A DNA stretch of 62,983 bases, the filler included, from Rhabdomonas costata (taxonomy: Eukaryota): the NCBI GenBank assembly GCA_019059605.1. It is 29 parts of 29 records of this genome, joined end to end, with 100 filler letters (N's around TTAATTAATTAA, not from the genome) between each part and the next. Parts side by side here need not be neighbours in the genome. Positions count along the whole stretch, not along the records: positions 15,234 to 17,313 come from JAHMHO010005838.1; 28 more parts are not named here. One strand, written 5' to 3'. The notes beneath the pieces were generated by a model. The model did not search any database. It saw nothing but the letters and a program-made list of their open reading frames with translations, and was not told where the DNA came from. The position numbers were made by a program, and so were the translations under genes. Of this stretch, positions 1 to 62,983 are shown piece by piece. Within the stretch, counting starts at the first letter, position 1, and each line of letters starts with the position of its first letter.

Positions 1-1429
1 GGTTTTGCAGGGGTCCCGAAGTGGCTTATCCCCGCTCGACACTAAGTCAAACCGAGAGCGAGCCGTGCCCGATGTTGTGGGTGGCACTGGAAACATGGGT
101 CGAATAAGAAGGTCAATGCAGTCTTGCGTGAAGGCAGGCAGGAGCGCCTCGGCAACCTAAACATCCCCTCCCCCCCACTTCCTACCGGAAAATTTTAAAA
201 TGGAGTTGCAGAGAGCTGGGGGCCGATTTAAGAGTCCTGCGGGTGTTTTTGGGAATGGATTCAGGTGCGGGCGCAACGTTGTGGCTGTTTCATGCAAAGT
301 CGATCTCACAGGGCAGAAAAAGCAATAGGAACTGCCATGGAACAGGCATTCATGTGGCTCGCAAGCCCACAACGCTGCCATGCAAACGGACAAAGCCAAA
401 GCTGGAACTGAAAGATGATTTCACTCACAAAAATAAGGCCTCAAAAACTCACCTTGAAGAAACTAATTTTGTATTTCTTTATCCTTGTTTCAATTCCGGG
501 GACAAGGGCATTGCAAACGTTCCTTCCTCTCCTGTAATAACAATAGATTCCTCAACAAAAAAGGACTCTGTAAATGCTAGCTACCTTTTGCAAAGTAGAA
601 ACGTAGACAACTTAAATCAAAAATTGGAGACAAGTTCTGAAGAAGAACCAGCAATGTGTGGCTTACGGTTTCGCGAGCAGGGCGGGGGGGGGGGAAGGGG
701 AGTTCCGACCGCAGGCTGCCCATTTATTTCAATAAGAAAGACGGTGAAGTTCTCGTCCAGCATGAAGTCAAACCCGAAAACTTGGTAGCACAGCAGGTCC
801 GCAAACTCTCCACTGAGCGAGACGTGCACGTGAACAGCTTTTGGGACGCCTTTGCTCTTCCTTTATACAAAACTCTTCCTGATAAGAACGGGGAGATGGA
901 AGGCAGGGGTGAACCTGACGGATTGAAGGAGGTGGGTCTTTACTGCGTCAAAGCACGTCTTTATGATCTCCTTCATCGTGGGAATGACCTGAACACCCAC
1001 AAAAGACAGGGCGCTTATTAGCCCAAAAAAGCTTGATCCAAATGGTTCCGTTAGCCGAGGGCTCTTATTTTCTCTACAATCTCGATGCGCGTTATCGAGG
1101 TGCACAAGGTACCAAACGCAGCACGCAAGCAAGCACACCTGTTCTCTGAAGTTGAGCCCAGGATGTAAAAAGTCGAGGTAATCCTGGAACTGCGAAAAGT
1201 GGTGGCAAAAGCAAACGCAAAGAACGCAAATCTGGAACCTTCTCGTTTAAGCAGAATTCCGCCGGCACAAGGTCGCACTAGCGCAAAGACAGCCCTGGGA
1301 GGTGGGCGGGGTGGGGGTACCTGAGAGTACCACATCTCATTTCCGCACTCGTAAACCGCGAAGTTCGGGCCTTTCTCCTGGACGCAATGGTTACTTAGGT
1401 GAATCAAATCGTTGTTCAGGTCCTCCAAG
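1..1429 (-). CDS. TTL: Tubulin-tyrosine ligase, C-terminal part (5 exons, partial)
   Basis: GT-AG exons 1429-1321, 1189-1139, 988-915, 860-710 and 156-<1 splice in frame to ...LIHLSNHCVQEKGPNF...GNEMWYSQFQDYLDFLHPGLNFREQVIPTMKEIIKTCF...CYQVFGFDFMLDENFTVFLIEINGQPAVAEALLPAFTQDCIDLLIRPMFP. These are the TTL HLxN, FGFDFMLD and LIExNGxP motifs. Confidence 0.9.
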
Positions 1430-2077
1430 CTGAGGGAGAGAGGAAGTTACTCCCAGACAACCGAAATATCAGCTGTTTTTGGGCTTTGCTTTTGTGATAT
1501 GCAATCTGTAGGTCATCAAATATGATGAGAGGGCAAAGGTGAAAGCAAGTGCGAGTAAGATACTACTTGCCACACGCAACAGGAGGTATGCATGAAGGAA
1601 GAGGGAGGGAGAACGGGGGAAGTTTAGAGGTTTACAAACCTAAACGGCTCCGAACAAGTCCGCAAAACTCCTTCGCTCCAGAGCCAGATATTGAACTTTG
1701 GGTCAACGACAACCCAGGACCTGTCGGGCACCCAGAAACGCACCTCTTCGATAAATTCCAATCCTCAAAAACCGACGTTGCAGTTCAAAAAGACCGGAAA
1801 ACATTTGTTTCAGGCACGCATAGGATGCCATTTCAAAAAGGCTTCCCACCGAACCTTCTAGAAATACAAAAAGTTCCGGAAGAGAACCCTTTTCATAATT
1901 CGGAGAAGATCGCGGTGAGCCGATAAGCCTGACCCCATCGCTATCTCATTTTCTGCGGACATTTTCGACGTTGATTGTCATTCTCTCTGTGCGTTGCCTT
2001 TCATCACGGAGGATATGCTAACTGGAAGCTGAACAGAATTGCGATGATATGGAAGCAATCAAACAAAACACGTGCAC

Positions 2078-2177
2078 NNNNNNNNNNNNNNNNNNNNNNN
2101 NNNNNNNNNNNNNNNNNNNNNTTAATTAATTAANNNNNNNNNNNNNNNNNNNNNNNNNNNNNNNNNNNNNNNNNNNN
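2078..2177. other. Artificial contig-joining spacer N44-TTAATTAATTAA-N44 (first of 28)
   Basis: The same 100-nt spacer starts at 2078, 4250, 6428, 8604, 10780, 12957, 15134, 17314, 19491, 21667, 23843, 26019, 28193, 30365, 32541, 34717, 36893, 39069, 41241, 43418, 45588, 47765, 49940, 52114, 54289, 56464, 58638 and 60810. TTAATTAATTAA places stops in all six frames. All 29 contigs are about 2.07-2.08 kb, consistent with length sorting. Confidence 0.98.
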
Positions 2178-2285
2178 TGTGGTTTGGGTTCGTCCGCATT
2201 GAGTTTATTTGTTGAAAAGGGGCAGCAGATGACGTTATCTCTTTCATCCTCATCTCCCGCCCGCCCTGATTGTTTTTCTTGACAG

Positions 2286-3975
2286 AGCAGACTGGGCTTC
2301 CCATGTTCTTGCACAACCGAAACACCGATGGGGACTTCGCAGGTGCCTTCCCGCTTTCCTTGCAAGTGTTCGAAAGTCCAAGGCCCTTGCCAGCGTGCGG
2401 TCGAGCGAGTGGGTTGCTTGAGTGTGGGCAGGTGGATTTGGACCTGGGTCGTTTGCCCTTAAAGCGTTGCCGTAGGTTTGCTTGCGTGTGATATGGGTGG
2501 TGACGTTAACCTTGCAAGGTTGGAAACGGGTTATTTGCTCGCATGGCAGTGTGTTCTCATTGCAAGGCATGCCTGCTGGTTGTGTGACGCAGCTGTGGTT
2601 CGTGCCAACCGCCACCGGTTTGTTGGCGGTGTTGCTCACTCTTTCACGGGAGATCTGCCCGAGCTGCTGAGCCTTCTGGAACTCGACCTGTACATTGGTG
2701 TGTTTCCCGTGAACGAGTTTTTTAATGGCTGTGTATGTGTGTGCGTGTTCGTGCCTCGGGTTTCCCGACGCACTCACGCGCACTGTGCACGATATCAACC
2801 ACACCTCGCCTGCAAGCTTGGCCCGCCTTCGTGCCTTCCTTTCCACACGTGTGTTTGTGCTTTCTTTTAGTTGAACAAGATTCTTCAATTCAAACATCCG
2901 TGTGGTGTAGAGAGAAAAAAGTTGATGATGCATGATGTTCTCGCCGCACTAAGCTGAGTTGAGAGGAAGTTTGGGCAGGGAGGATCATTACTGATAAAAG
3001 GACGGAGGGGCTGCTCACTCTGAACTGATGTCTGTGCTCTTCGCAGGCATCAACGGGGCCTCGTTGAAGACCGAGGAAAACCTCAGCGTGCTTTACCACA
3101 TCCCCCTCAACCGCCTGCTTTTGGAGACGGGTGTTTTTTTGTCTTTATGAGGTCATGTCAAGCTCAGGCTCCAAGAGGCGGTTCTTGAATGCTGAAAGGA
3201 TTCGTGAAATGCACAGTGAGGTGCTCAGCCAGATGTATGGTTGCTGTTCATGCTGGAGAGGGGCAGTTGGGCTTGGGGTCGATGTGGATGTTTAAAAGAA
3301 TCTGCTTGGGCTTTGCCCTCTAAACAAAGGCAATATATTGAGATGCAACGCGTCATAAGTAATGTGGTATCACGGACGTTTATAGTCAGACGAATTTTAG
3401 TGCTAACGGGCTCGCCAGGAGGTGCCGGTGCGTCGCTCCTGCAAGTTTCTTCGGGTTCTCTGCTATTTCGGTGATCAGGGTCGTATGCCGCACATACCCC
3501 GTGCACACACACATGTACACACGTCCACTCCGAAGGTGCCAGCACCGTGACCAACAGCACGTGCGCCCGTCAGTCCACAGTGGTCACTAACAGTCAATCA
3601 GGAAGCAGCCAGCGTGCTATGCGCCCAACGCACACACGCACACATTCTTTCGCACATACCCCACTCATTTTATCTTCATTTGTGTGGTCCATTGTGGTTG
3701 CAATCGTCACCTCCCCCTGTCTGACAGTCTCGGGAGAGTTGCGAGAGGATTGCTGAGAGGACACGTCCACCGCCAAGAAGAATTTACTTGGTGGTATGCG
3801 AACACCTATGCATACATGCTTCCTTTCCCACAGACGCCCCGTGGTGTGACATCCGCAGCACCCACGCCAGCCATCGGTTTCTCAGCTCGGCCACCGCCGC
3901 GGTGGACTCCCGCAAGCGGGAGAAGTTTGAACGAGGCAAGCAGGTGAAGTCTCGGAACGAGCCATGCAACATCAG
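2286..3975 (+). CDS. TATDN1: TatD-family DNase (TATDN1-like), internal 4 exons
   Basis: Exons 2286-2342, 2593-2697, 3047-3130 and 3834-3975 give [38 protein letters not shown]...LDLYIG-INGASLKTEENL...IPLNRLLLETD-APWCDIRSTHAS...VKSRNEPCNI, which are diagnostic TatD motifs. Confidence 0.93.
3541..3645. repeat. Interspersed repeat family A, copy 1 (inside TatD intron), ending in a CA-rich tract
   Basis: AGCACCGTGACCAACAGCACGTGCGCCCGTCAGTCCACAGTGGTCACTAACA...CAGCCAGCGTGCTATGCGCCCAACGCACACAC is near-identical to 43050-43170 on another contig. Confidence 0.85.
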
Positions 3976-4548
3976 GTTCCTGTCTCTATCCGCATGCGAG
4001 TGTTTGATTGACTTCTTACCGCTTACGCTGCGCCTTTCTTATGTTCTGTGATCGACTTCTCCAGCTGTGTTCTTTTTTATTGTTTTTTTTTGGAGCGGCT
4101 GGACGAGACCAAAAGATTTTGTACACTCCCGCTCCCAGCCCCGAGCCCAAGAGACAAAGGCATGCGGCACACAAAATTCCGACTTCGTTTCGACACTTCC
4201 GTTTCCTTTGTGGACAGCGGGTGGTGTTGGGGGAGCAATCCCCAAACAANNNNNNNNNNNNNNNNNNNNNNNNNNNNNNNNNNNNNNNNNNNNTTAATTA
4301 ATTAANNNNNNNNNNNNNNNNNNNNNNNNNNNNNNNNNNNNNNNNNNNNGTTGGGTTGGGACGTGAACTCTCCTTAAGGAGTTCATTGGACAGGAACAAA
4401 AAACTAAAATGCTGCCAAAAAGGGCATCTCGTAAAATGCTTGCTTTCTGGCTTTTATTTCAAATAATTAGCACCGAAACAAAATTTTTTGGCATCAAAAA
4501 GGAAAGCTGTGGCACAGGCAAAGGCAAAGGCTTAGGCACAGTATTACC

Positions 4549-4992
4549 CGACAGAATGGCTGGTAACACCGCTCGAACTCCTGTACGTTCAAAAGCTCGC
4601 CTATAAAAAAATCTTTCAAATTCTCAGTATGGCGAGGTGAAACGGCATAACGAGATAAAACCATTTCGAATGCGAGGGAGAGAGGGAATGGTTTTTCTGT
4701 TTGATCTTGGTGTTCGTTTCCCAAAGGTCTACACTCTCGCCAAAGCAACAAAGAACCGTGAAGTTGCACTTCACCTCCCAGCTTTCGCCCCAATGCGCAT
4801 TACACACGCACGAAAGCCAGCACAAGGCTCACAATGAAGGCAGGGTTCGGGTGCACAAGCATGCCCTGCAGGAGATCGTGTCAGGGCCCAGCACCAGCGC
4901 AGACACCGCCAGCTCGGGTACGGTGGTGGGGGTATGCCTAGGATCGAATATGTCGTCCGTAAACCGCATGGAGAAGCTGCTCTTCCCGCAGC
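4549..4992 (-). CDS. Divergent Rab/Ras-like small GTPase domain fragment
   Basis: Exon 4992-4865 (after a CACAG acceptor) encodes GCGKSSFSMRFTDDIFDPRHTPTTVPELAVSALVLGPDTISCR (P-loop end plus switch-I region). A probable later exon at ~4600-4549 encodes GELLNVQEFERCYQPFCR. The joining phase is unresolved. Confidence 0.6.
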
Positions 4993-5715
4993 CTGTGAAC
5001 CAGAACCCCGCTTCCTGCTCCCGCCTTCCACGACCACTGTGCCAATCTCAAGCAGAAAAATGTGGTCAGAATTAGCGTAAATTGGACTGGGATACAAAGA
5101 AATAATATTATAAAACCGGAGTTGTATTTGCCAAACTAGAAAAAAAAAAGAACGAGCATTGACAACAATTCATTTCGGTGCTCCTTTTCCCTATTATCTG
5201 TGCAGCACAGGGCCCGATGCGTAATGTCCTACATCAAGTTACCGACCCGACATTGACCATGTGGGAGCATGAGAGTTAAGAAAAAATCCCTAAAACGAGG
5301 GAGGGGGGCAGGTAGGAGAAAATGGGCAGAACAATAAAAAAGAGAGCGCAGAAAGACACGATCGTCGTGCGTCATTTAATAAAGTGCGTCAGTTATTTAT
5401 AAACTTCATGCTAGCCAGTCATTATAAGGTGGGGGGTGGGGAGGGCAGGACAGAATACCGACGAGTACCCGAATTATTAGCATCACATTTTCACGCCATT
5501 GCCCCCTATTAATATCGAGATTCATCACTCAAATTTTCCCCGACAAAGTTCGCCCATGCTCCCGTTTATGGACATGCAGTTACGCACTGTGCGGCTTTGT
5601 GAGAGGATCGTCAGCTCAAGCAAAACCGTCTCATGATTAGACTACATGGAACCAAAGGTGCCTCCTCAAATTCAGAATCTCCTCCCAGATTGCTTCCAAC
5701 AGTCACCAATATCAG

Positions 5716-5950
5716 TGCTGGCACACCGGCGTGCAGGTGGGCGGAGGGTGTGCAGCCTATAGTTCTTCCATTTATCCAAATCCAAGCCCAAGGTGACGCA
5801 AGCGTATAAAAAATACGGTCCTTCCAAGCCTGTGTAAAGACAAAATGGCTCAAAAACACCTTCCGTCTTTAAATGGCTCCAAATGGTCTTTACGGTGGCT
5901 CTAAACAGAAGCATTCCGGCTCACTCCCGTGCCAGCTTAAAGTATTCCTG
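5716..5950. mobile_element. Interspersed repeat family B, copy 1 (begins with a GC-rich hairpin; may extend to contig end 6427)
   Basis: Colinear similarity with 14904-15130: TGCTGGCACACCG.CGTGCAGGTGGGCGGA.GGTGTG..., AGCCTGTGTA, GGCTCAAAAACACC, GTGGCTCTA, CATTCCGGC and GTGCCA blocks. Confidence 0.75.
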
Positions 5951-6540
5951 GGCTCTACTCTTAGGTATGCTACACAGGCCCGGCCGAAAGCTTACGCCGA
6001 AAAGTGCTCCACAGGCCTTGAAAATTGTCGAAAACGCCCTTAAAAGGGCCAAAATGGGACCTTGAAGGGGCCATATCTCGGCGTAGAGAAGGAGTCCAAG
6101 GCCGGGAAGCGGCCAATCAACTCATCTCAGGAGTATTGCCCCCACCAATATGAGCCCCAACCCGTCACTCTAGCTCGAGTTCTGAGGTCAATGTTAGGTC
6201 TCTGGTCCGGTCCGGGAGTGACTATGGCGGATGTCACCCAGCAAATAGGGTGAGGATTTGGGCCGAAATCAGTAGTCCTACTCCCCATTCCGCCAACGAT
6301 TGGTGAGGTTCCGGAGGTCGGCTTAAGAGGCTCGATAGGCCCACCTGGTGGCACCCCCCAGAACAGCGATAAGAGAAAGAACTGTAATTGTTAAATGAGG
6401 TAATTCACGGGCTAAGCGCACAAACAANNNNNNNNNNNNNNNNNNNNNNNNNNNNNNNNNNNNNNNNNNNNTTAATTAATTAANNNNNNNNNNNNNNNNN
6501 NNNNNNNNNNNNNNNNNNNNNNNNNNNTGTTGTGTGGGAG

Positions 6541-7479
6541 GTGCTGCAGTACTCCGGGGGTTTAGCGGCGCGAGGTAAGCGGAGCCTATTTCTTGGTTTA
6601 CTACATTATTGTATTATGTATTATGTATTATGTATTACGTATATCTCGCTGCAACTACACGCGTAAGCACATCCGCCTTGGTGACCTGCGCCATGCACTT
6701 TGTGCAATTCGCTTGCTGCATGGCACCATTTCGGCCCTTCAATGCGGGAGTTGGTTTCTTTTCTTGGTTTGGGCACGACTCCCAGCATGAGACACAGCCA
6801 GTTTCGGTAACTCGATGGGCCTGATATCACTCACCTCCGAAGTGCCACCTTGTATGACACTTTGCTTTCCCGTGGCCGTCGTAGTAAATGCAAACTGTTG
6901 AAAACTATCTACAGTGAACGCCAAGACGGGTATTTCACTGAAGTGATAAAACACTACCGAACACGACGAATATACCATCCGAAACCGCACTAGTTGGTGG
7001 GGGGCGGTAGTCGAGGGGCATCGACGACATGGAGGAGTTGCTTTCCGAAAGTTGTTCTGGCCTTTGACGGGACTCATGCAGTTACTCGGCTCGGGGCAGG
7101 ATTTGCCCGGTTGTGGGCAGCTTCTTTACTTCTCGTCTCCAATTACGTGCACACAATTGCAGACGCGTCTTCTAATGTCTTGTTCGCGGAGGGTGTGCAC
7201 TCCTCCTGCGGTCTGTGTCCCACTTGTTCATCAAGCAGAAAGCAATGCGATCTTCCCTAAGATTTGGAAATGTGTACTATGGGTCTGCTGCACAGTGGAC
7301 GCGAAAGAAGAGCTCCTGAGCGGTTCCCCCGAGGAAACCGAGATCCGCGCGGCGACGGTGCAAAGCGTGGAGCAGCTTCGGGCCTGCCTGGAGCACTCCC
7401 ACGGCCTGAGGTTGCGGACGCTGGAGCTGGACTGGCTGCTGTGGCAGACGGGCCACGCCCTGCGAGACCAAATGAGACC
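6541..7479 (+). CDS. QNG1: Queuosine salvage protein (QNG1/C9orf64, DUF2419), C-terminal exons
   Basis: Exon ~6541-6574 (VLQYSGGLAAR, donor GTAAGC) splices in phase to 7296-7479 (VDAKEELLSGSPEETEIRAATVQSVEQLR...LELDWLLWQTGHALRDQMRP), matching the DUF2419 L.YS..L, E.EIR and LD..LW motifs. Confidence 0.85.
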
Positions 7480-9126
7480 GTATCAGGACGGACGAACTGT
7501 ACTTTCTCTGCCTTTCGGGGCATTGTCAGTCAGCGCGCGGAATGTTTTTGCTATGACGTTCTCTCAGCAGTTGCCCCCTCTCCCTCGACGCTGCCGTAGC
7601 TTGCTTGCACGAAATGCTGCAGATTTTATTCGTGTCTTTGTTTGAAGAGCAAGAGGAGAAAAGGAAGGGTGGGCTTGCAGCGCTGCTCTTGTGATGCTTG
7701 TAACTTTGAAGAGTGATTCTCCCTTGGTCCTCCATTCAGCGGCTGTGTGTATCTGTTCTTTCGGGATGGATATTGCTCTTCATGACAAGCGGGCTATCGC
7801 CTGATCAGTCTCTTGGGTTCGTTTTGGAGGTTAATAGGGAGAATGACAGAGGCGTGATGCCATGATTTGGGGAGGAAGTATTCAGTTGCCCAGGGCGCTT
7901 CGGAAGAGTGGGGCAATGACTAATTGGTCCTCATTTCGGTGGTGCAGGCAACCCAGAGAGACACAAGGAATTATCCATCCCACCTCCTCTCCTTTATGTT
8001 GCGCTTGCTGCTTTATGTGGTGCTTTAGCTGCTTTAGCTGGGGGGTGCTGTATTATCCTGGCATCATTCTACACCCATTCCCCTTTCCATTTAGTTCAGG
8101 TCCGTAGCCCCGCAGGGCAAGATAGATGTATGCTGCTGGAATAGCCCCCCAAAACCGACTAAAAGAGGAATATTGTTTAATACGTATGTGTCGTGTCAAA
8201 CGCTATTGGTTTACAACTTTTGTGAAAGGCATGTAAGCCGGAGGCAGCTGTGACATGAAGTGCAGCGACTGTGAAGTGTGGCGACTGACTGAGCGATGAG
8301 ACTTATATCTGCGGAGCTCAGATGTTTACCCAGTCTGTGTGACATCCTCAGCCAAACGCGTCGTGCTCTTGCCGTCTTATCGCTGAGGGCTGGGTGGCAG
8401 TTTTCTACCTCCTCGCTCACGCAGGAGCTTGGAAACGATGCCATCGCGCGCGAAAATTTGCAAAATGAAGTCTTCTTCGGAGCAGCGCAGCACACCACCT
8501 GCTCGCAGCTGCGGACCGCGAATTAAACCCCTGTATAAACCCCCGGACACGGCGCTTGCCTCGCCCTCGCAGCTGACAACTTCCCCCCGAGGCGCCAAAC
8601 AAANNNNNNNNNNNNNNNNNNNNNNNNNNNNNNNNNNNNNNNNNNNNTTAATTAATTAANNNNNNNNNNNNNNNNNNNNNNNNNNNNNNNNNNNNNNNNN
8701 NNNTCCATTTTGCCCCCCCCCCCCTGTACCGCGCAGTCATGAAGGATATCTTCCTTGACACCTCTTGCTACTTCAAACAATGGCGTAGAATCCAGGAAAC
8801 GCCGGGTTGAAACAGACCACTTGCACGACAGTGGGGCTTTTGCAATTTTCTGACAGTCCATGTGTATCCCTCCGCAATCGGCGTTGCAACGTGTGGCTGA
8901 TCTCGTTTCCTTCTGTGGCGTTTGCAGTCCTGAGGCAACAGAGTGGGAATGGCGTCGTGGTTTTCGCTGTGGTTTCGTCCTTTTGTTTTTGCTCTCCAAG
9001 TTTCTTCTAAGCGTTGTGTGTTGCGCTCCTGCTGCCAACGTGCGTACTGCCAAACCACGTCCGTTCCAACCCCTCTCTGTCGTGTATCCTTTCTTCTCTC
9101 ACTCTTCTTTCTGCATGCATTACAAG

Positions 9127-10779
9127 GGTTACTTCCGCACCGGGGGTATGTACGACATCAACACCCGCACCTTCACTTGGGACCCCGCGGAAAACTTTGC
9201 CGTGGACTGCCAGACCTGGACCGGGTATGGAAGGAAAGAGGGGAGGGAAGGCAAAGCCTTCGAGTATTCAATCCCTCCTGTCATGTTACTTTTTCTCTGG
9301 TTAGCAGCCTTTTAAATGGGGAAATGGAGAGGAGTTTCTTAAGGGAGACTGAATGATCAGAGCGGGGTGTGGCGCATTCTCGTCCCTTGGCCTTCCCTCT
9401 GTGGAAACCCATCTCCACAGGACAGTGCTGGGCTCGCAGCTCATTGACAGTTGGTTTGGACCCCAGACCGCGCTGAACCTGTGGAGGACCACCCGCAAGC
9501 TGGCAGGATATGCCGTGCAGCCCGATGGCACAGTGAAGGTTGCGCCTGCCCCCACCCGAACACAGCACCCCAATGTCAGTTCGAGCTGAGAGCTAAGAGA
9601 ATGCTATTCGTGTCTCTCTAATATGGTCGCTATCAAAGACACAAGGGAGAGCAATTTTTATAGGAAAAATCACGTCGTTTCAGGGGAGGAACGTCCAAAA
9701 GCACCTCCACCGTGTCATTATTATGTTCTTTGATGCCTGTGTGTGGGGTAGAGATCCGAGAGGTGCTGGAGAAGAGGAAGAGGGTTGCTTCAGGATCATA
9801 CTTACTCTCGTACTTGCTCTCCTTTGTAGGGTGTGGGGTACACCCACAACCAAGCCGACCAAGTGTGCTCCGGAGAGTGGACCTACGGCGCGGCGAACTG
9901 GCTCATGGTATGTTACTTTCTCATTTGTGCCATGTTAACCTTTTCCGAAACGAAACGAAGTGAGGTACCGACTTAGTGCACTGTAAGGTTTAGTAGGCGC
10001 ATGTTTTCCGATGATTTGCGCAGTTTACGGGGTGGTTTTGACCCCCCCCCCCTTTCAGCCCTTAAAAGCTGCTCTAAAGCCCGTAAAAGGGGGATTTAGA
10101 TTCCGAGTGAGAGCGGTGCCGAAGTCCAAAGCTACCAAAAGACATTCCAAGGTGCTACTTATTGTCTCTCGTTTCGGGACCCCTTAGCGCTAGCGCCCTT
10201 ACTTTGTTCATCCCTTTGCCGCAGCGCCACCATAGAGTGGCGTGTTTTTTCTGCAGTTTTTCATTATCTTTGGACGATTTTAACCTCCGGGCCGTAATGC
10301 CCCCGCCCCCAAGGTCACTGAGCTTTCTTCTGGCGTTGATCTGTCCCCACTCCCCCCACCAACAAATCCTTGCAAACTCCATTATCGCTGTGAACACTCT
10401 TCCACACAAGGACACGCTGAAGAGCATTTTGTTCAATATTTCAATGAGTAGAAGGATGAACCTGCACTACCTCTTCTGGAAGAGGACTCCCACCCATCCT
10501 GAGCTTCACCTCATCCCTCGAGGGGTGGAGCAGTTGGGATTCGGCGCCCGTCTATTGGGCTTATACTGTGTTTGAAGGTGCGTCTGATATCCCAGTAAAA
10601 GATTTGCAGGGGGTCAGTGGGCGACTGGGCTTCCCTGGGACGTCCCAAATGTCGATGAACCTGTCCTCGTACCGCACTTGGCAGGTGATGGCCGAGGAGT
10701 CGGGGTACCCCTCAGCCACACGCCGGGCCCTTCGTGCGGAAGCCGCGCAGATGGCGGCTCACCTCCGCTCTGCCCTCAC
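9127..10779 (+). CDS. Uncharacterised protein, possibly six-hairpin glycosidase-like (4 exons, partial)
   Basis: Exons 9127-9224, 9421-9538, 9830-9907 and 10685->10779 splice in frame: GYFRTGGMYD...FAVDCQTWTGTVLGSQLIDSWFGPQTALNLWRTTRKLAGY...VKGVGYTHNQADQVCSGEWTYGAANWLMVMAEESGY. The gene model is solid; the function is a guess from the D.QTW and GEWT motifs. Confidence 0.6.
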
Positions 10780-12768
10780 NNNNNNNNNNNNNNNNNNNNN
10801 NNNNNNNNNNNNNNNNNNNNNNNTTAATTAATTAANNNNNNNNNNNNNNNNNNNNNNNNNNNNNNNNNNNNNNNNNNNNGTGTGGGGTGTAACATCAAAA
10901 ATCACACCATTTATTCCAAAATATGCAATATTACTCTACAATGCCTCTTGTTAATTTGTGCCATTCCTGTCATATTACAAGTACATCCAGCCATCACACT
11001 ACTATTACTCCATTAAAATTGTGTATTTTTGTGTGCTGGTACAGAGTGATTATGCTAAGTTAAAAAAGCGTAAAAAAAAAATGCTCAAAATTGCGTGTTC
11101 TGACCTTGTTTTGGCCTCACGTCGATACTGTTGATGTGGAGTTATAAAGGAAGCATAATGAGGGAGAACAAAGATGATAAATGCAAAAATCGGCGAAAAA
11201 CACCGGTGGAAGAAAAAGCGTGAGTTTGATAGGCGCGCAGTAGTTCTGAGCTATGACGTGTTTAGGTAATGATGGGTTTCGTGGCCCAAGAACCATCGTC
11301 GATTCGGTCCTCCTCTGTTTTTAGGCTCGTCATTGCGTTTCTAGCTAGATGTCTCAATCCACTAGGCCTCTCGCTACGCTCATTGCTCCGCTCTATCATC
11401 CTTGCTCAGATTCCGACAAGCTGATGTTCTCTCTTTGTAAAAGCCCCATTTCAACGCACCAATCAACCATAACAGGAACCATGCTGCAGGGTGTCGTGGG
11501 TATGCCCGTGGTGATGATTAATTCAATTTGTTTTTTTGCCCCCGCCAAGTGCCTCCCTGTTCTGCCCTTTCCCGCATTTCCGGCCTGTTTCCTTTGTTTA
11601 CCCGCACGCCTCTCCTGGAAGCCTCTCTCTCTCTCTCTCTCCCCCTCTCTCGGGCCTTTTGTGCTTCTTTTGCATCTGCTTCAGCGTATTGTGACTTTGT
11701 GTCAACAGTTTTGTGTTTCCGTTGCAAAACTTATTCCGTGACTTGTTTTCCGACGGGTCAAGACCCGGGCGGGTGAACGGCAAACCATTCCGGAGGATTC
11801 GGGAAAGTGGTGGTCCCAAAGAAAGATAACCAGTCAAAATAATCGGTTTCCGATGAAGCGAACCCCCCACCACACCACCACCACCCACCACCACACACAC
11901 ACACACCATCAGAACGCTCAAAAGAATAAAACAAGATCCAGTTTTCTTGGGGCTTCGGCCTTATCTCGCGCATTTTTGGCCCGGTAGGGAAAGACAAATT
12001 AAAGAAAACCAAAACGCATCCACCAACAGGGCACACAAAACCAAAAAGAAAGACAAGTGTCAGAAGGGGCAGTTTTCGCGTTGAAACACCCGCTCCCACC
12101 ATACCCTGGTGGGCCGGAATCCTTTGCCCAGGGGAGCTTGGCATTCCGCATCTTGTGCACGACTTGCTTTTTGCCCACCGAGGGCTCCCTGGAGGCCGGC
12201 GGGATTGAAGAGAGGCTTCACCCCACTGGCGACGCTGTGGTGGATTTTATCCCGATTCCTTTTTGAGGATTGGACCGAGCAGCTGTCCGAATCCCTCGGT
12301 CTTGGTGGCCATGCAGGTAGCCGGTTACCAAGCTCTCAGATCAAACCATGACAGGGCAACAATGACGTTTGTCTCAGAGATGGTTTTCGTTTCCTGGACC
12401 TAATGGTGGTCCTACGGCCCTTGCCCGGAAAACGGCCATGGCACCTACGCATACGTGCTCTGTGTGGAAAAGGGTGTCGGGGAAGAGCGTGCGTGCTCCC
12501 CCTTTTCCCGATATCTGAAAATAAAGAAGAAAAGAGGAAAGGGGGAAGCACCTCTGAGTTTGATTCCAGCAATTGGGGTGCGTTAGTCTGACAAATGTGC
12601 AGGTACACACGCATGTCACAAATGAAAAGGTTAAATATAACCTCTTTGTACCTGTTGATTATATGGTAAGAACCATCATCCCGAAAACAACCACAGAGAA
12701 AAAACGAGCCAAAGCGGCGTAAACGCACAGTACCAACATACAACACCAAGAACATTGCACAATGCGAG

Positions 12769-12928
12769 TTATGGGCCCATCGCCGCAGCTAGATCAGCCC
12801 CCCGGACAATCGGGGAGAGCTTTACCGTAGCAGCCGCGGTGAAAACGTGGAGGTGAAACTCGGTCTCCTGGCCCCGAGACCATGTCATGGGAATTATAAC
12901 GTAGCTCCCAGCGGGCAGGTCGCATTCC
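12769..12928 (-). CDS. Calpain domain III-containing protein, terminal exon
   Basis: Acceptor TTCTCCAG, then ECDLPAGSYVIIPMTWSRGQETEFHLHVFT...* , matching the calpain-III L..G.Y.IIP.T...G.E..F.L.VF motif. Confidence 0.8.
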
Positions 12929-13520
12929 CTGGAGAAGACACGACGACCCAAACAACNNNNNNNNNNNNNNNNNNNNNNNNNNNNNNNNNNNNNNNNNNNN
13001 TTAATTAATTAANNNNNNNNNNNNNNNNNNNNNNNNNNNNNNNNNNNNNNNNNNNNTTGTTTTGGTACAACCCCTAAAGCATAAGGCGTGCCAAATTTGG
13101 CATTCCTTTTTTGCAATTGGGCACTTGGTTAAATAACATGTCCTCAGCTGTATGAGCGGTTAAGGGACTCTGGCTCTCAGATTCTAAAGTTCCAGCAATT
13201 GCAATCCTGTACTCAACTCTTGCACTCTTGCAGGGCAGTTTGATTGCAGCAAGATCCCCGACATCTATGGTGTGCACCACGGCGCTCGATGTGGTGATGT
13301 GTGGGTTGAGCGAGGATGGTGCGTGATTTCCTTAATATTATGCCCATGACAAAGCACGACAAAGTGCAATAAGGACACCGTATGCTTGTCACTGTGATTT
13401 CAGGCGAGACCTCTCCGCTGTGTGCCGATACGGCAACCATTCATCTGGGACATTTACTTCTGTTCAGTGGGTGGTCAGGACGTGCTTCTCTTTAGACACA
13501 CATGTACATGCTCTTTTCAG

Positions 13521-14496
13521 ACGCGGTCAAGTACGACGTCATTCACAATTCCCACCTAGACATGGGCCTGGAGGAGCTGTACAGCGTAGCCCGGCAGCTC
13601 GGCCAGTTCGTGATTCCCAATGAGTACGGCACAGATCCAATCTCTAGACGGGTGCGAGTGGGATGGGAAAAGAAGAGCGCTGTAGGGTGGAGCGGACGTG
13701 GGAATGCGGCAAGAACAAGATGGAAAGCAAACCTTTAAGTGTTTACCCTTCGCATTTTTGCTGCGCAGTTGAGAGGAGGGCAATACAATGAGCAATTGCC
13801 ATTTGTTCGTAATTTTAACAACGAGCTTATCGGTATTGATCTCCTCCTGTTTCCTGCCCAATAATGTACTCCTTGATTTTTCCCATGACACGACCCCATC
13901 TATAGGCGATTTTTTTTCCTTTTCATTTGGAGCTCTTGCCTCAATATCTCCCTGCGATGGGGAGATGGGGATGGAGAGTGCAGGCTTTTTTGAGTGTAGG
14001 CTGTCGATTTCGTGTGTGCGCCACGGTGCAGAGGATCGGGTCGAGGATATGCTCGCAGCTGATTCGCAAGCTTCTGGGCGACCTGGAGGCTACCCGCGAA
14101 GAAAGCCTGCGCCCCGCCTCACGCTGCGGAGGAGACCAGGTGGGGGGCCTTATGGGGTGGATGATAGATCAGAGTAGGCAGGGCCTTTCAGCACATCGCA
14201 AAAATCGGAGCACAAGCTGCGAACCCTGGCTTTCCCCTTCCGATCCAGTTTTCAAGCAGCGGTGCTTGCTTCTTGATGTAAGCAGTGAACGTATTTCTGG
14301 TGTTGGCACGATCGTGACTGTACGAATGGATGAATGCACCGCAAATACCGTCATCAATGAGAGTAAGGGTGAATGATTTCGCGTCTTGGGTCCCCAGGGC
14401 CTGGACTCCAGCCGACTCGCAGAGCTCCAGCAGCTCGAGGATGACAGCCTGTTCTGCCCCAACCTGGCCAACAACGACGTTTACTCCGACACAGAC
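13521..14496 (+). CDS. VIP1: Inositol pyrophosphate kinase/phosphatase PPIP5K (Vip1), phosphatase-domain exons
   Basis: Exons 13521-13651, 14032-14139 and 14398-14496: DAVKYDVIHNSHL...ELYSVARQLGQFVIPNEYGTDPISRRRIGSRICSQLIRKLLGDL, matching the PPIP5K KYD..HN, VIP.EYG and L..K...DL motifs. Confidence 0.88.
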
Positions 14497-14903
14497 GTAC
14501 CTTTTTGCTCCCTTCCGTTAAGCAGCAGTTGCTTTCTTGGCTGCTTCTTTGTAAAATCAGAATGCGCACCTCGCCGCCTTCAATGCACGTTGACAGATTG
14601 TATCCTTCATAACACCCCCGTTAGATCGCTGCGTTTTGAACAAAGTGGTATGCGCTTGTGCCCAGAACCAGTGTTGCCCGTCTGCACTGGGACATGTATT
14701 TGGAAAGTATACACGTTGGATTCATTCTTTTCTACTCGGACAGAATAAAGGGTTTCTTACCGTTTCAACTGAAGGTCTAGGAGCAACGTTTACTGCATCG
14801 CAGCAGGGCAGCTGAGGGGTCTGGCTTTCGTCAGTCGCATTTTGTTCACATGTAAAGGACGGGAGAGGGCACGAGCGCAGGAGAAAACAGGAGGAAAAAT
14901 CGT

Positions 14904-15130
14904 TGCTGGCACACCGACGTGCAGGTGGGCGGACGGTGTGCCAGCCTACAGTTCTTTCTCTTTTCAACATGCAGGCCTGCAAAGTGCCAAAAACGGCCCT
15001 GCGAGCCTGTGTATAAAGGCATAAAGGCAGGAAGGGCTCAAAAACACCCCAAATGGCCCTGAAATGGCCTCTAGCGTGGCTCTACACCGAAACATTCCGG
15101 CCCTCTCCGGTGCCAACATGATGTACCCCC
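14904..15130. mobile_element. Interspersed repeat family B, copy 2 (cut by contig end)
   Basis: Homologous to 5716-5950. Perfect 12-bp stem GCTGGCACACCG (14905-14916) / CGGTGTGCCAGC (14934-14945). Confidence 0.75.
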
Positions 15131-15244
15131 CACNNNNNNNNNNNNNNNNNNNNNNNNNNNNNNNNNNNNNNNNNNNNTTAATTAATTAANNNNNNNNNNN
15201 NNNNNNNNNNNNNNNNNNNNNNNNNNNNNNNNNTTTTTGGTTTC

Positions 15245-16171
15245 ATGCAAGGCATGGAGTCCTGGCTTGCTCACAAAGTTGCCAAGAAGAACCCCGTCAC
15301 CATTGAAGGCGCTTACGAGATTGGATGGGAAATTTTCAGGGAGCCAAGACCAGCCCCCAGAGTCACGTACGTGGGTCAGCCTACCGCAGCCCCCCTTCAG
15401 TCTGCGTTTACAACAGTGAAACCACCAACCCTAATGCCTGCAGTCCCAGCTACTGGGCCAACTCCAATGGAGTTGGATGCCGTGAAGTTTTCCCCCTCTA
15501 CCAGCGGCCATGGTCTGTTTTCTATGCAGTCACACACCACCCATGGACTTGGAGCCTGTTTGGCTCTCTCAACTGCTGCTTTTCCAACCAACGGAGCAAC
15601 CCCAATGCCTAACGTCGCAGTTGCCAGCAGTTCCCGACATTGGGACGAGCGCCCTTCAGAGCGCCGCCCCGTGAGTCCCAAGTCGCCGTATAGGGAACGT
15701 GACAGAAGAGAGTCCCCCTACCGCGGAAAAGATCGAGATGAGCGGAGCCCGCGCCGAGACGCGCGCGACTCCCCCCGAAACGTTTACGAACGAGGCCGCG
15801 ATCGGGACCGCTATCAGGACAGAGACAGAAGGGACTCACCTCGAGACCGAGGGGACCGACGTCCGCCCGCCAGAGACGAAGTTTACGAGCGGAGCAGCCA
15901 GAGGCCACCGTCCCCCGCCCGCCGAGACAACAAACCCGTCTCACCAAGATCCGCAGGACGACCTCCAAGCCCCAGTGGGCTACCCCCGCAGGATCGTACC
16001 TGTCACTACTGTGGCCAAGTTGGGCACTTCATCAGAGAATGTCCCCAGCGGAAGACCGAGTCACCCAGAAAGGAGGTGGAGGAGCACAGGGGGTCGGGTA
16101 GCGGGTCGGTTGGAGGTGGAGATGGAGGGCGTAGGGTTGGTTTTGAGAGGTCAAACTGGTGCGGGAGATGA
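15245..16171 (+). CDS. gag: LTR-retrotransposon Gag (Ty3/Gypsy-like), C-terminal part with zinc knuckle
   Basis: Intronless 308-aa ORF with the PTPMELDAV motif, an RD/RS-rich region and a CHYCGQVGHFIREC (CX2CX4HX4C) knuckle. The 5' end is probably cut by the contig edge. Confidence 0.85.
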   Translation: MQGMESWLAHKVAKKNPVTIEGAYEIGWEIFREPRPAPRVTYVGQPTAAPLQSAFTTVKPPTLMPAVPATGPTPMELDAVKFSPSTSGHGLFSMQSHTTHGLGACLALSTAAFPTNGATPMPNVAVASSSRHWDERPSERRPVSPKSPYRERDRRESPYRGKDRDERSPRRDARDSPRNVYERGRDRDRYQDRDRRDSPRDRGDRRPPARDEVYERSSQRPPSPARRDNKPVSPRSAGRPPSPSGLPPQDRTCHYCGQVGHFIRECPQRKTESPRKEVEEHRGSGSGSVGGGDGGRRVGFERSNWCGR

Positions 16172-17313
16172 GATGGGCGCCTGTCTCCCGAGGTGAGGGT
16201 GAGCCCCACGCTGTCCAGGACGGAGCGTGTTGTTGTGTAGAGCTGGGGAGAGAGTTACAAGTATTGTACGGTAATTGTATCAGTAAGGACGGACTACCGG
16301 GTGTAGACGAGGCGCTGGGCTTAATTCGGACGGAGTCATCTTCCTGCGACGAGGCGCCCGCGACGAACTTCCAACGGCTTTGCGTGTGTTGCGCACTGCC
16401 AAGGACGGATTCTGACGAGGCGTCAGGAGTAAGCCTATCGGAGTCTCAACCGGAGCCAGGAAAGGTTCGAAGTCTACTTCCCCTGCTTTTGAAAACTTTG
16501 ACTGATGTCATCAAAACGACAGCAGGACCGAGCGCGACAGCTTCACCGTGCGATGCGGGTTGCGTCTGCGCCGGTTGTGATGCGACGTCATCGGTGTGTG
16601 TTGCACCCCTTACGTCTGAAGCGTCAACTCAAAAAGATTTCGACCAAACGACAGTCATCGTGCGTTGCGAGACTGCCACCCCTGAGGGAACTTCAACTGA
16701 CGTGCGTTACGCCGTTGTGGAACCCCCGTCCAACCGCGACACAGAGTCACTGTCACGTGAGATGCGGTCAGTGCCCCTGTTAAGCAATCCAAACTTGCTG
16801 TCACGTGCGTTGCGGTCAGCAGGTGAGGACAGTAACCCGCCGACGACAGACCCCCCGACCGACGTGCGATGCGCAGTCGTGGGATCAAAGCCTGGAAGCC
16901 ATCCGGAGCCACCGTCACGTGCGATGCGGTCGGTGCCTCTGCTGGGCGATGCTACGCCGCTGCCACGTGTGTTGCGGACAGCGAAGCAGCACAGAAAGCC
17001 GGCGCTGACGGATCGTGTGTTGCGACCGCCAGTGAAGGGTAGTAGTACCAGTATGGTAAGTAGGAGTGAGAACGGGGAGGTGCACGAGTCACACAGACAG
17101 AAGACAAGCGTGAGGGAGAAAGGTTTTGAGCAGGTAACGCTGGGAGATCGACCAGGAATGCTAACACTACCGGATTATTCTTCTTTTTCCCAACCCCACT
17201 TTTCTTTTGCAACCACTACCGGTTTTGTTCCCAAAGAACTAACGCTGACGGCTTTGTTTCCTGAGCGGGTGGTCCCCGACGTTGACGTTTCCATTGAAGA
17301 AGGATCAGACCCC
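16147..17313 (+). CDS. Second retroelement ORF in the -1 frame overlapping the gag end (putative pol N-terminal extension; no protease or RT motif before contig end)
   Basis: Open from 16147 (after TGA 16144-16146) to the contig end, about 385 codons, overlapping gag by 25 nt. Contains a 54-aa duplication (TDVRYAVV...SREMRSVPLL / TDVRCAVV...SRAMRSVPLL). Confidence 0.6.
16383..17024 (+). repeat. Array of the 11-nt motif CGTG(C/T)G(A/T)TGCG with variable spacers; 162-nt higher-order duplication
   Basis: Motif starts at 16383, 16547, 16659, 16701, 16756, 16804, 16863, 16918, 16966 and 17014 (16701 and 16756 have one mismatch each), with more degenerate copies at 16574 and 16595. Confidence 0.85.
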
Positions 17314-19322
17314 NNNNNNNNNNNNNNNNNNNNNNNNNNNNNNNNNNNNNNNNNNNNTTAATTAATTAANNNNNNNNNNNNNNNNNNNNNNNNNNNNNNN
17401 NNNNNNNNNNNNNTGTTGGGGGGCGCCTCCTTTCTGTCTGTGAATTCTGGCCATATGTGTCTCATCAGGAAAAAGAGCAGATAGAAACCTTGTGTCGGTT
17501 TGTTGAATGGTTGACGGATATCAACTTGAAACGAATGAGGCATTCCTGATGTTTCTTTGGGAGGTCATATGGTCACGACATTGAAAGGGAGCGTACACTT
17601 GACTTCGGTTTTCTTGTGAGGTCTGCTGCAGAACGCGCATTCACAGCCAGAGAGCACTCTCAAGTGGTAAGGTGGAGCAATAATTTGACCTCGGGTGTTC
17701 TCCACAGCCTATTCAAATTGGCCAACTTCACTGTGAAGCTATTCTGGGTATCTGGGTTGCTCATTTGAATTCCGTTGGAACTCGTTACAGCACTCTTTTT
17801 TGAGATTGGGTGGGTGAGTTGATGTACCGCTTGCTAATCCTTTCGCCGACTCTGTCTCCCTTGCAGAGCACCGCTGGCAGAAGTATCAGCTCTGCCACCA
17901 AATTCCACCCCAGCGTGGCTGCCTCTCGATCGGGCACACTGTAGCTCAGTCTTTGGGTCGTGGTTGATGTTGTGCCGTAAGGCTGTGGTTGCCCACTGTC
18001 ATTGTGGGCGACTTTGCATGATTAAAGCTGCGCAAACCCTGCCTTTTGTGTTGTCTGTTGTGTGGACGTTGCACTGACTGTTACTCCGCTGCCGTGTGTT
18101 CATGTTCATGCGTGTCATCACCCAAGCTCCGACTTCAGTCTTTCCCGAGCTTTAACGCTTCCACAAATATAGCTCAGAATTTCAGGTTTGCAAACGTTTT
18201 TTGTTTCTTTTTCGAAAGCTGCGCAAGAACCATGCTTTATCTACCTGGAAATGTCCTTGGAGCACCGTTTTTAAGGAAGACCCCATGGATCACGGCGAGC
18301 ACGCAGACATTCTCACTCTCCTCTTTATTTTTGCAAGTGCTTAGCAATTGCCGTTGTTCTGTGGGTTTTTTCCTGGGCTTTGTGAGCCCCTGCTGGTCGG
18401 ATGTCGGAAGGTTCTACGATCTGCCCGGTTTGCCGTGAGGACCGCACCGAGCCTCAGTGTGACCCGTGCTTGTGCTCATTCCACCGTGTGGAAGCCGCGG
18501 CGAACTCTGACCCTGGTGGACAGAAACGTAATCACGCAAAGCCTTCTTCTGCCTTACCGCGTGTGAGAACTGAAGTCTTTGTGTGGAGTCACCACTTACT
18601 TCACTTGGCACCCTGCAAGGTTGGCAAGCGAGGGGCCATTGCAGCTCTTGATTCCAGGTTCATTCGAAGGTCTATGTTGGATAACCATGCAATCTTCCTC
18701 GCTTGCATTGCAGCCATCCAAAGGGAGAATTTCGCATTGTATATCAAAATTTTCGGATTTCGGACTTCAAAGACTTTAATGATGACACAAGAGCAGCTGA
18801 CATCAGCTCTTTTTAGTTCCCTAATTGCTGTAGCTTTTGTCTGTGTTATTGGGTGCGGAAATAGAGACGTTTAATTCGTTTTCAAGGAGCTCGCAGTGAT
18901 TAAGGGCCGGGGTTCAACGACCCAAAGCGAGCTTTCAAAAAGAAAAGAAAGAAAAAGTAAGCCTCCGATAAAAAGGGACCTATACCTTTTTTGGTTTTGT
19001 GCTTTTTCTGAATTATTTCTTATTTCTTTCTTTGTTTGTCTGTGTTGCCATCGGGACCCGGTCTTTTTCCCAAGCAGTGCAGCTTATCTATCATACGCTA
19101 CATTTCACGTATGCACGCGCCAACGCTTGTATCTCGGATCGCATGCAATACTGCCGAAATTTGTTCCTTAGCACCATGCGATGGTTCGATTCCACAAGGG
19201 TGACTTCCCCGCAAGGCCTTCTTCCCCGCTAGTTAGGGATTTCGTGTACACCAAATGGCAACCATACCTCGGGACCCCCTCGGGGCGCTGGGCGCCCCTG
19301 CTGCGAAGGCCTCCGTGTCCAG

Positions 19323-19431
19323 GCCCCACGCTCCATCGCTCAAGCTTCAAGCTAAGGTTCTGCACACCCTGGGCAGTTGGGAGCGCAAGCTGGACGCCCT
19401 CCGGGACAAGGCCGCGGCGGTTGCGGAGGAG
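19323..19431 (+). CDS. Isolated exon of unknown protein
   Basis: CCAG acceptor and GTAG donor flank GC-rich codons: PHAPSLKLQAKVLHTLGSWERKLDALRDKAAAVAEE. Confidence 0.45.
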
Positions 19432-19945
19432 GTAGTTTCCGCTGCCGCCCCACGGCCCACCCCCCCGTCCTCCAGATCGACCCCCCACAANNNNNNNNNN
19501 NNNNNNNNNNNNNNNNNNNNNNNNNNNNNNNNNNTTAATTAATTAANNNNNNNNNNNNNNNNNNNNNNNNNNNNNNNNNNNNNNNNNNNNTGTGGGTGTG
19601 TTTGGGGGTGTGGGGGGTGCTGGCGCATTCAAGTTTAGAGCTGAATTGTTAGGGAAGGGGAGCAGTGCACATACGAAATAAAAAAGTCAAGGAAAAGGAA
19701 AATATCCAAAGAGACGAAACAACCAATCAAGCAAACAACCCTTTTGTCGAAAGCAGATGAAGTCACACGTACACTCAGTGCTTGCAGACGCTTGCGGCCC
19801 GCCCGTCGCCCGTATCCCGGTACGATTGGTGAATTTTTTTTGTATAGGCGGACAACATATGTTGAACTCTGAATCGGGGGGGGGGAGATCTGTTATTTTG
19901 ACAATAGTCTGTCCTTTGGGTTTGACTGAAATCTGAGACCTCGAG

Positions 19946-20096
19946 ATGGCCTGGTTGCATTTCGAGTATACGCGGTACAACTCCTTGTTTCGTAAGCGGA
20001 CATTCCAGGAGCCGGGCGGCGTGGTAGATGTCCCGCTGTCCCGCATCCACGGCTACCCAGCCGCTTACCAGTTTCGCACTCCGATGGTTCAGGCAG
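19946..20096 (+). CDS. Probable first exon of unknown protein
   Basis: ATG-initiated, GC3-rich MAWLHFEYTRYNSLFRKRTFQEPGGVVDVPLSRIHGYPAAYQFRTPMVQ followed by a donor-like site. Family not recognised. Confidence 0.5.
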
Positions 20097-22187
20097 GTCG
20101 TCATCAGCACAGTTGTCCGGTTTTAGGGGTCTTTTTGGTAGAGGAAGGCCCAAGCAAATTCGTGGCGCGTGGAAGGAATCCCCTCAGGTTTAAGGCATCC
20201 TTTTTGTTTGCTGCGTAGGGTTACGTCTACTATGAATGTGGGGAGTGCCTCACGAGGTGGAAGAGCTTGACCGCAAGGCGAAGCCTGGAGGCAAAGCTGA
20301 CGGGACAGACTCACCGATAAACAAACAGAAAGAAGGAGCCTGAGTTCAGGGACAGATAGTACCAGTGACATTTCTGTTCTTTCGAGGTTTATCCCTCGAT
20401 TTTTTGATAGGGCTGAGCAGACCCATAGCATTTTCTTTTTGTGGCACTGCACCGTTATGTCAGATGCCTTGCCTATTCCCACCTGTCCTGTCCAATCTCG
20501 TCCGTTCCGTCACGATTGGACAGTGGGCCACAGGCGTTGTAGCGGTGGGAGCGATGCCTTTCTGTGAATCTCTTTTTTCTGCGGAGAAATGTTTAGTTCT
20601 TGCGCGCTGGCTTTTCTGTCTCACTGTATGGTACTCTCTCCCCGTGCATGGAAGCCAAACATCCTTCTGCTCCTTCATCTGTCACCCCTGTCTTGTCTGT
20701 GTTGGAATTAACTTTCACCCTTTTCGGCCTTAGGTCTGTAGTGCGGAAGTTCCTGCATTTCTGCGTGCTTGCTCCCTCGTGTTTCTGCTATTTTTTGTCC
20801 CTTCACCGCTCTCCACCGTGCGTAATCACTCGCCCACCCCCTACTCCCGTGCATATATCACTCGTTTTTCTTGGTTTCCGCCATCTGGGGCGTGCATGAT
20901 TCCTTGATTGTGACTCTGGCATCTGGCATTGTGTCTCCCCACGGCTCTCCAGGGCAGTGCGCAATGTTTTCCTCAATCACTTGGATCACTTGTCTCTGCA
21001 CCCCCTCCCTCTCCCGCCCGTTTTTATATCGCTCCCGGGCGTACTGTCCGTTGCAGAGGATTTTCAGGAATCCCACACCGAGAATTCTCAGGTCGGTTGA
21101 GTGATCGACAATTCTGCTTTTGACGCATAATCGTTTCCAACTGCTTGCAGAGGATATATGTTGCTTTTTTTGTACGGCGCGGAGATTGCTTTTCGTTCTC
21201 ATCAATCCGAGTGACGTGCCCTTTAGCTTGTGCACGAGAAAGCTTTTCGGATGAGTCATTGGTCATGGGTGGGGGGCAACTCCAACTCACTTGTCAATAC
21301 CTTTTCACTGAATGGTCAAGATCTGTTACCTTGAACGATGTCGATGGTGAGGTTTTTTCATTCCTTCCAAAGAGCACGAAACTGCATTCAACGTGCATTC
21401 AACACACAGGAAACATCAGAAATATCCAGACGATGTCGCACATCAAAGCAGATCCACCACCACAACTTCAACTAATGGATGGGCGGTTAGCATTGCCTGT
21501 ACAAAGAAACGGAAAGGTTGTTTGCAAACGTGGGACTCTTCGAGAGAGTGCGCAGGCGTCGAAAAGTATCTCAAAGTCACACATCCGCCCAGAAGCATAT
21601 GCGCAGTAGAATTCCATTAGTTAGTGCAACGCAACACTTCCCCCCCAAACCAAACACACCCACCACNNNNNNNNNNNNNNNNNNNNNNNNNNNNNNNNNN
21701 NNNNNNNNNNTTAATTAATTAANNNNNNNNNNNNNNNNNNNNNNNNNNNNNNNNNNNNNNNNNNNNCGATAAAAATGCAGGCCTGCTGGTGCTTAATATG
21801 TGGAAAACGAGTTCCCGAGCTCGAGTTCGCTGTGCTGAATAATCCCTGGTGAGGTGCTTACTCAGAATTTTACACCAAAGGCACGAGACCTCGACCCACT
21901 GGATCCAAGCCATGTCAGTCATGAAATAACCACGTCCACAGTTCCGTACACGGGGTCACAGCGGCTGATTGGGGCCCAAACTCCCGAAAGCATTATCTTG
22001 GCTCATATAGATGCAGCCAAACACTCGTCCAACAGCTACACAGCTGAAAACCCGGTTCCTTTGTTGAGGAACCAAGTGCGCACCAGACCACCAAGCGCAA
22101 CGTCAAAATAAACGCCGATCACCGCCCACAGATGATTCTGGAAGGTTGGGGGGAAGGGCGGCGCCACACCCCTCCCCCCACCATGGG

Positions 22188-22552
22188 CTAGTGCTGGAAG
22201 TCCAGAGCCAGACTGCGCAGCTCACACACCTCCACCCATGACCGCACCGCGGGATCCATCACCTCCAGCGCGACAACGAACAGGGTGAGCAGGAAGCTGC
22301 TGTGGCATACCACAGCGACCTCCTTCTTCCCCTGAAGCGAGCCCAGGAACTCTACAAACTTCACCCCGCGCAGGGCCATCTCCGCCCTAGACTCGCGGGT
22401 TGGGGTCCACAGGGTGTCCTCTGGAGGGAGCAGGTCAAAGTCAACTGCAGGGTAATCTTGGCGCAGCTCGGCAACGGTCCGCCTCATGTCGCACAGGTTT
22501 TGACCTATTTGCTCACGGCACAGCTCGTGGGCAATGAACTTTCGAGGGGAAT
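22188..22552 (-). CDS. Histidine phosphatase / phosphoglycerate-mutase-like protein, terminal exon
   Basis: Acceptor CAACAG, then FIAHELCREQIGQNLCDMRR...YPAVDFD...EDTLWTPTRES...RGVKF...EVAVVCHSSFL...CELRS*, typical PGM-like motifs. A possible upstream mini-exon lies at 23333-23301. Confidence 0.88.
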
Positions 22553-24567
22553 CTGTTGATAAAAAAGAAACAAACAGCGGGCTTGTTTCTGAGCCCCGGA
22601 ACTCTGCCATGAGCTGGTTTTGGTGAAGGTAGGCGATGCCCGCTGACGCATCTTTCAAAACGAAACAAACAGCAAAATGAACAAGCGACTGTAAACAAGA
22701 TGGTCATGGTGATGTGCGCACTGGTGAACTTTTCCAGCCGATCCCAGCTCTGGACTGCTCCGTCCTCGATTCTGGTTCCGTTCCTATCCCTGTTGTCCAG
22801 GACACCCACACGGCTGAATGTTCTCTCCTGCTATGCTTCTGTACAGGCTCGGTTTCCTCGGCTCAGCCCCGCTTTACCACTATCGCGGTGGCCTTACGGG
22901 ATTTTTTCTTGCATTTTTCGCGCATAGATTGCCTAAATTCACGTTCGATTTTCTTTTTTGAAAAAGTCAAACCAAAACCATTCATGCAGGTCAATTTCAA
23001 TATGAGGGGGAAAACGTCCATCTCTCAACAAATGGAACAATGGATCAATCAAATGGATCAAATGGATCACTATTGTCTAGGTCAGTCAAAGGGCACAAAG
23101 AAAAAAGAGAGACACTCTTCACACATTTCAGAAAGATGTGGATTCGAACAACAATTGAGCTTCAGCCTAGTTTCCGCATTTTTCCTTTCCTTTCCTATCT
23201 TTTGACATGAAATGACCATCTCAGCACTCAATAGCACACCTGTGTTCCCAAAGGCAATCAGAGCCGTCTCAATCGCCCGAGAAAGAGGAGGGACGACCAC
23301 CGTCTCGCAGTGGTTGTTGTCCTTGACGTACACCTGAAGTCCCTGGGCCTGAAACCGCGTGCATCTTGCGAAAGCACGGCCGATATACCAACTGAGTGGT
23401 ACAGTGCGGCATTTGGTGATGTTAAGCTTGGTTCAATTTTGTGTGGTAAACGATGTTTGATGATGCTTACGCGTGATAGCGTTTAACAACATAAAGACCA
23501 TAGTACATAAGGGAGCAGTGAAACCCTCAGTTACAAAATGCTATCCTCCAAGAGCACAGACAAGGGATGCTCAACACCCAGGCTTGGTAAATCAACCTAG
23601 CTCGTTCCCCGGTGGAATGAACAGCGCTTGTCCTGCGTGTGTTCCTCACGGAACGGTGTGCCTGTACCACCCGTCACGCCCTCAGCGATAGCGAGCGGGT
23701 TTTATACAGCCACAGCGGACAGGCTAAGTGCTGCCCCAGCGCGCGAGATGCGTCCAGTCGCAGCACCTCCCCGATAAATGAATGGTGTGAACAGGCAGGA
23801 GAGGGGATGGAAGGCGGTCTCCTACCTGTTCACACCCACACCNNNNNNNNNNNNNNNNNNNNNNNNNNNNNNNNNNNNNNNNNNNNTTAATTAATTAANN
23901 NNNNNNNNNNNNNNNNNNNNNNNNNNNNNNNNNNNNNNNNNNGTGGTGGGTGTGTTTGGGGTTGGGTGGGGCGCGGGTACTGGGCATTAGAGCTGCGGTT
24001 GGCGTGGAGCACTGCGAAACCATCAGAGTTTGCTCCTGTTCTTAAACTTTAATATGTCCAGGCGCTAACCCTCTTTTGCCTAGTAAGATGCCTTTCAGGG
24101 TCACGGGGGTACACCTTAACGGTTCCAAAAAAAACCTGCAACGCTATGGTTTGGCCGTTTAACGCTATTATCCATAGCATCGCCATCTCACCCTAAATGC
24201 CACCCTCCCTCCTTTCGTCCGCGCCGCTGATTGGTTTCCACAAAAAGGCAACCGCTCGTCAACCAAAGCCCCAATAAAAAAACTGGGGAGCGGTTTCACG
24301 TCGAGCAACCCACCCGACGCTCCCCACTGCCGATGTTTTTGTGATCGGTTCAGCTTTATTGACCAAAGAAAAAGGCTCATGTGTTTGCGGTATGTTGGGG
24401 TGTTGTTTAATCGTAGAGCAGTTTTCATGTACGCTTGCCGCAGGGCAGAACTTATGCACCTGGATCTTCGGTAAAGGAAGGCCGGGCTTGCCTGTATCCT
24501 CCTTTTTGACTTCAGAGCACGTTCTCTTCTGTCTGCCTCTTTGGATTTGGACGATCGTTTTTTCTGA

Positions 24568-25414
24568 ATGCCCCCGATGTGGGTGGCAGTTCCGGACGGC
24601 CCCCCTGAGGCCGCGGAGCTGACCGACCCGTACGAGTCCCAGCTTGGGGGCCTGCCCAAGGCACATTGCCACCCCCCACCCCTTTGCTCACATGGTTGAT
24701 ACGATCTATATCACTGCTCATGTATGGCTGCAAGCAATATACCCCTAAACGCACTGAAATCCTGTGATGTCCGGCTGGAGTGTTTTTGCAGAGAAGGCTT
24801 ATTCAGAAAAATATTTGGATTGAACACCCTCCGTTCTTCTTTATTCGCAGCAACGAGAGATCAGCCCACGGGCTCAACGTAGTCTGCATATAAACTGAGT
24901 TGGAGGGGGGAGAGAGAATTTTCTGAAAGACTCTGTCCTGGCGGGCTGGAGGGATTGATTTTCCCGTGACGCTGCGGTTATGATTCTGTCTGTGGTGGGA
25001 TACATCTCTCAGGTGCCGCAGTGGGCTCAGTTTGACAAGGCTCGGGCCAAGTGCGGGGTTTGCGGGTACCCGATGTACCTTCTGCTGCAGGCGTTCTGCC
25101 CCAGCGAGGACCTGGAGCGGATCTTTTTAGTGTTCGTATGCAACACCGCGGCATGCCAGAAGGAACCCTCCAAAAGGTGTGTCAACGGCGTGGCATTCCA
25201 GTCCCAATTTTTCGTGAAGTGATGTCTGTCCTACAGTCACCTCATGAAGGTACTCTACAGTTAGATTGCTATACTACCGAATGAGTGAGGACCGCGTTCT
25301 GGATTTTCCACTGTCTTTTCAGCTGGCAAGCGTGGAGGCTTCAGCGTCAGGCTCCGGACGACGCCGAGGGGCAGGAGGGAGAGGACGCGAACTCCGCCGA
25401 AGGCGCGGACAAAG
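24568..25414 (+). CDS. TSR4: TSR4/PDCD2-like protein (pre-rRNA processing), N-terminal exons
   Basis: Exons 24568-24660, 25013-25176 and 25323-25414: MPPMWVAVPDGP...DPYESQLGGLPK-VPQW...CGVCGYPMYLLLQAFCP...ERIFLVFVCNTAACQKEPSKSWQAWRLQ, matching the PDCD2 N-terminal S.LGG.P, C..C..PM.LL.Q..CP and F.C....C motifs. The first intron is GC-AG. Confidence 0.85.
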
Positions 25415-26601
25415 GTTCGTGCTTGTGTCCTTGTGCACGTGGTTTGTTTGCTCGTGCGAAAGCATGCATCGTGCACTCACAGCAACCATGCACCCATGAT
25501 TTTTCATCTTCCTCATGGGCGTCTTCCATTATTGCAAAAGGCCTGCCTTATCTCACTGTCATTGGCTCGGAAGTTGAATTCTTTGCGTCATCTGAAAAGG
25601 AGGGAGTTATGGAATGCGATGCCTTTCCCTCGCCCTGTTTGGGTCCGAAAAGAATTTTACCTTTTGATTTTCCCAAGCAAGACTATGCTGACTCTGTGTC
25701 GTTGTCTTCCGCGCTATCGGGTTCATGCGAGTGCTCAATGAGGTGCCACCACAACGACTCTGTTCGCTTGCATCTGTGGGTGCGTATTGTTGTGTGTACG
25801 TACGTGCACATTTGCTCCGTAGTTGTATACCCGCTCCCCAATAATAAGAAGCTGCGGTGCCTCGAATTGTCCCTTAAAGTTTTTCGCTGTAGCACATGAT
25901 GGGATTCTCCGGCCCACCGGTATTTGGGGTTGGCGCTTGCCTTTTGCAGGGGAGAGGAACCCCTCGCTGTGTGTAACGGGGCACGCGTGCCCCCCCACCC
26001 CCCAACCACACCCACCACNNNNNNNNNNNNNNNNNNNNNNNNNNNNNNNNNNNNNNNNNNNNTTAATTAATTAANNNNNNNNNNNNNNNNNNNNNNNNNN
26101 NNNNNNNNNNNNNNNNNNGCCTTACTTTGAGGATCAGTCCCCAAACCCAATTCCATTGTTTCTCACAGAAACCTCTGAAAGGCGGTACGACGCTGTGGTG
26201 TGGCCGTACTTCTTTGCCCAGCATCGCCGAGACATAAACTCTATCCTATACCTTGAGGGCTCTGTCAACCGATCCCAGCGCTTGGTCACGATAAAATACA
26301 GGCACATTCTTAGACGTTAGGGAATCGGGTATTTTCTGTGGCACTGCCACCTCCGCTGAACCTGACTCTCTGAGTGCCTCAAAGTGGCAACTTTCATTAC
26401 AAATACAATCACTGCAGCGACAGTTTACTCTGCCGATGTCAGGGGCGGCTGCGGGAGCAGCAGCCGCTTGTGGAGCTGTCTCCTGGGGGGATATGGTGGG
26501 CTAGATTACAATAGGCTTGGGCTTCCGTCGCCTTTTCTATACACACAACAACCACAAACGCACGCACACGCGCACGCACACACAGCACAGTGCCACAGTG
26601 C

Positions 26602-27670
26602 CTGAGCAGTCGGGCTGGCGCTGAGCTTCAGGAGGGCTTCCACGGCCGGCGGGCTTCCGGTGAGTGCGGCGACGTGCAGGGCGGTTCTCCCTTCCGTGTC
26701 CTAAAAACACAGACACAGTGAAGGATACACCAATGCATTGGAGAGACCAACCTGCGCGGCACCACGGGAAGTATCCGTGCGTCGGGGGAGGGGGGCAATG
26801 ATTCGTTGCAGTACTCCAAAGTACCCGAATACTGTCATTGGGCAAAAAGGTTGGGTGCGCCCCACTCCCTCCTGAAAAGGCACAACAATATTACGGTTCG
26901 TCCTGTTGAGGCTGCGGGCACGCACCGTCACAAATACCATAGCAACTACGATGACATATGACGTGCGCGTCAGCCCACCAGCACTTGGAACGTCATGCAG
27001 CGCTGGCCAGCAAACGATGCAGAGCACAGCCCAGACTCGCACAAGAATAAAACGGGCGGCTGACTTCTTTTCGAAGGGGTGCCATAAGGGGAAGAACCCA
27101 TACAGAAGTAAGATTGAAGGAAGCCTATACCCATGCATTGTGCAACCTTACGACGAATTCGCACAGATGCCAAGCTCTGTTTCAAGAGGTAAAACACACT
27201 GCACACACCGGAAGATCCACGCTAGCACCGCCGGTCAGGAGGGCCTGCCAGGCCTCCGCATTGTTCAACTCCAGGGCAACGTGCAGGGCGGTCTTGCCCT
27301 GCTTGTCCTGCAAAAAACAAAGCGGCGGTGCAACATAGGCTATGAGTATTGGCGTGCCAGTCTGTGGGTGCGTGTGGGCACACACAGAGAACTGCCGGGG
27401 ATGTCGGCTCATGCGTATATAGACCGCACAGAAGTACGTGTGGGAACGGGAGCTGCAGCTTCCTACGTGCGGCACTGTAGAAGGCGCTGCGGGGGTACTG
27501 TTCCTTCACCCCTGTAATAGAACCAACCCTCTACTCTTTCACAGGCACATACGCACGAGCAAAGGGCGAACCTGGAGGTTGACCTGGGCCTTGGCCAGGA
27601 GGAGGGCCTTCCACGCCGTCGCGTTGCCCATCTCCAGGGCGAGCTGCAGGGGCGTCTTGCCCAGGTTGTC
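26602..27670 (-). CDS. Ankyrin-repeat protein, three 99-nt one-repeat exons
   Basis: Exons 27670-27572 (DNLGKTPLQLALEMGN...), 27307-27209 (DKQGKTALHVALELNN...) and 26700-26602 (DTEGRTALHVAALTGS...), each 33 codons and phase 0. Confidence 0.9.
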
Positions 27671-29440
27671 CTACCGAACACAACACGAAAGCAAAGGCAA
27701 GGGCAAAGCACCGCAGTTGCCTGCTCCAGAGAGTGGGGCCCAACAGAGGCGCAACACAAGCGGCGAGGGGCGTGCCAAAGATGCCCTCGCGTGGTGTCTC
27801 TTCTGCGGAGGAAGGGATGGTGTGAGGGGTCAGAACTGCACTGGCAAAATGCTACAGAGCGGCAAGCAGCACTTTTCATCGGTTCCTTGGTAGATGCCTG
27901 TGCGACTGGGGCGGTGGCCAAACACACGGAAAGAGGAGAGAATCCGACACAAAGCCATGTGCACGAAAGAAGAAACCGGCACCGATTATTGAAAAAGCCC
28001 CAATGAGAGGGCGCCGAGCGGAGCTGTAGTGCCCGCAGTGGGAGCCCAATGGTGTGGCCATGCTGCGGATAAAAAGCCTCTCGAAGACGCAATATAATTG
28101 CTTTTCCAAAAGATAACATGGTGGATAAGTTAAGGTATGATGAATAACGAGATGAATGTGACGTGAGAACGGGAACGCCGTATCAAAACACANNNNNNNN
28201 NNNNNNNNNNNNNNNNNNNNNNNNNNNNNNNNNNNNTTAATTAATTAANNNNNNNNNNNNNNNNNNNNNNNNNNNNNNNNNNNNNNNNNNNNTAAGACAG
28301 ATGGAACACAAACGTGCAGAACAAATAAACCTTCACGTGAAAACGTGAAGAGCGGCACGAAGCAAACAACTATACACAAAATCAAGGTTTTGATGAAGCA
28401 TGAAGAACAAAGTAAAAAAACCTGACTAGTACATGACGCAGCAGGTGCAAACTGTTTCCAGTGGTGTAGTGCAGTTGCACACTACTTGCAGACAGGCTAA
28501 GCTCCCTTGGCCAAAAAATTGGGCTCAGAATACCTGCCTGTCTGTCTGCCTGCCGCTCAGTTACGGTTCCTGCCAGAACGTCTTCTCAGACCAGATCAGG
28601 AAAGGTAAGACTGCAGTCATCGGCGTATATGTCCTTTACGCGTGCAATAGAACCTCCCTCCAAAATACACTTGACCGCAATCCCACAACTAAGTAAGGAA
28701 CTGCTTCCTTAATCCCAAGAAAAAAGAACTCGAAACACAATGGAAACCCCTCGCGGTTCTTGTGAAATTAAGTTTAAAATGTTACGAAAGCGGCCCTATC
28801 AACTTTACCTTGGTCATTACCTCGGGAAATGGGAGACATTCAGTCAGGCCAACGTGAAATTCAACCAGAATAGCAAGACAGAACCACAAGTTAAAACTAG
28901 TATCGCAGCGGATACTTCTATTTGGCAAACTTGTAGGCCCTTATTCGACGTGCTCTTTTGTCCCATAAAAATGAGACACGTTGGGACTTAAAAGAGAGTT
29001 TTTCGGGGGGAGAAAAATCTACACTATGTATACTATACTTTGCTGTATAACAACAGAGACATCTCTTTGTTCTGAGAAGAATGCCACCAGAAACATCGTC
29101 AACCGAGCGAGCTAGTTAGTATCCCAAACCCACCAGAAGTGCGCCCGTATTGTGATGTAAACCTCTTCTTAAAGCCACGTTTAATATTCTTGGCCAGTAA
29201 TCGATTGCAGGAGTTTGGAGGGGAGAAACGGGTCTCAGGTGTACATTCGATTGGGTATTATCTTATCTCCGATCTATCTTTGAGTTCGTCGAGTGTCCAC
29301 CGCGATACAAAGAGCTGGGAGCACCGCCGCAAGGAGTTTGAAGCATTAGAGAAGAAGGAGCCTTCAGGAAGGGGTTTAATGGTGGCCTCGGTGGTGATAA
29401 CAAGCATCACCCCCCCTCCCATGCGCCAAGATACACACAC

Positions 29441-29695
29441 CGCCATTCGCTGTGGAAAGGAGGCCGAGGTGTGGCGGAGCAGCGGCAACAGCACCCTGGC
29501 CAGCAGCACGGTGACCTCGTGCTTCACCCTTCGCCGCACGGCGCGGAGCTGCACCGTGCCCAGGAAGATAGCCAGGGCTGAGTTTAGCATCCCTGCCGGG
29601 TTGCACAGCGCGTACACCACCGCTGCGTTGCACACCTGGCCCAGCACTCGGCTCACCAAAAACGGCAGCTCCGCATCTGCCCCCCACCCATGCAC
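29441..29695 (-). CDS. Sec7/BIG/GBF-type ARF-GEF N-terminal (HUS-like) region, single exon
   Basis: 255-nt AG/GT-bounded exon ending ...ALAIFLGTVQLRAVRRRVKHEVTVLLARVLLPLLRHTSASFPQRMA, resembling the BIG/Sec7 R..LK.E..V......L..L....SF.Q. segment. Confidence 0.55.
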
Positions 29696-30633
29696 CTATC
29701 CACACAACATTACTTTCAGAGTTGCTGCGCGAGAAGGCAGTAGCCAGCTCACAAAAGAAAGATTACGAAAAGAACAACGACAACAGGTCTGGACAACCTG
29801 TGAGACAGGTATATAGAATATCCACAGAAACAGATGCAGATTGTGCAATATCCCATCGCGTCTTCAAGGAGAACAACAAAAGACGGACAACCTGCGTGAC
29901 GACACGGCAGCTGGGTTTCTTTCCGTCCTTGACCAGTGTGAAGATAAGGAGCAAGAAAAGAAAAGAAACGCATTATCTGGCAAGGGCATCGGCGTCAACT
30001 CATATCAGACATGCTGGCTGTCCACAACCAGGAGGAGCGGATCAAGCAAACCGATCTCATCCCACTGGCATAGTTACTCGCTGCATTGCACCGGCACAGG
30101 TAAATACACATATTCACGCCGATGCACCTATATATCAAGTGCCACTCGTTCTTTATAGTCCTCCCTTCCTTTTCATATCTTCCTGCTAGTTCCATGCCTG
30201 CTTCCGGGAGTGCAAAAGCGAGAAGTTGTATTTTATTGAAACAACCCGACAGCAAGGCTTGCTAGAAGGGGGAAAGGAAGCACAGTCAAATAGTGACCAA
30301 TGATGCGAAAAGAGATTGGAGAGCACAGGGCGCGGGTGGGGATGGCATCCACCAACCCACCCACNNNNNNNNNNNNNNNNNNNNNNNNNNNNNNNNNNNN
30401 NNNNNNNNTTAATTAATTAANNNNNNNNNNNNNNNNNNNNNNNNNNNNNNNNNNNNNNNNNNNNGGGGGCTGGTTCCAATGTAGGCTAATCAGCGATAAG
30501 AAGCCTCTGAGCAGCGGTGTTGTTCTTGGATGCGGATGCGGTACGTTGCCACACCTACCACGCTGCCTGTTTTGTGCTCCGAGGTTGTTTTCGGGGGGTG
30601 AAAGGTCATTTATCGTCTTTATCGTTATCACAG

Positions 30634-31627
30634 GTCAGCGTGCTTGGGGGAGCCCAAGAGACTCCTCTGGCAGCCCATCTCCTCCCGAGCGGTTCAGCTT
30701 CGCACCGACCCCGTTCGCCTTCCTGAGCTCAGCAGGCAGCCAAGGCCGAGGCCCGCCTTCGTCAGGTAATCGTTTTGTCGCGCCCACCGGGCACACTTGC
30801 ATTCAGGAGCAGTCACTCGGGCGAAATGAGGTCGAGTGTGATATTTCTATGACGTATAGTGCATTCAGGAGTCAAATATGTTGAAGGTGCTGTTTTGACT
30901 CATAGAGGGAGGGTCCGAATGAAGCCCCGACAAGCATACTTCCGCGACAGCTGGAGTTCAAAGTGACCCGAAATGCAAAAAAAAAAATTCCGCGTTTTCG
31001 TGAGACTGCTGAGTGTTGGGCACACACCCTCTGAAATTCGAAAAACACGAGCACATCCGCATGTATGAATTGCACAAAAAGCGTGGGCTGTGGGGGCCTC
31101 CATTTGAACCCCAGATCTCGTTCTTTCCTCGTTTTTTTTGTGCGGAATCTCCGCTCGATGCAGCCGGCTCGCAGAGGTCGCAAAGCAGCGCCCAGGCCTC
31201 CCAAGCTGATCCCCGTCGCTCGGCATGGAGTCCGGCACCCTTGCCAGGCCATTCCACAACACCCCCGGTCCCGGTGCCACCCTTATCCTCCCCTGCAGAC
31301 CAGGTGTACAACCGTAGACACACACTCGCCTGTCATGCCGAATGCTGATTCGTATGAAAAAACCCGCTGCTACCCCGCCCATCGATCGACCATCCTTTTG
31401 TTTGAATCCCTCCCTCTTTTCGACCTTAGCACATAACGACGAAATGTATAGGAGAACGAGATGACCCTTCCTCCTAGCACAAATTCCATGAACGCCTTCT
31501 CAGAGACTTTCGCTCAGGCTCGCCACACTATGGGTGACCATAGTTTCTTTCGCGGGTGCTGAGAAAATAAGTGCAATGCTACTGCCTTTCGCAGGAGGTG
31601 GAGACCTTGCGGGCCAAACTCGCTCAG
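30634..31627 (+). CDS. Possible low-complexity or coiled-coil gene, scattered exons
   Basis: AG/GT-bounded GC-rich blocks at ~30634-30765, ~31175-31303 and 31595-31627 (EVETLRAKLAQ). No family recognised. Confidence 0.3.
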
Positions 31628-34600
31628 GTTGTCCCTCTCTCTCTCTGCCTCTCTCTCTCTCTCTCTGTCTCTCGCGGAGGCTCTCCCAGATACATGTTGT
31701 GGTTATGTTTGTTGTGTTTTGCTGGAGTTTCGCATCATCGCCTGGATTTTGACACGTATCCGCCGTTGTACAGTTCTGATGGTAAGATGCATACAGAACC
31801 TACTAGCTCTGCATGCATCTGGAAACGTCGAAGGGAGCATCCGAAGGGCTTGACATGGGCGAGAAATCCGGGAGGGTGTCGTTCATTTTTTTGTTGCTGA
31901 CCAAAAGGTTTGTGTGGGTGCATGTTTTTTAGGCACTTGAGGAGAAAGCGAAGCTGCAAGCTGACCTTGAGAAGGCATTCGCGTGCACACTTTTCGTTTC
32001 GATTTTTTTTGCTGCTCCTGTGCGTCTCCCTGTGTTATTTTATTCCTTCCTTCCTCTCTGTTCTTTCCGAGGTTCAATGTTTCGCCGAGGGTATGGTTTG
32101 TGCTTGTTTCGGTGAAAGGGCTTATTCCTTCTGCTGATTTCTTTCTACAGCATCCAGTGCAGCGCCCTTTTGTCCACAACTTGTGTTTGCATTCATCTCA
32201 AAAAATATGACCTCGGTGACCCGTGTGAGCTTAGCTGTCTTGCTTTGGTGCAGTGAGCAAAAACTCAACAAAGCCAAACCAAACTGCAAATGCAGACAGA
32301 TATGACTCCTTTGGTTTTCTAGCCTTTGTACAGATTTTTCAAGCACAAGCAATCCCTACCGACCTACCGAAGCAGCCTTTCATCTGTGTCCATCTCATGT
32401 CCTCCCTCTGTCAGCTCTCAGCGTCAACACAACAGCGGCCACCTTGCTGCATTTACAAGTACAAACGGCCTCACCCAGAGGCGTACAAAGCAGTCATCAG
32501 TCGCGTATAGAAAGTCAAGGTAGCGCACCCACCCACACCCNNNNNNNNNNNNNNNNNNNNNNNNNNNNNNNNNNNNNNNNNNNNTTAATTAATTAANNNN
32601 NNNNNNNNNNNNNNNNNNNNNNNNNNNNNNNNNNNNNNNNGTGGGTTGTGTCCTCCCGAGAAAGGGAAAGGTTTCCCCCTTCCTCGCCCGAAGTGTTTTC
32701 CACGTTGGGATATGCAAGCACCATCGTTTCGTTAAGGGATGCCTTTGCGCTGCGCGCCGCGCGCCGCCCCCTTACTTGTTTAAAAGGTCGACGTTTTGCC
32801 AACCGTAATAGTACATTCCCCTCGGGTCCTTAAAGGGGAGACACAACTCCGTGAAAGAGTCTCTCTTTGACTGCGGGTTTCCCGGTGAAGTAGGTAGCCT
32901 TTGCCCTCGACAACGGCAAACCGCTGTTTTGTCCGAGCTGCTTCGCCCTGCGGCTCGGGGTTTTCGGCGCCGTTGACTTCCTCTGATTAGCCTGGAAAGG
33001 CGTGAATGCCAAACGCCTCCTCACCGGGGAGTGTCCCTGTGTCTGGTTCAGTTTAGTGTGGGGTCTTTTTCGTGTTCCATTACCCACAAGATGGTAATGG
33101 ATTCAACGAGCGCCACCCAGCGGGGTCCGCGACACTGACCTCAGGGTTTGGCTCCGTTTTGGTTTTGGGGTCTCTTTCTTGCTTTGAAAGTCAGCTTTGG
33201 CCCGTTACTGCGCAAATTAACCTCGACGGTAGCCTTTCATTGCTTTGATATCGTGCAAAGTTCTGTAAAGACGCCATTTGTTTGTTTTCCTGAAAGCAGG
33301 ACCGTACGTTACATGTCGTAAAACCCTGCAAGCGCTGATTTTCGTCGACTGAAATCGCAGGAAAGCAAAAAGAACATCAGCCCACGTGTAAGTTTTGTTT
33401 TTGAAAGCGATGATTATTGGGCAAGGTAATTTACATCCCAAAACTCAGAATTTAGAATGTTGCGAGGTTCCAATTGAAGTCCTTCTGACGTTTTCATTTG
33501 TTGCCGCTTTGCAAATTCCCAATAGGTCCCATCACCACACCATAAGAAAAACATTGATAACCTCAGAAAAAACTGTCATAATATATAGAAGATATAGTTC
33601 ATGCAAACCGAATTTAATACATGGCTCCAACTTTTGAATTCAGCAGTGGAGGACTTTTTGGTTTGATTCTTTGCAATAATGTCCTCTTTTTTAGTTCTGC
33701 CTGGCTGACGTGCCTCCAGGTTTCTGTGGATACAGAATGTGATCCAGAAGGCGACTTCATCAACGGCCAACTCAAACTTGAGATCTCAAGTCAGTTTTCT
33801 CTGAAATAACAAGTAGTTTAATTAACATCCAACAATATTTTCTACACGGACTGACAGTGGGGTTGGTGCTCCTGGCCAAAGAGATTTGCTATTGTGTCTG
33901 CATAATTTATAGCTTATGTTGCTAACCTCATTCTAAAAACTTTTCGTATTCACGCTTTGCAACCATTGTCAGTGAAAGCACATAACTGTGTGTGCTGAAG
34001 CGTGTGTATGTACCAAAACTAAGTGCATGTTTTGGTAATAATGTTTTGTACCGTTTGTGCGGTTGCATTCGATATTGCACTTTGCACCTCTCAGAAGACA
34101 CTGCGAAGATTAATTCCAGTCCCACTGCAGCATATGTTATAACCAGTTATTGCCCGTTATAACGGTATTGAATTATTTGTAAATGTGTACACACGTTCCA
34201 TACGGAATGGACCCAGATATTGTTTGCTGTAATCTGCTAACTTGCTGTGTCCCCGCAAAACATGAAGACAAAGTGTGACACTAATAACAATTCCCATGAT
34301 GACGCTTGGGGTGTGCACACGTCCTTCTTACGTATGTGGTGATTCTTTGCGGGCAAGATAGATCATGCATGGCAAGATCGCTGAGAAGCTACATGCAGCT
34401 ATATACATAAACAAGATTGTCATTTTTAGGAACATTTGCGCCGAATTTGCACGTCTTTTGGTGACAGGCACTGTAGGAGTACGCAGCAGAGGATACTATA
34501 TGGTCAGAGCAAAGGAAATTGCGTTGGCTGAGTACCTCATACAAACGACCCTCCATCCCGATGCAAAAAAGTACTGCTCAACCAATGCACTTCTTGCGGA

Positions 34601-36334
34601 ATGAGGAGCGACATAGAGCAATGTACAAAACCCACAGCAATCAGCATCCGGTGGCTCTGAACACATTACGCGGGTAGTGAAAACATGGCGGCACATATTT
34701 TTGTCCAAAACAAACCNNNNNNNNNNNNNNNNNNNNNNNNNNNNNNNNNNNNNNNNNNNNTTAATTAATTAANNNNNNNNNNNNNNNNNNNNNNNNNNNN
34801 NNNNNNNNNNNNNNNNTGTGGTTGGTGGCCGATATGTGACGTTACGTACCGCAACACTCCTAACCGTGTGAATCCCCAAGAGGTGGTTGTGGGCATAGTG
34901 GAGGCCACCGAAGCCACATACACTACTAGCACGAGTGCAGTTCATCACATGTGATCGCACGAGGGTAACACTAACGGTGGCCACATAAGTATCAGTCAGG
35001 TGGGTCAGGGATTCGGTGGTTTTTGGTAATCCGAGGTAAAAGTAGCGAGCTATCACAGGGAGACAGCACATCACGTTGACATGGCCAGCAGACCGGTAGA
35101 ACGGTGACTACATGCATGTGCACCGAGTACACTCACTCAATGCTGGTTGGTGGGGTGTCATCGTGGTGGGGTACAGCTGGGTTAGCGATATTGGCCATGC
35201 AGTCCCGCACTGAAGGCGTCCAAGCGTTGATTCACAGGCCACCACTGGTGAGTAGGAATCCCACCAGCAGGGAAAAAACCTACATGCAGTAAGATCCTGA
35301 CGACCTACTGCGGCAACGGTACGCCTGGCATGGGTATGTTCAACACACACAGCCACCACCAGCAAGCAACACATTCCAACCAGTGATGCTGCTGCTGCGT
35401 TAGAAACACCGAGTTAGCAGAGGAATGTGTGACGATCATGTGACACACACAACATGGCGATGCACCCTTGCACCATCACCAGCAGGAATTCTATCCAAAA
35501 TGGTGAGGTGAGAAGATCACATAAGATACACCCATATGGTTGCAACCTGGTACTCCTTATTTTGGGAACACAGCAAAAAGGAAAGAAAAAAGCACACTGT
35601 TCTTCTTTCAAAATCAGCTGCTTCCAGCCAACAATGGAGGCAGCTGTGATGTTCAGCCCCTGAAAGTCGAAAGAAAACGAAAACAAGGAATGAGCACGCG
35701 CACCCACCCCACGCACATTTAACGGTAGAGCACAGACCATTGCATTCGTGCAACTCACGCGTCCTTTCTCCTTTTCGCCAGCTGAGAAGCGCGAAAAAAA
35801 AACGAGGTTCATGTCGTGTATGAAATGTTCTGAATGTGCAGCCCAATTCTTGCAGGCAACCACTTTCCTTACACAGAAACTTACATCCCAGCTGCACCCA
35901 CTTGACCGGGTGTTTAGTCATGGAAACCGCTCTATGGGTTCACCCTTTAAAGGAAGTTGTCGAAAATCGCAATTTGTGGTGCTAAATGTCGCTTAATAGG
36001 AGGAGGAGGTCTTGCAGATTTTTCCAGCATGTCCTGGGCCACGCTGCGCCAAGATCCAAGTACTCACTGAAGATACTAAGCTTCTTTTGATCTCACAGAG
36101 GAGGGGGGGGGGTTATGGGATCCGTCTCGTCAGGCTACGACGCATATATCCCTGCACTGGCGTCCAGGGCACCGACCCCCTTCTTTCAACAACCACTGTT
36201 AGCGGTTACCCGCGTCACAAATCCCTCTTGTCCATCCTTGCGCAGCCCTTCTTTCATTCACTTCTTAGTGTGGTGCACCACACTCCTGGTTTGGGTTGTA
36301 TCTTGGCATTCACACAGTTGGTCTGAGGATGGAC

Positions 36335-36892
36335 CGCTTGAGGATGGAAGTCGAAGGGGTCTTGAATGCCCACGCCTCCCAAACGTATAGGAAGGCACAG
36401 TAAGCTCCATGCGCTTTGCTCAGGGGAACGCCGATCATTGTAAACCAGGCTGCCTAAGGGATCCCAAATCTTTGCGTTACAGAGGTCAAACAAATAAGTT
36501 CAAATGTTTGACTTTGACCTGTTCAAACAATTCTCGAATCTGACTTCCCAAAGAAAAAAGAATGAATTCACTCATTATATTCAGTTTGCCTTCAAGCTTC
36601 AATAAGTGACAGTTTGGCTCAATCATTGAAGCTTTCAATCAATCATTGTCAATGATTGATTTGATTGGGGTCCCTTAGGCTGCCAGGAGGAGGCACTGAA
36701 CAGAAGATGCCAGAGAGGCCCCGTTTGAAAACGAAAGGGTTCTCAGCAGATAAGTGACCTTTGCTGCGCCCAGGCAACTCCTGAGGATGAGAGAGCGGAC
36801 TCTGGGTAGCCCAAAGACTGCAGTTCCGCAGGCTCTGTCAGGCCCAGTCGCACGCCTCGGCCTGGCTAAGCGCACCCCCCAGTGCCGCCCTC
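36335..36892 (-). mobile_element. Degenerate CRE-like non-LTR retrotransposon fragment (region C-terminal to RT)
   Basis: LILRSCLGAAKVTYLLRTL...LLAA|WFTMIGVPLS-(1-nt frameshift)-SAWSLLCLPIRLGGVGIQDP matches the post-RT motifs of CRE-type elements. It is interrupted by a MITE. Confidence 0.75.
36455..36677. mobile_element. MITE (~222 nt) with terminal inverted repeats and a 7-8 nt target-site duplication
   Basis: Left end TAAGGGATCCCAAATC; right end GATTGGGGTCCCTTA; direct repeat (A)GGCTGCC at 36447-36454 and 36677-36684; AT-rich interior. Removing it restores the host reading frame. Confidence 0.85.
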
Positions 36893-38790
36893 NNNNNNNN
36901 NNNNNNNNNNNNNNNNNNNNNNNNNNNNNNNNNNNNTTAATTAATTAANNNNNNNNNNNNNNNNNNNNNNNNNNNNNNNNNNNNNNNNNNNNTCCCTCGT
37001 GACATAAATGGGTAAATATCCGTGAACCGACTATGGAAAGTCGCGCGCAAATTATTGAGTCTCTGAATGCCTGAGTGTTTTGAAAACAATGCACAATTGC
37101 AACTATCTAATTCTTTAATTAACCTCTTTAATATTTCGAGGCAAATATTTCCATATAGGCTCCTAAGCCATATCTATGAATTGATATAATTTAAGTAGTA
37201 GTAACCTCTTCTACCTCTGGGATCAACTCTGGAAGAGGTTCAACACACTGTTGAGGGATTAGCACGATTGCATTGCTTCTACATTCTACCACACTACACT
37301 TCTACTCTAGAACAAATGGTTGAATCCATGAAACTTTGCGCACTTGAAAGCACTGTGGAAGCTCTGAAACAAAGTAATTTGAGGCACACATAGTACCATT
37401 GTAAGTGCCGTCTGGATCACTATCAGGAACAATTAATCTGCATGGTACAATATTTCCGACAATTTGCACAAAACATTCAGGACGGTCAACCACGTGAGCT
37501 CCTGATTTGGTAGGCGTTGGCACGGGAACATGGATTTGAGGCACAGCTGCCTACGCAGATCCACCACTCCATGGGAATAAGCTTTGTGACTGGAAATCCG
37601 CCACAAAACGTGTCCGCGGCGTCCACAAACAGCCCAGAGAATCCGCCGCTCGGTATACAGTCCATGAATTTGGAAGACCAGGAGATCGTAGCCCTGCTCG
37701 TGTTGATGGACTAATTAAATTTCACCTCATTTATCGACAAATACCACCACAAAACAACACACACTAGCACAATTCACGCACACGCAGACGCACACGTACA
37801 AACGCACAAACGCACACACACAATGCACACTTGTATACATGTCGACCATCCACCCATTTCACAGTTTACATCTAGAATTCCATTATGCGAGCACCACCGC
37901 ACCACATTTTCCAATGCCACATACCTTCTCATCCAGTCCTCCCATTCACAGTACATTGTGCCATGCATCAGCCACCGCCATGCCACCACGTTCCAAGCCA
38001 TATCATTCCTTCTGCTCTACGCCAACATTTTGCACTTCCATACCAAACATCTCAGTCCTTCTTCCAACTTCCTGATCCATCACATCAAATCATCCACCAC
38101 ACCTTCCCCACCACTTCCACTGTCCCAATCTTCTCCATGTACGTCAAACGCCTGGAAGTTGAATATCAAGCACGCGACGCGGCGCGCCATGGAAGCGGAC
38201 AGTGACGATTAGGAATATCCAGAATACCCGTCCATCCAGGAGGCCTCCTCCTCCGCACCATCAGCAAGGCGATCAGGCGGTCAGTCGAGAAGAACGAGCA
38301 GCTGATGCACGTGCTTGACAATACGAAGATGTATTGTGTATGTGGAGGACAGCAACCGCTGAGGGGGACAACAAGATCGAGAGCAGCGAGAACGAGAACG
38401 AGAAGAGCGAGCAACCAACCCACCGTGGTCGCGTGTTACTACTCTTATGGCCGGTATCTTTCCTCCCCAGCGAGGACCCAGGCCAAACACCAAGGCTAGA
38501 CAAGCCGTGGCACCCAGATCCTTCCAAACTCGTGCTAAAACGTCACGCCCTCCACACAGCCCCACCACTGAGCTCTGCTGTGGAACCGCATATGACGGCT
38601 CACGCATGAATAGGCGGTTCCCACCCCGTGCGCCACATACGAATCAACCTCCATGGCGAGCTGGCACAAAACCACGTTCCCATCACCGAGACACCACTCA
38701 AAGCAGCTCCTCAGACGCTGTGCTCAGTAGCCGATCCACACCACCACCGCGAAATTCTCGGGGCACCATCCTGGCCACGAGAAAGCACAC

Positions 38791-39068
38791 GTCTCCTTGT
38801 GTGTGTATGTGAGAGAGTGGGTGGGCACGACGCAAACCATCACCCAAGTGTCCGTCTTGTCGTCCATCACTAACACCAGCATCTTAAAAGCGCCAAAAAA
38901 TTCAAAAGATGTGCAGTACAACCAGCACAAGAACACGCCACAGCAGACCGCGCCAAGTCTCCCTGTGTGTGTCTGTGAGTGTGTGTAGATGTGAACGACA
39001 CACAACCTCCACCCAATGCCATTAGTGTCGTCAAGCACTAACAGCAGCATCTCAAACGCGCCAAAAAA
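38791..39068. repeat. Degenerate tandem repeat, ~167-nt period (about 1.7 copies, cut by contig end)
   Basis: GTCTCC.TGTGTGTGT.TGTGAG at 38791 and 38957; TGTCGTC...CACTAACA.CAGCATCT.AAA.GCGCCAAAAAA ending at 38900 and 39068. Confidence 0.75.
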
Positions 39069-39217
39069 NNNNNNNNNNNNNNNNNNNNNNNNNNNNNNNN
39101 NNNNNNNNNNNNTTAATTAATTAANNNNNNNNNNNNNNNNNNNNNNNNNNNNNNNNNNNNNNNNNNNNTTGTGTTGTTTTCTGATAATACCTTTTTGTGC
39201 TGGTGCGATGGACGCAG

Positions 39218-41240
39218 GTACATTTTCATCATTAACCTGATCCCCCTCTACACTGCCGTGATGATCGCGACGGGGCGGTACACGCACAAGCTCTACGTGG
39301 CCTACAGTATCTTCTACGTGCTTGGCACCATCCTGTCGATGCAGGTGTGTGTTTGTGGGTGGGTGGGTGGTGAGCGCCAGGGATGGCGCCACGACTCGCC
39401 GTGGTCAGAGGAAGATGACCTGAGGATCCCAGGCAGAAGATGAGTTGAAGAGATGCCTCCGACCGGCAAATGCAGAGTGGTTGAGCGCAGAGGGTTGGAG
39501 CTCCGTGGAACCGCGGTTTAATGCGCCATTGAGGCTTCCCATTAACCTCCGCCCAGTAGCTGAAGGGTGATTCGCACCCGCGAATCGGCCAGGCAGCGGG
39601 AGAGAGTATGAAAGCTCCCTGGAGGCAGAAAAAACCTCCACCAACGTCATGCCTTGTGCACGTAGTGTGTGCCTGGGTGGTGGTTTTGGTTGCTGCCGCG
39701 GAAAGACATTTGGAAAGCAGTTTGCGTGACTCATCCGATAACTGAAGCACATCCTGGGCCTGTGCAGGTGGCCTTCGTGGGGTTTAAGCCACTGCAGACT
39801 GCGGAGCACTTTGCCGCGATGATTGTCTTTGTGGTGCTGCAGTTCCACAACTTCATGATTTGGTCCCGAACCATGCTGGGTGTGCTTTTCATGAAAGGCG
39901 GAAGCGGCTTAGGAATTTTCTTCTTCTTCAGTGCCGCGGTCTGCAATGCTGCCTTGTGGACTCTGCGTTTGATGCTCTGAAAAGGTCGGTTTCAAAGTGT
40001 GGCCCACTGCTCCGTGGCTGGTGTAATCGGCAGTCTCTCGTAGGTGCAGGATGGTTAGCCTGTTGCAATTGCCATCGTACCCTGCCTCCAGTGCCTGTGC
40101 GTGCAAGTGCTATTGCTGCTGCACCCATACAGTTCTGTGACGTTGCGTTATCCGCTCCAAAAAAACAATTGTCAAAATTGTGGCAGAAAATTGAAACAAA
40201 TTTCAGGGCGAACGCACTTAAAAAGAAATCGCTCGGGTGGGATCCCGCCGATGAAATACAGCAATGGCAACGTAAGTTTTGGAGGCGCCAAGTGCGTGGA
40301 GCAGAGAGAAGGGCCGAAGAGCTGACACCTCGGCACTGCGCACCAGTGAGGGAGTGTGCCTTTTGTTGGCCCTCGTGTGCTGAGCTGCTTGCATTGCCGA
40401 TGCCATCCTCCGCAGGGTCACATCCTCTGGTTCTGCTCCACAGGACCTGCGGCGTACCGCCAGTTTGTTGTGCTTGTGCTTGCCGCGGTGGCAGTGCTGT
40501 TCACGGTGGGGTGGATGGCCGGGGTGGTGCGGCCGTTCACGGGACGCTTCTACACCCTGCTCACCGGGGGCAAGGCGGAGATCCCCATCATCGCCTCCGT
40601 CTCGGAGCACCAGCCCACGCCCTGGTCGATGCTATTCTTTGACCTCAACCTGGCGCTGGCCTTGGCCCCCGCGGGGCTGTATATCTGCTTTCGGGACCTC
40701 ACGGACTCCTCGCTGTTTGTGATTTTGTACGCCGTGACGAGCTGCTACTTCGCTGGCACACCCCCCGCTTTCGCCCCCGTTCCCTCTCACCTGGGGAGGG
40801 ATTTCTTTTTTGATCGGGATCCGCCGAAGTTAACACTGCTAAGGCTGCCGCAGAGTGCTGCGTTGTATTGCTCGAGATCATGAACAAGCACTTGCTTAAA
40901 GAAGGGATGTTACCTCGTGAGCAAAATGGCTTTCCTTCACCACAGAAGCTCAGCCAAAACCTTGAAATACCCATTTTCAGAAGGATCGGGAAGGCCTGCT
41001 CAAGGCTGTACCATCGTACACCACTCTTTCACAAGCCATCCTTCAGGAAACCCGCAGCTTTTTTTTCTTTTCCGCCAACTGCTTTATATGTGACGTGGTG
41101 TGCTCTCCCAGGGATCATGATCCGGCTAGTGCTGGTGTTCGCGCCGGCAACGTGCATTCTCAGCGGCATCGCGCTCTCCGAGGGATTCCAAATCTTCGCG
41201 GACCAGCTCCACGCCTGCGTGCTGCCCCGCGGGACCACCA
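39218..41240 (+). CDS. STT3: Oligosaccharyltransferase catalytic subunit STT3, internal 4 exons
   Basis: Exons 39218-39344, 39768-39879, 40444-40755 and 41112->41240: YIFIINLIPLY...LYVAYS...GTILSMQ-VAFVGFKPLQTAEH...-FTGRFYTLL...IPIIASVSEHQPTPW...YFAG-IMIRLVLVFAP. SVSEHQP is diagnostic. Confidence 0.96.
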
Positions 41241-43049
41241 NNNNNNNNNNNNNNNNNNNNNNNNNNNNNNNNNNNNNNNNNNNNTTAATTAATTAANNNN
41301 NNNNNNNNNNNNNNNNNNNNNNNNNNNNNNNNNNNNNNNNTTTGTTTTTTTTTAGCCAATGTGGGCGCGGGTCTGCTTTTGTTGGGTCTGTGATGTTTCT
41401 GGTTGTGGCAGTGAACCTGTGGTTGTGTGCTTGCTCTTTACGAAGTGCTTTGCTTTTGGCGTTGCCCCGCTTTTTTTTGCTCCCCGCGACCTTGGTGTTG
41501 TCGAAGCCGCTCTGAACAGGCCTGCCACCCAGTGTCGAGCTTTTTCAGATTGTATTGTGGTTGTTTGAGTCTTGAATTGTGGTGCGCAGAACCAAAGGCA
41601 TGAGTTCCATCGGTGCGTGTGGGGTGTTATATGAAAAACTATTGTCACAGGTTTCATGGCACTTGAAAACCATAGTGGGAAATGGCATGCTCCAGATGCA
41701 CGAGGTTACTCATTCCGAGATCGATGTACACAATGCTGCAAGTGGATCAGCCTTTCGAAAGAATCCTGGGCGGCAAGGAAATTGGCTTCAAAAATCGGCT
41801 AAAAACTAGCACATATACGGCAATCAGTCTAAAGCCCGATGCCCTGGCTCCTCCGGGCCTTCCCAATCCATGCTGGCGTGGAACCTTTCTGATCGGAATG
41901 AAATTATGCGTGATGTGTGCGTTTACCTTACCTTTCTGATCTGCGCTGCATGGCGACCTTTGCAATGAATTAGGGAAAGGGCAGAATGTGAATTAAGTTC
42001 AATTTTTTCCTGATGTGGTATCCCTGCTCGCGCAGCAGGAAGTGCAACTGCCGGTCAAAATGGCTTCCCTCAATACTTTTTTGCGGAGTATTTCTTTTCC
42101 CATTAAGGAGTTATCAGCTTCAGTGGTATTCTACGCTTTGCTCCCAGTGCTCCCAGCTCGCATTGTACTCACTCTCACTTCGCAAAAGTGGTTTGTGCTA
42201 TCCAGAAAACGATTGTGTGTAATAGGAAATATTTTATCAAGGAAAGCAATAGAAGCAATGCACTGTCTAAGAGGTGTTCTGACAATTTTTGCCCCCCCCC
42301 CTCTTCTCCTGAGACGTGTGCTTCTACCGCTTTTTCCTCCCTTGGTTAAAAATGTCGACCTCTTTATCCCAGCTGCAGTGCTTTCCGTGCAACAGGACCT
42401 GCGTGAACTTCAAGTGGTCTGTGGCTGCGTCTCCAGCTTGATGCTGATCTCCAGCAAAATGCTCTATCTTTCCCAACTTTCTGTCCCAGCTATGCTAAAA
42501 ACTTGTGCATTCGTGCTTGCCGCTGCAAAGCTGGCGCGGATCCTGTCCTGTTGCCCATTCCAATCTCTTTTTTATTCAGAATAATAGACGTAACTCACAC
42601 ACTCACACACTCACACACATAATAAGGATGGAGTAAGGAATTTCAGGAGGGGACTGTGCCATGGGGGTCAAAAAGAGGTCCTCGGCAAGGAGTGCAAGGA
42701 GAAAGCTTTGGAATTATTCGCTAGTCATAGAGGGAGTCAGCCCGACATTTTGTGGATGAGGGCTCGAAGGGGTGAGCACCCCAGCAGTCTACAAGCATAT
42801 ACGTCACACCGCAACCGGCAGCCTTTTGCACGAGAAAAGGAAAAGGTCCCAGCCCCCCAAGAAAGGAGTGTGGAGTCGCAGAGACCTGAGCCGCAATGGA
42901 GCAATGCAAGTATCCGCTGGAAAAGAGCAGCTCCGCGACAATGGCCCGGGACCCGTGGGGCTGAAGGGAGGTTACCAGAGGTGGAACGTTCGGCGGTGAG
43001 CCAGTTTCGGATCCCCACGGCACCGTTCCCTCCAACGGCACCTCTCGCG

Positions 43050-43170
43050 AGCACCCGTGTCCAACAGCGCGTGCGCCCGTCAGTCCAGAGTGGTCACCAA
43101 CAACCAAGCAACCAGGCAACCAGGCAACAGCCAGCGCGGAATGCGCCCAACACACACGCACACACACACG
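43050..43170. repeat. Interspersed repeat family A, copy 2
   Basis: Near-identical to 3541-3645, with extra CAACCAGG-type units, and also ends in a CA tract. Confidence 0.85.
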
Positions 43171-43231
43171 CACAAGTCAGAAGCATTGACCGAGGCAGAT
43201 CCTAGCCTCTCTCCGAGACTTTATTTCACGA

Positions 43232-43413
43232 TTTTGGTCTTTCTGATACCTCAGTTACTGGAATCAATCTCGATGAGCACTCGCAAAATATTAGTGCCCC
43301 CTGAAAACGCTTTTAAAGAGAAACGGTCCCTAAATCGGGATTGGGGGGCACTAATATTTTGCGAGTGCTCATCGAGATTGATTCCAGTAACTGAGGTATC
43401 AGAAAGACCAAAA
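43232..43413. repeat. Perfect 70-bp inverted repeat at contig end (probable amplification fold-back)
   Basis: Arms 43232-43301 and 43344-43413 with a 42-nt loop, ending 4 nt from the contig end. Confidence 0.9.
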
Positions 43414-43527
43414 CCACNNNNNNNNNNNNNNNNNNNNNNNNNNNNNNNNNNNNNNNNNNNNTTAATTAATTAANNNNNNNNNNNNNNNNNNNNNNNNNNN
43501 NNNNNNNNNNNNNNNNNGGGGGGGCAC

Positions 43528-45285
43528 CTCAGGAAACTTGGCACGGGTGTAAGGGTTGCGCACAAAGTCCGCCCGGGGCATCAGCAGCACGATGGCGCAC
43601 ACCAAGTGGTCCACCGCCACTTCGTGCAGCTCACACTTGAACTCAAAGCCATGCCTGTTGCCAGAACGCGCAACTGGAAGGGTCCTGTTCGATCATCTCA
43701 TTTGAGGCAGTACCGCGCGTGCAGCAAGGATGGCCACAGATCATTTGGATCCCAGAGATGGGGCATTGACAAAGCGGATGAGTAGTGTGAAGCCTTGGTG
43801 GGTCAGAGATGAGGCAGTGGAGGTCACCTGAGAAATGCCAAAGTCAGGGAACAGTATCTCTGGTAAGTGTCTGCACAATGATGAATGGAGTGAGAGTATA
43901 GTCACCAAGTTCGCGGAGAACTCATCTGGGTCACCAGTTGCTTCCCCTTCTCCTTGGAGCCGTCACACAGCCACAAAGGTCTCCCGCACTGACATACTTC
44001 AAATAGTATAGCGCCACGTCTGCCACGCTGTCCAAGAAGAACTCTGGCAAGGAGGAAAACTCCCTGGGCACCTCCGCAGGCAACGGCTCACTAAAAAGAA
44101 CACAAGAGAACACAAGGAAAGAAATGCTACTCCCCATCTGGTGAACAGCTTGCCGGTATCTTTTCCGAGATTTTCAGCGGAAAACACCTTCAACAAGTTC
44201 TGGTCATTAGAAGAGGTAGGGAGAAAGGAATGTCCTTCAAGACAGAGAAGGAAGGCACTCACTTGAACAGAGAGGCCAAGCTCCCAAGCGCCACCCGGGT
44301 CAGCCATAACGCGGCGTAGTTCAGAAACGAAAACCCCCTGCAAACGGAGATGTGGGGAACAGGGCATCACCGCGATGAAGGGAAAGGGAAGGAGCGTCAT
44401 CTATGGTTTCCATCAGTGTAGAATAACCGCCGAAAAGACATGGTGCATGGGCGTATGCGTGGTCGGCTAGCACCGCAGCGCTTGGGAGGTAGGAGCAGTT
44501 CTTCGGTACTGCGGACCGATTCTCAAGTGAGCATCAAGGGTGGTGACCACTGCAGTGAGCAAAGGTTGAGAATAAAGTAGAGGCAGTAATGTTATGTCAC
44601 AACCTCAGCCAACAGGTTTTGCGATCCTCCCCATCCATTGCAGGGATTTTCAGGGTGCACCTCCTGCAGTCAAAGAAGAGAGTAGGCGGAAAACCTGTGA
44701 GTGAAGTCCACCTCAAAGATCATGGCTTGAAGCTCGAACTGTCGCATGGCGCGGTCGTTGATGTGAACCTAAAGAGCAACAGTGAGTGCGGAGCCCAATG
44801 GGGACACTTCAAATACCGACTGAAGGAGGCATTTGTTGTGCCAGACATCGCTGTGGAAGAAAATATTCCAGCCCTTCGTATAAGGTCACCTTCTCGCGAA
44901 TCACACCTGTTGACAAAGTGCTGTACACAGCCCTTCAGACCCCTGCAGTGTAGTTGTTTTAGCAAAGAACCTGTGCAAAGAACCTGTCAGCACACCTTCT
45001 CAGCCCTTAAGAACTTGTCATTCCTGTTGCTGAAGGTCACACCTCATCAAATCCTATTCTCCGGATGGGGGTAGGTGGGAAGGTGAATGGGCTCAAAACA
45101 ATGCGATGAGGATGACAGAGCAATCGACTGAGCTTCGCTGCATTTTCGCGACTATATAAACACTTGAAGAGGGTCCGCACCTGGATTTGCTTCCTCTGGA
45201 ACTCCTGAAGCAGAGGGGCCATCGACAGAAACTCAGGGGAAGTCTCGGTCAGCGCCACCTTCAGCTGCTTCAGCTCTTCCTTGAC
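43528..45285 (-). CDS. UFD2: Ubiquitin conjugation factor E4 (UFD2/UBE4), core-domain exons
   Basis: Exons 45285-45181, 44768-44695, 44337-44263, 44090-43998 and 43654-43528 splice in phase: ...GFSFLNYAALWLTRVA...EPLPAEVPREFSSLPEFFLDSVAD...DFVRNPYTRAKFPE, matching the UFD2 LPEF and NPY.RAK..E motifs. Confidence 0.88.
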
Positions 45286-45945
45286 CTACAGGGGCCATGG
45301 CCCATCCCCCTCCTTCCAACCCATCATTGACCCGAATTCACAAGCTTGCTTTGCACTCTGTCCTCTTCTGTGTTCTGAGGAGCATTCCATGACTGATAGC
45401 AATACTATTGCAGAGAAGAAAGCCATTAACAGAGATACCATACAGTATCGCACCACTGGCAACTCCCTGTGAGGGAAGCAGTGACTGAACGTGAGTTTCC
45501 ACACCAGTCAGCAAAAGGACAAGCGAGAGACCAGCGGCACCGAAGGAACAACGGCGGCCAAACATCCGAGAATGAGGACCTCACACANNNNNNNNNNNNN
45601 NNNNNNNNNNNNNNNNNNNNNNNNNNNNNNNTTAATTAATTAANNNNNNNNNNNNNNNNNNNNNNNNNNNNNNNNNNNNNNNNNNNNGGGGGGGGGGGGG
45701 GCAAAGGGAACACCGTGGGAACACCTTTTAGGTGGTGTGTGGCACCATTTTTTAGAAGCCGTTTCCTTCACATCCCTATTGCGAAGCCGTTTCCTTCACA
45801 TCCCTTCACATCCCTTCGCCCAAAAAACGTCCTTCGCCCATTGGTTTTCTTGTTCACTGGAAGGATTGGGCGGTGGGTACGATCCTTGGGTGGTGGGGGA
45901 GTATCTCGGCTAAAGTGGTCTTGCTCATGCTCTGAGCGGACGCAC

Positions 45946-47590
45946 CTTATCTTCCTGCATTTGCGAAAGCTGCGACCGAACCAGTGCAAGCTCTTCGGCC
46001 TGAAGCTTGAGCTCTTGCCGAGCAATCGAACTGACCTGTGAAAAATCAACAGGGAAAATACAATACGAATCAGGCAACTGGAGACACATAAACCAAACCA
46101 CACAGCACAAAGACACAATGCCAACGAGCAAATCCAGAGTAGGTGACGCAGTGTTCGGCAACATGGCACGTCACCCAACCACGGCATGTCCAAAAATGGG
46201 AGAACGAGAGGACCTCGTTTTCCTGGATCAAGGCCGCGGCCTGCAGCTGATTCTCCTGCTGAGCAAGGCGGAGCTCGTCCTGGGCCGCAGTGAGCTGAAT
46301 CTTTGCGCAGCAGAGCGATACAAAACAACGGGAACAATGAGATTCCAAGGAAAGGCAACCCTGTGCAATCATCTACAAATTTGCATCAAGACATACTCCA
46401 CTGTGCCACAGCGTTTGCACACACATCGGCAACACTCCGGCACCGCCCTTTCCCGTGACCTGCAGGTTCTGCAAGTCTTCAATCAGTTTCGTGCTGGTGC
46501 CGAGCTGCACCTCCAGATCAAGCAGAGCGTCCTGGAGGCTCCTCTTCTCTGCCTCCACCTATGCAAAAAATGAAGAAACGTCGAGAGGAACGGCAGCCCT
46601 ACCATAATGTACGCCGTGCGACGGAAAACCACATCCAGGCCCTGGTACATGAGAAAGCCCCCACGAAGAATTCCAGCGGGAATGGAGCAAAAAGCATCTG
46701 TAAACGATGTCAATCGAAGCTTAGTGTGTGTGGGGGGGGGGGCACACCGCTGAAAAGCAATTATTCAGACCACCTCCTCATTCGCGAGAATGCAAATATG
46801 CACGCGACAAAGGAGTATGTGAACCCACACCCGCAAACCCACACAAGAACTAGGCATTTGCAATAGCGCGCGAACATGTATGACCGTGTGCAGCTTCGCG
46901 GTGACCGCAGTACACTCCTCACGAAGGGCCTCGGCCTGATCCGACAACCGCGAGTGGCTCCAGGAGGCGGCCTGCTCACTTCGCAGGGCCTCCTCCAGCG
47001 CCGCAGAGGCCTCTAGGTAGCTCTTCTCAGACTCCTTCCACGAACTTCGTAAACACACACACACACACACACACACAGCCACGCGGAGTCAAAGGTTGCC
47101 AGCGGCACTCGAGGAGGAGAATTGGGCACCGTAACTAGGGTTCTACTTCGCAGTCATATTAGCGCCAAAAATCACCACGCAAGGCACCTCGGAAACCAGC
47201 GTAAAGTGTCAAACGCCCCCACCCCAACGCCTGAAGGAACAGCAATGCTGCGCAACCAAACCAACAAAAACGGGTTCCACGGACTCCCAACTTCCATTTC
47301 AAAGGCTCATAAATCCTATTCATTCCGCCCATCAGTAGCTGGAATTTGTAGAATAAACAGAATTGCCAAGCACAGGATGCAGACCGATCCGCAGCCTCCG
47401 CAAAGTGCTTCTGCTCTGCCGCTGCCTCCTCCGCAGCAGCCGTGGCCAGCGATGCCGCGGCGGCCTTAGCCTGGGCCTGCAGCAGGGCCTCGGTCAGGCC
47501 GGTGAGCTCTGAGGAGAGCTGCGAGGCACGTTCCTCGGAGGCCTTCAGCTGCCGCGAGAGCAGGTCGGAGCCCAGCCGGGCCGCCTCAGC
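45946..47590 (-). CDS. Long coiled-coil protein of unknown family, 5 exons
   Basis: Phase-consistent GT-AG exons 47590-47385, 47044-46885, 46558-46460, 46300-46214 and 46035-45946 encoding E/Q/A/L heptad-rich sequence. Confidence 0.75.
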
Positions 47591-48438
47591 CTTTTCACAA
47601 CAGTCAGTAACCGAAGGTCAGGGGCAACAACACATTCGAAGGCGTCAGATGACCATACAAAGCAAACAAGGACTGAAAGAGAATAACATCCCACAACAAC
47701 AACATCCCCCATAAATGCAACTCCCCCATAAGCGCAAAGCGATCATTAAACTTCACAAAAACCCNNNNNNNNNNNNNNNNNNNNNNNNNNNNNNNNNNNN
47801 NNNNNNNNTTAATTAATTAANNNNNNNNNNNNNNNNNNNNNNNNNNNNNNNNNNNNNNNNNNNNGCAAAAGCAGGACAGAGGTTTTCAGCAGCTCACGCC
47901 AACGGCAAAAAGGCGTTTGGAAAAAGAGAATTTTGAAATATCCTATGTCCCAGTGTTTTTGTGCAAACATCAAATATTTCTGCTGCCTTTCGAAACAAAT
48001 TTTACACCACGGGGCAAGCCAGGTTCCGTCCATCAGGCAGTGCAAAAGAGACCAAAGTGGTACGGAAAATGCGTCGAATGCGCAAAAACGAAGGCGAAAA
48101 AAGTTTCCTTGGCAGAGCAGAAAGGAATATGAGTGACTTCATTAACTACTACCAACAGCAGCTTCTCTGTCTCAGGCTGAAAAGATGCTCAAGTCCCGGC
48201 GCATTAATCAAAGCTGCCTATATACTGAAAGGTGAAAATTGAGGAATGATATCGCGGTAAACGGAAGAAACGATATATGAAAACCAGATGTTCACAGAAA
48301 GCACTTCTTTGGCAAAAAAAAAGGTTCCTCGTTATTACCAAACAAATACCGGTATGAGCCGTGACGATCGCTTTGATTCGCTCGATAAGTCGAAGCAACA
48401 CATTTACAAGCACGCAAACTCAGTACACGATGTCGCAC

Positions 48439-48626
48439 CACAGGCTGTCCGTGTATTCCGAGCTGAGCTCTGCGATAAAGAGAAGCACGTCCTGCACCAG
48501 GTTTGCCAGCACAGTGATCTTCGAGGCGGTTGCCGTGGTGGTTACCTCACCGGAGATCACAATGACCAGAAGGATAATCAGCGAGGTGAAGGGGATTACC
48601 AGCATCAGCAGTAGCCGAAGACTCAC
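48439..48626 (-). CDS. Membrane protein exon: transmembrane helix followed by a NIT-sensor-like helix
   Basis: VSLRLLLMLVIPFTSLIILLVIVISGE...ITVLANLVQDVLLFIAELSSEY. Possible upstream exons at ~49682-49600 (MPIKGLAAAPAY) and ~49493-49422. Confidence 0.5.
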
Positions 48627-50263
48627 CTGCACATCACATATCCGGCACCCAAAAAAAGGGGAACCAAACTGACCACTGTTTGCAAGCACCTCCGTGGTTG
48701 CAACTGAACGATGGACCAATGGGTGACATAGGCATTCAAAGAGAATTTGTTACGATTTGTAATTTCTAACGCAGCCGAAGTAGTGCATCCAGGAAATAGA
48801 GCTCCAGGAAAACTGGGAAAACAAAAGCCAGCTGTTAGGGGCGGAGCTGTTGGAGCGGAAGTGGGAGAGGGGGATCAGGAACCCGGCTATGCACCCAGCC
48901 CGCCACAAAGCGGTTCTTATACTTCAGGTCCACGTTCACGAGATCGGTCAGATTGGTGTACTCTGAGGAGTTCACGGACAGAAATGGTGATGTGCCCGCA
49001 TCGGAGGACCAGACGCCTGCGAGTGGGGAGAGGTGCAGCCCCCAAAGAAGTGGCTCTGATCACCGCAACGGCTCCTCCGCCGCGCCGCGATGCCCTTCCC
49101 TCTTGGCCCGCAAGCCGTCCGAATAACTGTTCTCTAACTCTCACTCTGTGTATGTTGGGGTTTGCCCTGCTCTCTCCCTATAAGCCATCTATTGGTGGTA
49201 TTAGCCACCTATTAGTGGTAATGTGGTACTGTGGCCAGCGGTTATTCTGCGTGCGACTCGCTCGGGCAACGCATCCCTTCTTTTTTTTTGGCGCCAGCCC
49301 GGTGTGGTACCTCTGGCGTAAAATCCGAGTAGCCAACCGCACGCCGCATCTTCCAGGCTCTTCACGTGCCTCGAGTTTCCCCATCGCCCTCATTTCTTTC
49401 ATGCACAATGCACATGCCACCTCGCTGAGCACGTAGTGCACCGGCTGGTGCGCGGCTGCTGTCTCAGACTCCCAGGTGTCGGGCGGAACTTGCTAAAACC
49501 TCAGAGAAGGGAAACGGAAGAGGTGGGGAGAGTGGCGTCATACTTCGGCTCTCTTTTGATCGACAAGGCGGGTAAGCCCCTTCTAAAACTCGCTCACTTC
49601 CCTCCTCTTGCGCTAAGCTGGCGCCGTCCGCTGCAGGAACTGGGTTGTAGGCGGGGGCTGCGGCCAAGCCCTTGATGGGCATCCTGCGGCTAACCTCCCG
49701 AACGTCAAGGACGCCGGCACCAGATAAAAACTGACAAGTATCTAAACGTTGCCACAGCAAAAAAAGGAATAACTGACAAAAAGCAGCAGGATGGGGGGGG
49801 AGGGGACGGGAAAGTGAGGAGCAGAAACCCAAACGAGCGTGTGCATACGTCATTCCGAATACAAGCACGACACAGCATGCAAAATCCTGACTCGAAACTG
49901 GAAACTGGATGACCGTCTCTCGCGATTAAACACAAAAACNNNNNNNNNNNNNNNNNNNNNNNNNNNNNNNNNNNNNNNNNNNNTTAATTAATTAANNNNN
50001 NNNNNNNNNNNNNNNNNNNNNNNNNNNNNNNNNNNNNNNTGTGTTGGGTTTGTTTAGGTGGTTTTGTCGCACCCCCGCCCTCGGGACCACTTTTCTTTGC
50101 TTCACAGCCGCAGCGAGTAACTTTTTTTAACTGCAAAGAAAACCCGGAGGGGAGTCACCACCTCAATGATGGGCCCACATTTGTATTGCAAAGAAAGCGT
50201 TTGCTAAATCCCCAGCAGCCGAAAACGACTGCAGCCCATCCTCCAAGCGTGCTTCCGCTCCGT

Positions 50264-51804
50264 ATGAATTGGGTGGACTTTCTGGGGCTTTCGCAGGCGG
50301 TGCCCGCCTGTATAAGCTGCGTCGTGCTGGGATGCTGGGCTGCGTTCATCCTTCTCGGGGTTCTGGCGACCATCCTGGATCTGGGCCTGATTTTTCCCAC
50401 CTCGCGATTCAACGTCCGCCGTCCACTGGTGTGTTTGCGCTTGTGTCGAGCGCCTCTGCCCCACCCTTCTCCCTCATCTATTCTCCAGGACCGCAGCCAC
50501 TTGAACCGCGACTACCCGGAAGCGAGAGAAGCGAGAAAATTGCTCACAGTTAACAACTCTCAAAGGTGCTGACTCAAAAATCCTTCCCCAAAGTATGGGG
50601 AGGTCTTATGCACACAACACACATAAGCCCATCTCTCGTCAGAAAGAGTTCGCCGGATCATTGCGAAAGTGTGTTTGTTAGTGTGTGTCTGTGCACGTGC
50701 ATTTCTCACAACCAATTCAGTTTGTGGGGGGGTACGTGGGTGTGCGCAGCTTGAGAAGGGCAAGGCCACCGTGGCCGCGCTGGCCGCGCTGCGCACCATT
50801 CCGATGGGCTTCAGCACCTCCCTGGTCGCCGTGCTGGGCGCGGAGCATCTATGGGTGGGGTGCGGGTTTCCCAACCTCCGGCGCTCCGTCCTGCAGGGCT
50901 TGCTGGGGCCCTTCAGCTACACCCTTGGGGTCGCTCTTTCCCCCTTCCCCGCATCTATTGCCCCAGCACTCGTTCGCAAAATTAGCGCGTGGACACACAC
51001 TCACACATGGGCACCCCATCTCGCGGGAGTCACGGCTCCTTTGAAGCAGGCTACAGGGAACCAGCAGGCACTCCACATCCGCCAGCGTGTGCTCTAGACA
51101 CATGCAGGAAACCACGGGCTACGTTACCCAGACGCTGTCCCGCACAGATTTGACTGATCAACCACCACCACCACCACCGCAGGCACACCCGTACAACGCT
51201 ATCAACGGCGCGTTCTGCCAGCACACGTGTACTCGCAGAGAATGTCTTTTCGCTTCCTTTTCTTGAATTTCTGCTTTGTCGAGCAATGACATTCGTCACT
51301 GCTTGCATTACAGACTTCTACCTGCCACCATCCTCCGCACTCGCACCCCCTCCCCTACGCACAGGCGCTGCTATTCACGCTGTTCTGGAGTGAGCTCTGG
51401 GGGCTTTTGGTGGGTTGGTTCCTGGAGGGCCTTTACACCAGCCTGATTCTGTTTCCTATCCTCTTCGTGCTGGGCCTGCCCTTCACGCAGACCCCGCGCT
51501 GCCTGCTGTGGTGCTCCCCTTCCACCAATTTTCCTTCCTTGACTCCACACCGTCTCGTTCATTGGCTTCCACTTGTTTGATATGCGGTGTCAGCGGCCCC
51601 ATTTATGGACACGAATTCCAGAGCGGGAAATGGCTGAAGAATGTTTGATGTTGCTTTGGGTGTAATAACCTTGCACTCACTCATCTGGTGGCTTTGGGAT
51701 GCAGGCCTGATAGGGATGACTTCTCTGCCTCGGAGATACTCCCTCTTCCGCCACCGGCCACTCCAGAGGCGCCTCCCGAGCCCGAGCCCGAGCCAGAACC
51801 CAAG
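50264..51804 (+). CDS. Unknown multi-pass membrane protein, 6 exons (5' part)
   Basis: Phase-consistent exons 50264-50413, 50489-50548, 50750-50854, 50897-50929, 51365-51510 and 51705-51804, giving several hydrophobic helices and then a PE-repeat. Confidence 0.6.
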
Positions 51805-51968
51805 GTGTGTGCTTGTGTATCCACTCGCACCTCCCCTTCCCTTCCCTCTTCTCCCTTTTCCGCTCCCTCTTCTTGTGTCAGTTACCTTGTGCACCGAGAA
51901 CGCTTATACACTTTATTTTCTGTTTTCTAATGCGTTTGCTCCCCTAGGTTAGGTAGGTAGGTTTATTC

Positions 51969-52105
51969 TGCATGCTTCCCATATCACTTTTTGCTCCACT
52001 CGCATATCTGCCCGTTTTCTTTCTGCGGCGAATGTTTGCGTTGATAATATATGAGAAAACGGGCAGATATGCGAGTGGAGCAAAAAGTGATATGGGAAGC
52101 ATGCA
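51969..52105. repeat. Perfect 52-bp inverted repeat at contig end (probable fold-back)
   Basis: Arms 51969-52020 and 52054-52105 with a 33-nt loop, followed only by an A/C tail. Confidence 0.9.
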
Positions 52106-52787
52106 CAAAAAACNNNNNNNNNNNNNNNNNNNNNNNNNNNNNNNNNNNNNNNNNNNNTTAATTAATTAANNNNNNNNNNNNNNNNNNNNNNNNNNNNNNN
52201 NNNNNNNNNNNNNGTGTTGTTTTCCCAAAAGCTGGAGAACGTTGACCACAGTTATTTGGTATCATACATCTGGGCTACGTATCTGCATATGCTTGGAGGA
52301 CGGTGAATGAGGACGGGAACCACGGTTTTTCTTGACCAAGCTACCTGAGTTGGCTGCCTTTTGGAAGGCACTGAGACAATGCCGTACCACGCAGTTTTGG
52401 AAATAGGAATGTGACCTCTTCCAAAACCGAGGGAGCATCGTCCCAAGAATAAAGCGGTTGCGCAGAGTCAGGTGGCTCTATCTGATTCTGTAGAGTTCGA
52501 GCTCTGCGTTGCAAGACTCCAAAGCCACAAACCCCTGTACCCGTAGGACCCGTGAATACTTAAACACTGCGCGCAGCCTTGAGGGGGATAGAGGTTCATG
52601 CACCACGGACGGACGGACAATCAAACTACCCCGCAGGTGGCTCAGATCGAGCCCAAAGAAAATTCGGTTCGGTGAAATTGAGGTAGGTATGTTGGTGGGG
52701 TGGGGGGTAAAGGTTACCATTGGAAAAGATTTTTCAATTCGAAAATTTTAAAGGATGGCAAAACAATTGAGGGCTAAGCCGAGGCCA

Positions 52788-52935
52788 GGCCTCCCGAAAC
52801 GCTGCGTGGCCGTGGTCCTTCGGGCCAGAAGTCTCTGACCTTTCCCATTCGGCCGGTTGTGGTGCCCCTTGGCAGCTCTTTTTGTATCCCTTTTGCGCCG
52901 CTACTTGACCCAAGCAGCAGCGGAGGGTTTACGAC
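52788..52935. repeat. Interspersed repeat family C, copy 1
   Basis: GGCCTCC.GAAACGCTGCGTGGCCG...GTGCCCCTTGGC...TTGCGCCGCT...GCAGCGGAGGGTTTA is shared with 54747-54873 on a different contig. Confidence 0.8.
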
Positions 52936-53724
52936 ATCTATTTAAAATTGTATAATAAAGTGGGTAAAGGCCCCCCACGTCATGTTCCCGCTGTGGCCTC
53001 GACGCGAGCTCACCCACCCATATCCCAGCCATAAGTACTACTAATAAGTACTAATAATAAAAATACTTAGTACTAAACTAGCACCAGATTTTGACGTGCA
53101 AACCAAGAATACTAGGAGCCCTGGCACTGGTCACCTAATCCCCTTTGCGTTAAAATAGAGTTAAGAGTGATTACCTGACTTTTTGCACGTTAAAATGAGA
53201 ACCGTTTGATAAGTTTTCTGTCCCCCACCCCCCAACGTATTTTGAGAGATTTCGTGCGCTTCCCCACTTAAGCTCCTCCTGGTATGGGTGACTGGGACTG
53301 TGTATTAGTTCGTATATGTTTGTACGTGTTTGTGTGCGAAAGAAAAAGAGGCAGGAGAAAGACCACTTTACTGCGCGCGTTGTTTTTCATACTCTCGGTG
53401 TCTTGCTGAGTCTTCACCCTTGTGTATTCCGCCAGAAAACCTGCTCTGCGTTCAAACAGCGTCCAATTTGTAAGGCCACAACGTTACGATGGGGCTCCCG
53501 TGTATGTGTGTTTCAAATCAAGGACTGAAAGAAAGATGAGTCATTGGTGGAATAGGTATACCTGCAGGTCCCTTGCATGTGCCACTGCCCTTGGCAGGGT
53601 GTGTGCTTGTGTGAACACAATTCAAAATAATTTATTTGCCCCACCCACACCTCGCGATGGCGCAGTCCTCAGTTACTTCGTTTTTTCTTCGCTTTCTTTT
53701 GTCCATTACATCATCGGGTTGCCT

Positions 53725-54269
53725 GGAACACGAGCTACCGGAACACGAGCACACAATGAAGACCACCACAGCCCTGGCTCTGGCCTGCCTGCCCGAGGAA
53801 GACAAAGCCCTGCTCTCGCAGCTGTCTGCGCAGGGTCTGGCGAAGCTGAATCACGATACCCTTCGGGGAATTCCCTTACCACGGTATGCGCTGTGCAAGA
53901 TGCTCATTTTTGGTGGACGTCCTATTGTCAGATCACCGAAATGCCCATAAGTGTGCATTCGCGTGTCGTCTTGCTTTTATGATCGAAGAATCGATGGACT
54001 CGTTGCTTACTGTCATGCTGTGCTTTTGGCAGGAGAATGCTCCCTATTTGTCGTTCGGTTTCAATTTCCACACGCCTTGATTTCCCGCCTGGTCTACCAG
54101 AGCACCATCATTGCAGTCGATCAGCCCAACTTCGTGTGCAATCTTCCGTTTTGGAACTCTGCAGGTTGTTCGTATTATTTCCTGCCATTGTTGCAGGACT
54201 GTCAAGGAGCTCAGGGTTGCCCTAGAGCGCCGCCGGGCACGCCAGCGGGAGCTGCTGCAGCACTGCAAG
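53725..54269 (+). CDS. Exons of unknown helical protein
   Basis: GC-rich blocks at ~53725-53883 (KTTTALALACLPEEDKALLSQLSAQGLAKLNHDTLRGIPLP, donor GTATG) and 54197-~54269 (TVKELRVALERRRARQRELLQHCK). Confidence 0.45.
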
Positions 54270-54746
54270 GCAGGAAATAACACAAACANNNNNNNNNNNN
54301 NNNNNNNNNNNNNNNNNNNNNNNNNNNNNNNNTTAATTAATTAANNNNNNNNNNNNNNNNNNNNNNNNNNNNNNNNNNNNNNNNNNNNGTGGTGGGGGTA
54401 CAAGGCAGTATGCAGCGGATAGCAGAAACCACAGTAGGCAGAGATTAGTCATGAGTAAGGGCTGTATCTCGCAACACCGGAGAACAAAGCGGGGGAGTTC
54501 CCTCCCCAACAACTGCTGGCAATGGACAATGCAGCCATCATTCAATTGTGTGCAAAACCTGAAAGGAACGTTTGTCTGGGCGTGAGACAACAGGGCAACA
54601 TAATCAGGGAGTGACATAAAGCAAGGTGGCCGTTATACCATGTTTGAGACAGTGTACCGTCATACTTCATTCGATTTGTGTCTAATAACCAAATTCTTAA
54701 CGAGGGAAAAGGCGAAGCAGGCCCGGGGTCTTCTCTATGTACAGTG

Positions 54747-54873
54747 GGCCTCCTGAAACGCTGCGTGGCCGGTCCTTGCACCCTCTGGCCGGTACCCACC
54801 CGTGCCCCTTGGCGGCACTTCCTTTTTTATCTTGCGCCGCTTCTTTCCCTAGCGCAGCGGAGGGTTTATCGAC
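54747..54873. repeat. Interspersed repeat family C, copy 2
   Basis: Homologous to 52788-52935. Confidence 0.8.
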
Positions 54874-56570
54874 GGCACCCATAACGCATCTACAAAAACC
54901 CATCTGCATCTATCCCACAAAGGGGGCCTAGGCAAATGGCTCTACGCCGCCTGTTGTCACCGAAATCACACGGTTCATGCTGTGGTGCTTCGCATCCTTG
55001 CCACCAACCGCCCGCACTCAGACCAGAGGTTTCGAGGATTGAGGTTTTGGGGTAATGGGGTAATGGACCGTTTCCTCATTGGTAGGGACCAGCGACCCGC
55101 GCAATTCGCGGGCCAGCAGCAAATTCTTCACCAAATGTGCAACTATATCCGAAACAGAGATTCGAATTCACTTCAGAATTTATGGGAAGCGATCGATGGC
55201 AAAAGCATTCAGGACCAGTACAGGTAGACGCGTAATGAGTTGAGGTGGTGAAAAATATGTGCACAGGTTAAAAGAAAAGGGCCGAGTGAGTAATGACCAG
55301 ATTCGAAGAGGTTCCCTCGCCCTGTAAGGACAATAACGAAGCTTTGGAGCGCTCATATAAAGCGTATCTTGGTCAAAGCAACACTCACGTCAGCTTCATG
55401 TCACGGAGAAACTGAGAGGAATGCCAAACACAGAATGCTGAATTCCATGCATAGAACGCAAGTGCCCCTATGAAGAATGCCTGGGGGCGCAGTGGCTCAC
55501 GTGAAAAAAATAGGTGCCTGCCGAACAAAAAGGGAGAACTGAGTGCGAAGCTGAGCCCAGCGATGGATGATCGATCGATGAAGATAGAATGTGGGCGGTC
55601 CACCGAAAACACACATCTGCTGCCTTCTTGCGTGTGACTTTGTGAACCCCACACACAAACACATACATACGTGCCTGAAAAACCCAACAAAGTCAAGGCA
55701 CAGCAGTGAGCGGTGCCGGTTGACTGCGCTGGAGACGAAAGCAGGAACTTGAAAGCTCCAAAAACTCCACTGATCACACAACGGGATGGAAAAGGCCTGT
55801 TACCTTCAACGTAAATAAATGTGATGCTCTCTCTTTGGCATTGACACAGTATGTACAGAGGTTGGCTCACCCTTGCACGTCGTTCAGAGGTGTAGGGCCA
55901 AAATCTCCTCGTGGGGTTCCATCCAGGATCAAAATCCAATTTATTTCCCACCCAAAACTACAAAACTAAACCATACACTGAGACAATTGCATTGGTGGTG
56001 GTCAGCGTGCTACACATATAGCGGGTGGGGGCAACATTTAGCAATGCTGAACGTTTTTGCATTTTGCAGATTTTGGGAAATTTTGACTGCGGAGCTTCAC
56101 CAGAGATATGGGAGCAGGAGCGGGCGAATAGGTTGGGACATTCCATGGGGTGGCGATGCTCCATTCAGCACAGCCAAAAGTTTAGCAATGTTGAACGACC
56201 GAACTGACCACTTTTTGGGGGGCGAAAGGTATGGGGTTGGGTGCATTGTAACAACAACCTCCAAATGCGTTCGTTTCAGCAAAATGGGGATAGGGATCCT
56301 GATTTTACGCCGACATACACACTTGACTTGTGGGGTTGGGGTGGGGGGTAAAAACCTTACGATGTGCAGTGTTGCTATGCGCTTAACGCCCCCATCCCCC
56401 CGAAAAATACAAAAGGCCCCATAAGATGAACGTGTGAACAGAGCGAGCGCGGGACAAAAAGCCNNNNNNNNNNNNNNNNNNNNNNNNNNNNNNNNNNNNN
56501 NNNNNNNTTAATTAATTAANNNNNNNNNNNNNNNNNNNNNNNNNNNNNNNNNNNNNNNNNNNNGTGGTGG

Positions 56571-56710
56571 GGTGGCGACTGGACCTTAATCATCACATTG
56601 TGGTCTAGTCTGCGCAATCGCGCTTGTGTGCGGGCACATTCATGTCCGCGCACACAAGCGCGATTGCGCAGACTAGACCACAATGTGATGATTAAGGTCC
56701 AGTCGCCACC
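56571..56710. repeat. Perfect 62-bp inverted repeat at contig start (probable fold-back)
   Basis: Arms 56571-56632 and 56649-56710 with a 16-nt loop, preceded only by a G/T tail. Confidence 0.9.
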
Positions 56711-56833
56711 TCATACCCAGGCACGCTGCAACGATAGATGTGCTGGTTCGCAATCGATATGATTTTGCGATGAGGTGTATTCCAAGAGCAGGTGAAGCGG
56801 CCCAGCGCAGGAAGGCAAGCGGCGCACATTGAC

Positions 56834-58523
56834 CTTGAACGGGAAGTGGCGCACCCTCAATGTCAGGTCGCCCAGCAGTGGGGTAACCACCGCCCCCGTG
56901 GACAGCCGCCCCGCCCGCGCCACAAAACTGGCCTGGAAGGAAAACCAAAAGTATGGAGTGGGTGGAGGGCGAATTGCAACGGCTTGTCTCCATGCTTCCG
57001 CCTCAATCCACAAAAAACGGCAGATCGATCGAAGCATTCTTTTCCCAGTGACCCCTAACTCCATACGCGTATGGGGCATTTGGCGTCTACCGCGTCCAGC
57101 AAAGAACGAAGCAGCGGGAAGGGCTCCCGATGAGTGCGCGTGAGTGTTCAGCAGAAGGAGTGAAGCCTAATGTCTTTTGCTCGATGCTTCTTGATGCGGC
57201 GAGGGGGGGGGGGCAGGAGCGGGAGGCTGCTTCGGCGGTGTGATCCATTCTCCATTTCCAACTTCCCGCCACCTTAACGGCAGCAGAACCACAGAGTACA
57301 TAAATGCACACACCCCGCCATGCTGAAGTTCTCGTTGGTGGAGAGGTTGAAGCTATACGGGAAAGCCCTGGGGTGAGCCTGGTCAGAAGGAAAGCTCTTG
57401 CACAAGTCATCCCAGACCTGCACGTGGGCGTGCGGGACAAATAGAAGAGAACCCCCCCATTATTCTACACAACCTCCAAAGGAAACATCACTGCAGGACA
57501 AGAAGACAGGTTTCCAGGAGGATGTGCAGGGATTTTTTCGTATGTTTTCCAGGGTCCCACCATTCCTTTTTTAAACCCACAGTTTCCTTCGGAAACTTTC
57601 GTTTCTCGGCCCACCCGGGAGTAGACCAGAAGCAAACAAACTTTTCTGGTACTTGCACAACCCATTAAGATTGTGTACAGCTTTGTTGCCGTGGCAGTTC
57701 GAAGCTGCATGTTCAGGTAGGGAGGGAGATTGAGAGAGAGACAGAGAGAGAAGAATTGATGGGGGATGACCGTTTAGCAGAGCTAAACGTTTGACATACT
57801 CCAACCACAAACAAGAGGCTCCATTAGAGTTTCACTTCGATTAGGGAGACTGAAGCGAGCGACAAACCAGCTTCCGTTTCCCCCGCCAATGGAAGTGTCT
57901 CTATCAAAATTCGTGTTGACCAAGCCTGACGTGGGCGCCCTTGCAACACCCGCTCGTTGATCCTGACAGGATGTGCTATGGGAGGATATGGAAAAATGCC
58001 GTTATACGATGAAGGGCAAAAACAAACCAAGGGGGCCCGGCGCCGTTAGAGACCAGCGTACATGCTTCGCATGAAGTGCATCGCCACGTATGAGTGAACT
58101 CTAAGTCCCATTGAGTCTTGGTGCACACAGCAATTCCACAAGCTATTTCACCTCTATCGTGCCCGGTTACTGCTCACTTGGCGACGGCATGCATTGCACC
58201 CCAAGGGCGGAGGCCCGTATCCCGCCTTGGAACCTGCTCAAAACGAGACAAAAAGTGCAAAAGCAAGCATACTGTGTGGTGCAAGTCATCAAAGTCCATG
58301 GCCTGAATCATCTCATCTGCAGGGTCAAACTCTCGGTCCCCTCCTTTGTCCTCAAACTCCACCACCCGCTTCATCACCACAGCAATGGCTGTGGTGAACG
58401 GCCCCACGCTCTCCAGCAGGTTTCCCTGAAAAGGTTTTATCCCCCGCCACTCGAGCACCCGCACAGATAGCAAATCCACTTTGAGTCGGAGGTCAGCGAA
58501 GGCTGTTTTCACGCCTCCTCCTC
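56834..58523 (-). CDS. Unknown beta-rich protein with a VVEFED.GGD..FD motif, 4 exons
   Basis: Exons 58523-58480, 58425-58273, 57417-57319 and 56932-56834: ...MKRVVEFEDKGGDREFDPADEMIQAMDFDDLHHT-VWDDLCK...SFNLSTNENFSM-ASFVARAG...VTPLLGDLTLRVRHFPFK. Confidence 0.6.
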
Positions 58524-59796
58524 CTGGGATTCGATAAAAACTTCTTAGGGAGGCCAAGCGATGCAGGGGCACGGTTCGGCGCCAAAAAACCAACCCAAAA
58601 TCCAAGGGACGGCGTCTCATCATTTAACACCACAAAANNNNNNNNNNNNNNNNNNNNNNNNNNNNNNNNNNNNNNNNNNNNTTAATTAATTAANNNNNNN
58701 NNNNNNNNNNNNNNNNNNNNNNNNNNNNNNNNNNNNNGGGTGGTGTTTTGGTCTGACATGGTGTGGCTTTGTCCGAAATCCATTAGGGTGCGCTGGGCAG
58801 CTCTTAATTGCCCAGCAGCATCCCGTTCTGTGCCGATTTTTTTTTGCTTCAGCCTGTTCATTTTGTACCTATTGCACTTGTTCAAGCGCACGCTCACGTT
58901 TATATAGCAGTTCTTTTCCAGGCTGTATTTCTGTTTTCCAGGCTTTCTCGTGCTGCCTGTTTGCGAGCCAAAGTATGCGGATCGATGTACGCCAGCGCAA
59001 CTGCAATGCGGATCGTTCTTGTTTACTGTGTTTGTCTCGTTCGCTTTGGGTTGGAGCAGAGTTCTGGGTCGTTGGTCACCAGCCCAGAAAATGGACCACA
59101 GCGGGTTGTCTCTCAGAGCAAGTATTATTGCCGAGACGAAAGCGCCCCTGAATCTGAGGCGCAACGCTGCCGCTGCCGCGACACGTGTACCTCAGTACCG
59201 TACCTGCACCATTTTGAATATCGGGACACACAAAAGCAATAGTGGCTCTGGTTCACTGCGGGCGGCGGACCTTCCTCTGTAGGTGTAACCTGGGTTTGTT
59301 CAGTGTCATCACTTTTTGTTAACCTGTCGCACGTCATTCAATCGCTCGTAAACACACCCAATACAAACACCTACCACGATCAAACAGTTGCGTCGAGGAA
59401 ACAGCGTGGACGACAATTGGTAAGTTTCTGCGCTGATCGACTTCATCTCTTAGCTGGCGAGATGTGCTTTGTGATGGACCTGTGAAGACTTCGTAAACTC
59501 CACAGGAAGCCCAGGTTGCACCAAAATTAGCCTTCTATTCGTGAAGAAGTCATTTTCAACCTCATCTTCTCATTCGCTGGCAGCGCTTGCGAGTTCAACT
59601 ACTTCTCACTTCTCCGGGGTTCCATTCCAGACGGGGCCCACCGAACCCCCCCCCCCGGGTAAATTTTATTTGGCGAATCGGAAGGATTCCTGGAAGCTTA
59701 ATTTTTAAGCGACCTTGTGCCAAAAAACCCTGTGCCGCTCCTCTCACTACATCGCAAATTCAAAAAGATCCACGCCCGCACCCACGCCCACCACAC

Positions 59797-60219
<423 letters not shown>

Positions 60220-60947
60220 CTACCGGCGTGCACAACCAGGGAATGGGTGGAGGCACGCGCAATTTCAACCAGGCAAAGCATTGCCAGTTTAACATAAAAA
60301 TCGAGAGGTGGGAGAAACGTTTCCAAAAGCTGCCATTTGGACTTACAGAGGTTTTAGAGGGGGGGCATTTTATTTCTGTATTGTGCAAGTGCACCTTCAC
60401 ATGTGACTAATTTCTTTTGTGGACTTGCATTGATAGATTGAGTGCGGTAGTTTGCCCTTTTTTTCGAAAAGAAATGTTTTGATTTCCGAGATTTTGCGCA
60501 CAGTTTACGGGCTGCTTGTGTATGTGTAATGAGAAAAGAAAGAGAATGTGCATACGGCGTGTATTTTTCTTCGTAGTTTTTGATATTTTTTTTCTGTTTG
60601 CAAAATTCATCGCCAAATTTCACTTTGTGAAATGCGCCGTATATGGCCCGCGGCATCTTATCAAAAGTAAGAGGTAGGGGTAGACACAAAGAAAAGGCCG
60701 AAAGGAGGTAAAACACCTCAAAAAACTTGTTTTTTTCTGCTTCTATCTGAAACTGCCTGATTTAGATTGCACTTTTTCGGCTCACATTTTTTGGTTGTGA
60801 CAAAAAAAANNNNNNNNNNNNNNNNNNNNNNNNNNNNNNNNNNNNNNNNNNNNTTAATTAATTAANNNNNNNNNNNNNNNNNNNNNNNNNNNNNNNNNNN
60901 NNNNNNNNNGGGTGTGTGGGGTACTCCCCCCCTGCTGCGGACTGCAG

Positions 60948-61692
60948 CTCCACGGGTGAGGTTGTGGTGTTCAGCAGCTTTTTCGACGAGGCTGAGGAGC
61001 GGGAGATCGACTCCCAGGCTTCCCGCTTCGGGGGCGCCTGCACCAACGCGCTGCTCAGTGCCCTGAGCGTCCTGGTGAGTGACCGAATCGTTTGTGCCCT
61101 TGTGTGTGTGGGTTCAGTGAAGTAGTTATGATGCAGTTGACAAAAGGGGGAAGAGATGTTTTTAATGCAGGAGAGAAACAACGATGGAAGCGAAGTGGGG
61201 GCTGGGAGATGGAGTTCGCAGTCTGAAGTGTCAGGCTTTGATTCAGTAGGCATTCGCGGCTCTGGCTGGGAGTGAAGTGTGGTCGCTTCGCCCTCGGTAT
61301 CCCGATTTCTTCAAAGCGTCCAGTTCACATCTAATGCAATCCTTCGCGTCGGTGTGCTGTCTGCTGTGTTCGCTGGCAAGCTTTGGTGTTTTGGCCTCTT
61401 TTGGCTTCGCAAGAACGGGAACGGTGGCGAAAAGCAGCGTGAATGGGAGTCAATAAACATTTACCGTGCGGATGCAGTGCTGTTTCGCGCTCACCTTTCG
61501 TCCTCCAACGGCACATCTTTTCCCGGTTTCCCGGGGATGCTTTTGACTCAGGGCGGGGCCAACGTCACCTATTCCACGCTACTGGCAGAGATGGAGGCGG
61601 AGACTCGCGTCCGGGAGCTTCCCCACATCCCCATGCTCTCCTCCACGCACCCACTGCGAGCCTCGGCGTCGTTTACCCTGACCCCCCAAGGG
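60948..61692 (+). CDS. Metacaspase-like protein, p10 (C-terminal) region
   Basis: Exons 60948-61074 (GEVVVFSS...FGGACTNALLSAL) and 61552-61692 (GGANVTYSTLLAEM...HIPMLSSTHPLRASASFTL), matching metacaspase p10 motifs GGA.T.A, TY..LL..M and P.LSS.HP. Confidence 0.7.
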
Positions 61693-62983
61693 GTGTGTGA
61701 GCCTGCGCCAGTGGGGCGTTTCGGAGTGGTGCGTTTTTGCGATGAGATTCGATCTCCAAAGCTGTGAGGATTTGACTCCCTATTCAGACTAGACCGTCTA
61801 TCACGGCCACGAGGGGTAGGCAGCCACAAGTGGTGTGAGAAGGCTTTGGTTTGCCAACATCTGCAACAAATGCTAATGCCCTTCCGGTACATTTCCGTGG
61901 ATGAGCCGGTCCAGATTTCGCGACAATTTATATTTTGACACGACGTGCAGAAGCTCGGGAGGTATTCCCGTGTGCCAGACGTGAGGTGCACTCACTGAAG
62001 TAAACGGGTTCCCTCGATCGACTTCCCTCCGTCACTCTCTGAGCAGGCGTCATGTCAATTTTATCACACGGTACAACATCTTTCAAGCTTGCTTGGTGGT
62101 TTTCGCGTACAAGAGATTCCACCCGGTCATCAACCATCGTGAAAGCTCAGAGTGAAGGGAACCCCTTTTTTCTTTTAATTCCCTTTTTCGCGTGCTCAGG
62201 ACGCGGTCTCGCCACTTCCCACCCGCCATTCTCGCGCTGCCCTGAACCCGTACATTCGGACCAAGGTAAACCCGGCAACAACAAAGGCCTGAAACCCCCG
62301 CCATTTGCACCGCTTTTGCTCGTACATGCCCCCCGTCTGTTGCTGTTCATTTTTGTCGATTGCATCACTCTGGATGCTCCGTTGGGTATCGTTGGAATTG
62401 TGCGGGAAATGACCTCTTCTTGTTGATTACTGTTCATTAGAGTTTTCCTTGTTGTAGAGCGGGGGAATGCCCCGCAATGCTTGCGGAGGGCAGTGGCCTA
62501 GTCAATGGACAACTCTGGCGCGTGCCCTTCACTTTTATGTGTGATGAACTTTGGGTCGCGCCAATGAGCGCCGTGGATGGACGCGGTTGTCGATCGTGCC
62601 ACTTTCTTGTTTCGGTTTTGAGTGACTTAGTATTGATTTTATTGGCCCTCCTCAAAGCTTTCCGTACCACGGTCCAGTTTTACCCCGTTTGGGAATTAGC
62701 TCCTTTTTCTTCCACTAAATTTGACATTCCTATTCCAACCTCAACTCCCCATGTTTGCTCAGGTTGGGGTCCACAAATTCTCCGCAGCCAGATTAAGTCT
62801 TATGAATGGCCAACTACCAGCTCGCTTTGTTGTCCCACGCACACACGCCTACTCCATCCTTTTTCCCAAAATTCCTCCCTGCTTGTCCAGCTCACGCTGA
62901 TTCCTTTTGGTTCTCTCCTCCTCTTCTGTGCCTTCCTGGGAAGGGAGTGTGGCCCCGGAAGATGCTGCCCAGCACCCCAACCC

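What the first reader, a model, noticed from the sequence alone, without database searches (positions are those of the whole stretch)
16383..17024. Regularly interspaced 11-nt motif array inside a retrotransposon ORF, conserved across reading frames
Seen: CGTG(C/T)G(A/T)TGCG occurs 10 times (two with one mismatch) plus 2 degenerate copies. Core start-to-start spacings are 42, 55, 48, 59, 55, 48 and 48 nt, with much more divergent spacers and a 162-nt super-period. Because 55 and 59 are not multiples of 3, the motif is read as VRC/VRY in some copies and REM/RAL/RAM/RVL in others, yet the ORF stays open for about 385 codons. Inference: selection acts on the nucleotide motif (DNA-binding-site array, RNA packaging or structure signal, or repeat-spacer RNA) overlaid on an unusually long gag-pol linker lacking a protease motif. 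This is the best candidate for an undescribed system in the window. It is not a CRISPR array.
Basis: partly seen in the sequence, partly recalled or inferred. Interest (0 to 1): 0.7.

Follow-up and report, generated by a model that had tools for sequence, protein, structure and literature searches.

The report
Hairpin array inside retrotransposon pol linker
The repeated 11-letter word is the fixed tip of eleven small fold-back hairpins, written into the protein-coding linker of a jumping gene, whose stems differ from copy to copy yet still pair, which suggests repeated docking sites on the element's own RNA, although the partner protein and even the strand that is read remain unproven.

Summary
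The array is real (10 copies, spacings and frames as reported), but the motif is only the tip of a larger unit. Each copy caps a ~33-nt hairpin: a lower stem, a one-base offset, a 3-4-pair upper stem and a GYGWU loop. Stems differ between units yet pair within each unit: 63% Watson-Crick at one register against 36% for the best register of swapped flanks (p 5e-5). Pairing survives ~35% divergence to a sister family (35 of 45 pairs against ~24 expected). The element is a Ty3/gypsy LTR retrotransposon with a likely -1 gag-pol frameshift. The 'missing protease' is a contig end: other copies reach LLDSG in frame. Against: no extra conservation among decayed same-family copies, unexceptional folding energy, and an unresolved strand. 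Best guess: multivalent docking sites for Gag on genomic RNA, working like the repeated coding-region packaging hairpins of alphaviruses and coronaviruses. Rivals are a host RNA-binding protein (decay shield, export) and minus-strand hairpins. I found no paper on such arrays in LTR retrotransposons. This scan has already noted comparable hairpin arrays, with other loops, in at least eight other retroelements (unchecked AI notes).

The parts
15236..16171 (+). 3' part of gag (open at the contig start): RS/RD-rich low-complexity stretch, one CCHC zinc knuckle, stop TGA at 16169-16171
15995..16048 (+). CCHC zinc knuckle (nucleocapsid), candidate reader of the hairpin loops
   Evidence: Pfam zf-CCHC E 1.4e-6, aa 254-271; binding is inference
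16150..16156 (+). Candidate -1 frameshift heptamer G_UCA_AAC (G_UUA_AAC in sister family B)
   Evidence: 15 of 25 distinct junction contexts GTCAAAC, 5 GTTAAAC; pol is in the -1 frame; not tested experimentally
16163..16189 (+). Stem-loop 6 nt after the heptamer (candidate frameshift stimulator); its 5' arm holds an ATGA start/stop overlap at 16168-16171
   Evidence: fold -10.2 kcal/mol, z -1.2, so not exceptional; kept in families A and B
16147..17313 (+). pol 5' ORF: ~390-aa low-constraint linker before the protease, cut by the contig end
   Evidence: no Pfam, homolog or Atlas hit
16372..16403 (+). hairpin unit 1 (motif 16383; lower stem in a shifted register)
   Evidence: orthologue in family B
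16536..16567 (+). hairpin unit 2 (motif 16547)
16584..16615 (+). hairpin unit 3 (motif 16595, C-G changed to U-A at the outer motif pair); the two-mismatch copy at 16613 overlaps its 3' arm and is probably not a separate unit
16648..16679 (+). hairpin unit 4 (motif 16659)
16690..16721 (+). hairpin unit 5 (motif 16701; U.G changed to U-A)
16745..16776 (+). hairpin unit 6 (motif 16756)
16793..16824 (+). hairpin unit 7 (motif 16804)
16852..16883 (+). hairpin unit 8 (motif 16863)
16907..16938 (+). hairpin unit 9 (motif 16918)
16955..16986 (+). hairpin unit 10 (motif 16966)
17003..17034 (+). hairpin unit 11 (motif 17014)
16689..17012 (+). 162-nt tandem duplication carrying units 5-7 and 8-10; probably older than the split from family B
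   Evidence: gapless 255-nt alignment 16694-16948 to a family B copy

Best explanation
The finding is an array of eleven ~33-nt hairpins written into the long inter-domain linker at the start of pol of a Ty3/gypsy LTR retrotransposon. Shown: each unit has a variable lower stem, a one-base offset on the 5' side, a 3-4-pair upper stem (C-G, G-C, U.G) and a fixed GYGWU loop; stems change in matched pairs while the linker protein drifts and even changes frame. Inferred: the hairpins form on the full-length sense RNA and are repeated docking sites for one protein. The most likely protein is the element's own Gag, whose single zinc knuckle would bind the exposed loop guanines weakly at each site and strongly across many. 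Most ribosomes should stop at the gag stop codon and only the -1 frameshifters enter the array, so it would be mostly ribosome-free and could nucleate capsid assembly and select this family's RNA for packaging. The linker's length would then be largely a by-product of housing the array.
For: Units picked by motif alone pair at one register: 68% (63% Watson-Crick only), against a best-register mean of 46% (36%) for swapped flanks, p 5e-5. Without the three duplicated units, 37 of 63 pairs, exact p 2e-4. The cognate-minus-swapped energy gap is -4.2 kcal/mol at motif centres, +0.5 +/- 0.8 at 150 random centre sets, and vanishes on shifting by 6-20 nt (p 1e-5). Over 16 units of two families, 70.7% of cells are paired vs 51% shuffled (0 of 500) and 25-47% slid; the three motif pairs hold in 16 of 16 units, with C-G to U-A twice. 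In a gapless orthologous block, 34 of 45 lower-stem pairs are paired in family A and 35 of 45 in family B, against 22-25 expected (p <= 5e-4); identity is about flat across codon positions, 0.59-0.66. Motif frames differ within and between families. The model finds the unit only in the pre-protease region of families A and B, not in the 5' or 3' loci scanned. Seven of 31 anchored copies share a junction that cuts pol short after the protease start, and five of those seven still show motifs upstream (weak, could be positional). Precedent: repeated loop-conserved hairpins in coding regions serve as alphavirus packaging signals (PMC5869531, PMC6283419), and coronavirus repetitive structural motifs sit in inter-domain regions of the polyprotein (PMC8206606).
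Against: No binding or expression data. The strand is unresolved: unit energies are -11.6 sense vs -11.25 antisense; lower stems carry 15 A.C vs 7 G.U mismatches, which leans to the minus strand (p 0.2); local folding z-scores are -0.9 sense vs -2.1 antisense for family A (-0.1 vs -2.6). In 200-nt context only 7 of 11 hairpins reach P >= 0.7. Among family A copies, paired sites are no less variable than others at any sharing threshold. Family B tips are partly degenerate (2 of 5 orthologous tips differ from the motif at 4 or more letters). Related families at about 50-60% protease identity have long linkers with no such array, so it is not required across the clade. In Ty1 the packaging determinants lie near the 5' end, and Ty3 nt 429-4979 were dispensable in trans (PMC4974528, passages).
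Confidence: 0.42

Rival explanations
1. Same sense-strand hairpins, but read by a host RNA-binding protein: a shield against nonsense-mediated decay just downstream of the gag stop, or an export/localisation element.
For: The array starts ~200 nt after the gag stop. [quoted passage not shown] All structural evidence fits equally.
Against: A host reader should serve all families in the genome, yet only families A and B carry this loop. No Rfam family matches. Whether this host has such decay or export factors was not tested.
Confidence: 0.24
2. The working form is the minus strand (single-stranded cDNA during reverse transcription, or antisense RNA), where each unit is a hairpin with a 7-nt CAWCRCA loop acting as a pause, priming or protein-binding site.
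For: Antisense folds as well or better; A.C mismatches outnumber G.U 15 to 7 in lower stems.
Against: The excess is not significant (p 0.2), and in orthologous changes it is 5 vs 4. The innermost pair is U.G in 13 of 16 units and changes only to U-A or C-G, which suits the sense strand, although these changes are all transitions. The minus strand is short-lived (established knowledge).
Confidence: 0.12
3. Neutral origin: one ancestral hairpin was tandemly duplicated by template switching, and quasi-palindrome correction copied mutations from arm to arm, giving covariation without function.
For: Units 5-10 come from a duplication; some copies have lost whole units between motifs; no selection is visible among same-family copies; overall folding is unexceptional.
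Against: Arm-copying should erase asymmetry, yet the one-base offset and the U.G pair persist across units whose stems share no sequence. The loop stays fixed while stems turn over. None of 128 unrelated motif-bearing repeats reached both the window's flank divergence (0.72) and its pairing (0.61); the nearest were 0.57/0.67, 0.54/0.60 and 0.71/0.55.
Confidence: 0.1
4. The hairpins tune translation in cis: they slow the ribosomes that have frameshifted into pol, or set the Gag to Gag-Pol ratio.
For: [quoted passage not shown]
Against: Pausing needs stability, not a fixed loop sequence; the units are only about -7 to -15 kcal/mol.
Confidence: 0.07
5. A double-stranded DNA binding-site array (E-box/ACGT-like or CpG-related), a protein repeat, or an ordinary decayed minisatellite.
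For: Four units read CACGTG across the motif start; motif CpGs are somewhat better kept than spacer CpGs (30 of 52 vs 43 of 56 variable, p 0.04, at one threshold only).
Against: None of these predicts unit-specific complementary flanks. The motif is read in three frames. Genome-wide, the motif is only 413 vs 231 for the reversed control, and this element accounts for many of the listed places.
Confidence: 0.05

Closest known systems
Alphavirus packaging signal in nsP1 (SINV/VEEV)
   Same: A cluster of stem-loops with a shared G-containing loop motif inside a polyprotein coding region, where structure, motif and number matter (PMC5869531, two passages; PMC6283419, passages)
   Different: RNA virus, GGG tips, capsid binding supported by experiment; here a retrotransposon, GYGWU loop with a fixed upper stem and one-base offset, and no function tested
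Coronavirus repetitive structural motifs (SL5 UUYCGU loops; Embecovirus agc/guAAu repeats in nsp3 and nsp15)
   Same: Lineage-specific repeated structural units placed in inter-domain regions of a polyprotein (PMC8206606, abstract and first part of the discussion)
   Different: Those units are branches or internal loops of one larger element; here eleven separate hairpins at 42-64 nt spacing (one 164 nt upstream); no sequence relation
Dispersed packaging signals of MS2 and other ssRNA viruses
   Same: Variable stems around a shared loop motif, with a 5' bulge, as in the MS2 TR stem-loop (PMC6281560, passages)
   Different: Dispersed over the genome rather than clustered; different protein fold; the bulged base here is not a fixed A
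[quoted passage not shown]
   Same: A cis element inside pol just downstream of the gag stop (PMC2925335, abstract)
   Different: A single 155-nt minimal element, not a repeated covarying hairpin
Ty3/gypsy (Metaviridae) LTR retrotransposons, e.g. Ty3
   Same: gag with CCHC; pol order protease, RT, RNase H, integrase; separate frames for gag and pol
   Different: About 390 aa precede the protease; packaging sequences of Ty1 and Ty3 are described as not clearly defined and no such array is mentioned in the passages read (PMC4974528, PMC8396678)

Membership tests
Ty3/gypsy LTR retrotransposon | gag with CCHC nucleocapsid | tested here: met
Ty3/gypsy LTR retrotransposon | pol order protease - RT - RNase H - integrase | tested here: met
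   On other family A copies: array, protease and RT on L094; protease then RNase H on L100; protease then integrase on L098 (RT E 6.6e-4 and integrase E 1.1e-3 are weak hits on decayed fragments)
Ty3/gypsy LTR retrotransposon | paired LTRs, PBS, polypurine tract | not tested
   No full-length copy among the short contigs fetched; LTR ends were not mapped
Repeated RNA packaging signal (alphavirus/coronavirus/MS2 type) | several stem-loops sharing a loop motif on variable stems | tested here: met
Repeated RNA packaging signal (alphavirus/coronavirus/MS2 type) | formed on the packaged (sense) strand | tested here: inconclusive
Repeated RNA packaging signal (alphavirus/coronavirus/MS2 type) | bound by the capsid protein and needed for selective packaging | not testable with these tools
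   needs binding and packaging assays
Known Rfam RNA family | match to a covariance model | tested here: not met
   one chance hit (E 0.36) outside the array
Minisatellite / tandem repeat | units alike along their whole length | tested here: not met
   No Tandem Repeats Finder array here; spacers unrelated across frame classes
CRISPR-like repeat-spacer array | spacers independent of the repeat, of near-constant length | tested here: not met
   Spacer ends pair across the motif; the array lies inside an open pol frame
-1 programmed frameshift signal | slippery heptamer, 5-9 nt spacer, downstream structure, pol in -1 frame | tested here: inconclusive
   Geometry met, but G_UCA_AAC is an imperfect heptamer and an ATGA stop/start overlap offers reinitiation instead

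The most novel reading that the evidence does not exclude
LTR retrotransposon families write a family-specific multivalent hairpin 'barcode' into a disposable pol linker, which their own Gag reads to select cognate genomic RNA among the many related families in one genome: packaging-signal-mediated assembly of the RNA-virus type in Metaviridae.
Probability: 0.3. Interest if true: 0.75.

Novelty: new variant of a known kind. Interest (0 to 1): 0.55.

Why it matters
How LTR retrotransposons pick their own RNA for packaging is described as unsettled even for Ty1 and Ty3 (PMC4974528, PMC8396678). A compact, precisely formatted, covarying hairpin repeated eleven times gives a concrete target for probing and binding tests. 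It would extend the multiple-signal model of RNA viruses to retrotransposons, and would explain why some pol genes carry long, fast-drifting linkers. The limits are a non-model host, decayed copies, and a distribution so far of two sister families in one assembly.

Tried and rejected
1) Motif vs spacer divergence among family A copies: equal, 9.0% vs 9.1%. Codon-position rates were also nearly flat in gag, so these differences are mostly post-insertion decay and the test has little power. Shared-variant versions gave p 0.01-0.04 at one threshold only, after CpG stratification, and nothing for paired sites. 2) pN/pS in the pol frame across the array was 0.73-0.97, lowest of the three frames but close to neutral. 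3) Relatives outside this genome: none for the linker protein (longer proteins only); four unnamed protease relatives at 50-58%; none in metagenome contigs. Motif-array scans gave 104 metagenome and 24 viral loci, none with a tblastn link to five query proteins, mostly ordinary tandem or TGCG-type repeats. 4) Own motif arrays in more distant families: only a TCAGAGGAG-like word in one family, without consistent hairpins; those copies are short and decayed, so absence is weak. 5) Whole-region folding is not better than shuffles on the sense strand (z +0.93; family B z -1.96). 6) The copy at 16613 ranked 9 of 11 in its own flank test and was dropped as a unit; 16595 replaced it. 16574 was left out of the unit set. 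7) The protein strings printed for the block are in the wrong frame and were not used. 8) No expression data could be obtained for this window, and the model could be run only on fetched loci, so transcription and genome-wide distribution are open. 9) Literature: nine searches showed no paper on a repeated hairpin array in an LTR retrotransposon pol; the library lacks most subscription journals, and no supplements were read.

Full report
Context. The window is 29 contigs of about 2 kb joined by N-linkers. The finding lies on the contig at 15234-17313, which is G000:C5838 in a 97-Mb assembly of 104,289 contigs. Earlier scan notes call the host a euglenid; I did not test this. The contig holds the 3' part of a gag with a CCHC knuckle (E 1.4e-6) and a second ORF in the -1 frame, open for 389 codons up to the contig end. 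A DNA search scored 40 of 128 candidates and returned 45 matches on 40 contigs at 77-100% identity; I call these family A.

Observation. The counts, spacings, 162-nt duplication and frame changes are as reported. The motif is in fact read in all three frames. Across frame classes, identity is high at 9 of 11 motif positions and mostly at background immediately outside, and spacers align clearly only between duplicated units. One claim fails. The protease is not missing: other copies continue in frame to LLDSG 28-29 codons past the SIEEGSDP that ends the contig (6 of 28 anchored rows; most others are decayed at that place), and Pfam confirms it. RT, RNase H and integrase follow in Ty3/gypsy order on other family A contigs (RT and integrase hits are weak). 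At the gag end, G_UCA_AAC is followed after 6 nt by a stem-loop; 20 of 25 distinct junction contexts have GTCAAAC or GTTAAAC at that place. This is the geometry of a -1 frameshift. The frameshifting review (PMC5009743, passages) lists U_UUA_AAC and G_GGA_AAC among shifty sites and says many animal LTR elements have pol in -1; that G_UUA_AAC is the equine arteritis virus site is recalled. An ATGA overlap at 16168-16171 leaves reinitiation open.

What the motif is. Folding 16530-17040 showed the same small hairpin at several motifs. In the motif, C1 pairs with G11, G2 with C10 and U3 with G9, around a GYGWU loop. The flanks differ from unit to unit but are complementary within a unit, for example CACTG/CAGTG at 16756, CACCG/CGGTG at 16918, TGCTG/CAGCA at 16804 and CGCTG/CAGCG at 16966. 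At one register, which implies a one-base offset on the 5' side, 68% of lower-stem positions pair (63% Watson-Crick), against 46% (36%) for the best of eight registers after swapping flanks, p 5e-5. Removing the three duplicated units leaves 37 of 63, exact p 2e-4. The cognate-versus-swapped energy gap is -4.2 kcal/mol at the motifs, +0.5 +/- 0.8 at 150 random centre sets (minimum -1.9), and disappears on shifting the centre by 6-20 nt. One search gave -10.8 vs -5.4 kcal/mol, permutation p 1e-5. The two-mismatch copy at 16595 is a unit with a compensatory U-A; 16613 is not a unit. That makes eleven hairpins, the only strong hits of the model in the window (they match by construction).

A sister family gives independent divergence. 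Family B (36 of 36 candidates scored) shares the junction and a gapless 255-nt block at 62% identity with 16694-16948. In its five orthologous units, 34 of 45 lower-stem positions pair in A and 35 of 45 in B, against 22-25 expected from the observed substitution spectra (p <= 5e-4 for both B copies tested). Of the doubly changed pairs, 4 of 5 stay paired in L101 and 5 of 6 in L163. Identity is 0.71 in motifs, 0.66-0.67 in stems and 0.53-0.59 in linkers, and nearly flat over codon positions. Over 16 units of both families, 70.7% of cells pair vs 51% shuffled (0 of 500) and 25-47% slid, and the three motif pairs hold in all 16. The five B units in that set were picked by a fold criterion and the structure was read from these sequences, so leans towards the model; searches are the cleaner tests.

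Results against. Among family A copies neither the motif nor paired sites are better kept than their surroundings; these copies differ mostly by decay after insertion, which limits the test. Shared variants gave a weak motif signal at one of four thresholds. The region as a whole does not fold better than shuffles on the sense strand. In 200-nt context, 7 of 11 hairpins reach P >= 0.7 on the sense strand and 4 of 11 on the antisense strand. The strand is not resolved: unit energies are equal, and A.C outnumbers G.U 15 to 7 in lower stems, not significantly. Two of five orthologous B tips are degenerate while their lower stems persist. More distant families (about 50-60% protease identity; 40 contigs picked from 150 hits plus the returned loci) have long linkers without this unit and without a clear array of their own. 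No relative was found outside this assembly, and Rfam has no match.

Mechanism. Shown: a fixed tip on freely covarying stems, repeated eleven times in a translated but low-constraint linker. Inferred: that format is what a protein recognises when it reads loop letters on a folded single strand. The sense RNA is the long-lived single-stranded form, and the loop shows G at positions 1 and 3 (16 and 15 of 16 units); that retroviral zinc knuckles favour exposed loop guanines is recalled. A Gag with one knuckle would gain avidity from many sites. Since most ribosomes should stop at the gag stop, the array would be mostly free to fold. I put Gag docking for packaging or assembly at 0.42, a host RNA-binding protein at 0.24, minus-strand function at 0.12, neutral duplication with arm-copying at 0.10, translational tuning at 0.07 and the rest at 0.05. 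A shortened subfamily (7 of 31 anchored copies share one junction after the protease start; the classing is approximate) keeps motifs in five of seven, as a cis signal would, but position alone could explain that.

Comparison. It works like the alphavirus packaging signal, eight predicted GGG-tipped stem-loops in the nsP1 coding sequence (PMC5869531, two passages; PMC6283419, passages), like coronavirus repetitive structural motifs in inter-domain regions (PMC8206606, abstract and part 1 of the discussion) and like MS2-type signals (PMC6281560, passages). It shares position with the RSV stability element (PMC2925335, abstract and outline). It is not shown to belong to any of them: strand is inconclusive and binding untested. 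Reviews of Ty1 and Ty3 describe packaging sequences as not clearly defined (PMC4974528, PMC8396678, passages). PMC10309623 held none of my four search terms, and bioRxiv 10.64898/2026.05.21.726589 (passages) covers Euglena LTR elements without mentioning RNA hairpins. Nine paper searches showed no description of such an array in an LTR element; subscription journals and supplements were not seen. These are unchecked AI notes and not support; my hairpin reading was written down before I saw them, and the alphavirus comparison came from one of them.

Verdict. A real feature, reinterpreted: a covarying hairpin array in the pol linker of two sister Ty3/gypsy families. New variant of a known kind; interest 0.55.

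Noticed in passing
whole window: The window is 29 separate ~2-kb contigs joined by N-TTAATTAATTAA-N linkers, so neighbouring pieces are unrelated.
   Followed up: yes
window 16147-16215: Dual-looking gag-pol junction: candidate -1 heptamer plus stem-loop, and an ATGA stop/start overlap, both kept in families A and B; the loop GGGC could pair with a kept GCCC about 13 nt downstream.
   Followed up: partly
L004/L031 (G000:C68), L034, L035, L036, L039, L040, L048: A subfamily shares one junction that leaves the protease after LMSVRVA and enters a proline-rich stretch; it looks like a deletion derivative that spread in trans.
   Followed up: partly
L163:170-200, L169, L170, L162: Family B has a variable-length in-frame hexamer repeat (Thr-Ser)n early in the pol linker.
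   Followed up: no
window 15680-15960: Gag carries an RS/RD-rich low-complexity stretch before the zinc knuckle, like SR-type RNA-binding proteins.
   Followed up: no
family A copies over window 16383-17034: Shared variants among decayed copies are dominated by G>T and C>A changes rather than CpG transitions.
   Followed up: no
window 6950-7642 (+) and 22191-22703 (-): Pfam hits on other contigs: queuosine salvage protein (E 8e-9) and a weak histidine phosphatase hit (E 6e-4).
   Followed up: no
L117, L120, L132 pre-protease region: A more distant family repeats a TCAGAGGAG-like word 7-10 times at two mismatches (shuffles 3-7), without consistent hairpins.
   Followed up: partly
L233/L234 and L180, L187, L195, L200, L202: Unrelated metagenome contigs hold the same 11-mer in tandem arrays (33-34 copies) or in TGCG-type microsatellites on both strands.
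   Followed up: no
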